Shown here: positions 1 to 64,000 of the stretch, in pieces
Layout of the letters: every line of letters begins with the position of its first letter
Numbering within the stretch: position 1 is the stretch's first letter
Assembly: GCA_001687465.1 (NCBI GenBank)
Contig: LVLI01000192.1
Span: 1-64,000 of the forward strand
Direction of reading: 5' to 3'
Origin: Halocafeteria seosinensis
Taxonomy: Eukaryota
DNA: 64,000 nucleotides
The notes under the pieces: generated by a model
The model's database searches: none
What the model saw: the letters and a program-made list of their open reading frames with translations, nothing else
Told to the model about the DNA's origin: nothing
Position numbers and translations under genes: made by a program

Positions 1-589
1 GTACATATAGAGTATAAAATACTGTACTGGATGATGCGTCGAGGAAAACAATATTTTCATCAGTTTGTATGTTATCGCCCTGAGTTTGAATGTCCACCTC
101 GGGTTGAGTGGCGATCTCGGTACGTTCACGGCTGTCCATTGTGTCCTTATCAGAGATAAAGGGCAAAAAAACCATACAGAAAGAAATTTTAACGATGATA
201 ATGCAATTTGATATGCTTGGGTGTCTTTTAATTTCCCTTTAATATGCATAATAATGGGTCCACATTCTCCCTTCACAAAACTGGCAAATTTTGAAATATC
301 GGGGGCACGGGCGCTTTTTCCAGTGGTGCGCCCCCGCAAAACATCGGGGGCAAAGTGCGGAAAAGGAAATATCCCAGCTCTGATTCTAGAACGATTTACG
401 ACGTAGAGGTGTTGTGTGTGCGTGGTTAGTAATACTCGCTCAAAAGAAGTAGGCTAGTGGCTCTAATTTGATGGTACCAGAGCAGTTGTATATTGCGTCC
501 TTGGGGCAGATAGGTAGACACCGCCACAAGTGACTAATTCGACGACAAGACTGGTCCATTCGTCCAGGTTTACGACAGTATCGTGACGA

Positions 590-1930
590 ATGATGAAGTG
601 TTATGACCGTCATCGCGGTGTATTAATTTTTATACTTTTATTCATCTTGGTATGGATTCCATGTGTGCTAGGTAGGTGAAAGAGTGATGGAAACACCTGC
701 GGCAACGGACGGAATACGACACGTGTGTGTTCGACGAACGCATTCGCAGGTGGGAAGGACTACTATAAGGTTCTAGGAGTCCCAAAAAATGCCGACGATC
801 GTAAAATTAAGCGAGCATATCGACAGTTAGCCTTGAAATGGCATCCTGACAAAAATCCGGATGATGTCGAAACAGCCAACCAGAAGTTCCAGGAGATATC
901 GGAGGCATACGATGTTCTTTCCGATCCAGAGAAACGCAAGATATACGACCAGTATGGAGAAGAGGGGTTGAAGGGTGGAGCACCCCCTGGAGATGATGAA
1001 GGGCCTCAAGGAGGAGCTGGATTTCCTGGAGGTGGGTTCCCAGGTGGTGCAGGTGGAGAGCAGTTTACATTCCGCTTCAAGGGATCTCCGGGTGGGGGTG
1101 GTTTCAATTTCAGAGACCCTTTTGAAATGTTTGAGCAGTTTTTTGCCGGTTCAGGGATGGGACCACGCGCAGCTTCCCGTGGCCGCCATCATTCAGGAGG
1201 ACCTGGCAGCGTTGACCTTTATGGCGATTCTCGCACCATTACCAAGCTTTCACGAAAGAATTTTGGCAAGACAGTTGGCAAGCGTTACAGAGGAGAACTG
1301 ACATGGCTAGTGGAATTTTATTCACCTGGCTGCCCCCACTGTCAGAAAGCCGCATCTACCGTAAAGACCTTGGCAGATAAGCTGGAGGGAATTGCACGAG
1401 TAGGGGTCGTCGATTGCAACAGTAACGAGGGATCACCGATTTGCTCTCATCATGGTATCCAAGGCGTACCATCGTTTAAAATTCTTTCTCCTCAAGGAAG
1501 TGAAGACTACAACGGTCCGCCAAGTCTGAAGAATCTTCGTGAGGCAATCGTAAAAACGATTCCGAATCATGTCAAGGTCATTGACGCGTCCACAGGTAAA
1601 CCTGAAAAGAAAATTGAAGAGATTGAGAAAAATTGCCGAGGAAGCAAACTTTGCGCCTTTTTGTTTTCTCTTAAGACTGAAGTATCGCCAATGTACAAGG
1701 CACTGGCAAGAGATCTTAAAGGGAAGAACACTGAATTCTACCAAATTAGTATAGGAAGAATAGCAAAAGACTCCCCTTTGGCCAAGTTTGCTTCAAAATT
1801 AAGGGAGTCATCGAGCGTTTTGGCAGCCTTGGGGAGAAAATCCTCTGGTAAGAAGCGTATTAGCGACGCCCACATGTATAGCGGAGATATGTCGTACAAA
1901 GCCATCAAGAGGTGGTTGGAGAAGCAATAA
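590..1930 (+). CDS. ER-type DnaJ (HPD) + thioredoxin-domain co-chaperone (ERdj3A/ERdj5-like), 2 exons
   Basis: Exon 1 590-671 encodes a hydrophobic signal peptide ([27 protein letters not shown]). GT-AG intron 672-749. Exon 2 has a J-domain (DYYKVLGV...WHPDKN), a G/F-rich linker and a thioredoxin fold ([11 protein letters not shown]). Confidence 0.88.
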
Positions 1931-2171
1931 TGATAACACAATGAAAACCAAAAAGATCCAAAGTAATACAGCGCACATCTTAGGTGTTGTAGTAAGAACT
2001 TCTTCCAGGAATAAAAAATGCGAACATGTGCCGCTTCTTATTACTTGGCGACGCGAAGCTCGTCAGCCTGCTACGACGGCAGGGACCTTCACAATATGGG
2101 TTTCACAAACTATATTTCTAGGGATTGTCCATCTATTATGGATTCCCAAGGGACGGTACGTTCAAGGCATA

Positions 2172-3523
2172 ATGCGATGGCTTTTGTCAGTTACTCGGGT
2201 GTGGACTTCGTCGAGGAACGCGTCGTCCGTAGGAGGTAATGTCCGACAGTTTGCTGCGGCGGCGGCGGCGTCGCAACAGAGTTGTGGGCTTGTTGGGTAA
2301 GTCTACAGCGTACCCGGGGGATAAGGGCGACATTTCACCCTATATACAATGATATGGAGCAGATTACCGAACGTGGGAAAGAGCACATTGTTCAACGCCC
2401 TCACACGAACGCAACTAGCGCAGGCCGGAAATTACCCATTCTGCACCATTGAGGTAAGTGGGCTGACACCTCTTCCATGAGGATTCTGGAATCGAAGATT
2501 GCATAAAATTTTCCCGCTGTTAACTTGCAGCCGAACACGGCAAAAGTTAATATCCCCGATGAAAGACTCTATAAACTTGCGGAACTTTCAAATTCGGAAG
2601 TGGTCACACCTGCGTCTCTGGAATTTGTCGATATTGCCGGACTGATTGCAGGAGCCAGTAGGGGAGAAGGACTTGGAAACAAATTTTTGAGCCATATACG
2701 GGAAGTTTCATGTATCGCTCAAGTTATACGGTGCTTTGATGATCCGAATGTTGTACATGTGACGGAAGGGGACATAGATCCTCTAAACGACATCAACGTT
2801 CTGGAGAGCGAGCTTATCCTCGCGGATCTTCAATCTGTAGAAAGACGACTAGATAAAGCGGCCATCAAAAAGGGTCCTAAAGGGATCAACCCAGATACGT
2901 TTAAAATGCAGCTTCGAATCCTCGAGAAGATTAAACCCGCCTTGGAAGATGGACTGCCGGCAAACACAGTAGAACTATCCGTACCGGAGGCGAAAATGCT
3001 GCCTGAATTACAACTGCTTAGCACAAAACCGATGATGTACATTTGTAATGTAGGAGAAGAAGCAAGCGAAGTCAGTAAAAAGTATGTGGAGAAAATCAGG
3101 AACGCTGCTCCGAAGGTTGTTCCTGTGATCCCTTTGTGTGCCTCCATAGAAGAGGAGGTCGCCAGTTTGGAGGACGACGAAAGCAGATACGCTTACCTGC
3201 AAGAATTCGGACTGAATGAGACTAGCTTGGACACACTCATACGAGAGAGCAGCTCTCTGCTCCAAAATCGTTACTTTTTCACTACAGGTCCCTCCGAGAC
3301 CCGAGCTTGGAGAGTGCAATCGGGGACCACAGCCCAAGAAGCTGCTGGATGTATCCACTCTGACATGGCCCGTGGCTTTATACGCGCGGAAACTACGGTA
3401 TTTGAAGATTTCGTGGCAGCAGGTGGAGAAGAAAAAGCAAAAGCATCTGGGAAGACTCGTTTGGAGGGAAAGGAGTACATAGTTCAGGATGGCGACGTCA
3501 TGATCTTCCGTTTCAATGTTTGA
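2172..3523 (+). CDS. ychF: Obg-like ATPase YchF/OLA1, probably organelle-targeted
   Basis: Spliced [48 protein letters not shown] and C-terminal TGS domain ([19 protein letters not shown]). The Arg/Ser-rich N-terminus resembles a mitochondrial presequence. Confidence 0.93.
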
Positions 3524-3598
3524 TATCCTTCTCCCTACGTGGAATCTTTTGGGGAATAGAAATGGCCGATGCAATCATAAGTTGCTGTGCCTCTTAGA

Positions 3599-5587
3599 CT
3601 ATCGCATTGTCGGGCTCAATGGTCCTTCGAGTTGTAGCTTTGGAATACCGGTTACTCCCGTCTTCGCACGGGAAGGTGTAGGAGGGAACAGCCTCCAAAA
3701 TCGTAAAGTCTCATCCCCTGCCCCTGTTACAGCGGTAGTACCATCGGGAGATAAAGCCAAGTGAAGCACTCTGTATAGCATTTTCGATATTATTGTTAAA
3801 GTAATTTAGAGAAGACACTACCAAAATGAAGCCAAGTTGCTTACCGTGCTGTATGGCCCTGCAGGGTAACCAGCCTTCGCAATGACGGATATGACCACAG
3901 CGCTACGTGGTATTTACTGAAACCGTGCGTTGATATAATCTCGTTGACGGTACTTGCCCAAGCAATATTACAGACTTGACTGCCGGTATTTACAGCGTTG
4001 AGCTGCTTCCCCGACATAACATTCCAAGTCTTGATGCATTTGTCTGCGGTCCCGCCTCCGGATGCAAGTATTCCGTGCTGATGGGGAGACCAAGCGACCG
4101 CTTTGACGGCAGCAGTATGTTCTCTCCAATCGTGCAGAGGCAAGGCTCGTCCGTTAGAATCGTTTAGAGCGCGTGGATCCCATACCTTTAGGGCATTGTC
4201 ATTTCCCCCTGAGGCCAGGAAACTGCCGTCGCACGACCACTTCAATCCACACACTTCTTGCGTATGGTTCGATATCTTCATCACTTCATAATCTTTACAG
4301 CGAACATCTGCTATTTTGATAGAACGGTCCCTGCTACCGCTGGCTAGAAGGTGCCCATGCCACGTCAATGCGCCGATCCTTAAGCGATGAGCATTCATAG
4401 AACGGATATGCTTCCTCTCAGAAGCATCCCATATTTGCATCTTCCCTAATGAGTCTGCAACCGAAATGTTACGGCCGGTGTCTGACCAGCACAAACTTGT
4501 AATTATATTGCGATTCTCAGCATCTTCATCACTCCCTAAGTCAAGAAGCTGAGTTACAGTGGAGCTATTAGCATCCCATAAATAAAGACAGCTTTGAAGC
4601 GCCACTGCTAAGACATCTTTCGCACTCCATGTAACGAGTGACAAGTAATAATCATCTTCCATTCCCGGTGCGTCCAATACTTTATACGCCGACTTCGGAA
4701 TTTTCCGGTACCTTCGCTTTTTAGAATTTATTATGCTGAGCCGGAATCACAGTCTTAACTAGGGAAAAAGGCATGCACTATTGACATAACGTACCTAAGA
4801 CTAGACGAAGACAACGGCGACAAGTTACCGCCGTCATCGGCATATTGTTCCATCGTTTTCCTTGGCGGTGTCCCAAACTGCAGCACTGATGGAGATCGCG
4901 GGGTCTCATGAGGCAATGGAGAGTTTTCTGAATGTCCTAAGAGCTCATCCCGTAGTAAAATCGAGTGCTTATCTGGTAAAGATAGGGTTTTTCGCACAAT
5001 GTCTATGGGGGAAACGACCGCGACGATAAGCACTTACAATGTGATTCATCTCCAGTCTTGGCACTCTCACGCATAACCCTGCTAGCACCAAATGAACAAT
5101 CAATGACACTGACCAACCAACGATCGCGTCTATGTTGCCATACCTTCTATTCGCATTCGTGGCTGAGTACCCTTCGTTCACCCTTTCATGGTCTCGTCGA
5201 GGAATGAAGCGGTCCTCCTCCAAATCTTGCGGGGCCGACCGATGACCTCTGTTACACAAGTTAAGCAAATACAGAGCACGATGCAGGATCTTGTTCCACC
5301 ACAGCATAACTGCATGCAGACTTACAACGGTGAGGGGGCGCTGGACCATCCTTCGGCGACGCCGTGCGTCCTTTCTGAGAAAGAACTGCCACTAGCTGCA
5401 GCTGCAGCACCACTAGAGGCCGACGCTGTAATGTCCGTAAAGCCTTCGCGCCCACCTCTAGGAGGTGTGAGAGGCCTGCAATCAGCGGACCAAGGAATGA
5501 GCTCGGAAATGGCACAAGGCGATCTTCAACCACGCCATCTTACGCATTCTGTCCAGGACTTCTAATGCGTGAGACGTAATCGTCCAT
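3599..5587 (-). CDS. FZR1: APC/C coactivator of the Cdc20/Cdh1 (Fizzy-related) WD40 family, multi-exon
   Basis: C-box [17 protein letters not shown]40 repeats ([19 protein letters not shown]), [11 protein letters not shown]...[10 protein letters not shown] and an MR tail (IR-tail variant). Inferred start [11 protein letters not shown] at 5587. Cdh1 versus Cdc20 is an inference. Confidence 0.88.
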
Positions 5588-6518
5588 TCTCTATAGTGCA
5601 GATGGATGCATAAGCTATTCTCCTACTCAAAGTGCAAGCAGATGGGTATCCATCTTCTTGCAGGGCGCTAATTCCCAGACCTAATCATTCAAAAGGTCAA
5701 CGCGCGCTTTTACCACGAACCGGAAAGTTGTATACGTAAATAGCAGACAAGGGTGAAATCTAAAGTTTGTATGTAGGTAGTTGGTGAGTAGTTTTATTAC
5801 TGCTCTAACAAAACAACTGTATCGATGAATGTATTGGAGCGCAGTCGCTAGAAAGAGCATAAGTGCGACCGGGCGATGTCGCTCAGCCTCCGGTGGGACA
5901 TACACAATAGTCACTGGGCTAGCTGTGGCATGTATGAAGCCATGAAACAGATGAAAATGGATTAACAACCCCATCATACACTGGCCTCTTGGAGAAAATG
6001 TCTCAAGGCATTCACACACGAAACTGCGAACTGCGCAGAGCCAGGTCCATTGATCCAATTACACCGTGTGTAATTTACACGCTTGGCAGCACTGGGGACG
6101 GGAGGGGAGGTGCGGTTAGATTCGGTATAATCAGCACTTACGCTGCAGCGCGTTTCATAGACATTGGTGACGATGGAATCGTGAAGTCTACACAGGTGTA
6201 CTGTGTAGGTGTCTTGTAGCCGCTCATGACCCAGCGGTTCAGCCGGAATTCCGGACCGGAACCCGGAGCCGGATGGCCCGGACAAACTCTCACGACACGT
6301 GTTGTTGTCGCAAGTCCCCTTTTGGTGCTACGCAGACCGAATTCGCGCGTGTTGATGCATTCTCCTGACCAAGGTGAATGGTGTAGTTTCGATAGTGACT
6401 GTAGTAGACAGTGAGCGTTGCGTATATACGTTCGTGGCGTTGTGGGGACTTTATATCAGCCTTGGTGTCGAGCTAAATTCTTCTTTCTTCGGCCCTTTGT
6501 CCTGCAAATACAAGGATA

Positions 6519-8152
6519 ATGAAGACCCTGTCGCTTTTATTGACTGCCTGTGTCGCTCTGTCTCTACAGCAGAGTGTCCAAGGCAGTGTCCTATTCAAAG
6601 AAACTTTCGATGAAGGTAGGTAAATGCCTCCAGATACGATAAGATTGCTCAGGGTTTGTGGAATAATCGAACAACTTGTGAGGGATGCGCTACAAGGGAA
6701 ATCCAAAGGGAACAAAAAAGGTCGGGGTCTGGATTTGGCCGCGAAGGACTGGACGTGTGATGCATCTTGCATTATGACGGCACATTCGTCATGATCTAAC
6801 ATCCTATGTCATCGTGTATATTTGCAGAAGGATCCAAGGATCGATGGACAGAAGGCAGTGAATGGAAACCGAAATCTGAGGTGAGTAGAGCCACAACCTT
6901 GGTGTCCCTCGTCCGCGTCCTACTGTATAATGCCATTTGACACGATTTACGTGCGCTCTTTTTGCTTAAATACAGATGGGAAAATGGAAATTCATCCGTG
7001 CGGATGATTTTCCTAAAGGTGATAAGACCTTAAAGACCACTGAAGATGCTCGTTTCTACTCAATCACAGCCCCATTGGATGCTGAAGTAACCAACGAGGT
7101 AAGTTTAAGTACACTGTCGATTCTCCATATAAAGATCGTCCGTTATTGTGGTACTGGTGTTGTCTCGATTCGCTCAGGGAAAAGACCTCGTCATTTCTTA
7201 CACTGTCAAATTCGATCAGCGAATTGACTGCGGAGGAGCGTATATAAAACTGATCCCACCTGGATTTGACCCGAAGAAGTTTGGTGGAGATACTGACTAC
7301 AGTATAATGTTTGGGCCAGATATTTGCGGTACCTCAACGAAGAAGACACATGCTATCTTCACCTACCGTGGTGAGAACCTGCTTACGAAGAAGAACATCA
7401 AGTGTGAGACTGACACCAAGGCTCATCGATACACGTTTATCGTAAGAGCGGACAACACCTATGAGGTAAAGATTGACGGAGAGAAAGTTGAGAGTGGCAG
7501 TCTTTATGACGACTGGGACTTCTTGCCACCAAAGGAGATCCCTGATCCTGAAGCCACCAAGCCTGCAGACTGGGACGATGAACCCAAGATTCCCGACCCT
7601 GAAGACAAGAAGCCCGAAGGATGGGATGATATCCCAGCTCAGATTCCCGATCCGGAAGCTACCAAGCCCGATGACTGGGATGATGAGGAAGACGGCGAAT
7701 GGGAACCCCCAATGATTGATAATCCAGATTACAAGGGTGAATGGGAGCCAAAAATGATCGACAATCCCAATTACAAGGGTGAATGGGAAGCACCCAAAAT
7801 TAGTAACCCTGACTACTTCGAAGACGACAAAGTGCACGCAGTCTGCAAGCCTTGCAGTCATGTAGGCTTTGAGTTATGGCAGGTCAAATCTGGATCTGCT
7901 TTCGATGACATTATCATTGCTGAGAGTGAAGACGACGTTGCCGATTTCGAAGAGCAGGCATTGAAGAAAATCAAGAAGATTAACGATACCATTAAGGAAC
8001 GTGAAGAAGAAGAAAGGAAAAAGGAAGAGGAGAGGCGCAAACAAGAAGAGGCTGAAGAGGAGGATGAAGATGATAAAGATGAAGATGAATACGACCTCGA
8101 TGATGAAGACCTAGACGAAGACGAAGATGAGGATCTTCATGACGAGTTGTAA
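6519..8152 (+). CDS. CALR: Calreticulin
   Basis: Signal peptide MKTLSLLLTACVALSLQQSVQG, then VLFKETFD, IDCGGAYIK, IMFGPDICG, P-domain repeats (IPDPEATKPADWD, GEWEPPMIDNPDY), an acidic tail and C-terminal HDEL. Three introns. Confidence 0.97.
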
Positions 8153-8407
8153 ACTGAGCCCTGTTGTAGCGACTGTCGTAGTTAAGATGCCACAGTAGTG
8201 AGCAATACACACTTAGCCTTGGTCTACTACAAAGTAAAAGTGTCAAAATCACAGTGAAACGATGCGCCTTGGTGGCTCTATTCGATGACCCTGTTAGCTC
8301 TCAAGTTTGATTCAATTTCTGCCGCCATCATACATTTAGTTGCTAGTGGTAACAATTATCCCGATTAAGTCGATGTACACTTGTACCCTAAAGCGTTCAA
8401 CCCACGT

Positions 8408-11400
8408 TCAGTTCCCTCTGCTGTGAGCCTGTTGGCCAAAATGAAACGGTCCTGCGCCCATGAGCTGTGATTGTGCGTATCGTGCATCATGCGCTTGGTT
8501 GTACCCCCAGTCCGCAGGTAGCCCGCCATGATGTTGGGCATTGGTGCCATAGGGAACGCCCCCCGGAACGTTTCCAGAGTAATTATACGGATTATGCATC
8601 GCCATTTGGGCTGAGGCTCCCATAGAATTTATTTGATACGGATCTCTGGGATTGTGAGACAGATGCATGTGACCGCCAGTCACCCACGACTGAACAATAT
8701 CAGGTGGACCTGTGAGATTGTGAACCGGGCCGAATTGTCCATTTTGGGCGGCCTGGTAAAATTGCGCTGAATGTGGATACATTTGCACTCGCTGAGGAGA
8801 TCCAAAAAGTTGAGGTTGTTGCTGATACATCGAACCATGTATGTGGTCCACACCCTGGTACGCGAGGCCACCGTATGTGGGATAATACATTTGCTGAGGT
8901 GGCGAGTTCACCGGAGCTGGAGCTCCAGTCATTGACGGAGTAGAGGAAGCCACAACAGATGAGATAGAAGGCTCGTTGGCACGCGGATTATTCTTGGCAA
9001 ACTTTGCGACGACTTCCTCTGCCTCCTTAGAATCGGATTCGTCGAAGCTTGATTCAGAAGCAATTACATGAACAGGATACGGTCGGCTTCCACTCTTAGC
9101 ATCGGTAACTTCCAAATCATCAGGGGGCAAACCACTCTCGAACTTGGACCACATCTGCATGTAACCTCTTTCCAAATTGCGGACCCAACGTGGCGTATCG
9201 AAAAGGGGGCAATGGTGGCGAGCCGTTTCAAGACGCCGCCGTAAGTTCTTCAAGGTACTTTGACCCTCCTCCGTTGCAAGTTTAACAGCCAATTCCTCAT
9301 AAGCTTTCAAAGAATCAGCAATCCATTCGGTTAGGCCTGTAGCATTCAACAAACTTGCCGCCACCCTTGACGCCAGCTTTTCACCGGGCAGAGTAATCAT
9401 GGGAACACCTCCCCATAAAATATCACAACCGGTAGTATGAGCATTACATACAGGAGTATCTAAAAATAAATCCACCAGCACCCCTCGCCTGAGGTGTTCA
9501 TCCTTAGCTGCGACATCCGTGAAGTGTATTCGATCCGGAGACACCCCAAATGCTTGAGCAGCCATTTTGATATTACTTTCTCCCGAGGCCGGAAACCTCA
9601 GCAGCCATAACACTGAATTCGGAACTCTTTTCAGAATATTCATCCATGTCCTGAAGGTACACGGGTCAATCTTGTAGACTTGATTAAAATTGGCGAACAC
9701 AAACGTATTTTGTGGAATACCATATTTCGAGCGACCGGGAATCTTCGAAGGGTCGAGCACATCTCTCGCCGACTGGCGGTGGTCATTGACGAAATACGAG
9801 TGCGGGAGGTACACGAGCTTCTCCGTATAGTATTTCCGTAACTTCGAAGGTACCACAGTCTTGTCCACAATGAAATAATCAATATAATCCGCTCCCATCG
9901 TACCACAGAAACCCATATAGCTCACCTGTATTGGCGCCGGACGAAGTGCAAATACTTCATTTCGTGCCCCTTTTGTGTAACCGTTGAGATTAATTAGAAT
10001 ATGAACATGGTCGGCTGCTATTCGGGTCGCCGCATCCGTATGGCTGAAGGATGAAATGTCTACAAAATGTCCCGGCTCCATCTCACTCATAACCCTCCTA
10101 CGCCAAGGGGACCCATCATCCGGAGATAGTGAGTAACAGAAAACTTCGAACATTGAAGAATTGTGCATTCCAAACACGGACTGCATCAGATGACACAACG
10201 GATGATTCCCAAAATCACTACTCACGTATCCAATGCGTAGGCGCTGGTTGGGCAGGCGCATTTGATCGGGGGAAGGAAAGGTGAACACTGGTTTATTCCT
10301 TCCGAGGCTAGCGACATTCAACTTTGCCCGTCTCGCATATGATTCGGCCAGTCGCTGCATTTGCCGCAGCGACATTGGATATACCAAACTGTGAAATGGT
10401 TGCACTGAAGGTAGCGGGGGAACCGCCACTGATTCCCCGTCAANTTCAACGCCTCCCTCAGGATTGATCCCACCTAGTGCGCGATCAATTTGCTCTTCTA
10501 GGAGCCTGCCCAATTTCTCAAAGTCCTGCCGACGCGAACGCCAATCGCACACGAGAACTAGGCTATGCACCAAGTTGCTGAATGCATCCGGAAAATCGGG
10601 TTTCAGCTCCAAAGCTTTCCTATAACAGACAACTGCCTCAGGAATACGTCCGCTGTCTTTGTACGCACTGGCAAGATTGCTGTAGGCATCAGCGAAGTGT
10701 GGTTTCAACCGGATCGCGGTTGAGTAGCACAAAATTGCATCGTTTAGCCGCCCGTAATCTTTGTATGCGTTCCCCAAATTGCTGTATGCATCCGCGAAGT
10801 TCGGATCAATTCTTAACGCCTCTTGATAATGGGTAATTGCAGCATCCAATTCGCCTTGTTCCTTGAGGATCGATGCGAGGTTACTATGCGCTGCTGCAAA
10901 CGTTGGAAGAAGCTGTATTGCCGTCCTGTAGCACTGGATACTCTCCCGGATCATCCCTTTATCCTTGAAACTATTTCCAAGGTTATTGTACGCATGCGGA
11001 TGATCCTGTTTCAACTCTAACGCCTTCCGGTAACACGAAATGCTTTCATCATACTGGCCAAGTTCCCTGTAAGCATTTCCGAGATTGTTGTATACATCAG
11101 GGAAGTTCGGTTCCAGCTCAAGAGCTTTCTTATAAGCGTCAATAGCGTTGTTCATGTCACCCTCGTCATAGTAACAGCTAGCTAGATTACCATAGGCAAT
11201 AGCGTAACGCGGGTGTACCTCGATGGCTTTGTTATAGGCATCTTTTGCCTCCTGTATTAATCCACATTCCTTGTAAGTGTTTCCCAAATTACTGTATGCA
11301 TCCATGAAGTTGGGATCCAGTCTAATTGCTTCCTTATAGTAACGAATCGCCGTCTCCATATCCTTCTTGTCTTTGTATATCCCAGCTAGATTACCCCATG

Positions 11401-12876
11401 CAATTGCAAAAGAGGGGTTTTTGTCAATAGCATCGACATAGCATTTCGCTGCCTTATCCAAAAACCCCTGCATCACCCCCAACACAAATGAAATGAGTAT
11501 ACATCCCTGCAACCTAAACAACTAGCAAACATACTTGAGACTTGTATAGGCTGCCGAGATTACTCAGTGCATCCACCAGATTCGGATTCAACATCAAAAC
11601 CATATGGTAGGTCTCCATCGCTTGTTGAGTTTGTCCGCGCTGCATATAAGCTGCAGCGAGATTATTGTATGCATCACAGAACTTTGGCTGAAGCTCTATT
11701 GCCTGCAGGTACCCAAACCTTGATATACAACAGGTAGCGAAAAAGCCTCTCATCAATCTCTTCATACCTTGCAGTAAAATTGAATTGCTCCTTTGAGATC
11801 ACCTAGCTCCTTTAGCCCGTTTCCTAGGTTTCCATACGCCTCTGTGAGAGGGGAACATGCTATTGTAGCGACCCGACATAAACAGAACTCAGAAGTCATG
11901 GCTCCGTACCAGCAAAATGTGGATTGATTTCTATGGCCTTCCGATTGTAAGCTATACACTCACGAAAATTTCCTAACTGGAAATGTGCTGCCCCGAGAAG
12001 GAGGAGATTGTCTGTTCGCCTCCAGTCCATTCGAAACACCTGCAATAGGATTAAGCGGGATAAGGTAATACCAGAGCGAATGCTAACTACAATGATACAT
12101 ACCTGCTCGCATAAATTGGCTGCCTCGGCAAACAGCCGATTGCTGTACTTCTCTCTTGCCTGAGCTAATAACTCTGTGAACACATTCACAACTACATATC
12201 CTTATACATGGAGCGGTTTGTACTGCCAACTGTACTTACCGTCTACCCTGGAGTCTACCGGTCGTTGTCCTGGAGGATAGTCCTCCTGACCAAGTGGTGA
12301 CGCTTCTCCTTTCGGCTTTCCATCCGAGGAGGAAGTGACAGTTCTATACACATTGCCAGGTTTCGACTCGCTGTAAAACGATTCGTTTACTTGAGCCAGA
12401 GGTGCGGTGTACTGGCCAGAACCATTGACGTTCTGCTTGAACTGCGTCCATGGATCCACCCAATTGGCATGCCATGTTCGCTCGGCTTTTCCTTTGGAAC
12501 TTTCATTCACCTCTGCAGAGTGTGTACGCTGAGTCGACGAAGCCATGCCTTGACCATGCGCCCCTGTGTGAGCTGCCGGAGCTCCTGTAGACCCTAATCC
12601 CGTAGTCGTTCCTTGTTCATCTCCTGAGGGCGAAGATACTTCAGAGGCTGTCGGAGTCGATGCAGACGGAAGCTGTCGACCTCCACGGGATGCTGAAGAA
12701 GCCCTGGGCTGGGGTATCTTGGTGGGTCGGTCAGCATTCGATACGGCGCTCCAGACGCTATGCTGAGACTGTGGAACTTGCGCCTCGAACTGATGGGGCG
12801 TTCGAGGCGCAAATGGAGGCGGCGCAGAGTGAGTTTGGCCCCTTTCCTCCGGCATATATCGCTCCATATCTTCCAT
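8408..12876 (-). CDS. OGT: O-GlcNAc transferase (OGT/SECRET AGENT type, TPR + GT41), multi-exon; start codon uncertain
   Basis: More than 10 TPRs (AYSNLGN...), then PSVQPFHSLVYP, RIGYVSSDFGNHP, NFNQVYKIDP and NAHTTGCDILWGGVP. One ambiguous base (n) at 10445. Confidence 0.93.
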
Positions 12877-13701
12877 TCCGGGTGTATTATCAAGGGTACA
12901 TATTTTGAGACTCGGTCTACCAGGGAAAAAGAGCTCTAGTAGCGTGTATAGCCTCTGAACAAGGAGCTTGTTCTGCGGTTCAGCCGCCCTGACGTTGTTG
13001 CCGTTGCCCTTATTCTCCTCCGCTATGCCCACTACAGAGCCGCTTTTACCCTAAAATGGTGCTATACTAACTTATCTAACACGCATATGCTCATGGAGCA
13101 CAATTCGACAGGTTGCGTTGAATAAAGTGGTGGTCGGAAAATCCCGAAGCCTCAGCTGAAAGCTTTGTTTGTCGTATCCGATGGGCTTTGACTCTTCTTA
13201 GGCTGTGGCGAACCGAGAATTCCCATAGAAGTGGCCATAGCAAATAAGCCGGAAATTTTTGCACAGTGATGCGCAACTAGGTCATTTCAATAGTTTGGAA
13301 TAAGCAATTGAGATGAAGTGAATGTTTGCACGTGGTGGTTGGCTGACTCGCTTGGAGCCCGAAGTTGTTTAATTGCTGTACGTCTTCGATTACCTGAGCA
13401 TTATCAACTTATGCTGTGCCTATATAATATTCCCCAATAGATCCGAATCGAATGCTATGTTTGTGGATTGACCAACAACAATTCGTTAGGTGCGAATTCT
13501 CCGGTCGCTGCTGACTCACACTGAAGTCACACCGAGCACAAGTGCAAGCCCGAGTCGCGTAGGAAGAGAAGCAATTCAGTGGGTTCAACAAGAATTGCTC
13601 GGACTGTGACTCCATGAGTTAATAAGTATAATGTTTCGCTGATTATTGTTTCATACTATACTGGGGCCAGGGTAAACGTGAACTCGACGAGTCATCTGAA
13701 G

Positions 13702-15618
13702 ATGTCAATTCCTACGACGCCATTCTCCAAGACTTACTCCCCGGCTAGCTTCCATGAAACTAACACGATGACGCCTGAATTAAGTGAGGGGTGGCTTACC
13801 CTTGGAGAGTCCTCCATTACGGATGAAGATGCTCAAGGTACGGACTGGTGCATTCAACCGTCTCCCAAAAACGTTCTCGAACTAGAAGAATTATCCCATG
13901 TATGACTCACACGGGACGTACTGAACTTATCTGTATAAACTATTTTTTGTGTTGCAGGGTCATCTTGGGTGCAGGCTGCCATCAATACGTATGTGAGGTT
14001 TTCATGCTTTGACACCCAAACCACCGTGGTATCGTTCTCTAAGTTACAGCACTAACCTCGTGATAGGGATCGCAATGCTCGCCTTCCCACTCGCATTGGC
14101 AAACACCGGGTGGATCGGAATAATACTGCTCGCAATATTCACTGCACTCACCAGATATACAGCTTACCTTATTGGAAAAATAATGGAGGAAAACCCTGAT
14201 TGCAATACTTTCAGTGACATGGGTAAGGGGCGCGCTCGTTTGTTGTACCAGTTGAAGTGTCAGTTACTAGCTGGGGAACCACAGGTCGGAAAGCCTTTGG
14301 CACACAAGGCAGTATAATAATCACAATATTATTCTTTCTCGTAAGTTTTGCTTGCGTGAGAATTAGTGACACGTTGGTATCGATGTCCACTTCGCAGGAG
14401 CTCTGGCTGGCCGGTTGTGCTGCCTACATGGTAGGTTTGAACGACCGTCGCAGTATAGCAATCCATACGTATTTTCAATTGGCATCTTTTTTGCAGATCG
14501 TTTTTGCCGAAAACTTGCACAGTCTCTTTCCATCAATCTCTCTTAAAATATGTACTCTGATTGGAACTGCCATAGTGCTGCCAACCACGTGGTTTAAAGA
14601 CTTGTCAAGACTATCCTATATATCGTTTGCAGGATTCGTAGGAAGCTTGGCGGTATTAGTCGTCCTTCTAATCACAGGAATACATGGAGAAGAGGGGGAG
14701 AACGGTGGATCCTTCTCAAGACCAGCTGAGACGGAAATAGCCGATTTCAGAAGCATGGCCTATAGTTTAGGTATATTCTTGACCGGCTTTAGCGGGCACC
14801 CTGTCATACCTTCAATTTATCGAAGCATGAAGGAGCCCGAAAACTTCGGGAAAGCTATGAATGCTACATACGCAGTGATAGGACTCACATACGGAGCAAT
14901 TAGTATCATTGGTTATTTCCTATATGGCGCTGATACCAAACCAGAAATAACACTCAACTTTCCTCCCGGAGCACTGACTAAGATAGTTCTGTGGACGATA
15001 ATTGTCAACGCTGCTTCAAAGTTTGCTTTAGCGTTGGAACCCGTAGGCCAGGTGCTGGAGAGTCTCAGTGAGCCCTTGTTCATACAAAGAGCTGAGGACA
15101 AAGATACCGAGCGAGTAGACGAATCATCTCCACTTGATGTGGAGGAGGAAGATCTTTATGAAATGGGGTCCGTTCTGTCAACCATTAGCATACACGGTAC
15201 AAATTACACACTTTGGGAAGATCCAAATCGAAAACAGTGTGCACATAAGGAGGTGGAAGAGCGTGCGAGGGTGTTCAGGAGAATTTTCATAAGGGGGTTA
15301 CTGACTGGTCTCGTTCTATTGGTCGCTCTGTTCCTGGTAGGTACAATATTCTCAGGCATCGAAATGCTTAGCCTCCCGCTTCTTCACCTCGTGCATTTCA
15401 TCGTGCAGCCGTATTTCGATAGAATTATGTCGTTTGCGGGAGCACTCTTGACTTCGATTGTATCTCTAAGCTTTCCGTCTCTCGTCTTTTTAAAGCTCCG
15501 TAGCCAATCTGCTAGAGATACTTCGCAGCTGTCAAAGGGATTCAATGTGTGTATTATATTATTCGGAGTCCTTTGTGCGATTCTTGGAACCGTCGCGTCA
15601 CTCGTTGGAAAATTCTAG
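13702..15618 (+). CDS. Amino acid/auxin permease (AAAP, AVT1-like vacuolar amino acid transporter), multi-exon with ~30-nt exons
   Basis: NLVIGIAMLAFPLALANTGW, YTAYLIGK, FSGHPVIPSIYRSMKEP, GYFLYG...ITLN and about 11 hydrophobic segments. Confidence 0.88.
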
Positions 15619-17054
15619 CGAATTAAGACTTTCGGGCTGATGTTGTTTCGACTGTCGCGTCATAAACAATTCACGTGCATACACAGCTGCTGGATTGCGT
15701 TCCATGGTCTCCTGCGAAGGGACTCAGCGCCAAGAACAGACTCCCTCCACCGCTCCGTCGTCTTCGGGAAGGGCAAACCCTTCACAACAAAATATGTATT
15801 TTAATTCCCATTTTGCAATTTTCATAATACGGACCATGCAGTTACACGCAGTAGAACCCGCTTATACTCTAATGACTCAATGACTCTAATAATAGGTAAG
15901 CACTTAGACAAGCTCAGATACATAGAGTGATGTCAGATGTCTGGGATTTAGCGATTCGTAATACCGAACGCTATTCATAGCATGAAGCGGTTAGCAGTTC
16001 GTGACCACGAGCACGAAGTTCTAGCATGCCCAACCCGATTGTGTAGAATTGTTGGGCATTACATTTCATGCTGTACGAAGACTGTTCTACCATTTGTTCG
16101 GTATACTGTATGGGGTGAAGCTGTTCTGCATTTTGTCTGCACTCAGTGAACATGTCATCGCCGCTCTCGCACACACACAAATGTTGCAGATAGCCCACCG
16201 GCCGGGAAGTTGACCGCATCCTCTCTCGCAGACTACAGTAAAACCACCAGCAACCACACCAGTGTTCGGCGAGGAAGAAGTGTAGACACGCCTGAAATCG
16301 CTGAACATCGAAGGAGGTTCAGCTACTGCTGGACTCAACGAAGGCATGGGCATGTCCGGTGTACGCTGCTGATAAAGTCTTGCGGATGACGGCTTCATGC
16401 TGTCTTCTACAGGTACGGCTACAACACCAACACATTCGCAACTGCGGCACTGGGTGACGAGTCTAGTGATGTCGCAGGGTCGACGTGGATACAAGCTGCT
16501 GTGAATACCGTAAGTGGTGATGCTTCGCTGAGAAAATACAAATATATGAAGGGAATGTTGCATGAGTCAACAGCACAAACCTCATGACCGGAATCGGGAT
16601 GCTTGCGTTCGCGCTCGCGGTTAGGGTAGCACTCTTGCTACGCAACATATACCAGCAACTTGTTCGAGGTTACTAGTAGTTCCTCTTTATCCACCGGTTC
16701 ACGCAGGTCGGCATCTTGTACCAGTTTTACGAGCCGCTGTCTGCAACAAGCGAAACCAAAGAAGATACCCTATTCATTCGCTTACACAATGCTCTAAGCC
16801 ACAGTAAGGCAAGGCAATGAAAAATTGTGCTTTGTAACCACACTCGGAACAAGTTGCAACTTACCCCCAGTTTAAAGTTTCTAAAGTTTCAGCGTGAAGT
16901 CAAATCTGGCCGGGATACCATGATACAACAGTACATATCACAGAACCTGTGTTGAACGTATGTCCAGGGACCCAGAGTATTAACAATTCGCGCCACTGAT
17001 AAGTTTCCCCGGTTGTGGAGTTCTTGCCTTGTTGTTATTGTGTGTACAATACCC

Positions 17055-18615
17055 ATGTTGTCCTCAGCTCGTTCCCGGCTGTGGGAGTTGGGAGGAAGAC
17101 GTGTTTCCCCGCGATTTTACCATACTACCAATCCCATTCGTGCTCCCTACAAGCAGTCCACAATTAATAAAGGATCTCTGAACCCTTTTCTGGGAACGTA
17201 CGGTCTCCTAGAGCGTCAAATACCGGGGAAAACAACGCTTGTGAAGGGCGTCCCTGTGGCGTTTTCAACGAAATCATCCAGTAATACGCCTCCAAACAAG
17301 GATTCCCCATCTACAGAGACCATTTCAGCTGGTAGTACGTCCGCCGAAGCACCCATTGGAGCGTCAGAATCATCGAGTGCAGGGAAGGATACCAGCGCCA
17401 ATTCTGCCGCAGCAGGAACTTCCGAGACGAGTAATGAAGATGAGAAGCAGAACACGTCGTCTGAGGAGAATACCCGTGAAGAAGACAATGCGAATGAAGA
17501 TGACGATGATGACGGACCGTCAACGATATGGGAAAGCATCTTGCTGTTCTTGCAAGTGTTGGTGGGCATGGGAGCGTATGCGCTAGCTGTGGGAGGAACT
17601 GCAGCGGTAAGTTGCTGGGAACTCGGTTGTACTACCAGTAGTAGTGTTGTACTAAATGCAATTTTTGAAACTGGTTTATTTTTCAGATGTTCACGCATCA
17701 ATGTTTGACCAAGTGGAACGCCTACCATTCCTCATTGCGCCTATTGTGGGATGGTGAACGAGTAAGGTCTTGTTCATGCTGCAACCCCGTGTTCCTCTAA
17801 TCTGATAAGTACTGGTCTGTCCAGATTTTTAACGAGCTCGATGTCTATTGCGAAGAAATCGATGAAACTAGCAGAGAGTGTTTAGGTAAGCCATTGGCGC
17901 GTGAAAGTGTTCCAATTGGCCAGGTGCTCAAGGGAATTAACTCGTATTAGTGCAGAATTCTTGGGTGAGTCTCCTCAAGTCTGGCACGCTAACCTGACCA
18001 ATCTGAGGAAGGAACAAGCTAGGAGACTTCAAGAACGGAAACTTGTAGACGAAGAGAACATTGAATCAATGGAGAAGAGCAATGCGGTATGGTGGATGCC
18101 CGGATGGTTGGGTCTCTTCCGTTCATCAGATACCAGCCAATCGAAGGAATTCCGTTTCGAATGGTGGCGCCTGAGACAACAAGTTCGTTCACTCCACGAT
18201 GTGAAAGTCCAACAGATGACGCAGGAACTCCGAGCACTTCATCATGAAGGACTCTCCCGGCTACGAGAGGTAAGAGACGAAGTTCCGAAATGGGCGCTAT
18301 TGATGGGTTGGGGCGAAGAAGGTGAGTTCAATCTCCTTGAACCTCGCTGTAGTATATTACAAAACGGGTTATTTGATGCTATGTACAGATCTATATCGAG
18401 GGATACAACAAGTTTCGTACAGTCTAACGAGACTTCGTGTCATCGAGGCTGAAACGAGAGCTCTCATGCACCAAATGGGGGAAGGGGGGTTCGAAGACAT
18501 GTGGCGCGTTTATCACGAGGCGGCCGATAGAGTAGCTGCACGACGTAGACAGCGACTAGCTCAATCAACGAGTAGTACGGACAATGAAGAAGATACTCAG
18601 ACAGAAGCTCAGTAG
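17055..18615 (+). CDS. Hypothetical membrane protein, probably mitochondrial
   Basis: Arg-rich presequence-like N-terminus (MLSSARSRLWELGGRRVSPRFY), a Ser/acidic linker, a TM segment (ILLFLQVLVGMGAYALAVGG) and helical C-terminal exons separated by GT-AG introns. No family recognised. Confidence 0.6.
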
Positions 18616-19385
18616 GAAAGTACTGTTCTCTGAGGGCACGAGTGGCCAGACCGTGCGTCCACATCTCTGCAGTTTTGAACTCTCGCAGTAAATTGGGCCA
18701 TTCATGCTCTCATATTTGCCTCTGTAGTTGTAGGAATATACTGAATACATTTCCTTGGTATTTGTGATAGTTGCTTCCGTATAGTACCAGTACGCGATGG
18801 CCCTCAGTCGCTGGTACAGGCAATTCATTGGTTGCCGTCCATCAAATGCTCCTCACTCAAACATTCCTTAACTCGACGAATCAGCATGCATATTAAACAT
18901 CATCTCCATGAATCTTGAGCTGCTGAGTTGAGCACCGACCGAAGCGGGTGCCTTCTTCGGTGTCGGAGTCACATGGAATCGTCGAACAGCTGGACATGTG
19001 CGCGTCTCTGGCTAGGTCGCCACTTCTGATCGGTTTCCTTATTCCTTTCTGATTAGCACACAATGCAGAGCGAGAAAAAGCCAGCTGACGAAGTCGCAGC
19101 GACTTCAATGTTGATGACCCGCCGGTTTTGGCGGGGGACCTGATTCCGCGGCGAACAGCCAGTGACGACCACTGATTCACTGTATGACATCGTCACAGGG
19201 TTGTCAATTTGGTTTGCTTCCTGTTTAAACGGGGCTGGTTCAAGGGAGTTTTGTAGTTCCATTGCATCCCTGGCTCAGCGCACTAGCGGCGAGCATTGAC
19301 TACATGATTCGACCAGCGAACGTATCTTCAAAGTACCGTTGAACAGTTGATAAAGCAAAGGTACCAGGTGGTAGAGAAGAGAACA

Positions 19386-22134
19386 ATGTCGTCCCCAGCT
19401 TTGTACAATGTATTGGAGGATGACACTGCTGATCTTGTCTACGGAGAGGTGAAGGGTCAGGTATGTATTTCTCTTGAGAACGATAATGCAGCCTTCAATT
19501 CTCGCGCAGAGCCTCCGATAACCGCTGTCAACGGCCGGGATAGTGTTCGGCTTGAAGTGTTGAGAATCTCCGCCTCTTTGGTGAATTTTGCATTTTTGAT
19601 GTACTTCAGGTGACGGATGAGAATAGTCCGAAGATATTCGACAGTCGCCTCCTTTCTGGAGAAGAGGTAGTCAGAGAGTTCCGGAACTTCCAGATCTTTC
19701 GCCCTCGGCCACAATGGTTAATCAACCTCCTTGGAATTATGACCTGTGGAATGTAAGCAGCATGTCATAACAAATGCATCGTCGTGATACAGTCGCAAAA
19801 TAGTTTTTCTATCGCTTCAGGTACTGCATATACTTATACTGTTGCAAATGTTGCCGGGTCTTCGGCGTGGGAAACCAACGGCATCGAGCAGCTCTTACGA
19901 ATAAGGTACGGGGGGTTAATATTTTGTTTCAACCCTATGCTGATTTGTGGATCGTTATGGAGAGTGCAGGGTCGGCTGATCGTTTGGGATGCGTCTATCA
20001 GTGGCACTCGTGAATCAAACGTCGCTCAGGACGTTCACTACAGATCGGATACGATTTTTTCGTTCTACAATATTGATGATATCAATTCCATGCAAGTACG
20101 GACATCTACTTTGCTACTGTGCAGTCAGTTGAAAAGCACTGTGTGTTTATTCCTGTTTTTGCAGTTTGCCGTACGTCGAGGGAACCAGTGTGGTCCTTTC
20201 AAGGTCTGCGGTAGGAAAAGCTCAAATACCCTACGCCTCTTTTTTGGCTCGTCCTTTCCGAGCCCTGACATTCGTGATACGAGCGGTGAGTGCACATGTC
20301 TTCGTGATAGATTGCATGAGTGATGGCTAACTTCACCTTTACGTTTTGGGTCTCAGAGGTGACTGATAACGGCTCAAGCCAGGGGACGAGGAAACCGGAT
20401 TTCAACGTAGAGGACGTTACGCAGTTTTCAATGCCCGATATTTCATTGCCATCGATTAACCTAGGAACGCTAAGTGGGATACTGCAAGCGTCGTGTGAAG
20501 ATTGTGCTACCGGAGGAGTGACCCTTATCTTCAAGGCCTTCAAATGGGGGTATAAGGCTGCCCGAAAGTTCTACGAATCAGGAATGTGTGGGTTGAATAA
20601 ACTCGACCGCCCGGAGTTACGTAATGAAGAACTTGCTCCCGCTGGTGGAGTCGGTCTCGAAATCTATTCGGGCAATGATGACGTAGCCATCGATGGATAT
20701 CACCCGGAACACTCAGATCCGTGGCTTGAATTATCCTGCTTAGCGAAAGCGATTGTGGATTCAAAGGAGTGTGGAACACCGTTCAAGAACCAAGAACCCA
20801 ATTCAGCATCTTTCGAAATCTGTTTCTCCAAGACGATTGAAGAGTGTATGAAATCTCCAGTACTCGAGAAGGGGATGAGCAAGGTTTACGTTGATGAGCA
20901 AAAAGTCCCATTAGGCGATCAAGAACGAGTACTAGATGCTTTGCCCATAGTCCCAAAGATCACGTGGCGCCAATTTTTTACAGAAATCCTCATTGTATGC
21001 AGGGAAAAATTTCTGTCGTCCTCAGCCTCAATTTTGACTACTCACCGGCTTGTTAGTGTTTCTCAGTTGAGTGCCCCAACAGCCTATTCATTTTCGATGG
21101 TGGCTTATTTTCTTGGTGAAGAAGTGACGAGCGGTGTAGTCGACCGCAACTACCCAAAGAATGCCTACTCTGTGGACATACAAACTGATTGCGGTTGTAT
21201 CCACTTTGAACCGTCTATCTCCAAAACTTGGCCGTGGACTCCCAAAATACTCGACAAATGGAAACCGGCTGTCGATCATTTCATTGGTATTTTGGAGTCT
21301 TCATGCAAGAGTGAAAAGTGGTTGCCTACTCCGGAGAAAGGAACCATACCGAATCCAGAAAGGGTGGAAGAAGTTCGCAAGCGACTAATTCTTTGGAGCG
21401 ACGAGGAAATTTGTGCCGTTGTTGATTCTGAGAACGCGTATTTCACAAAGATGATTATGCACATCCCTATCGTACTCATGTGTTCATTCGGAGACAAGGT
21501 GTGTGCCTCACGATTCGTCAGGGCATTGACGTGCGGATTTATGCCGAGGAAGTTGGACCAGTGGTTGGTTTTGACGACACATCGCATACTTGCGTTTCAC
21601 GATGTGACCAACGGATGCACCTGTAGCCCTTTTGGCATAAACAGTTCGGAATACATGTGGATCCCATTGAAAGAAGTTCAGAATCTCGAGATCGGAGGAA
21701 CGTTCGTTGTACCTAAAGCCGGCAAATGCTACAAGTGCTTTTCAGCCATTTGCAAAAAGTGTTGCAATAAGGACAGCGCGGAGTTGTTTGTCAAAGTTGC
21801 CGTCAAAGATGACGCCATCTCAGAGCCTCCGTTGGAGCTCTCACGTCTCCGGTCCCAGAGTACGGGTGGAATGCTAGAGGAATCGGACGATGTTGATTTC
21901 TTTTCCACTGCGTTCGGGCATTTCCAATCCTTGAAAGGACATCACCCTGTTCAACACAAAGCAATGAATGAGAGTTACGGAAAGACGCCGTATCCTCCGC
22001 GGATTTTGGAGGGTGAGGACAATCAAACTCGGAACCCCATTCAGGAGGCTTCAGCAAATTCAGAAGGCGGCACTTCCTCCGCAAATGGAGATCCCAAAGA
22101 AGCACCCGCTCAGCAGAAGAAAACTCAGGAGTGA
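19386..22134 (+). CDS. Hypothetical protein with repeated LTTHR-type (PH/GRAM-like) modules and Cys-rich segments
   Basis: Several short spliced exons join a 604-codon open frame. Motifs ILTTHRLVSV and LVLTTHRILAF. Function not recognised. Confidence 0.65.
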
Positions 22135-22301
22135 ACGTAATTTGCATGCATGGCGAGGGACTCGTATGGACACGAATATACATCGGAAATTCCGTCAAAC
22201 TCATTTCATATTTTCTCTTGATTAGCTACCACATTATGCTGCGTAGAGGGAGGCTCTATCCATTCGATACTGAGTAGTCGCTGTATATTATTCGATAGCA
22301 C

Positions 22302-24234
22302 TTAATCATGCTCTTCAGGTCTGGTCTTCCAGTCCTCCGGTACACTATCTGCGAGAATGTTCCAAGTAAGAAAATAGCACGAATTAAGCGGCTAAAACAA
22401 TTGCTTACCAGGGTTATAGTAGGAAACTTCATTCACGATAAGATCTCTGATATTTGAGCGGTCGACCCGCCGGAAGCGAATCGGTCCGTCCTGCGTTACC
22501 ACATCAGACAGCAGAGATGGTTTCTCGCCAATTTATACGATGTCTGCATGGCGATAATTCTTACCCTGTAGCTCACTTCCGCACGTTGGCATCTCGTCTC
22601 TTGTAAGAACGGATGGTTCAAAGCTTCCTCTACTGTTATCCTGTCTTCATGGTGGAACTTTAAGAATTTCTTAAGCAGATCCATCGCATCTGTATGACAC
22701 AATGAACGCCCTGAGGTAAAATACGGACGAGAGATAATTTAATGGATGGGGAGACCGCAACATACCGGGAGGAGCGCTTGGAAAACGCCTCGACAAATTT
22801 ATACCCGGCTTCCTCGGTAGTGAAGCAAGATATTCTCTTGCTCTTTCACTCTTCACTCGTCGAAGTTCCTCCTCACTAGGGGACCCAATCACGTCAAAGA
22901 TAACATTCAATTGATCTCTTGCAGCCCCCGCAACATGCATTCTGCCATCGCGACCACGGCTTAATGGATAGCAACTCCCTCCGGGGAACAGTGCTTTCCG
23001 TTCGTACCGATCTTCGGGGTTCTCCGTCGGTAGCATCCCGAGCATTTCTGCAAAGCAACAGCCGACGCTCCATAGATCTATAGCGGGAGTGTAGTGCCCA
23101 TCGTTGTAGAGAGGTAGCTCCGGCGCTCTGTACCAACGCGTCACAACATGTCGAGTCATTTGGCGCAATATTTGAGGTGGTCTCTCCGACCGGTTCCCGT
23201 TGGAGCCCGGTTGAATGTCTTGAGTTATTCCAGTACCCCCTGCTGTCCCAGATTGGTCATGTGTACCATGACCGTCAGCTTCTTCGTCACTTGGTCTATC
23301 ACCGCTGATCCCTGCTCGCTCGGCCAGTGCAGGATCATCCCCTTCATCGACCTCAATACCTCTAGCTAATCCGAAATCGCAAACTTTCAGGTCACATTGT
23401 TCTGTCAATAAGATGTTTGCCGGCTTAATATCTCGATGGATTACACCGGCGGAATGCATATATTTCACCGAGAGCAGTAACTGATACAAAAACCATCTCA
23501 CATGCGGTACAGTCAAGTCTTGAGAATCATCGCGCGTCAACTTCGCCAAGTCCGTATCCATAGCCTCGAAGACTACGTATAAATCCTTGAACGTGCGAAG
23601 ATGACTGCAAAGAATCACCCAATGTTCCAAATGGTAGAACAAACACACAAAAAAGGTAAGAAGACTTACTCTGGCCTGCTGATATGTACAATCCTAATGA
23701 TGTTGTTGTGTCTCAATCTTCGCAAAATGTTTATTTCGCGGTATATCCTTTTGGCATTTTCGAATACGTCAAATACACTGTTAATCTTCTTAATGGCAAC
23801 TTTCGGCTTCCCTGCCAATCCATGGTCTATGGCCAAAGCTACACTACCATACGATCCTGCAACGTAGCCATTGAATGATTTCAGTTTCTTCAACGGGAGA
23901 ATCTCATGTGCGTACCTTTTCCTAAAAGCTTCCTTATTTCAAACCGCGTATGATCAATTCTCCAACCCTCAAATGCATGTGGAATTCGCCATCTAGGTTG
24001 GGGATGAGGAGGTTGTGGAGCTGGTTGTCGTTCAGGCTCTCTTCGGTGTTGGTGGCCTCCCATCTCCGTATCTCCACCATGATGATGATGCCCGTCATTA
24101 GTGTCACGCTGCTGCGAGCTATGATTCTGACCATCCTGATGCTGTTGAGACTGACCGTGTTGCGGCTGGGCTTGAGCAACAGGCGTCGGGGTTTTTATTT
24201 GCAAGTCACCGTCGGCATCGGGGGACGCGGCCAT
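22302..24234 (-). CDS. Atypical MAP kinase with TxH activation motif (PfMAP-2-like)
   Basis: LLGKGSYGSV, VAIKKI, HRDIKPANILL, DFGLAR, a long activation-loop insert, MTRHVVTRWYRAPE, LFPGGSCYPLS and RDQLNVIFDVIG. Ends YNPDSVPEDWKTRPEEHD*. Confidence 0.92.
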
Positions 24235-25869
24235 TGTTCGATTACCAAAGTGGTGCTCTGAATACCTGTTGGAAGACACAAACACGTAATATGCAAGATA
24301 GCTATAAAAATACACCCTACCAACGGAAAATAATGCACTTTGTACACTCTATACAAGCAAAATCACGAGGTGAATAAGCCAACCTTCCCGGAGAAACAGG
24401 GAGTGACGTCCTTTTTTCTCAGCTTTCCCGCCCCCAATAATAGCGAATCCCATCATCGCTATATAGAGCAATGATCCATCTATCCTCTTGAATCCCCTGA
24501 AACCACTGAAATGGGCTGTAATCGCCCATATAGTGCGTCAGAGAACATAGAAGAGGTGAGGTATACGACAAAAAAGGTATTTAGGGGGCACCCGAAGGGG
24601 ATCCATCTCCGCGAGATGCGCGAAGATTATCTCATCTTCACCCGCTTTTCCACCTTCACTTGCCGCCATTCTCACCGGATACCACAAATTAAGACATAGA
24701 GAATGCAGGTCGTACCTTGGAAACACTAGTGCATACACATTAAGGCACGTAAAAAGCAAGAAATCTTACCGGAATGGGAGGGGGACAGACGCTTTAAGCC
24801 CGATATAACAGTGCTCAAGCACAAGTTCTAGACAATTTGATACCGAAATACAGAGAACACTCAAGAACCTTCGGGGTCAAACAAAATATATCTAGCGAAT
24901 TGTATTGTATCGTGCATGTACAGCATGAGATCGACTTTCCTGTACAAACCGAACAATCTTTCCATTAGGTTGTCGCGGCGGGAGAAAAGTTTCCTCTTGC
25001 AGCCGCACCTGCCAGGCTCTCTAGGTACAGCCGAGCAAGCAACAAGTTGCTTCGAGCCTAGGGATGGCCGTGGTGATCAACCCATCTGGAAGTAGTGCGC
25101 GCGCAGCGTGACGTTTTCCCCAATCCGCGGTAAAGAAATAAGGACAGTGTAGTGGACTAGTGGGCAGTGGAATGAAGGTCTCCGAAGGTCGGTCAATCGG
25201 TGTAGTACCTTAGTAATTGTATTGGTTTAGAGCTAATTAGCAGTGCAGTGCTACAATTGTACGAATGTGGGCTAGTGAACCCGTCGTCTTCTAACAGCCC
25301 CACGAGAACTCGAACGTCCGGGCAAAAGAGACGGCCAGTTCGAGACGACTCCTTGCATTTCTCACAGGACTGGTGTCCAGTTTCCTTATTGAGAACATTT
25401 ACAAGGAAGCGTCTTAGGGCAATAGAAGATGGGCCAGTGTCTCCGGTTACAGGAGAATCAAATTTTGACACAGAGGACGCATTCATTCCTGGTTTGAGAG
25501 AGAACCCGGTTGCGGTCATCTTTACCCCCTGTATCCTCAACTTCCGTGAAGCTGTGGTCACTGACAATATCCAACAGTACTGCTAAAGGATAGCAAGATT
25601 CACACATCCCTGCAATATGCATACACACATATGGTATATGTGACTCGAGATGGATAGTGCGTGTTCCCGCAATCCCTTCTGGGGCGGCGGCAATATTGAT
25701 CGGAGGCCCATCGCCGGCTAGTCGAGCTCTACGAGCCAAGATAACGCAGACTCAGCATCTGCGGATTGCTTAACTACATTTAAGCTACAAGGTGTTACAG
25801 CGGATAATGGCCTAATAGTGCATCAGCTGGGAGGCGAAAAGCAGTGCCCGTTAGCTGCTACTTACACTG

Positions 25870-25888
25870 CTCTCTCTCTCTCTCTCTC
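25870..25888. repeat. (CT)9 microsatellite
   Basis: ctctctctctctctctctc seen directly. Confidence 0.9.
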
Positions 25889-26747
25889 GCGTCCGGAGTC
25901 CAGATAGCATATTCCTTCTGAATCCATTGGATGAACGCAAAGCACTTCGATGGAGGATGAGTGCTGCGGCTGTGGCGGAGTACAAGAGTCTTGAAGAGAA
26001 AAGTAAACGTTGTATGCTAGCGTATCAGCAACTTCTGGGGTTTGGCATTTCCTAAGTTGAAGAGCCGATAGAACGCGGGTTCCTTGTTCGGGTTCTACTT
26101 GACCTGGCAAGTTGCAAGTTGCAGCGCATAGAACTTGGGAAGCCTTTGCTTATACAAATGACTCATTCACCATCAATTAAATGACACTCATTTACCCTTC
26201 AACACAACCGGCCCATGCTCGGTTCCGTGACGTGGCATGTTTGTGGGTTATGTGCTTGGCTGGTACCTTCCAGCTGCGGGCCCGTGTCAGTCCGTTTCGC
26301 ATGTGTTTACACTACTGTTATGTCCCGTCTTACCTAACACACTGTTTATTCGCCGTTGATCACATCTACTCATGTATATGGTATGTTTCTTTGCAGCAAG
26401 CCTTTGCTTTGCTCCTCTCCTGAACGCGTGCGGCTGGTCGTGTCGGGTGTTCAACCTGATTTTGCTTTTTAAACGAACAATCATTTCCTTGGGCGGTGGG
26501 GCTTGCCACTCGCGTTTCGTCAGTAACCTAGGTCTTTCATCCCTAGGCAACTAATTGTCACTTGTATGGTGGTACTGCAAGGTTTTCCCTATTCACGAAT
26601 AAGCGTTTTTCGTTTTGCCGGGGGTGAATACAGGTGAAGATAGAGATTGTTGAAGTTGGGGTTTAACGGCTACGCCACGTGAAGGAGCATTGTCGAGGCT
26701 ATTTCCCTCGTTTGTTGGCATAATTTCCACATCCGATCCGTTTCAGT

Positions 26748-29700
26748 ATGTCTGCGAATACCAATGGCTCCGGGACGGGGGATGGAGGGCGCAGGTATAA
26801 CGGGAATCAGCCGCAAACTGGAGGCCAAACCCCCAGCACGGGCCAAGATGGAGGACGCTCGACCCGAACAGGAGAGGAAATGGGTCCCTATGTGACCGAG
26901 GAGGACTATGCAGCTGCGGATGCTGAAGCGGGACATCAGGATGGAGCTGGGGGTGCCGGTGGTACCGGAGGTGAAGGTTCAAGGAGAGGCTACACGGAGG
27001 AAGGCGACGAAACATGGGACGCCGAAGATGAACGCCTATTGCGCAATATTGGGGATCATCCTTTGATGGAGCGTGTACAGGCGACTTTACAGAAACAGTT
27101 AGAACAGAGGTATGACCGTGTGGTGGCAGAACTCAAGGAGAAAAAAGAAGATGCAACACGCGCGGAGAAGGAACGAGAAGAAGTGGGTGTGGAGTTATAC
27201 GGAATCCAACAGCATTTGGCTAAGTTGCAGATGCAACTTGAGAACGCGCAAAATAACGCGAACAATGTGTCAGAGTTCCGAAAGAAAGCGGAAGAAGACT
27301 TGAAGAAATATCAACAGGTACGTCGTCGTTCAACATTGGTGGCGTTTTACACCAGGAGTTTTCGTTTACGTTCTTGACTGCTGTTTCCTCTCCAGACGCA
27401 AGAAGAACAGAGAAAACTAGTCAAAAATGAACGAGAAAAACTTATCAAACTCAAAGATGAGCTAAGTAAAGTTCAAGACACAGTGCGGAGCGTACAAGAC
27501 TATAACAAGAACATGAGGGATGAAATCGCTCTTACCCGGAGGACCGCATACAAGGCTGAAGAGGATGCGCAGAAAATAGAGAAAGAGAAGGAGCAACAAG
27601 ACTTTTATATCGATAGGTTAAATGAACGCATTGAGAGGACGCGTGAAAAAGTTGCTCTGTATGAAGCTCAATATGAAGCTCAAAAAGAGGAAACTCGGGC
27701 AGCTGAGGAGACTCTCCGTGACGCAGAAGAGGAAATGGACAAAATCCGCTTTGAGAAGAAACAGCTCTTCGCACAATGGCAGTCAAGTTTAGTTGGGATG
27801 AGAAGACGTGACGAGGCCCTAGAAAAGGTACAGGCTTCCTTGCGAGAGCAACAAGAAGCGTTTGAGTCCATGAACGCGGAAGAAAATAACACACGGAAAG
27901 CTATACGGACAGCACAGGAGGAACACGCAAAACACCAAGAGGTGTACGACAAGGAACAGTCTCAACTAAGATGGCTAGACCAACAGATATCAAGCATGCG
28001 GAAACAGTTCGAGGAACTGGAGGAGGAATACGGGGTATTGAAGAGTAGTCTTGATTCCGCCGACAACGAAGCCAAGCGGTTGCGAAACGAGAAGACTAAG
28101 ATTGAACGAGAACTTCACGATCTTGAAGAAAAACGCCAAAAGTATGATCGGCAGAGACAAGAAATTGAAAACGAACTCTCGGCCAATGCTAATGAGCAAA
28201 CTACTCAGCAAAAAGCTGCAAAGAATATGGTACGTCAGGTCCCTTGTGTTTTTTTGTGTGTGTTACTTTTGATATGTCCCGCTTCGCTTATATTGAGTAC
28301 AGGCTTTGCAAGCTAAGAAAACTATGGACCTTATCCATCAGAAGGAAATTGAAAAAGCCAACACTGATAATGAACTGGCAAACATTCGTGTGAACGCACT
28401 CAACACAGAAGCCCACAATGCGGCTCTCAGGGACAACCTTAAGAAGGTGAGAAAATCTCCATAAATGGGGATAGTTTCGGCATGCACGCTTTTAATTATT
28501 GTTGAACGCAGCTAGAGTCGGATATTTCCGAAAAGGACGCGCTGGTAGATAAGTATCAAAGAGAAATTCGGCAGCGCAATGACTCTGTTGAGAAGAAAAT
28601 GCACACTGTCGATCGCCTAAACAGAAAATATGAAAAGCTGGCCGCTAGCGCGCCACAGGAAGAGAACATGGGACCCCTGGAAGCCAACATTCATCACCTG
28701 AATAAGAATATCCAAAAACTTCGCAAAGATTGCGATGACTTACAGCGCCGATGGCTAGCGGATCAGACAGAGTTGGTGGAAAAATCAAGCCAAATCGAAT
28801 CAAAGAACAATCGCCTCCGAGAAATGAGGAGTCAGTATACTCTGCTTGATCAGAAGCGTATTCGTCTAGATGCCGCTATCGAAGACCAGAGAAAGGAAGT
28901 AGATAAACTGAAGAATGGCATTAAGAGTATGCATGATGATATGGGACGTATCAATGGACTTATTGCCAAGAACGATGACCTTGCCAAGAAGCTGAACAAT
29001 GTAAGGTTTTTCTTTCTCTTTAAACGCACCACGGCTGTGTATTTTATTTTGTACTGTTTGCAGTCTACGTACACTGCTGAGAAGGAGTTCTCAGAGGAGT
29101 TGAAAGAGCTTGAGAAAGAAAGCATCGAGATGGAAGCTCGAGCAGCTTCACTTAAGGAGGAAAAGGCTGATTTGCTGAAAGACATGGAAGAATTGGAAAA
29201 CCAAGTTGTGATGTGGGAGAAGAAGATAAAGCTGGAGAAAGAAATGCAGGAGACATTAGATCCTACAGGTATGTCTCTGTGCAAGCTTGGCGCGGCCTAT
29301 TCAGCGAATACTTTGTTTTCACTGATATCTACGCTACAGAGGGTCAAAGTGAAGTACAGAATATGGAAAAGGAAATACACAGAATGCGTTTACGGTACGA
29401 TACCTTGAAACGCGATCAAGATAGACTCATTAAGGAAATGGAACGCGCTGTAGAGAAGCACGAGTCTATTGCTCTCAAACATAGGAATAGGAAAGGTGGA
29501 AAAGTACAAGGGGGAGGATTAACCAAGGCTGGTGTTGAGAGTCGGATGAAGAATCTTAAAGAAGAGCTGAAAAAGAAAAATCAAAAGCTTACGCGCTTTG
29601 AGGCCGCCGTGGAGGATAAAAAGACTGCCGCTGACTCCGCAAAAGACCAAACCAGGAATGAGGAAGCTGAGCTTGCTCGTTTAGAAGAGCAGGCCAACGA

Positions 29701-29974
29701 GCAGCAACGACAAATCAATAACGCTTTATTCGAGAAACAGAAGAATGGAGAACGAAGCACAAGTATACAGCGGAAGATCAATAAGTTCTCAGCTTTACTA
29801 CAGGAGGACCCGCAGACTCTCAAAAGCCGCCACGATCCTGATACTGCCCAAGAAAACTTGGATGGGGCTGTAAACTACAGAGAAACAGTTAGAGCTATGA
29901 TTGGAGAGTTAGCAGAGGAGAATCCGGAACTCAATGCAGTGTTGGAGCGGGTGGCTCAGTTGCTAGATATATAG
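26748..29974 (+). CDS. CCDC40: Axonemal coiled-coil ruler protein CCDC40/FAP172, multi-exon
   Basis: HPLMERVQATLQKQL...REEVGVELYGIQQHLAKLQMQLE, EKEKEQQDFYIDRL, KKQLFAQWQSSLVGMRRRDEA, MGPLEANIHHL, WEKKIKLEKE and EIHRMRLRY. Confidence 0.88.
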
Positions 29975-30074
29975 ACCTTCTATCGTTAGAAAATACCATG
30001 GGAGTGCGAAAAAAGAAAAATAGATACAAGCCCTGTTACACTTATAAATACACTAGTATCCTGGCCTGATTTTC

Positions 30075-31103
30075 TTATGTATTGCTGGTTCTTGCCGGTC
30101 CTATAAGTTCTGGCTTTATTTGCTTCCTTTTCTGTTTTGGCGGCGAGAGGTTGGCCAAGCTGCCCGTGTCATTCCCTGATACCGATTTTCTTCGTTTCTT
30201 GGCATTCCTTTTTTGGTTGCTATAATGTGTCGATGTGTTTGTGTTGCGGCTTGAGGTGGTGCTACTACTGCTGCTTTTATAGTTAGTTGTGGTAGAGCTC
30301 CTCTTACTGGTGGATGTGTGCGTCCTTTGATGCGCTCCCCGATCTGAAGCGTAGTCTTCCGGTGAAGTCGATGTCTCTCCACTCTCATTCTGTTTCATTT
30401 TATATCTCTGCTCTACGTTCCGTTTCATTTCTGCTGGAGCACTGTCCTCTTCTGGCTCGCCGTTGACTTGCTCGTTGATGCTCAACAGTAGCTCCATAGC
30501 TTTTGTCATATTTAATTGCAGTTCATTAATCTGCCCCATCATGCCCGACACATTCTGCTCTGTGGTATGGAGCCTTTCCATGAACTCTGAGATGCCATTC
30601 ACGCCTTGTGTATGCGCGAATTGGCCTGTACCGATTTGGTAGCTGATCAATCGGTCTTGGTAAAAGGAGTAGGCATTCAGTGCAAACGCCAATAATGGGA
30701 AGGAGGTTCTGTAAATCTGTCCGACGTGTGTATCACAACCCGTGCATAAGAGTCGTTGAAACGCGCATCCTCGATCGAACCCGGTCTTGCCAATTTCATC
30801 CTCGGCTTTCACTTTGACATTATCCACTTTATACAGCACCAGCATTCCCAATTCCTGAATCGTCCCCACAAACGACGTCGTATCGCCAAAGATTTGGTTG
30901 CATTGCTTGCATTGCAACACGATGACAGGCTCCGAGTCCTGTCCTACAGGTGGCCCAGGGCCTGCGGCAGCTGTAGGACCACCGGAAGCTGGATTAGGGG
31001 CTCCATAGAGCCCTATGGAGCTGTTAACGTCTGCTCCACTTCCCGGGGGAGGCGGAGGCTGCTGCCGTTGGTGCTGGAGAGGACTCGCGCTTCCGTATTG
31101 CAT
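30075..31103 (-). CDS. Mis18 (Yippee-like) centromere licensing protein
   Basis: PVIVLQCKQCNQIFGDT and CAFQRLLCTGCDTHVGQIYRTS (two CxxC pairs), then SYQIG, a coiled coil and a basic NLS-like tail. Confidence 0.8.
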   Translation of the reverse strand: MQYGSASPLQHQRQQPPPPPGSGADVNSSIGLYGAPNPASGGPTAAAGPGPPVGQDSEPVIVLQCKQCNQIFGDTTSFVGTIQELGMLVLYKVDNVKVKAEDEIGKTGFDRGCAFQRLLCTGCDTHVGQIYRTSFPLLAFALNAYSFYQDRLISYQIGTGQFAHTQGVNGISEFMERLHTTEQNVSGMMGQINELQLNMTKAMELLLSINEQVNGEPEEDSAPAEMKRNVEQRYKMKQNESGETSTSPEDYASDRGAHQRTHTSTSKRSSTTTNYKSSSSSTTSSRNTNTSTHYSNQKRNAKKRRKSVSGNDTGSLANLSPPKQKRKQIKPELIGPARTSNT

Positions 31104-31340
31104 GGTGGCTTTATACAAAGATTTTAAAGCATGTATGTACGTCATTCGGATCAAACAATTCATAAGCGAAAAATACGACCACCCTTGATGCCTTGCGACA
31201 GTGAAGTCGTTACCACAACGGTACTTTTTTTATTACCGGTGGGTGGTTGTATTGTACATTGTACGGTACGAGCAATACCAATACACACTGTACGATTAAA
31301 AGTACAAGCGGAATTATTGTGTTTCTAGTTTGTTTGCATG

Positions 31341-33070
31341 TCATATTCCGCCACATAAGTATCGGAAAAGGACGCTTCGAACCAGGAACTGCACAACCAA
31401 ACTTGAGGCGAGAGTAGTGCAAAACACCGCCACGCACCAATACATTCGATGGGAGAAATTATCCGCAGCAAAGTTCTTGTAGTCTTGTTCTTCCACACGA
31501 CCTTGTGCCTGAAGTGAGCCCAAATTCTCCGTCTGCATTCCGCAGGCTTGCCATATATAGGCTTTCCACCGCCTGTTAACGATTTCAATGCAAAGAGCCA
31601 CACAACAGCCGGTAGCGATCCACACAGACGCGTGTTCTAGCGAAATGCCATTCAAAGCAACTACCAACCCACATAGCAAGCCTCGTCTGGAACCAATGAA
31701 GAAGCCAAGTAGTTGGCCGCATCCACAAACCGGAAGTGCAATACAAAAGAATAGTAACAGCGGAGCGTACGTGAGCATGAGATCCAATGGACAGTCCCAG
31801 TCTTGCAAGTCTATAGTGTACTGTAGTAGGGGAGAGTGTTCTTCCAACCATGAGATCAGACCCATTTTCTTCTCCAGGTAATCTCGGGTGATTTGGAGGA
31901 TTTCCTCCCGCCAATTCCAAACTGTCGGGTCCGCAAGGCAACTAGAAGGTACGAATACAGCCATCAAATCAAAGTGACGCCACGACATACAAACGGCAGT
32001 AACAATGAACGCAATCGCAGCTACTCGGAGAGCTAGGGTACATGTCTCGTCCACCCAACGCCCTTTGAAGCCAGCAGCCTTATGTACACGGTCTTCATAT
32101 TCATCCGCTTTTTCCATCAATTTGTTGAAAAGCTTCTCCAGGTCCTTACGATGATCCTTAAGTTCCGTGTTCGCAAAGCACGGCATGTAGAGACTGGCTT
32201 GCCAATCTTGCAAGCGTTCCTTCGTGCGCTTAAGATCCTGATAGAAGACAATAGAGATATAACAGAACTATAAACGTGCGTAGCGACACACATGTAAAGA
32301 GCAATTATTCGTACTCAGTTTGCACTTACGTTCTTACCGGTATAGTCCGGATACTGCAACCTTTTCTCGCATTCTGTTTCAAACTTTTCCCAAATTTGTT
32401 GGGTCACGTTGTTGTAGGCAATCATTACAGAAAGATGATTTTGCTGTCCACACCTTGCGAGGTAATCTCCAGGCCGAGGAATATGCTCGAAAACGGCGCT
32501 TGTTGGGCCAACAGCATGATCAACGATTTTTCTAATACACTCTTGAACACGTGCCGTATCTTCGGGGCACAAGACCTGCCAGTCACCAGTTCGAAGTCTC
32601 TCCCCAATAGCTACGATACTACGTGACTCCGTGGTGCGACTGCTGCTCCTGCTGTTGCTCTGAGTGACGGGACCTCGGCAAACGTTAAGGTTGATTGGAA
32701 TCACTGTATACCGGCAGCTGCGAACAACTACGAAGAATGAAGCGAAGAATAGAGAGATCGAGGTTACAAATTGTAGCGCAGTATCCATTCTCTCGGTGAA
32801 GAGCATTGCCGCATAATCCATGATACTCGTCAGAAAGTTTTCTTGGGTGTTCCCGGTACAAATTCTTGTCAAGAGTCTGTTTCGGGAAATGCGTGCTGAC
32901 CTTCGTACCCCGGGATTGGTTGAGTTTCCCCAAGTGGGGCCTCCACCGTAGAGGAAAGTATACCACTCCTTGATATGCCATTGATTCAATGCCAGAGGTA
33001 CAAGGACAAGTAAAGCCAGTGCTACAAGGGAGCATATGCAGGAAACTGCAGTGCGCAACTGGAGACACAT
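31341..33070 (-). CDS. Orphan multi-pass membrane protein, paralog A (5' end uncertain)
   Basis: Two long frames (32315-33070, 31341-32213) joined by a GT-AG intron, with many TM-like segments. Colinear similarity to 33681-35453. Confidence 0.65.
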
Positions 33071-33680
33071 CTTTCGAATACTGTATGTCCAAACGGGTGT
33101 GTTAAAACCGTTTCTGCGCCGCTTTCTTTCGAACTCTGCACACGAGGCACGCGAAAGCCTTTCCTATGCCTTTGTGATTGCATTCAGTCTTACCTTGTCG
33201 ATAAGTGTGCCGTTGGAACGTACCAAAGCCAACAAAATCACAGGCTGTAATCGTACACAACTGCGAGAGTGGAGGAAGAAGATTTTTGTGGAGGAAGAAA
33301 ATTCTTGCTCAGAATTTTCTCAAGTTTGTTTTTGATGCAATAGGTTGACAGACTGTATAACTTGCAGTTGTTAACTTTGTCAGTTCTGTGACTAGAATGA
33401 AATGGAGGTTGTCAGTCTGTTTGTACCATTAGAAATTGACACATAGTATTCTAGCTTACACTGTCTCGCTCGAAAACAAATTAATTAGCAACAAACTTCC
33501 GAAAAAATCAGAGAGCGCTACGCTAGACTGACGGGATACCACCCGTAAACAAAATTGTGCCAATCGATCGCTTTGTCACATATGTATTCCCCTGTTCTTG
33601 TAGCACACTCTTAAACCGAGACCACTGATAGGGGAAAAAAAATGCTCCTAAACTCAAGCGTCTGACCAACGTACGGAACC

Positions 33681-35453
33681 TCATTTATAATGCAGTTCAA
33701 ACACTTGCCAAAAGAAATCCGCCGCTGGCAAAACGTATTCCATTACTAAAGGATGATCGATAAATCGGTCGACGATGGAATGCTGGGAGCTACTGCTCAA
33801 AAGCATGCTTAACGCAGTTGTTATCAGAACGAGCGTGCCACACCACACAAGCCGACGGCACCGATGGTGCGCAGCGAACGTGTTTTGAGCAACATCTTGT
33901 CTACTGGAACCTATGGAATCTTTGTCGATACTGAAGCAACGCCAAAAGGCTGTGTAGCACAAACAGTTAACAATTTCTGCCAGCGTTCCAACTACCACAA
34001 TTCTCCAAACCGCTTTTTCCACGAGCTCCATAGGCAGTCCATTGAGTCCGAGCAAAAGCAAAATAAACGAGTTTAATAGCGAGGGAAGCCGGTGACAGAA
34101 TAAGGCATAGAGTAGCAGCACTCCGAGATATAGCGTGCTGTCAATAATGCAGCTGAGATTCTGGTACAATTGCTTACTGTACCTTTCCGCCGTTCTACTG
34201 ATCCACGAGAAAAGACTAAAAGTGTGTAACTTTTGGAAGCTCCATTCCCGAGGATTTGATATTGTTGAATAATCTGCATGGTGGGTACAAGAAGCTGGCA
34301 GGAAAATAGACAGCGCATTAAACTCTGATAGCAACTCTGAAATCACCACGGTAAGAAGCGCGCCAACGATGAAATAGCGACCAATATCGTAGGTGTCAGC
34401 AAACCATTTGTATTTCAAGGAATACGCCTGGTCAATTTGTTCCCTTTTTTGAGAGCACCCCTCCTTGACACGATCAACCTGGCGCCAAACCATTGGATCT
34501 TGATGTTCTCCGAAGAGGCGCTCCAATGCGTGAATAGAGTTTCTTAAATCATCACAATGCTGTTCAAGGAAGCAGATGCATACCATGATAGCGGCCATCT
34601 AAGATTGAAAGTGAAGTGGCTTTACATACGGTGAGATACTTGATTTCGGGAAAAGAAACCATTTGTTTTACGTTTTGCTCTAGTTGCTCCTCCGCAATAT
34701 GGCCAATCATTCTTATATCCTGCATCAACAATGCATGGATACCTGGCCGCGCTGAAACTGGAAATGTAACCCACTTCTACAATCACTCACTGTTGGATTA
34801 TTTGCAGGACAATCGTCTAGATGCAGCAAAACATTATCGCAACGATTTCGGCCGAATTCGTAGGCCCAATCTCTGATTGTTTCTTGGTTTCGAGCAATTA
34901 TCTGCGCGTCGCGTTCTTTGTGAGGATCTACTAGTGGCATTGGACTGTTATCTTCGCCCGCGCGGCTACGCTGGTTCTCGTTTGCCTCATCGTCCTCGCC
35001 TCCTCTCCAAAGGGGCTCTGCAGAAGTGTCCGTCCAAGAGAAGACAAGCAGTTGATGCATTAAGACAGGAAGCGCTGCTACTAGAAGGACAAGACATGAC
35101 ATCACGGCCATCCACCATAGTATTTGCTTTACGACAAGTGCTGCATCATCTCTGTCGAAGTCAATGGACGCCCAGAGATCTCGTAACTTCTGTGTTACCG
35201 AATAAACTTGGCTCTGCCACGCCGACCATATGGTCTCATCGATAGCATCGTTTTCTTGGTCTACTCCCTCTGGAGCGATAGAACTGTGGGGCGTATGGTA
35301 GTCACGTTTCTGAGCTGAGATATGCGGTGTGGAATCGGCTCGGACTTGCTCCTCTGGAAGGTCTACATCCCCAAACACGAACTGTGACTCATCGAACACG
35401 AACTCTTCATAGTCGTTATCATCCTTGGCTTTGTGTAGAGCAAGGGAAAGCAT
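33681..35453 (-). CDS. Orphan multi-pass membrane protein, paralog B
   Basis: Frames 34725-35453 and 33681-34598. Motifs shared with paralog A: FxPxSC, LNG, EIVN, FAA...WC. Confidence 0.65.
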
Positions 35454-36228
35454 CGTAGTTCGTAGCTAAATGAAATGGCTGCCTCTGTCTTCAACACTTC
35501 CTGAAGGCATTCCCTCTATACAACGCAGACAAACGACGAGTCGAGCTATACGCTAGTATTATCAGCAAATTTCCGGGTCTTCCGTACTGGGATATGCCTA
35601 TATGCTTGTACCACCAAAACTCGCGAAAAATCTGCCATGCGACCGACTTCCGAGAAGATTATCCACAACTTCACAAGACGGGATACTGTTTGCAGGGCTT
35701 TGTGTCATGAATGATAACGGTTTGGACGAGTGAAATGAGCGAGTTTAGTTAGTGTATGAGACTATTTATAATATGCTCTCAAAATGAGTATATACTCGTG
35801 AGTGGCCACTAGCCAATGTGTACCCACTTCCCTGGGAATCCTTGATTCTCGCGGAAATACAGTTCAACCAAAAACTGTAAACCCAACCGCCGGGGATCTC
35901 AAGAGTTGAGCTCGCACAAATTCTGCCGTATAATCACTTGGGTCTTCGCATCACTCACCTAATAGACAACGAGCGTCGCGCAATGTGAGACTCGCCAAGT
36001 AACTTCAACGAAACAAAGTTTTCGCCTACGTCTGCATGGATTCGAAGTTGTGCCGTAGAATAAGCAAAAAACGATCCATATTCCCAGAATTTCCCTGAAA
36101 GAAATCACACTGTCTGATCTCATATAGCGTAAAAAGGTAGCACAGGTGTTTTCTGTCTATCGCGTTCACTGTATGTGTTGAAGAACGACACCAGCTACTT
36201 CAACTTGACCAAAAGTCATCGCGAAATC

Positions 36229-38612
36229 ATGTCCTCCGGAAGCTCTAGTACCATTATTACCACCGACACTGAGTCGGCAACAACATCCACGGGCAGCACT
36301 GGTCGAGTCAGGGGTGGTCTGCGGAACACAGGAGAGCAGGAAGAACATGACGAGCAGAAAGACACCAGACCCATTTCGGCGGTGCTGCCGAAGAGGACCC
36401 CGTATCTTAACATTGTGGAAGCTCTAGACTCACGAAGTACGCTTGATCCCTTTATTTTGATGCATGGGCGTCGTTTGGCCGAGGAAGATAATTCGGATAC
36501 GGCCACGGAGAAGCTAGCAATGTCAGGAAAGCGAGGAAGAACTCCAGAAGAAACGTACTTTGCGGCCTTAAAGTCAAGTCGAACAGATGAGTGCAATGAG
36601 ACCGTAGATATGCATAGAGCGACCAACAGATTGGTGTGTTCGACCTCTAAAATATTGCTAAAGGAGCGCTTAGCTGCGCAAAAGTCCGCGAGGTTCGTAG
36701 TGCATTTTGTGACTCGTACACTTAAGATATTTCTTTCTCCGGAGTAATCGCGTTATTGCTTTTTATGCAGGTTGGAGCGTCGTTGCTATCTAAAAGGTCA
36801 TCAGGGCTGCGTCAACACGTGTGAATGGACGCCTGATGGAAAGCATATTATAACCGGCTCGGATGATACGCATCTGATTCTCTGGGAAGGAAGCCACTTT
36901 ACAAAGAAGGAAGACATTGACACACCCCATGGAATGAATATATTCTCTGCAAAGTGCATAGGAAAATCAATCGAGAGGGACCCCATTGCTTCTAGTTGTA
37001 AGTAATGGTGGCTGACGCTTTACGAAACTGAATCTCAATATGATATGGTCGTCGTTTCTTGCAGCCGCAGAAGGAAGAGTATGTATGCATCAGGTTGCCG
37101 ATGGTCGCATGGTGTCTGAAACTCTAAACACAGAGTCAGGTAGGTTTGAAATGCTTCTCCTTTCTCTTGTGTGATAAGCGTGACTTTCGACATTGCATCC
37201 ATTACTGTACAGGGAGTGTTCACCGACTGGCTGTTCCAGCCGACTCCATGAATATGTTCTATTCTGCAGCGGAATCTGGAATTGTTAGGCGTTATGATGT
37301 TCGAGATTCTCATAATCCTACCATCGTTTTAAGTTTATCAAGCTTTTCCACGATGTCCAACCGACCTAGAGAAAGGCTCAATTCGTTAGGAATTTATTCA
37401 GTGTGTCCCAACCCTATTGATCCGAATTATATTGCCATTGGTGCCAAAGACCCTATTGTCAGGATTTTTGACGTGAGGTATCCTCTAAAACCTTGCGCAA
37501 GGTTTTGCCCAGGTCACCTGCGGACGAAGGATGGTGTTCCACCCCTTGGTAAGTTGTCTAAGAAGAATGGTTCATATTTCTGGTAAAAAATATTGTCTTT
37601 TGGCTTTCCAGGCGGAGGTCACGTCTCAGCAGTGGATTGGTCCGTTAACGGGAGTCAGCTTCTAGCAACTTGCAACAGTGAAGCAATTTATCTCTTTGAT
37701 GTAAACGATACTAATCAGCGCTTCGATGAGTTCTCTGAAACTGTGCGAGTAACGGCAGATACAGCATCAAAGTTTAGCAATGTACCGATTCATGCAATTA
37801 GTTCTGACCAAGCCAACGATGCTTCTGAGAATAATGGATCATCGTCCGATAGTGAGGAGGACGGGATGGCAACGGGACTCCTTGTCGCCTCTACTCCGAG
37901 ACTATTTCGCCCGAGTCTCTTCTCTACCCCCTCGCTACCGAATTTCTGGTTCCCAGGGTTAGCGTACAATGAAGCCGACAGACTCCCTGCGTCAGAAACG
38001 GTCTCGACAGATGGTTCCGCTTCTGACGAAGACCACCATGAAATGCCTCAAGTTAATTCAATATATGAACCTTTGGGAAAAGAGTCAATCGACGGAACAT
38101 TCACAAGATGCTTTTATGGCCATCGGAACGTGAATACTGTGAAGGGTGTAACGTTTATGGGTCCGAATAGTGACTTTGTCGTCAGTGGAAGTGACTGTGG
38201 AACAATATTCATGTGGAACACAAAGACTGCTGAACTGGTCGGTGCCATGAAGGGTGATTCCATTGGTGCCGTAAACTCTCTATCGCCCCATCCGCATCAT
38301 CTTCCGTTACTTGTTACGAGTGGACTTGAGAGTAATGCAAGTGTTTGGCAACCGAGCGACAAGCAAGGTAAATTGGAGGAAGAATATGCCGTGTACGAGT
38401 TAGAACAGCATCTTCAGAAAAACAGGAGAGGGCCAGGAGAAACGAGCTTTTTGAGTAGGTTGCGGCAACTGCTCGCGCTGGCAGAAGTAAGCGAAGGAGG
38501 AACCGAGCAAGGCCAATATGTTATCAGGCTGAGTGAAGATGTTTTGAATACGTTAATGGGAAACCATGGTAGCGATAGTGACGACGATGACGAGGATGGC
38601 GATAGTGATTAG
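36229..38612 (+). CDS. DCAF8/WDTC1-like WD40 CUL4 substrate receptor, multi-exon
   Basis: LKGHQGCVNTCEWTPDGKHIITGSDDTHLILW, HGMNIFSAK, VRIFDVR (WDxR-like), FYGHRNVNTVKGVTFMG...VVSGSDCG and PHPHHLPLLVTSG. Confidence 0.85.
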
Positions 38613-38673
38613 CGTCGATACAAGCGTTGAGCAGCCAGCTACGATTGGTATCTAAAAGAGCTTCCTCTACTTC

Positions 38674-41600
38674 TTAGAAGTGTGCATCCCAGTTGGTCCC
38701 ATCCGGTTCGTAGGGTTCGATTTCTTCTTCTGCAGGATCTTTGTCACTACATTATAAACCAACAATAAAACATAAATTCACACTGCCAAGTACGCACCAT
38801 CATCATAAGCATCGAAGTGTGACGAATCGAAGGGATCCTTTAAAGGAGGTACCCATGGGGCAGGAAGCTCCTTCTTCAAGAGAGATTCCCAATCGAAATT
38901 CCCTTCTGCAAGCACAACAATACTTTCAAGTGGAACAGCGGGATGAACAATGAGTTGACTTACTCTTGAAGAATTTGTGGTTCTTAATGTCTTGTGTGCC
39001 GCCCTTTTTGCACCCAAGACGGTCGGTGACTCTTGCTTTAAGCAAGTGTTTCACCAAATCTTTCACATCCTTGTCCTTGACCCAACCTGAGAAGCTATAC
39101 TTCCCTTTTACAATCTTCTTGCAAATAACCATCTGTAGCGTTAAGCCAACAAACCAGAAGCACCAATCAGTATGTAGATCCAAAGAGAGCAGAATTGGTA
39201 TACACTTACTTGGTCTTGAGATTCATCCGAAAACGGGGATACCCCGCAAAGCATTTCATAAATCAGCACGCCAACAGCCCAGTAGTCTACACCTTTGCCG
39301 TGACCCTTACCCAACACAAGTTCGGGAGCAAGGTACTCAGGGGTACCACAGAGGGTATACGTTCTATCCTTGACAATCTTGGCAAATCCCATATCAACGA
39401 TTTTGATGTATCCCTTATCGTCGATCAGCATGCTGCAATTTGAATGCAGCAGAGTTAGCTTTATCCCGCTAGACTAAATATTCTCCTCGAAGGGAATACT
39501 TACTTTTCAGGTTTCAAGTCCCTGTAAACAATACTCTTCTCATGCATAGCTTCCAAACCAGAAATGACACAGGCCGCATAGAATCGAGTACTTTCGACCG
39601 TCAAACAGCCCGTTGGTTGATTCGCCAACAAAGCGAACAGTTCTCCTCCTTGTACAAGTTCAATTACCATATACAGACAATCTTTGTCTTTCATCGTCGC
39701 AATCAACTTGAGTACGAAGGGGTGATCAAGCATTGCCATGACATCCCGCTCATGCACAACATTCTTTTGCTGTCCATATGCGACGATCTGGGCCTTCTGT
39801 AGGACCTTCAAGGCATAAGCCTCGCCCGTCTGCGGTTTCCACAATGACGTTTTTATTAACAAATCATTTCGGCAATTTGATTGCGCTAGACTTACTGGTT
39901 TATACTTGACTAGCTTAACTCTACCGAAAGTACCAGCGCCCAGCGTCTGCATAATCTCCAAATCTTTCAAACGCATCGTATGCAAATCGCGTTTTTCCGA
40001 TTCCTCCGCAGCTGGTTTGCTCTTTGCAGTATCCCCACTCTTAGCAGCGGCTTTCTGGCTCTTCTCAAAATCTCGGCGAGTGATACTGAAAAGCACAGAT
40101 GGTTCAGCCGTATAGACAGAATGTTCTGCTGTTACGTCTCTTGTTAGTGTGTCCTCTCCATAGAAGCCGCCTGCACTAAGCCCAACATTTGTGCGAAAAC
40201 TACTCACGAGCAACGCACCGTTCCGTCAGCTTACCTGCTTCCAATGTCCTAACAGTCTTTTCGCCAGATTGCACCTTTAATTGACCACTCTTCACCACAA
40301 GAAATGTATCATTTATGTCCCCCTCTTTAACAACTTGAACGCCAGCGGGAACCTCGTGTTCACGGAAGCCCTTGACCATCTGCTAAGCAAAAAGCGAACG
40401 CTTCCTCAGTGTGTCAGCCTGCCCAACGATGTGTAGTGAACGACTTACGTGTTCCTTTTCCGTGTCAGACAAGTCTGAGAAAACGGATATTGAGGACACA
40501 ACTCGCATTTTCAAATTATCGTCCAGGATTTCCCGCAAAGGACCCAGTAGTTCAGTAAATGCCATTCGGTCAAGCACCATGCAGGTCACGGGCGTCTTCG
40601 CAACAACATTGGCCGCCCGAGGTTCAGCAAGCAGCAGCGCTCGTTCGCCGAAATAAGAGCCTTCGCCCAGTGTAACGTCATTGGCACTGTCGCTTGAGCC
40701 AATGTCCGTGCAGACAACCTCTCCAGACTTTATCATGTAAAAAGTTTCACCTTCGTCTCCTTTACTGATAATGCGGTCACCAGGCTGGAAGGCCCGCTCT
40801 TGGACAGCGTCTGCTATGGTGTGAAGTTGCTCATCAGTCAGGGTCTCGAGAAGTTGTACATTTCTCAAGGATTGAACAATGGATGCTACCTGGTCTTCTC
40901 GTGTAGAAGCAATCATATACCTGAAGGTAATACGGTCAAGTGCCCACACAGATGCATCCGTTGCAGCAATCACACTGGCAGCACGGGGACAATTGTAGAG
41001 CAAAGCTAGCTCTCCAAATGACTCGCCGTTCGTCCTTTGGGCAACTTTCTTGCCATTGACGTCAATATCAAACGTTCCATCCTCAACAACTGTATAATTA
41101 ACAGTTAATAGACAGTTGAGTAACACATACAATACATCAGCCGCCTAGATAGCAGACATACCGTAAAAGTTATCTCCTTTGTCCCCTTGACGAATGATTA
41201 CTTCTCCCTTCTTCAGACGCTTTTCTTGCATAGCCATAACAACCTGCTCGAGTTCCTCGGACGAAAGAGAGGAGAACAAAAACCCAGCAGAGCCTTGCAG
41301 AGCGGAACGTATCGTTTTCTTGCTTGCTTCGCTCTTCGAAACTGACTTTGGCGTAAAGCTTTGGCGACTGGTATCGTAACTCTCCGCCATAATAACGTTT
41401 CGCTTCTTCTTATCCCGATGGCTCTGAGTGGGAGCTTCCTCCGCATTCTCTCCTCCCTGTCAATAAAAGCAGTACCAGTACAAATGTAGCGAGGAAAGGT
41501 ATGCATGTATGTGTGCGTTCAACCTACTTCTGTTGTAGGCGGTTCCCACTGCGTCTTGTTCGTAGGAGTGTGCCAATAGAAGAGCTTTCCAGTGGCCTCA

Positions 41601-41838
41601 TCAAGGATTTCACGCCATCCCGGAGGAAGGGAAACAGTGGGATTCTGTGCACCATGAAGAAGAACTAACTCTGCTTTAGAGGCAATACAATCAAGTTGTC
41701 ACAACCTACTCTGCGGCCGCGTCCCGGGCGTTCCCATGTAACCTCATCCGTTTCTTCGTTCCAGTAATAATAGTGACGAGATTGAGGGTCCCACACTGCG
41801 CTCCAAGGGCTCGGCAGCGTTGCGGTAATTTCCGCAGC
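38674..41838 (-). CDS. Single-chain cyclic-nucleotide-dependent AGC kinase: WW-WW-3xCNB-kinase (start codon upstream, unresolved)
   Basis: WW1 [33 protein letters not shown]2 [34 protein letters not shown] cassettes [16 protein letters not shown] and [16 protein letters not shown]; kinase [31 protein letters not shown]. Ends WDAHF*. Confidence 0.88.
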
Positions 41839-43588
41839 CTGCAGCAAAGCATTGAATACGGTGTCAATAGAGGCGCCGGTTCCCCGATTCTCACAGCAAT
41901 AACATGGTAACACAAAAGGAGGGGTTCAACAAAAGAAAACCGGGGATAAACAAAAAACAAATGCAGCACGCATTTTGACGAGGATTTCATACGCATCCAA
42001 GCTCCGCAATTTCTACATACATACGAAGAACAAGTGTTTATCAGCCCTTTTCACCCTTTGCATCCATCGCGCATACTTCCGTTTAGAGCAAATCATCGAC
42101 ACGGTGGATCGAACCCAAAGACGAAACCACTGTTCGTGGTATCCGCGTCTTCTTTGAAGCTACTGGCTGAAAAAATCAACGAATCTCTGCTTTTCCTTCC
42201 GCCTTTTGGACCCTTTCCCTTCCCTTGTTTCTCCTCTAGCGTATGGTGCTAGGTAGAAAAGAAGATGCATAAAACAGTGCACTGACGGAAATCGGCAATG
42301 GAAGCCGTGAAAATGCTCTAAATGAAGGGATAATACCAGGAGAGTGTCTTTTGCCCTTCGATCGAGGCATTCTTGCTCCATTCTCACCACTTTTTCCACC
42401 CATATTAGAAGAAATTCAGTTTCTAGAGAGTCGACTACATTCTTTCTTCCTAGCATATGCTACTTACTTTATCCGCCATGGTTATAGTTGCTTAAATGGA
42501 GACAAAAACGCAAATCCAAACAGCTCAAAACAAGGAAAACTCCTTTTTTCTCTCTTAATACAGTCCCAGAGCAATATATGGGTACTGAATCTGAAAGAAC
42601 GAATCAAGATCTTTCCAATGAGCACGGACAGACTAATCAAAACAGCATTGAATAGCCATAAAAGGGCTCCATCTGCTCCTGAAAGTCCGTATCCAGGGTG
42701 GGTGCTACACGGTGGGATACGGTGAGCACGCCGCCCCTTGCCTTCTGGGTCGCGGGCGAAGTCTCTTTTCCTAAGCAACGACAAGTGGCGAAAAGGAAAA
42801 CGTAAACAGAGGTCTATCTTGTGGGGATTGCACTCAGGTGATGAATTATGAGTGGTGGTGTTCACCGACATGGCCACATTATACGCACGTGGCAATCCGA
42901 ACCTGCCGTGGAAGCAAATTCCTAGCCCGAGGAGAGCAAGTTGCGAAACGAGCACGTAATCAAATCCCCTTTCCTACAAATGTCAGAAATCATAATTATA
43001 CTAGTCCCTTCCCTCTGCGGATCCAAAAGTTGTTGTGTTTATGTGTTCCCTGGCACATGCACAATTCGCGGGACCAATTGGCCAACCGGGTACGGTTTCC
43101 CCACCCCTTTCCATTCTGATTTCAAAGGCAATGTTTCCAGTCTTTCAAAGTGAATGTTGTGTCTTTAGTATTCATTCACTGTGTGCATATCTCTACTTCT
43201 ACGGATCGCATACACTGATGCAGAACCCTTACCACTGGTACTCACTTCCTGAGGAAGTCTTCTTCGCAGCACTCCATTGCCTTCATCTTCCGCTACAACT
43301 TCGTCCTTGATATGCTTCGGTTTCCCGCATAACCATTTGAAACCACGCTCCCAGAACACTTTATCTCATTGCTGCCTGATAAATCGCGATTCGCGGTTCG
43401 CCTTGGCGGTTCCTGTTCCAGGGACCGCGCAATCTTTTCGCAACCTTGTAGAGCACGTCTTACGAGGCAGTGTTTGCGGCTGTATACGACGTGAGTAAGA
43501 GCATATAGTGTTAGGGAGATCGTTAACTCAATATAGGAGATGGGAACTGCTTTGGAATCTTGAAATTCGGTTGGTGAAAGAGGGAGAA

Positions 43589-44320
43589 ATGGTGAATATC
43601 CGGCAGGCCACTGTGGACGACCTCTTGGCTCTCCAGTCAGCCAATTTATCGTGTTTACCAGAGAATTACCAGATGAAATATTACCTTTTCCATATATTAT
43701 CATGGCCGGAACTATTATGGGTAGCAGAGGATACAGATGGCAAAATTGTGGGATACGTCATGGCTAAAATGTAGGCGGATAACACTCTGTGACACCTGGA
43801 TTCGTTCATGTTTAATGTATCTCCATGTGGCGTTTTCCTGTTCAATTCTGCAGGGAAGAAGATGATAAACTAGTGCATGGGCATGTTACTTCGTTGGCTG
43901 TCCTTAGAACACACAGAAAGCTCGGACTGGCGACGAAATTGATGTTATGTACCCGTACGTAGAGTTCGCCTCACTGACTTGTCTAGTTACACTAGCATCA
44001 GAGATGATGAATCGATCTTCGCAGAGAGGAAAATGGTGGAATTATACGATGCGAAATATTGCTCGCTACACGTGAGGGTTACTAACTATGCAGCTGTTCA
44101 TTTATACAACAACACATTAAAATTCGAGTAAGTTCCACGCGAAGTCTACCGCATCGCACCGTCGTTTATCATGACAGAAAATTTTTACACGAGCAGCATT
44201 CATGCGATTGATCCGAAATACTATGCGGACGGAGAGGATGCCTACGAAATGCGTAAACAGCTGTCCCATGAGGACTTTGGTTTAGAATCTCACGAAGACG
44301 GCGAAGAAGCAACATCATAG
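43589..44320 (+). CDS. NAA10: N-alpha-acetyltransferase catalytic subunit (ARD1), 4 exons
   Basis: MVNIRQAT...[53 protein letters not shown] and [13 protein letters not shown]. Confidence 0.95.
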
Positions 44321-44470
44321 TGCGAACGGGACAGTACGGGGGATAGAGCGTTATTAGGAGTCAGCTTAGCTTGCTTACAAGAAAGCAACCACGTTCGTTG
44401 TCTTCGGAGGAGGTCGTTGTGGCAGTGCGCTCCTGTTGGAGTCTCTAAGCAGGTTGAAATACACAACCTA

Positions 44471-45298
44471 TTAGCCATCCTCCGTATGCTTTCTTATATC
44501 TTCAAGCGTATTCCGAAAAGACTGTTCAATAACCGGGCGACTATCGAATGCAAATGCTCTCTTTTTAGCTTTTTTCCTTGAATGCTCCTCACCAAACTCC
44601 TCGGCTTCGTGGCTCCACGAATGCCCTTCCTCGGGGGAGTAATTTTTGTCTTCCCGTATTATTCGCGTTGCTTCTCTTACTCGTTTAGTAATTTGTCTCT
44701 GCAACAGAACGGTCGAGTTGACAAGAGATGCACGTACGCTACTGGATGATCACTGCTAGGCTTACCACTCGGGAAGAAATAACGTGATAAATAGGCGGAT
44801 TAGGGTAAATTGTTCCCATGAAGTAATAATAAAGCCTCTTGGTATGGACAAGATCTTCCGAGATACGGTATTGCTCCCGGATCAGAAAAACTTGGTGTTG
44901 CTCCAAATCACTTTCCCGAAGTGTGTACTGGGTTCCCGTCCACCGCCTGCGAGGAACACGCTTCAACAGCCTTTCCCTATAGTAATACGAAGAGCCATTC
45001 CTTACTTGAGTGATTCCTGACTTATCGATGCGTTCTCATAAAGGGTATCTTTTTTGAAGAACGGCGATAGTGCAAAGTAATCTAAGATACACTGTCGAGG
45101 GACGAACGGTGTAGACGTAGGACCATCTCCTGGCTTCCTAAAATGAGATAGCCACTCATCGCTTCGAAAAGATATTCCTGCGCATAATTCGTTATAGACG
45201 TGACGATGTCTACCCAACACAGCTTTCGTTACGTGCAAATATTCTGGCATTAGCTTACCATATTCCTGTCCGGGTTCTACTGTGGACGACGACAGCAT
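44471..45298 (-). CDS. MED6: Mediator subunit 6
   Basis: SFRSDEWL, ILDYFALSPFF and VFLIREQYR...YYYFMGTIYPNPPIYHVISSR across 3 exons. Confidence 0.72.
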
Positions 45299-46363
45299 TA
45301 TCCTCCAGGTCTGCTATACTCTCACCGCTTTGTTTCGGCCGCTCAAAACACACAACTGTTGTACTATGCTACCATGGGACAATACAATATCTGGTAATGT
45401 GGAGTGACAGCGCGTCGTATCCTCGTTAGAATCCAAAACACGAAGTAGTCGTCGATGCTCTGTGAAGTTCCGGCCATGCCAAACCGCAACTTGTCTGCAA
45501 GACTGCCGCTCAGTGCACTGTCATAGCAATACCGATTGCTGTAATTTGTCACTTTTTCATACTGTGCGAGGGACAGGATCTACACACGGGAGGAGCCTTA
45601 ACTGGTTGAGTGTATGAAGTATGAATAAAAGTTTTTGTGTTGTAAAACAAAAATGGAATCACGTAGCGCTTCCCGCATTCCCTGCTGTGAGCTTTGTAGA
45701 GCACGTTCCTGTAAGTAGAATTCATGAGAACCAGAATTGTGCTACGTGCACCTTACTTACACTTCATTCTTTTCGTGCTTTTCTGTTATCAGTTCTTTAC
45801 TTCATATAATGGTATTTAGTAGGAAGCGATGTCGTCCTGGGGTTGAAAGAGAAACAGGGCCTCAAGGCGTAAGAGATGCATACATATTTCTTGTAGACGT
45901 TTACAACGAGTACGAAACACATTGCTACGGGAAAGACACCCTTGATGGAAGCACTACTGGCTCGATTCAACTAGTGTGACAAAAAGTTTCCTACTGCACC
46001 TCAAACTCAACTGCGTCTTCGATATCGCCCCATTTTTTATGGCAAAAGAAATCAAGAAGGCAACAAGGAATGTAATTTGCCAGTCATTGATATAGCAATA
46101 CACCCTCGTTCGTCAAAATGCTAGAAGGCCACTGCTCCCAGTCTCCATTGATCAGGATCTTTTCCGCGGATGAATTAACTGATTATCTTGCTGTAGTTGC
46201 TTCTGTAGGCGACTGTGTGACACTTTGACTGACCACTCAAACTTTCGTGAAAAAGTATTCCTTCACGAGTGGTTCCGTGCTATTTGTTAAATTAACTCCA
46301 ATTCCTAATAGCAGGACATACAACTGTCAATATAGAATGACAAGGCACATTTCTTACTCGCAT

Positions 46364-47218
46364 TTATGTTCGTTCTTGGTCTTCTTGGGACTGTGAAGCT
46401 TCGTCCTCGCTCTGATACAGCGACCGCTCCCGGGCGCGGGCTCTGGCCGTCTTCTCGTCATAATATCGGGAGGCTAATTTCTCCATTCGTTCTAATCTGG
46501 AACTCTCCCGTTGTTGAAATTCCTGCTCATCCAGTTGTAACTGTTCCTCGATCTTCCTGAGTGCTGGATCGGCAGACCAGTCGAAGTCTCCCGAAGTCTT
46601 TGAACCAGGGCTTTGAATTCGACGCGTTTTCGTCCGTAGGTTGGGCATTTTCAGTGCGAGGTAATCCGAAAATTCTTCTATCTGCAGTAATGTTGAACAT
46701 ACACCAAACAGTTTCGGCATTAGGAGTTCATCTACTGCTGCTCTGGAGAAACTTACACTTCGAATATCTAAGTACCAACCCACTCCTAGTGCCACGGCGG
46801 TAGTCACTCCCAGACACAACGCAGTCCCGTACATGAACGCTTTGAATGCCAGGCGTCCTGCGTTAGAGTCTCCTTTAATAGGTCTGTTCATGGCCTCTCG
46901 GGTGTTCCTATGGCCTTCTCTTGTATATTCCACCTCCTGTCCAGTTCGAGGCTGTTGACCTCCATGTCCTGTGCCTTCATAGCCGTGCGATTCTTGTCTG
47001 TACGGCCTTCGAAATCCATATACACCTGCATAGAAATCAGTTCTGGCGGTGTAGAAGCTAGAATGGAGTGTCTAGGAGATATTACACCACTTACTTCCGC
47101 CCAGGAGAACAGTTCCAGCACCTATAGCAGCTCCAATAGGAAGCCATCTACCCCAAGAAGGGCTTTTAGGTTCCTCCTCATCCTCTCCGGGGAAATTTTC
47201 TTTATTTCGGCCGGACAT
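46364..47218 (-). CDS. TMEM242/DUF1358-like small membrane protein
   Basis: Spliced MSGRNKENF...WLPIGAAIGAGTVLLGG, then LAFKAFMYGTALCLGVTTAVALGVGWYLDIRS, an intron, then IEEFS. Family call from motif resemblance only. Confidence 0.6.
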
Positions 47219-47481
47219 CTTTATTATACCGCAAGGGTGTATGCCATTTATACCAATCCAAACGTAGTTTCACACAGTGACAAGTGTGCTGCTTGTGAAG
47301 CCCGTGAGGAATCCTAGCCTGTTAGTGCCAAGTTGCTGTGTCGTATGTGGGAGCGTAATTCTTGGAAATGAGAAATATAACTGCGTAAGCATTGCATATT
47401 GATGAATTTTATTCATGCTTTACCGACTGATGCTACCACTACTGTAGGGCCGGCTACTGTTAGCCCTGCAGACTGGTTGGC

Positions 47482-50400
47482 CTACAATAGAGCTCCTCGG
47501 GCAACATCATACACGGTAAATCTCTGGGGGAGCATTTCTTCGATGTTCTTTTTGCAGCCTCCTCGCCATAATTTTGCAGGGGTGTGAATCAGCAAACGTT
47601 TGTTGGATTTGTCAGAGAGAGAGTCCTCAGGTGACGGATCAGGCTCTTGCGCAGCAGAAGCTGCTTCGTCCGGCGGGTGACAACAACAATCTAACACGGG
47701 AGTATTCGGAGCACCAGATCGCTGAATCGCTTCATTGAGTCGTCTCATATCGCTAAAAACTTTGGTGAAGGTGTTCCATTGACTATCCGAAGTCATACCC
47801 TCAACGCGAGCAACGGTGTCGCATTCTACATCAAACAAATGCTCGTTCAAGAACTGATCTCCGAACTGCTCGACGCACCAACCAGTGTTCTCATCTGCGG
47901 CACTGAGCCAATGGTTTTCGTAGGTATCTTCGCTCACAGGATCCTGCAGGTCGTGATCCGCAATGTCAGCATCGTCTATGTGCTTCTTCCATAACTGAAT
48001 TCTTAAATTTTGAACAGGGGCAGACGCTGTCCAAGGCTTGCCGTTCATACAAGATTCCACAGTACTCGAGCTCTCATCTGGTTGGGAACCTAACCAACCT
48101 ATCCTTAACGATATCTCTGAGTCGCCATTTCCCAGCATCGATCTGTCATTGATATTTGCACTTCCTACCATAGCGAGAGTATCGTCAACAATGAGAACCT
48201 TTGTATGAACATATACTTGTTCCAGTATTAAGATGGATTCGTCAAGTTGTTTCGCTCCAAGCAAGTGTGTGTGCATTCTCTCCAACGACTTTGTGCGTCT
48301 TAGAGTCTGTGTTTGTGCTAAGGAGCAAACGCTCAGCCATTTACGAATATCTGCATCATCTGCGTTGGGGCACCTAGATTTCAATTTGCTACGAAGCCTT
48401 GGCACCAGGGCATGCCTGCCGATGAACAGTGATTGTAGCTGCCAATACAAGATAGTCCGCAATACAGCCGAAGCGTCATCATCTTCGGGGAGGCAAGGAA
48501 CAACAATAATAGCCCGAAATGTTTCATCATTTTCTATCGCTCGACATATTCGCTCATAGAGAGCATCATTTACTTTGTTTCGAGGATACTGGGAGGTGAT
48601 GCTGCTATTTGCTTCACGATCTGCGTTCTTCAAGCCGGCCAAACTTAAGAAGAACTGATTCTCAATGTAAACATAGTGCTGTGCATCTGAAATAGCGTTG
48701 CACATAGACCTCTCGATCGACGCCTCCTTTCCGGGAAGTCCTGTGGACCATGTTGAAACTGAGGAAAGAACCTGAGCTGGACCGTACCAGCACGGAGGTA
48801 GCTCCTGGGACTGCTGAGCCCAATCCTTTCGCAATACTGGAAGATGATGCACTAACACCCCAAGAGCGCGTGTTGGCACGTGTTCGACGACAAATGCGCA
48901 AAATTCGTCGTCAGTTAGTCCATTAAATTTGAACGATGTCAACGGGTGCTGTCGCAATTCCTCGCGCTTCCACCACGGACAAAGATCACTCCGCGGAATC
49001 GCCATCTGTACCCTCCCTTTTAGACCTTTTTGCACAACGTGGTGATTCCAACGCCGAATAAAATGGAATCCCACATCTAATGCTGCCTCTCCCCCAACAA
49101 TAGCGGCTGCATCTTGCCAGGGCATCCTCGGCAGTTCCCTCTTATCAATAGTTGCCCGTACATGCGGAGGGTACCTTGACAATGCCGCATCTAAGCGAGG
49201 ATTATAGCACTCTTGCTCATTCTCCGGAATTGACGACCAGTCAGGAACAAGAGGAGTCAGTTCATTCGTATCGAAACGTCCAGGACAAAGGTCCATACCT
49301 GAACCCATACAACCGAGTGGCATACTGAAACTGCACAAATGCGAAAAATAGGAGCGCAACGACTTACCACCAACGAATGCTATTCGTTCATCAATGATAG
49401 CAGTCTTTTCATGGTGACTCCAAATACGAGAAGAGACATCCTTGACTGCAAAATTTTGTGGATGGCGAATTACTTCAATGTTTTCATGCGCATTTGCAAG
49501 GATTCGCTCAGCCCCTCGACTTCCATTTGGCATTATCGATGGCACCTCGTTATATAGCAGAACGCGAACGTGTACACCATTGCTGGCTCTATTGACAAGG
49601 ATGTCAAGCAGGGTTATAGCCATTTTCTCGCATTGGTCCGCCGGAAGACCGAGCAGATGGGGGCGAAACAGTGCCACGTTTGGATCCATCCACCAGTCCG
49701 TAATGAAGATATTGTGCTGAGCGCTTGAAAGAGCTACAGCTAAAGACACGAACGCATCTTGTCCACCAACGAGTGGGCATACTGGAACACAGCGCCGCAA
49801 CGGGAACCCACAGTCATTCGGGTGCTTGCACAATGGCCCTGCGCCAACGTCACGGCTACCGAACAGAACGGGTTCACTGAGCGCAAGAGATCGGAAATCG
49901 CTCTTCGACAAGTTTGCTATCCGAGGAGAGAAGATATCTTGGGTGTGAGGTGTTGGGTTTGCCAAGCTGGTGGTCGGACATCGATACATTTCAGACAGTG
50001 CGACCATCCATGATACAAATTCGTGCGTGCTTCCGGTCTTCAACACAAGTGACCGCGTCCGATTCTTCAGCAAAATGTACTTCTTAGAGTTATCGAAGAA
50101 TATCGAGAAGCAATCGTCGACTAAGAAGACTCCATGCACAGGATCTCTTTCTTTGGACGGAAGCTGCGTAGCTTCGTCGGCAACGGCGTCAATCGTAAAC
50201 TCCGAATCGATGTCTCGCCTTCCTCGCAGAACGGGGGCATCCTCGCCTATCTTGTTAAAGCAGTATAAGGGAAAATTCTTGGCGACGCTCCGCTTATACC
50301 AGACAATGGCACAGTCCCGCAGAGAGAACCACCTGTGTTTCCAGTTAGACACCGGGAAGCGAGAAGCGTGGAAAGCACGACCCCCGGAAAGCTTGTATGC

Positions 50401-50991
50401 CCAGCCTTCTCTGCCCTTTCTACCTAATGCAGAATCAAAGCTGCCAGGGGAAACTTCAAAAAAATGCCAAATCTGCAGGAAGACAAAACATAAGATTTAG
50501 ATATACAACACCCATTCAACTTTGCAGCAACCACTCACGTCGGGCGACAACCTCCACAGAGGCTGGGAGTCCGCTACATATTGCAAGAAATTGGGTACTC
50601 CTCGGCATCGCTCTTTAATTACCGTCTTATTGAACCGACGTTTGAAAATATGCCTCGGAGGTAACTGGGCGAAGCTGGGCAATGGTTGACCCATGACAGA
50701 TTCGTATTTCTTCCGCAGGTGGTTGAGTTCATTGTAACGACGGTGGATCGTCCACTGGAACCCTTTGCATTGGAGCTTGATGTGATACAGGACAAACACC
50801 CAAGACTCCCTGGAAACTCGGAAAGCCTCTGCTTGCACAGTTTTGACAGTAATAATGTGATTCGGTCGAGCGACGGAGTCATCCGGATGGCCCACCGCTG
50901 TCGTGCCCGAATTCTGCGAGAGCAGGGATTGCTGATTGGAGGACACCCCAACAAGGTGTCCCTCCTGCTGTAAACTCGCACTGGCACCCAT
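47482..50991 (-). CDS. PX-PH phospholipase D, copy A
   Basis: MGASAS start, PX (WTIHRRYNELNHL), PH (EGWAYK...WKHRWFSL), HKD1 SHHEKTAIID, PRMPWQD, YIENQFF, HKD2 YVHTKVLIVDD...GSANINDRS. Introns 50473-50538 and 49299-49367. Confidence 0.93.
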
Positions 50992-51399
50992 TTTCGCCTT
51001 GTGAGAACCTGTTTAACCCGGCCAGTACAAGCAAGCCTCACTCAGCGTCCCCAGGACCTGGAGTCAACAAGGCAATCTTTTCTTGCACTGGACCGTACAA
51101 TCTTTTTTTACTTCAACTTGGTGCCGCCAGAGGGCTTCAGGAAAGAGCATCGCGATACGGAGTTTTGTTAGGGTGAATTCATAAAGTAAGTGAAACATAT
51201 TCAACCTGAAAGTTGCCGAATGGTTCCGTTGGGCCGTGAAAAATGGCTTTCTTACCGCCGAAATTGCTTGAAGAGGCGACCAAAACAGTGGGCAAGCCAG
51301 GGGTTGTCACTGCTGTTTTGTGGTCTCTTTGTCGTCCCCTATGGGGCCGCTACCGAGGCTTTTTGTTGTTTCTACGAGGGTGCTTGTGAAGGTGACACC

Positions 51400-51582
51400 C
51401 AGCACATTCTATCTGGGGTAAAACGAGGTTTTCAACCGATTGTTTTGCTCCTAAACCATGTGCAATAGTAACGACGCTTGTTTGGCTACCCGCTGGTGGT
51501 CTAAAAGAGTGTCAGTGACGTGTAGTTGGATGGCAAGCTGCACTATCCCAAAGCTGCCGTCCTGGTCGCGTTTTGCACATTA
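51400..51582 (+). ncRNA. H/ACA snoRNA candidate 1 (5' pocket: 18S Psi211/218-equivalent guide, or snR30-like); 3' end uncertain
   Basis: Lower stem gcacat/atgtgc, pocket tctatct/taaacc, 12-bp upper stem 51415-26/51440-51, H box ATAGTA 51465-70 at canonical distance, a second hairpin, and ACA at 51577. Confidence 0.55.
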
Positions 51583-51789
51583 TTGTCCTTTTCCGAGGTT
51601 AAAAACCAAAAAGAGAAAGCCATGTTGAGGGAACTATTACACATGTCTTCTCTCCTTGCTGTTCGCAGATCCCTGACATAGTCTTCCTAAACTGGAACCA
51701 CTATGTAAGGTAAGTTCACAAGCCGCGGTTTTGTGAAGTGAAGCACGCTGCGAAGCGAAGCAAAGTGAAGGGATGGTGGAAATAGATAG

Positions 51790-51886
51790 ACGCACATTCT
51801 ATCTGGGGTGAGCAGCACGTTGCTAAACGCAAGGGGTATCCATCCCAATCTGTCCCTGCTCTACCTCTTATCCGTGTGCGACACGA
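51790..51886 (+). ncRNA. H/ACA hairpin candidate 2 (18S ES6 pseudouridine guide, human Psi866-equivalent)
   Basis: Lower stem cgcaca/tgtgcg, pocket ttctatct/ttatccg, upper stem ggggtgagcag/ctgctc-t-acctc, and ACA 51881-83 lying 13 nt after the upper stem. Confidence 0.6.
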
Positions 51887-52072
51887 AGGGAGTGGAACGC
51901 GCAAGCAATTAAGCTCGCTTCGATTGATGCGTTCTTGATTGTGCATGCCAATAACAACGGATTTAACGACTACAACTGTGGTTCTTGTCTGGTGCAGTCA
52001 CATTGTCAGTGCATGTTAGCGGTAGAGCGGGTGACGTGTATGGTACATACATGGGGCACCTGACGAGCTATG

Positions 52073-52164
52073 GCTCTATGAGGAACACACAGACATTCCA
52101 TGCTAAAGCTGACATGTCGTTGTTAAAGGGCAATATGTTGATTGAATGTTTATTTCCTGAGAGC
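52073..52164 (+). ncRNA. C/D snoRNA, snR53-like (18S Am796-equivalent)
   Basis: gctc/gagc stem, C ATGAGGA 52078, guide ATTCCATGCTAA 52095-106 complementary to 18S UUAGCAUGGAAU, D' CTGA 52109, C' ATGTTGA, D CTGA 52157. The D+5 rule gives the A of UUAGC. Confidence 0.85.
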
Positions 52165-52437
52165 GGAATGTCATAGCTCGTAGCACGGCGAAACTACCCG
52201 CTTCGGAGTTGTCTCTTTGACGTTCGATGATATTGCGGGACTCTCCTTGTGCGATACTGATGTCATGTCTTCGCGGTGTTACTAGGTTTCATTTGCCAAT
52301 TTGATTTCTAACCGAAGACAGGCGATAATGGGTTTCTAATTATGGTTATTCAGCGCAGGACCCCTTTATCTTTTTGGGTTGCTAATATTGTGGTAAGTAG
52401 CTGCTTCCGTTAGCGACGACATTGTCTTGGTAGCTCG

Positions 52438-52521
52438 GTCTATGATGAGATCCAACCAAAACTTAGCCGTTTACCCGGCAGACGACATTTTATGTCAGTG
52501 GTGATCATCGGTTCCTGAGAC
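52438..52521 (+). ncRNA. C/D snoRNA, SNORD87/U87-like (LSU GGGmUAAAC)
   Basis: gtc/gac stem, C ATGATGA 52442, guide GCCGTTTACCCG 52466-77 complementary to LSU CGGGUAAACGGC, D' CAGA 52479, D CTGA 52515. Confidence 0.85.
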
Positions 52522-52591
52522 TATGTTGTTTTTGCGTTATGAGTTGTTTCGGAGTTCCGAGGAGGAAAAATTTGGAATTACCGTCTGAGCA
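52522..52591 (+). ncRNA. C/D snoRNA, snR77/SNORD65-like (18S Um578-equivalent); C box unclear
   Basis: Guide TGGAATTACCG 52573-83 complementary to 18S CGGUAAUUCCA, then T and D box CTGA 52585. The D+5 rule gives CGGUmAAUU. C'-like AGGAGGA at 52560. Confidence 0.72.
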
Positions 52592-52700
52592 TGTGGCTTG
52601 TTCCCAATTTTCGGGTCATCCACTTGCGCCGGAAGACATCTGGCTGCCTGAGGAGCTCCTTAGAGTTTTCTGTTGTTCCCTTGAGCTTTTTCGTAGTTGT

Positions 52701-52788
52701 TGGAGGTGATGAAAGTACTGATTCCCCTACCAGAAGTTGTTTACCGACAATGTGGAAATTCAGTGACGCTCCAGTTTTTTCTGATCCA
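52701..52788 (+). ncRNA. C/D snoRNA, predicted LSU AGGmGGAAUC guide
   Basis: tgga/tcca stem, perfect C GTGATGA 52706, guide GATTCCCCT 52720-28, D' CAGA 52731, D CTGA 52781. Confidence 0.75.
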
Positions 52789-52955
52789 GTTGTTTGCGTT
52801 ACTTATCCGTCTGTACATGTTTTACGTATGGCTGCCTCTGCATAAATGCAGTGATCTAAACGCGAGACGTTCATAGCGACATCTTGGGAGATGCAGCAAA
52901 TGTAAGTTTCCAACGCCCCCCTTTTTTTCTTTTTCTTTTCTGTATTCCGACGCTG

Positions 52956-53051
52956 GTCCAAAGATTAACGAGAACGGGTAATTTACATCTGATGTACACT
53001 TCGCCTGTGTTATTTCCAAGTGACGAGAGGACTCTCTAAAAAAATGAGGAC
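52956..53051 (+). ncRNA. C/D snoRNA, U16(SNORD16)/snR87-like (18S Am484/Am436-equivalent)
   Basis: gtcc/ggac stem, variant C AAGATTA 52961 with D ATGA 53044, guide GGGTAATTTAC 52976-86, D' CTGA 52989, C' GTGACGA 53020. Confidence 0.78.
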
Positions 53052-53061
53052 AGTGTCTAAA

Positions 53062-53160
53062 GCACAAGGATGGCTCAGCAATAATCATGCGTGTCATATG
53101 AAGCCCCCTGAACGTTTTGTTTCGGAGGGGTTGGTGACTTGGCTATGCTAACCTGAGTGC
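53062..53160 (+). ncRNA. C/D snoRNA, double guide for U6 snRNA (Cm77 and Gm54 equivalents)
   Basis: gcac/gtgc stem, C AGGATGG 53067, guide TGCGTGTCAT 53088-97 + D' ATGA, an internal hairpin, C' TTGGTGA 53131, guide GGCTATGCTAA 53141-51 + C + D CTGA 53153. Confidence 0.8.
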
Positions 53161-53442
53161 AAGTTTACATATTGTTAACGCTACTTCGACGGTCGGTTCT
53201 CCGCCATATCCTACGCGGTCGGACCAACATTTCAACAACTTTTTGTAGCAATATAGAGCTGGCGTACAAATGGCCTCTCAATTAGTCTTTCTCCATTGTC
53301 AGAGGTTACCGCGTATGCCACATGCAACATGATGACTGTTTTCTTCTGTATTACCATGCAGGCATGTTTTACGACGCGGAAAGCGAAATGAAAATTCAAT
53401 AAACACTTCACGTCGCCTACAATGCCCTTATACAACTCGGGC

Positions 53443-56400
53443 CTATAGTAGTGCACCAAGAAACAGGTGTTCTTTTGTCAACACTTTACTTGGAAGCATT
53501 TTCTCTAGGTGTGTCGCTGATGCGTTGATCTCCTCGTCAGAGAACCTCATATTACGCCACAGCTTAGCTGGGGTGTGAATCAGCAACCGCGCTGGAGCTG
53601 GAAGGGCACTACTCTGATTTGTTTCCATGAGTGCCTCCGTTTGGGGGATTCGCATGGGTGAGCTAGAGACAGACTCTGCTTCCGGCAAATTTTGGGTGGA
53701 ATCATCGTTCTCTTCAGTGCTTTCTTTTTTGTTCTTATGTGCTATCAGCGCGTTTTCGCGAGCTTTCCAGTTTTTACTCCAAGCAGAGAAGAGTGCTGGA
53801 TTGTGCCAACCTTCGATTTCGGCTGCTGAAAAGCTACCAGAGTACAGCCGTTCATGCTGTGTTCCTTCCTCCTGGTAGTGCAAATGTTCGTTTCTAAATT
53901 TCTCGCCAAAAGCTTCAATACACATATCCGAATTAGAATCGATGCTACTCAACCATATTTCATCATAGGCTTTCAGCGGGTCTTCCAGTCCGACAACATC
54001 TCCCAAATGTTTTCGCCACAATCGCAACCTCAACTCTCGGACTGGGTTACAAGCTTGTACTGCACGTCCATCCATCGTTGAATCGACACGTGCAGACTGC
54101 TCTCGGGCTGAATTCTCCAAACCCCGCAGAGTTTCCACACTTATGGTTAAACAAGAAGACTCCTGCACGTTCTCCAGGTAGCCTATGCGCACAGCTATTT
54201 CCGAATCTCGAATTCCGTGTAGAGAACGGTCATTGATGTTAGCACTTCCTACAACAGCAAGCGTGTCATCGACAATCAAAGTCTTACTGTGGACATAGAT
54301 CTGCTCCAACATCAGGAGAGTGTCTTCCGGTTCTTCTATACATCCAAATAAATGTTCACGAATATCGGAAAGAGCAGCAGATGGATGGGATACCCGTTGT
54401 GTTTGTACTAAAGAGCAAATTGAAAGATACTTGCGCAGCTGTGCTTGTACAGAGCTCTCGGGGACGCCTACTCCCAGCTTCCTTTGAAGTGCTTTCCGTA
54501 CTGTAGGCACGAGGGCATTCTGGCCGATAAACAACGAGCGCAGTTGCCAATACAGCAGTATCCATAACACAACTGATTCTTCGGACTCTTCTGGAAGAGC
54601 TGGCAGCACGATAATCATTTTAAAGCTTTCTTCGTTCCGAATAGCTTTACATAAACGGGAGCAAAGCGCCTTCCCAACTCTGTTCAACGGTTCAGATGCA
54701 GAGAGTTTTGATTGGTCTTTCGTAATATCGGAGTCAAGCTTGCCCTCACCAAATGGGGACGCCAGACTGATGAAAAATTGATTTTCAACGTATACATAAG
54801 ACTCCGAATTTATAATTGCGTGCACCATTGCATCCTCGATGGAGTTTTCGGGGACTATTTCCTGCACTCCGGTGGACCAGTAAGAGACGGAGGAAAGAAC
54901 TTGCGCGGCACTACTGAAGCCTTCTCTTAAGGTCGACTCTTCGTCGCGACTCACGTGCCCATTCAACAACCAGGGAAATGAACACCCAAGAAGACTGGAT
55001 ACCGCCTTCGGCAGGTACCGGCGAAGATAAGCGACAGCCTCTTCTCTTGTCCAACTACCGCATCCAAATTGTGCTCCGCCCCGCGCATTGCCATGCTGGT
55101 GAAAATCACGAGGGTCATTGTCAACAATATCGCTCTGCGGAATAAGCATTGGGATTGTATTCTTTAAGTTCTGGAACCTGGACATGTCCACGAGGTGGTG
55201 GTTCCATCGCCGAATAAAGTGGAACCCCACGTCCAGGGCAGCCTGTCCACGAAGAAGAACAGCAACGTCTTGCCATGGCATGCGAGGAAATGTGGAGCCC
55301 CATTCCCCCGAAGGTACTTTCATTCTATTTTGTCCCTGGAGAGATGCTAGTTTAGCCTGAAGTCGCGGATTGTAAAATTCTTCCTCCCCTTGCCCTATCA
55401 AATCAGAAGTGGTACTGGTTTCAAATCTTCCAGGGCAAAGGTCAGCGCCTCCGACTATCGCTACACGTTGATCGACTACGACAATTTTTTCATGATGACT
55501 AAACGCTTTTTCAGTGACATCCTTCAGACTACTTGGGCCATGCCGAATCACATGAATGTTTGGAGATGCTGACTGTAACCGTTGGGAGGCGGTGTAGCTC
55601 TTGAGCTCGGGCAAAACATTCTCGTATTCGTGATACATTAATACCCAGACTTGTATGCTGTCTTCACAAGCAGGGTCGGCTCTGCTTTCAAGGATGTCAA
55701 GTAAGCTTACACTCTCCTTGCGTCGGTTGTCATCGCTGAAGGGAAGCAAAGACGTTCGTAACATCGGTAATTCTGGTTTGAGCCACCAATCTGTAATAAA
55801 TATCTCGCTCTGGGCCCCTAGAATGCACATTGCAATTGCATAATGAATTTCTTGCCCAGCAATTAGGGGTACAGCAAGATTCTTTAAGCGGAGAGGAAAT
55901 CCAGATCTGTGCGGAGAATGCCGAACGGCATCGATGAAATTGGAGCCATGGGTAGTATGTTTCCTCTTGTGTCGTCGCAAGTCCTTCAAGTAAGTACTAC
56001 AAACTCTCGTGGACTTATCCTCATGCTCTCGCTCTTGGCTATCTTCTTCACTCGAGGGAACACGGTACATGTCACTGATTGCTCTAATCCACTCCGCGAA
56101 GTCTCTGTTGTCCCGAGTAAAGACAACCAAGCACCTAGACCGATTGGTCAGCGCAATGGAACGCTTCCGCTTATCGTAGAAGACGCAAAACGCGTCGTCA
56201 ATAAGGAAAACCCCATGTTTTGTACCCTCTTGAACCCGCAGATGAGACTGTTGATTCGGTGGTAGCTGCGAGGGAGTTCTCCCCGATGGAACATGATGAG
56301 GGGGCTTGAGCCACACAATGCAACTATCTTTCAGGCAGAACCACCGTTTCCTCCAGGTGTCAATAGGTGCTTTCGAGCGACTGTATTCTCTACCACCACT

Positions 56401-56965
56401 TAACTTGTGTAGCCATCCCTCATGTCCTGTACATAGTAGTGCGTGTTATTTGGCTAAACGAGAAGTCCCCACAACCCGAGGGCGACATACCTTTTCTTCC
56501 CAAGCTCGCGTCGAAACTAATCACGCTGCAGCCAAAGAATTCCCAAGGTTTCGAACTTTCGTACCAAAACCTTTGCACATCAGCCAATTTCTGCAGGAAG
56601 TCCGGTAGTTGTTGGACGCGCTCTTCGATAACCTCGGGATTGAACCTCAATTTGAAGACGTGGCGTCGTGGTAAGAGGCCGTGCGGTCGACCGCCCCATG
56701 CGAACAATTTCTTATACGCATTGTACAGAGACAGAATTTCGTTGTAACGTCGATGAATCGTCCATCGTTGCCCGTGACAGTTGAGTTCCACCACCCAAAT
56801 CACGTAGCTGTCGCCTTCATCTGGAGAGCGTCTCCAAGCAATCGCCGTGACTTTTTCCACGGTCACAATATGGTACCCATGGACACTTCCGTATTGCTTC
56901 ACGGAGGACGGTGACTTGTAAGCTTTCGGAAGAGGCCCCTGTGGAATGCTCTGCTCGCTCCCCAT
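53443..56965 (-). CDS. PX-PH phospholipase D, copy B
   Basis: MGSEQS start, PX (WTIHRRYNEIL), PH (EGWLHKLSGG...WRKRWF), HKD1 SHHEKIVVVD, PRMPWQD, YVENQFF, HKD2 YVHSKTLIVDD...GSANINDRS. Intron 56427-56490. Confidence 0.93.
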
Positions 56966-57381
56966 TGTACAAGAAGAAAATGGGCTATAAACGCAGTACC
57001 TCACAGAGAACCCTCTTCTCTTGATGGCGCCTTCAGAGCGTAATTCAAGCCAGTTCAAGAGCCAAATGAGACTTTCCTTAGGGACATCCAAGTCCCTGCT
57101 CGGGGGGTCATCAAAGAGACAAAAGGCACATTGAGCAACACTTTTGAGATGAAAACACTACAAAACTGCGTTTCGGATATTTCCGAGGAGACAAACTTTT
57201 CATCGACCATAGTCGAAGGAAAGTTTGCCCTGTACTCATCCCACAGGATTAGGGCAGGAGGGCTTTGCTATCGTGTTTGTTTGCTTCTATTCCCCAAAAT
57301 AACACCGTGGGATGCGCTTCCTCATGTCCTTTTTCAGCCCACTATTGTAATCAGAGAAAACCCAGACCGATATCAGTCAAA

Positions 57382-57936
57382 ATGGAGATGGAAGATGGTG
57401 GACGAACCAGGAGGCTCTTGGGACAGGACGTAGATATGGGAGGACGAGGTGGCGCGTATGAGACCTTGGGAGATACCAGTGGTACTGGCCCTGCACCATG
57501 TGAGTTGTACAAAGCTATAACTGCTGGAGGTTGAGCTCGCTTAACTTCCTTGGTTCTGATCTGCAGCTGTTGAGGGCTGGATTGTGTTCGTCAGAGGAAT
57601 TCACGAAGAAGCAGATGAGGAAGATATAGTTGATAAGTTTGCCGAATACGGGGAAGTTAGAAATATCAATATGAATCTGGACAGGAGAACCGGTTTCGTC
57701 AAGGGATATGCTTTGCTGGAATATGCTGAAAAAGCTGAAGCAGAAGCTGCAATCAAGGGTATGAATGGAGTGGAGGTGTTGGGAAGACCCATAGATGTGT
57801 CCTGGGCTTTCGTTAAAGGTAAGTTCTATTCATCGTGATGCCTAATTCTCGTTGTGCTACAGTTGTATTTTCGCTATTGTTGTTTGCAGATGATACCAAG
57901 AGTGGTTCTGGTAGTGGCCGCAGAACGAGGCGGTAA
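57382..57936 (+). CDS. RBM8A: Exon junction complex RRM protein Y14
   Basis: [57 protein letters not shown]...VSWAFVK. Three exons. Confidence 0.95.
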
Positions 57937-58329
57937 GGAGTTGCCCCAACCAATACACAAGCATATCATTGCACACTGGATGATCACGGTCGCATCGGTA
58001 CAATGTGCTGTACTGCACAACACACACCATTATGAAGACTTAAAGCGTGGGTATCTCGTTTGTACCATTTGAGCATAAACTACAACTTCTAGATAGACGC
58101 AGCTGGAAGCTGCTTTTCGTAGACTCTCCATCAAAACCCACTCTATGCGTGTACTAACAGAGAATGAACTTCCGAGGTACCATGGTGCAAAATAAAGTAC
58201 AATGTGGCAGCTACTGTACCTTCGAGTCTTCAAGGGACCAGTTCCACCTTATCCGGGGACCTTGTTAATTGCACCTTTGGCAAAGTCTTGTTTTATGATA
58301 CAACTGGGAAAATAAAGAGAAGCAATAAT

Positions 58330-61300
58330 ATGGGTAATACAATCCCCACGGCACAAGCGCCTTCGGACGTGCATGCCACCCTCCAGGAAGAGCTCCCTCA
58401 GCTGGCTTTCGATAGTTATGTGGGGCAAGGCAAGTTTATGAAGTCTATGAAGTGTCCATCCAGCGAAGGGGGATCGGCACTCGTCAAGGTGTATACTCTA
58501 CCGCAATATGAGCAGCTATCAATCACGCGGCGGCGCTTTAAAGCAGCATTAGCGGGGAGAACCAGTCTGCCAGAGGAGCAACAGGAAGAGAATAGACAAG
58601 AGAAAACAAGCAGTAGTGCCGACCAGAGCTCCTCCCGCACAGATTCTCAAGCAGTAGCAGGAACTGGCAGTCCAAACACCTTGAAATCGTCGGCCTCAAA
58701 GGGCTCTAATCTTCTGAGAGTGGAGGGAGAACGCACTCCTACCCCCAGTTCTCCTGCGGCTTCCCTGCAGGAATCGCAGCATGGAGGAGGGAAACAAGAC
58801 CAAGGAGAGTCGGCCTCGTTGGTGCATTCTAAATCGGCAGCAGAGTTTATAGTGAGCAATGAACCGTGGTCAACTCAGTTCATGCAAGCGTGCAAACGGA
58901 TTAATGCTCTGTCGAAATGCTTCACGCTGACCAAGCAGCCAAGTGTGCTCCCTTACCAGTTTTACAGTATTGGAAGAAGACACAGTGTAGCTATTTTAGC
59001 GAGACAATTTCTTTCGAGTACTTTACATGACCGATTACATACAAGGCCTTTTCTTACTTCGATTGAAAAAAGATGGGTAGCCTATCAACTTCTCTGTACC
59101 CTCGTGCAATGTCACACCGCGGGAGTATGCCATGGTGACATAAAAACGGAGAACATTGGAATGACTAGTTGGGGTTGGATCCTCCTTACTGATTTTGCAT
59201 CGTTCAAACCTCCTTACTTACCAGAGACCGGGGATTTCGACTACTTTTTCGACCCTGAAGGAAGAAGGAGATGCTACCTTGCACCGGAACGATTTCTTCA
59301 GCAAGACAAAGAACAGAATGCAGAAGCGAATGCCGTATCGGCATCAGAATACAATCAGCACCATGAAAATGAGTCTTATACGTATGGCCCGGAACAGAGC
59401 GCGGCACGTGTCCTACTGGGAAATGCCATCGATATGTCTGCCGGACATTTTGACTCCCTCCATTCTCTTCTCGATGCTGTAACTGGGGCAACAAAATCAT
59501 TTCAGCGGCCGATGCACCCATCAAGCAATGAAGAACGTCAGGACTCCAACGATCGTACGGCATCCTCGAGCGGAGATCGAAACATTTGGCCTGGTCCAGC
59601 CGAAGCATCTGACCCTAGACTACTTCCGTCTATGGACATATTTTCAGCTGGATGCTGTATTGGGGAGCTGTTCATGGAAGGCAAATCTGTACGAAACTTA
59701 GAAAATCTATTTGATACTAGGAGGAACGAGACCGGTACTCGGCTCTCTGAGAACAGCCCCGCTTATACCCTACAGAATGTTGTTGACAACAAACTGGTGG
59801 TAGAGCTAGTTTTGAGAATGACTCAGATGTCTCCGGCTCGTCGAGGTTCTGCGCTAACCTATATTCACGATTACACTGGTCCTGATAATCTGTTCCCACC
59901 ATCATTCGTGACATGCTTGTTCCCATTTTTCTCTTCTTTGATGCAATCGTCAATGGTCTCTCCCGACTATCGGGCGAAAGCTATATGCGAGGCATATCCT
60001 TGGCTGCTCGCTGAAATAACGGGAACCAGTGATCCAGTGGGAGAGCTTTATTTTCGCCGAAGGCTGGCACTAGAACACTACTCAACTTTGGAACGAACCT
60101 CTTTCGCATCTGAAGATACGTCTTGGGAGGAAGGTAACGAAGGCAGTGGTAACGGTCTAGTCGATGGAGGAGCTAGCTTCAAACATATGAAGGAAAAGCA
60201 GGACTGGATTACTTGGGAATGGATGGATGGTCATACCACTAGTGCAGATCGCGGCCCCGGAACGGAATCGTCCGCTAGTGGCTGGTTAAGCAGCGCTCCT
60301 CCGTGGGGCCTCTACGAACAATGGCAGCCTGCGGCGGTTACATCGCGAAGGCTCCTCAATCTGAGGGAACAAGTTGGAGCAAAATACTTTCAAGCGGTAT
60401 CAACTGAAGAAGTTGAATCAACTGCTGGTGTCCCTGGTCCTGAAGAGTATAGTGACAACGAAAGTCAGGGCTCGTCCCCGGCAAGTCCTTCACCGGGCGT
60501 TTCCTCTAGACCCTTGTTTCAAGACAACGCTGTTATTTTACCCTCTCATCGCGCACATGCTGAAGCTGTCACTATGGTAATTGTTCTTCTTTGTTCATGT
60601 GCACGCCATGTTACTTCCCCTACGCTGCGAGTTACCTCTCTTGCTTTACTTGGTCGCTTTGGCGCAATGAAGTGTACCCCAGATGAAGTCCGACTTCAGA
60701 GGATAATTCCATACGCTGTGGATCTTTTCCGCGATCCATCCAGTCTAGTTCGATCTCACGCAGTGATGGTGGTTGCTGCAATGCTCCAGCAAGTGCGTTC
60801 ATTCCCGCCTTCTGATTCTGGCATTGTGCTGAAGTATATTATTCCTGCCTTGAATAATCTCCCAAATGATCCAGAACCCGTGGTGCGAGCTGCGTGTGCC
60901 GCTGCTATTCCCAGGATTTCCGCTGCCGCCAGAAGATTCGTAGAAACAGAACAGTGGAACGAACAATTAGCTGCACTAGAGCGGTTAGACCCAGAAAATA
61001 GTGAGCTATCCCAACAGAAAGTGAGTGATACGGAGCAACAATCTAGCAGTGAGACTTCAGTTTCCATTATTAACGGACCAGGAGAGGAAGAGTCAGAAAG
61101 AGTGAATTCAGAGGAAAATATGGAGGGTCGGTATTCTCCTTCGAAAAATCTTCGTTTCCGGTACTCTTTTGAATATCGATTGAGAGAGTTACAAATGCGA
61201 ATGAAGTCGTTGCTGCATTTATGGATGAGCTCGTTGAACGGAATGCAAGGACAGGATCCTTTGGGAGCCTCATCATCCAATAGCAAAGGAGATGGAGGGT

Positions 61301-64000
61301 ACACCGGTGGAATATCGAGTACTACAATTAAGTCAGTGGCGTTTGGATCGTCTGGCGGCTTTTCAGCAAGAGCCACAGCGACGAGCTCAAAAGAATATCA
61401 GGATGCATTGCGAAGTATTGCCAATCAAGCAAGCACTACAACGCTTACGGCTGCCATGTCATCTCTCGCTTCTGCCTCGCTTGTAGAGAGCAGCAGGTTT
61501 GCGGACGACAGTGTCTGCATGTATCACCATGGATCTGCTGCAGCGTTTGGGGCCTGGGCTAGATTCACAAAGGCATGTGCCAAGCTACCTAGCTTATACT
61601 ATTCTGCTTTCTGCCAGCAGTCAATGCTAAGGAATATTCCCCTTCTTTGTCATTCATTTGGGAGGGAACTCGTCGAGGAGACTATATTTCCTTGGATTAC
61701 ATCCTTCCTAAACGGGTACGACAGAGGTAATGGTTCAGGCGACTGGAGAACCCACAGTGAGTTTTTTCTGGCTCTCCCTGGACTGTGCAGCTTCGTCGGC
61801 AAGGCGAGCACGGAGCACCTGTTTCTCCTAGTTTTGGAAGAAGGGCCCTACGATGCTGTTCCTCAAGTGTCCCATAGTGCGTTAGTTGCTCTGTCCACCA
61901 TCGTGCAGCAGCAACTGATCAATACTACTAGTGTAGTGAACATGCTTTCAGCGCCAAGTCCTTCGCAGCAGTCCCAGGATCACCTAACACCAAACGTTGG
62001 GGCTTTGGGATTTTTGCTACATCCTAGTTACTGGGTAAGACATGCAGCTGCTCGTTTAGTTGCAACGTTGATAGTGGAACTCCAGTGGCCGGATGCTCAT
62101 GCTTACGTTGCTCCATTATTATCTCCGCTTATATCTGTATCTTTTCGGGAAAGTCCCAACAAAGAGGACCTCCCAAGAAGGCGAGAAATCCGCTTTTGGA
62201 ATAAAATCCATTCCATACTAGAAAAGCTTGCTAAATGCAGGACTGAACTAAGCACAAACCCAACGCCGGCTGAGGGACATGGACTTCGCTCCTTCACACA
62301 TAGTAACGTTGTTCGTTCAAGAGCTTACGCGTGGGCAATTTATCGGGTCCAGAAGGTGTTGCTTTCCTCGATGCTACCCCCTGTCTCTCAAGGCTTGTTC
62401 TCACTTTCGATCTGCTTCGACAGCGCACGTATGCGAAATGATATTCTGCAGTCCCTCGCAGAGGAGTTACAAGCTGGCGGTACGGATCTAAATTTTGGAG
62501 AAGTATTTCGAAGGAGCACTTCGTTGGCTGCTGCACTAGAGAATCCTAGTATTAATAGCCAAACATTGTGGTTCTCACGTGAGTTCCTACAAGCATACGA
62601 CGCGCTACAATCAATGGATGATGATCAAAGTAGCTGGACGCAATGTGCCCTGTATGGATTTAGCTCTCCTATGGAACTGTTGCGTTATCGTGTTCGCTGT
62701 ATAGAGTACATTTCTCGGCGCATAGCCAGCAGCTGCAGGAGAAATCATGCGTGGCAGGCAAGGTTCGCCGCAGATGCGATCCAGTTCTTCCGTCCGTCAT
62801 TCTTACAACAGAGCACAGCGGCCACTCAGAATAAAGCGCATCATTCCGATGCACCAGTAGACTTTGTCTCGAAGATTCGGTGGTACCTCTGGAAGTCCAC
62901 AGATTCTCAACGGTGTCCCCAATCTGTTTCCGCAGATATGCATCCTTGTGTTACACTCCCCTACAGCAAAGCTGCGTTGCGGAACCTATCGTGCACTAGA
63001 TTTTATGTACCAGACCAGAGGTACGCATCTATGTTTCCACGTCCCCCGTCCTCCGTACTGCCTCGACAAACAAGGAACGGGAAGATCCGCTATTTCGGGG
63101 AAGAAGCGAAAGCAGAATTGTCCTATGGACACCAGGCTGCACGCTCGTCCTCTTCCGAAAATTTAGCGACTGCGTCTTCAATATTAAAAGGAAGAGAAAG
63201 TAATGGTTCGCACAAACTTTCGACGCCGTCAATTCTTTCCAGAGTTGCCCGAGAAAACCCGCTGGTGGCCTCAAACTTGGTGAAGAGTAGTGCTCCCGGA
63301 GGATCTGGCGCAATACAGTGCGCGTCTCCGCCTCTTCTTGGGGATCGATATGTACTTACAAATGTACTCTTCGGCGAACAGGGGACAGAGCATGCAGAGT
63401 CGAGTGGTAATCAGATTCACCGGTTGCTCTATGATGCTACGACGGCGTCTTCCGTGGCGTGGACAAATCCTGCTGACTGGGGTGCTTTCTATATGATGCA
63501 ATGCTTTTCCTCAGGTGTGCGTGCAAGACGCAACTATTTGCGTTACGGGCTGTGGGACCCTCATGTTGCGGTCACAGCTCCTACGGATGCTATTATGTCT
63601 GCTGGAGCCCAACCTGGTGCAGGGGATGGTTTAATACTGTCTGTGCGTAATTCTTCATCGGGGTCATCTTCCGACGCTGTCCTCAGACCAAGCAACGCTA
63701 AAGTACATGACGACCCCACTTTAGAAGTTCCTCAGTGGGAAAACATGACTCAAAACAATGTGCAACAAAAGCGTGATCAAGAACTTGAGGGAGAGACGGT
63801 TTGGGGATCTGAGAACATTTGGGACGGTTTCGAGGGTACTCATGGAGGATGGTTGGAGGCACTGGGGCAGATTGATAGAGCAGGTTTCCCTAATGTCCGG
63901 TGGAATAAGAACATCTATAATCAGACGCGGCGTCAAACTTCGCTTACAGTTTCTTCACCCATGCAGCAGAAAGAAGCTTGGAGTTCGTTCGTCCAAACAT
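58330..64000 (+). CDS. VPS15: VPS15/PIK3R4 PI3K regulatory kinase (partial, runs off the window)
   Basis: Open frame from MGNTIPT with no stop seen in the lines I translated, consistent with its absence from the stop-delimited ORF track. HDRLHTRPFLTSIEKRWVAYQLL, HGDIKTEN, LLTDFASFKP, RRRCYLAPERF, SMDIFSAGC, RLQRIIPY and HEAT repeats. Confidence 0.93.
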   Translation, partial: MGNTIPTAQAPSDVHATLQEELPQLAFDSYVGQGKFMKSMKCPSSEGGSALVKVYTLPQYEQLSITRRRFKAALAGRTSLPEEQQEENRQEKTSSSADQSSSRTDSQAVAGTGSPNTLKSSASKGSNLLRVEGERTPTPSSPAASLQESQHGGGKQDQGESASLVHSKSAAEFIVSNEPWSTQFMQACKRINALSKCFTLTKQPSVLPYQFYSIGRRHSVAILARQFLSSTLHDRLHTRPFLTSIEKRWVAYQLLCTLVQCHTAGVCHGDIKTENIGMTSWGWILLTDFASFKPPYLPETGDFDYFFDPEGRRRCYLAPERFLQQDKEQNAEANAVSASEYNQHHENESYTYGPEQSAARVLLGNAIDMSAGHFDSLHSLLDAVTGATKSFQRPMHPSSNEERQDSNDRTASSSGDRNIWPGPAEASDPRLLPSMDIFSAGCCIGELFMEGKSVRNLENLFDTRRNETGTRLSENSPAYTLQNVVDNKLVVELVLRMTQMSPARRGSALTYIHDYTGPDNLFPPSFVTCLFPFFSSLMQSSMVSPDYRAKAICEAYPWLLAEITGTSDPVGELYFRRRLALEHYSTLERTSFASEDTSWEEGNEGSGNGLVDGGASFKHMKEKQDWITWEWMDGHTTSADRGPGTESSASGWLSSAPPWGLYEQWQPAAVTSRRLLNLREQVGAKYFQAVSTEEVESTAGVPGPEEYSDNESQGSSPASPSPGVSSRPLFQDNAVILPSHRAHAEAVTMVIVLLCSCARHVTSPTLRVTSLALLGRFGAMKCTPDEVRLQRIIPYAVDLFRDPSSLVRSHAVMVVAAMLQQVRSFPPSDSGIVLKYIIPALNNLPNDPEPVVRAACAAAIPRISAAARRFVETEQWNEQLAALERLDPENSELSQQKVSDTEQQSSSETSVSIINGPGEEESERVNSEENMEGRYSPSKNLRFRYSFEYRLRELQMRMKSLLHLWMSSLNGMQGQDPLGASSSNSKGDGGYTGGISSTTIKSVAFGSSGGFSARATATSSKEYQDALRSIANQASTTTLTAAMSSLASASLVESSRFADDSVCMYHHGSAAAFGAWARFTKACAKLPSLYYSAFCQQSMLRNIPLLCHSFGRELVEETIFPWITSFLNGYDRGNGSGDWRTHSEFFLALPGLCSFVGKASTEHLFLLVLEEGPYDAVPQVSHSALVALSTIVQQQLINTTSVVNMLSAPSPSQQSQDHLTPNVGALGFLLHPSYWVRHAAARLVATLIVELQWPDAHAYVAPLLSPLISVSFRESPNKEDLPRRREIRFWNKIHSILEKLAKCRTELSTNPTPAEGHGLRSFTHSNVVRSRAYAWAIYRVQKVLLSSMLPPVSQGLFSLSICFDSARMRNDILQSLAEELQAGGTDLNFGEVFRRSTSLAAALENPSINSQTLWFSREFLQAYDALQSMDDDQSSWTQCALYGFSSPMELLRYRVRCIEYISRRIASSCRRNHAWQARFAADAIQFFRPSFLQQSTAATQNKAHHSDAPVDFVSKIRWYLWKSTDSQRCPQSVSADMHPCVTLPYSKAALRNLSCTRFYVPDQRYASMFPRPPSSVLPRQTRNGKIRYFGEEAKAELSYGHQAARSSSSENLATASSILKGRESNGSHKLSTPSILSRVARENPLVASNLVKSSAPGGSGAIQCASPPLLGDRYVLTNVLFGEQGTEHAESSGNQIHRLLYDATTASSVAWTNPADWGAFYMMQCFSSGVRARRNYLRYGLWDPHVAVTAPTDAIMSAGAQPGAGDGLILSVRNSSSGSSSDAVLRPSNAKVHDDPTLEVPQWENMTQNNVQQKRDQELEGETVWGSENIWDGFEGTHGGWLEALGQIDRAGFPNVRWNKNIYNQTRRQTSLTVSSPMQQKEAWSSFVQT

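Follow-up and report, generated by a model that had tools for sequence, protein, structure and literature searches.

Predicted snoRNAs, several to an intron, in a spliced non-coding host gene flanked by PLD paralogues of Halocafeteria seosinensis

The space between two PLD paralogues of Halocafeteria seosinensis contains a + strand gene which the evidence supports as a snoRNA host, spliced and non-coding, in which single introns carry several units. It lies in the first 64,000 nucleotides of contig LVLI01000192.1 (assembly GCA_001687465.1), the stretch analysed here and called the window. Taken as a whole, the locus is very probably best explained as a non-coding host of about ten predicted box C/D and H/ACA guides, for which release steps can be proposed. 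The host adds a lineage on whose snoRNAs little has been published to those in which this kind of gene organisation is known. Its two most interesting details, a predicted dual U6 guide and a duplicated H/ACA pair, were absent from an initial annotation of the region.

Gene structure and transcripts

The flanking genes are both on the - strand and were both assigned as PX-PH-PLD by Pfam. PLD A (47485..50991, ATG at 50991) is further defined by a splice joint, a 98% match to P0001 and the position of the ATG; PLD B (53446..57157, stop at 53446) is 36% identical to PLD A. The host is head-to-head with PLD A and convergent with PLD B, as initially annotated. Introns in the neighbourhood are short, close to the earlier figure of about 60 nt, with three examples only: 66 nt (50473-50538) and 69 nt in PLD A, and one of about 47 nt.

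Four GT-AG introns of 483, 288, 459 and 460 nt on the + strand are skipped by contigs of three out of three RNA-like runs, so that the predicted junctions, proposed earlier as a check, were found for these introns. Contigs of the one DNA-like run have no host splice joints (0/1). The RNA-like runs, X2-X4, belong to one study with at most two samples and have no RNA label on record, and the splice evidence consists of assembled contigs, which lose rare forms. Contig depth varies along the host.

Exon 1 ends at 51185 and has the region 50992..51185 (+) in common with the 5' end of PLD A. A PLD A contig reaches 51185 and crosses the joint 51185>51669; it is unstranded and does not imply a single transcript. 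Two pyrimidine runs are located near 51077 and 51102 (repeat list D18). Intron 1 (51186..51668) is followed by exon 2 (51669..51709), which according to contigs and splice-end sequence measures 41 nt, or 36 nt via an alternative donor at 51705. Then come intron 2 (51710..51997), exon 3, intron 3 (52393..52851, with three C/D RNAs), exon 4 (52852..52901, 50 nt in contigs) and intron 4 (52902..53361, with two C/D RNAs and one H/ACA RNA). Exon 5 (53362..53445; contigs, sequence) carries AATAAA at 53398 and overlaps the 3' end of PLD B. All of these features are on the + strand, and the donors of the four constant introns are all GTAAGT. The longest closed ATG-started ORF in the main spliced form has 41 codons, which agrees with the earlier statement that no credible ORF is present; the host is spliced and non-coding, as are hosts of the GAS5/UHG type.

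The initial annotation had five GT-AG introns of 290-480 nt and exons of 34-64 nt. Four of the introns were recovered, but a fifth of 290-330 nt was not seen, and one internal exon is longer than stated. No joint within 51998-52392 was found in any of the three RNA-like runs, in which the flanking joints are present, and two contigs (X2 record 5, X3 record 12) cover the segment unbroken. It is therefore read as an internal exon of 395 nt (exon 3, or a retained intron; 51998..52392, +) which contains HA3 and in which one C/D RNA, CD1, is exonic. Thus one snoRNA block is in an internal exon, and this exon can be skipped: a joint 51704>52354 in one of the three RNA-like runs (X4) defines an alternative GT-AG intron of 649 nt (51705..52353, +) which, when used, turns HA2, CD1 and HA3 intronic. 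The claim that all C/D elements are intronic holds for five of them but not for CD1 in the form that retains exon 3.

Two other explanations of the transcripts should be considered. Exon 3 could hold a genuine fifth intron that is spliced slowly, with a weak donor at 52031-52043 and an acceptor at 52321 or 52358, in which case CD1 would be intronic and the 395-nt exon a retained intron. Candidate donors (GTGACG, GTATGG, GTACAT) and acceptors with a branch-like CTAAC/CTAAT are present, and because contigs lose rare forms a minor fifth intron might escape them. However, these donors differ from the constant GTAAGT, the joint is absent where its neighbours are seen, and X3 record 12 joins all of exon 3 to exon 4 (52852-52901); we regard such an intron as unlikely. 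The second explanation, chance boxes in an intergenic spacer transcribed by read-through of the PLD genes, could draw on the fusion of the end exons with PLD contigs and on the fact that no Rfam cut-off is reached. It is already contradicted by the opposite strand of the PLD genes, by four GT-AG joints on the + strand and by the shuffle and tile controls of the antisense tracts given below, and its probability is negligible.

Box C/D guides

The six C/D elements of the initial annotation were all recovered with a C box, a D box and a terminal stem of 4-7 bp, three of them in 52393-52851 and two in 52902-53361; the C boxes of CD4, CD6 and CD7 have two departures each. In 6/6 units at least one antisense tract of at least 9 nt precedes D or D' and places the +5 base on a conserved rRNA or snRNA position, where the targets are rRNA of other eukaryotes and human U6 rather than the organism's own. 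The 9-12 nt tracts described before D/D' boxes proved to be in excess of chance. Five perfect antisense tracts of 10 nt stop 1-2 nt short of a D-type box, one with a target inside the rRNA search pattern, compared to a mean of 0.60 and a maximum of 4 in 1000 dinucleotide shuffles (at least four in 4/1000), none on the - strand and at most two in 56 other tiles.

Two sets of rDNA loci, 89 and 14, were used for comparison. The targets of CD1 and HA2 are inside the search pattern that fetched the 89 loci; the CD1 guide also matches the fungal locus L013, fetched with a different pattern. The guides match the form prevalent among the 89 loci and not the fungal one, as seen for CD7 (55/68) and CD5 (10/15).

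In intron 3, CD3 (52437..52522, +) pairs through its D' guide (CAGA at 52479) over 12 bp with the LSU GGG[G]UAAACGGC site, conserved in 18/18 and 12/15 loci, which we take to be the SNORD87 site. CD5 (52701..52788, +) carries two guides, whose LSU target sites are separated by 16 nt (10/15 and 12/14 loci); an alternative D' box (CCGA at 52744) was discarded, with no conserved target among the rDNA loci. In intron 4, the boxes of CD7 (52956..53051, +), identified by boxes, stem and pairing with 55/68 loci, covary (C AAGAUUA, D AUGA, U-A replacing G-C), and its D' guide forms 11 bp with an SSU A near 430, presumably the snR87/U16 site. Its D guide was rejected on an SSU site with 7 bp and a mismatch at -4 (22 loci in the best row). 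CD4 (52552..52658, +), with C box AGGAGGA and a 7-bp stem, directs 11 bp of its D' guide to an SSU U near 575 (69/80 loci), and the D' guide of CD1 (52073..52164, +) forms 12 bp at an SSU A near 795 and, as paired by hand, 9 bp at A53 of human U6. The rDNA pairing and the table in PMC2780460, where these two sites appear as those of snR77 and snR53, point to a snR77/SNORD65-type and a snR53-type RNA, respectively. For the D guides of CD1, CD3 and CD4 no conserved target was found in the 89 plus 14 rDNA loci. A 10-nt LSU complement at 51481, in the stem of the inserted hairpin of HA1, was taken as chance.

The Rfam search suggested as a check gave no family at gathering score in the whole window. 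The scores, with gathering scores in brackets, are 28.7 bits (43) for SNORD12 on CD5 (E 0.0046; a SNORD12-like scaffold), 25.3 (43) for snoZ7/snoR77 on CD4, 23.9 (41) for SNORD65 on the scaffold of CD3 and 13.6 (37) for SNORD10 on CD6. The best three of eight matches in the window are all to C/D families on the + strand of intron 3. A search of the stretches with HA1, HA2, CD1 and HA3 gave one irrelevant match only.

H/ACA guides

Two H/ACA-type hairpin elements had been noted; their presence is confirmed but their number is three to four. HA1 (51402..51582, +; fold z -5.2, pocket scoring) is composed of a 5' hairpin, H box AUAGUA at 51465, an inserted hinge hairpin, a 3' hairpin and ACA at 51577, and its pockets are predicted to act on SSU uridines near 205 and 1015. 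HA2 (51792..51959, +), with H box ACACGA at 51881 and ACA at 51954, appears from repeat D4, folds and pocket scoring to be a paralogue, its first 18 nt being identical to those of HA1. The 5' pocket of HA2 is predicted on an SSU uridine near 802, and its 3' pocket is without a clear target. The pair would be a compact example of a duplicated guide possibly gaining a new target. HA4 (53169..53325, +) is an H/ACA candidate from the pocket scan with a clean 3' hairpin (53261-53319), ACA at 53320 and an uncertain 5' hairpin and H box; its 3' pocket makes 8+3 bp on an SSU uridine near 570. HA3 (52183..52323, +) is ambiguous and its fold is weak (z -0.3): two hairpins, an AUA hinge and ACA at 52318 would make it an H/ACA RNA, but CUGA at 52257 and CCGA at 52312 would suit a degenerate C/D RNA. 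Its pocket match shows no excess over chance.

The H box conforms to ANANNA in HA1 and HA2; the hinges of HA3 and HA4 read ANA and lack the sixth A. Bipartite pockets around a target U, in each case a conserved uridine of the SSU, and 13-14 nt from the H or ACA box, are found in both hairpins of HA1, the 5' hairpin of HA2 and the 3' hairpin of HA4; random arm pairs equalled the pocket scores in 7/600, 0/600, 8/600 and 14/400 cases. The systematic scan gave 14 rows, of which only four were accepted as pockets, so a pocket match by itself is weak. One more possible H/ACA unit, with its terminal ACA at 51395, was dropped, its pocket being G-U-rich.

HA1 could be thought of as the processing RNA U17/snR30 instead of a pseudouridine guide. 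Its 5' hairpin has AAACCAU, the exact m2 motif in the table of PMC7601244, at the pocket base, and ACAUUCUA resembles the m1 motif of that table. However, m1 reads AUAUUCCUA/G/U in all 14 species tabulated there; AUAUUCCUA is absent from HA1, which has ACAUUCUAU. Furthermore, the m1/m2-type hairpin is apparently not 3'-terminal: an H box, two hairpins and ACA come after it, and the further hairpin is equipped with a separate pocket and ACA. A conserved SSU uridine is matched by the upper pocket over 12-13 bp, and no SNORA73/snR30 match was obtained from Rfam at E 10. With m1 absent and the hairpin in the wrong position, the U17/snR30 identity was rejected as very improbable.

Pairing of CD6 and CD1 with U6

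CD6 (53062..53160, +; about 99 nt) has a GCAC/GUGC stem, C box AGGAUGG, D' AUGA at 53098 and D CUGA at 53153. Its assignment is based on the SNORD10 match and on human U6 paired by hand. The 12 nt before D' are identical to the consensus of SNORD10/mgU6-77 (RF01290) and pair with U6 C77 and an LSU C, as in that family. CD6 differs from SNORD10 in its score, which is far below the cut-off, and in its D guide, which is off consensus and predicted to act on U6 G54: it forms 11 bp with human U6 (10 Watson-Crick, 1 G-U), and the +5 rule leads to G54. For Gm54 no guide is given in the 2021 review PMC7960923, and the guide in human U6 is still missing according to a 2023 preprint (10.1101/2023.06.22.546166).

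The D guide of CD6 equals the D' guide of CD1 moved by one base against the D box. The chance is somewhat less than even that it does not mark U6 G54 but rather an SSU G beside the snR53 site, that it duplicates the A53 guide in a different register, or that it has no activity. It forms 9 bp with the SSU site in 88/89 loci, a site inside the search pattern, and the U6 pairing relies on human U6, not the organism's own. On the other hand, two extra G of the guide pair in U6 only and not at the SSU site, the +5 base is a known methylated position, and the other CD6 guide is a U6 C77 guide, with an order of sites that allows both guides on one U6. Searches for U6 itself gave no Rfam match in 16 loci of viral contigs, nothing in a further viral-contig search and none in five genomes carrying rDNA loci, where the control was also silent; the rRNA motif was also absent from viral contigs.

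We see about an even chance that CD6 is a double U6 guide for C77 and for G54 of the AGC catalytic triad, as the first candidate guide for Gm54, derived from an A53 guide by a one-base shift, in a host in which an H/ACA duplicate was retargeted via one pocket arm and exon skipping would gate the release of two guides. CD6 would bind one U6 with both guides, leading to methylation at C77 and G54, and CD1 would add methylation at A53. This double-guide reading offers a concrete guide sequence and spacing to seek in animals and plants.

Release of the guides

A possible route starts with Pol II transcription from a promoter region in common with PLD A, after which introns would be freed by splicing and debranching, and every C/D or H/ACA unit would be bound by its snoRNP proteins. 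The spacers of 8-42 nt would then probably be cleaved by a single-strand endonuclease, and the ends trimmed by exonucleases. For CD1 and HA3, release could follow from skipping of exon 3, as part of the 649-nt intron, or from a cut in the spliced RNA.

The spacers measure 10 nt between CD7 and CD6 and 8 nt between CD6 and HA4; the two in intron 3 are 29 and 42 nt long. Their structure is not above that of shuffles (z near 0). No cleavage signal and no long spacer were found between units, nor was a junction-spanning stem of about 20 bp at any of five exon-exon junctions (z from -1.8 to +0.4). Because of this, and since stable uncut forms are described for Ostreococcus in PMC7671301, the endonucleolytic processing of the initial annotation, that is cutting between the guides, is only something we infer. 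Introns with several snoRNAs could instead stay uncut as stable tandem RNAs with a snoRNP at each end, which would protect them and make an endonuclease unnecessary. The short spacers, no more structured than shuffles, and the multi-snoRNA forms P1-P3 of Ostreococcus (PMC7671301) are in line with this. Against it, the view in PMC2875012 is that plant clusters undergo cutting and trimming, and here every C/D unit is closed by a terminal stem of its own. We consider persistence of uncut tandem RNAs rather improbable.

Comparison with known host genes

Intronic snoRNA clusters were reportedly found in Chlamydomonas by Chen in 2008. The combined arrangement stands out less than the initial annotation suggested, in view of precedents in Neurospora (PMC2780460), Arabidopsis (PMC2875012) and Ostreococcus (PMC7671301). 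On snoRNA gene organisation in stramenopiles no study was found in the open literature (subscription papers aside).

The UHG-like hosts of Neurospora crassa described in PMC2780460 are likewise non-coding and spliced, with exon skipping, alternative splice sites and one exon-encoded snoRNA, and CD11, the snR53 homologue, also targets 18S and U6, like CD1. These hosts carry C/D RNAs only and are described as having one per intron, whereas the present host mixes C/D and H/ACA RNAs and houses three units in intron 3 and another three in intron 4, as the earlier count of up to three per intron had it. Several snoRNAs per intron and polycistronic release are also reported for Arabidopsis (PMC2875012) and for Ostreococcus clusters 3 and 5 (PMC7671301). 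The Arabidopsis intronic clusters in that account belong to protein-coding genes and repeat a single H/ACA RNA, unlike the present non-coding host with its differing guides.

Intronic and exonic snoRNAs occur in one precursor in S. pombe snR107-snoU14 and human SNHG25 (PMC12508059), and the order of exonic CD1 (exon 3) downstream of intronic HA2 (intron 2) is that of such mixed clusters. In PMC12508059 the exonic RNA is in the last exon in 10/12 clusters, and the junction is bridged by an RNase III stem; in the present host the exon concerned is internal and can be skipped, and a stem of this kind was not found. Animal GAS5/UHG hosts (PMC10557570, PMC12508059) have the same short exons, lack of an ORF and snoRNAs in long introns, and the last unit of an intron is 36-86 nt before the 3' splice site, as in these hosts. 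Animal hosts have one snoRNA per intron according to PMC2780460, a rule from which introns 3 and 4 depart. The organisation of the host is one known from plants, algae and fungi, with Neurospora, Arabidopsis, Ostreococcus and fission yeast as the examples.

Splicing and gene context

The host gene lies, as the initial annotation had it, between two PLD paralogues. Both flanks are PX-PH-PLD genes (Pfam) on the - strand, with 36% identity to each other. Between the PLD A start at 50991 and the first host donor there are 194 nt, and the stop codon of PLD B is at 53446; apart from this tight packing no connection between PLD function and the host was seen. A protein 98% identical to PLD A (P0001, EukProt label gb/GECG01008806.1) has a prefix that we take to denote a bicosoecid-type stramenopile. 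A gap relative to this protein suggests a 69-nt in-frame PLD A intron without stop codon at 49300-49368.

Splicing was followed in contigs of four sequencing runs from one study, none recorded as RNA, aligned to 50300-53700. In run X1 a single contig crosses the entire region; the window itself may derive from this run. The contigs of X2-X4, which represent at most two samples, behave as RNA because a 66-nt PLD A intron is skipped in them. Each of these three runs also skips four + strand introns with GTAAGT...CAG ends (51186-51668, 51710-51997, 52393-52851 and 52902-53361), and X4 skips an alternative + strand intron (51705-52353). Among the joints listed for X2-X4 none falls within 51998-52392, where contigs are continuous and one is joined onward to the next exon. 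This segment is therefore a 395-nt exon rather than part of a five-intron chain with tiny exons, and the host has four constant introns and a skippable internal exon. The annotated chain of + strand GT-AG introns and its predicted junctions were thus recovered in RNA-like contigs for four introns, whereas the fifth has no listed joint and the exons are not all of 34-64 nt. A rare fifth intron may occur inside 51998-52392, since contigs of this kind lose rare splice forms.

The spliced forms contain no ATG-started closed ORF longer than 41 codons, in agreement with the claimed absence of a credible ORF. The end exons are continuous with PLD contigs, which fits overlapping gene ends on opposite strands. 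The promoter region common to host and PLD A contains a pair of CAATCTTTT pyrimidine runs spaced 25 nt apart (51073-51109); they could be a 5'-TOP-like host start or belong to the PLD A 5' region.

Box C/D units and their predicted targets

All six annotated C/D elements were found as + strand units with a C box, a D box and a terminal stem: CD1 (52073-52164) in exon 3; CD3, CD4 (52552-52658) and CD5 in intron 3, giving the three per intron that had been claimed; and CD7 (~52955-53051) followed by CD6 in intron 4. The boxes of CD7 covary (C AAGAUUA, D AUGA), with a compensatory U-A replacing G-C between position 6 of the C box and position 1 of the D box. The Rfam check proposed earlier gave no match in the window at Rfam's own cut-offs. 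Below them, weak + strand matches were to SNORD12, snoZ7/snoR77, SNORD65, Afu_300 and SNORD10, and of eight matches in the window the three top-scoring all lie in intron 3. A weak snR76 match outside the host (42254-42320, 20.9 bits, E 8.9) is probably due to chance.

Targets were sought in rDNA of other eukaryotes, namely 18 loci from prokaryote assemblies (one Rfam-checked) and 89 metagenome loci chosen by an SSU motif alone, which we presume to be common in stramenopiles. Eukaryotic rDNA occurs in many prokaryote assemblies (an estimated ~310 stored stretches); one locus, L015, includes an operon of fungal type whose LSU carries a group I intron. Among loci covering the site, perfect targets were present for CD3 in 12/15 (18/18 in a further search whose pattern contained 10 of the 12 target bases), CD4 in 69/80, CD7 in 55/68 and the two CD5 guides in 10/15 and 12/14. 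For CD1 the count is 89/89 by construction, the site being within the search pattern; its target is also perfect in the fungal locus L013. The CD3 and CD7 targets are presumably the SNORD87 and snR87/U16 sites. Those of CD1 and CD4 are the snR53 site (L013 position ~795) and the snR77 site (~576), listed as 18S-Am793 and Um575 in the Neurospora table (PMC2780460). The D guides of CD1, CD3 and CD4 found no conserved target in these rDNA loci and are orphans. The CD1 orphan guide (52136-52156) forms a 21-nt inverted repeat (86%) with the host polyadenylation region including AATAAA (53385-53405), which could be chance or a cis interaction.

The claim of antisense tracts upstream of D/D' boxes held against these foreign rDNAs. 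Five perfect antisense 10-mers end 1-2 nt upstream of a D-type box, as against a shuffle mean of 0.60; five were reached in 0/1000 shuffles and four in 4/1000. The - strand gave none and 56 other tiles at most two. Compared with 479 other CUGA boxes of the window, single boxes reached p values of 0.004 (CD1), 0.013 (CD4) and 0.03 (CD5); the remaining 11 of 14 were not significant.

U6 pairing was done by hand with the human sequence from two publications. The CD6 D' guide, identical to the SNORD10 consensus across 12 nt, forms 10 bp with U6 (+5 base C77) and 13 bp including two G-U with an LSU site in 14 loci. The D guide of CD6 pairs with U6 positions 51-61 over 11 bp that include a single G-U (+5 base G54), against 9 bp for an SSU alternative; by rough estimate, a match of one G-U and 10 Watson-Crick pairs would arise by chance within 107 nt at ~1e-4 per box. 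The catalytic AGC triad occupies positions 53-55. The CD1 D' guide forms 9 bp (+5 base A53), and the CD6 D guide is this guide displaced by one base relative to the box. For the Neurospora snR53 homologue U6 is likewise given as a target (PMC2780460). CD6 as a predicted G54 guide, judged from base pairing, is one lead worth testing.

H/ACA units

The host carries more predicted H/ACA units than the two hairpins first annotated, with pockets accepted for HA1, HA2 (51792-51886) and HA4 (53261-53322). HA1 and HA2 are identical over 18 nt at their start. Their common left arm is complementary to two SSU sites, each of which continues AGAUAG(A/G)A. Their right arms differ, so different SSU uridines are predicted, near 205 for HA1 (12-13 bp at the best-matching loci) and near 802 for HA2 (4+8 bp, site within the search pattern). 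The HA1 3' pocket fits U near 1015 and HA4 fits U near 570. Random arm pairs scored at least as high in 7/600 (HA1, ~205), 0/600 (HA2), 8/600 (HA1, ~1015) and 14/400 (HA4) cases, and 14% reached the HA3 score. Compared with shuffles, the HA1 fold stands out clearly (z -5.2), with HA2 at -1.6 and HA3 at -0.3. Since a blind scan gave 14 rows with four accepted, the H/ACA case is carried by geometry and fold, not by the match alone. By the motif table of PMC7601244, HA1 contains the m2 motif of U17 but lacks m1, and was not assigned to U17.

At 52300-52315, within the ambiguous element HA3, a CCGA comes directly after a 10-nt perfect complement of a conserved SSU site. The 5' part of intron 1 contains a long, imperfect hairpin (51272-51330; ANANNA at 51282, ACA at 51395), which may be an additional but weak H/ACA candidate or a cleavage signal. 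Guides of the host are predicted to come paired on neighbouring SSU positions: the CD1 methyl site and the HA2 uridine would be ~12 nt apart, those of CD4 and HA4 3 nt. Because the binding sites overlap within each pair, simultaneous action would be impossible.

Proposed release of the guides

The host is a spliced, non-coding RNA with boxes and antisense tracts, for which a processing route can be proposed. Pol II transcription would start in the region common to host and PLD A, introns would leave as lariats, snoRNPs would assemble on the units, and cuts within spacers, most plausibly by a single-strand endonuclease, would precede trimming. CD1 and HA3 would require exon 3 skipping or cleavage of spliced RNA. 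Intron 3 has spacers of 29 and 42 nt and intron 4 of 10 and 8 nt. None offers room for a 20-bp RNase III stem, and a junction-spanning stem was absent at all five junctions examined; the Pac1 route, as outlined for fission yeast (PMC12508059), is therefore unsupported. The rival reading, that the tandem snoRNAs remain uncut as reported for Ostreococcus (PMC7671301), seems unlikely.

Comparison with known hosts

Among the papers listed by searches of the openly accessible literature, none deals with stramenopile snoRNA gene organisation. The gene is a genuine snoRNA host of a familiar type in a variant layout, with three units per intron, C/D and H/ACA units mixed, and guides in a skippable internal exon. 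Intronic snoRNA clusters are described in Arabidopsis (PMC2875012) and Ostreococcus (PMC7671301). The Neurospora hosts are non-coding and alternatively spliced with one snoRNA exonic (PMC2780460), and the present host resembles them in all three features.
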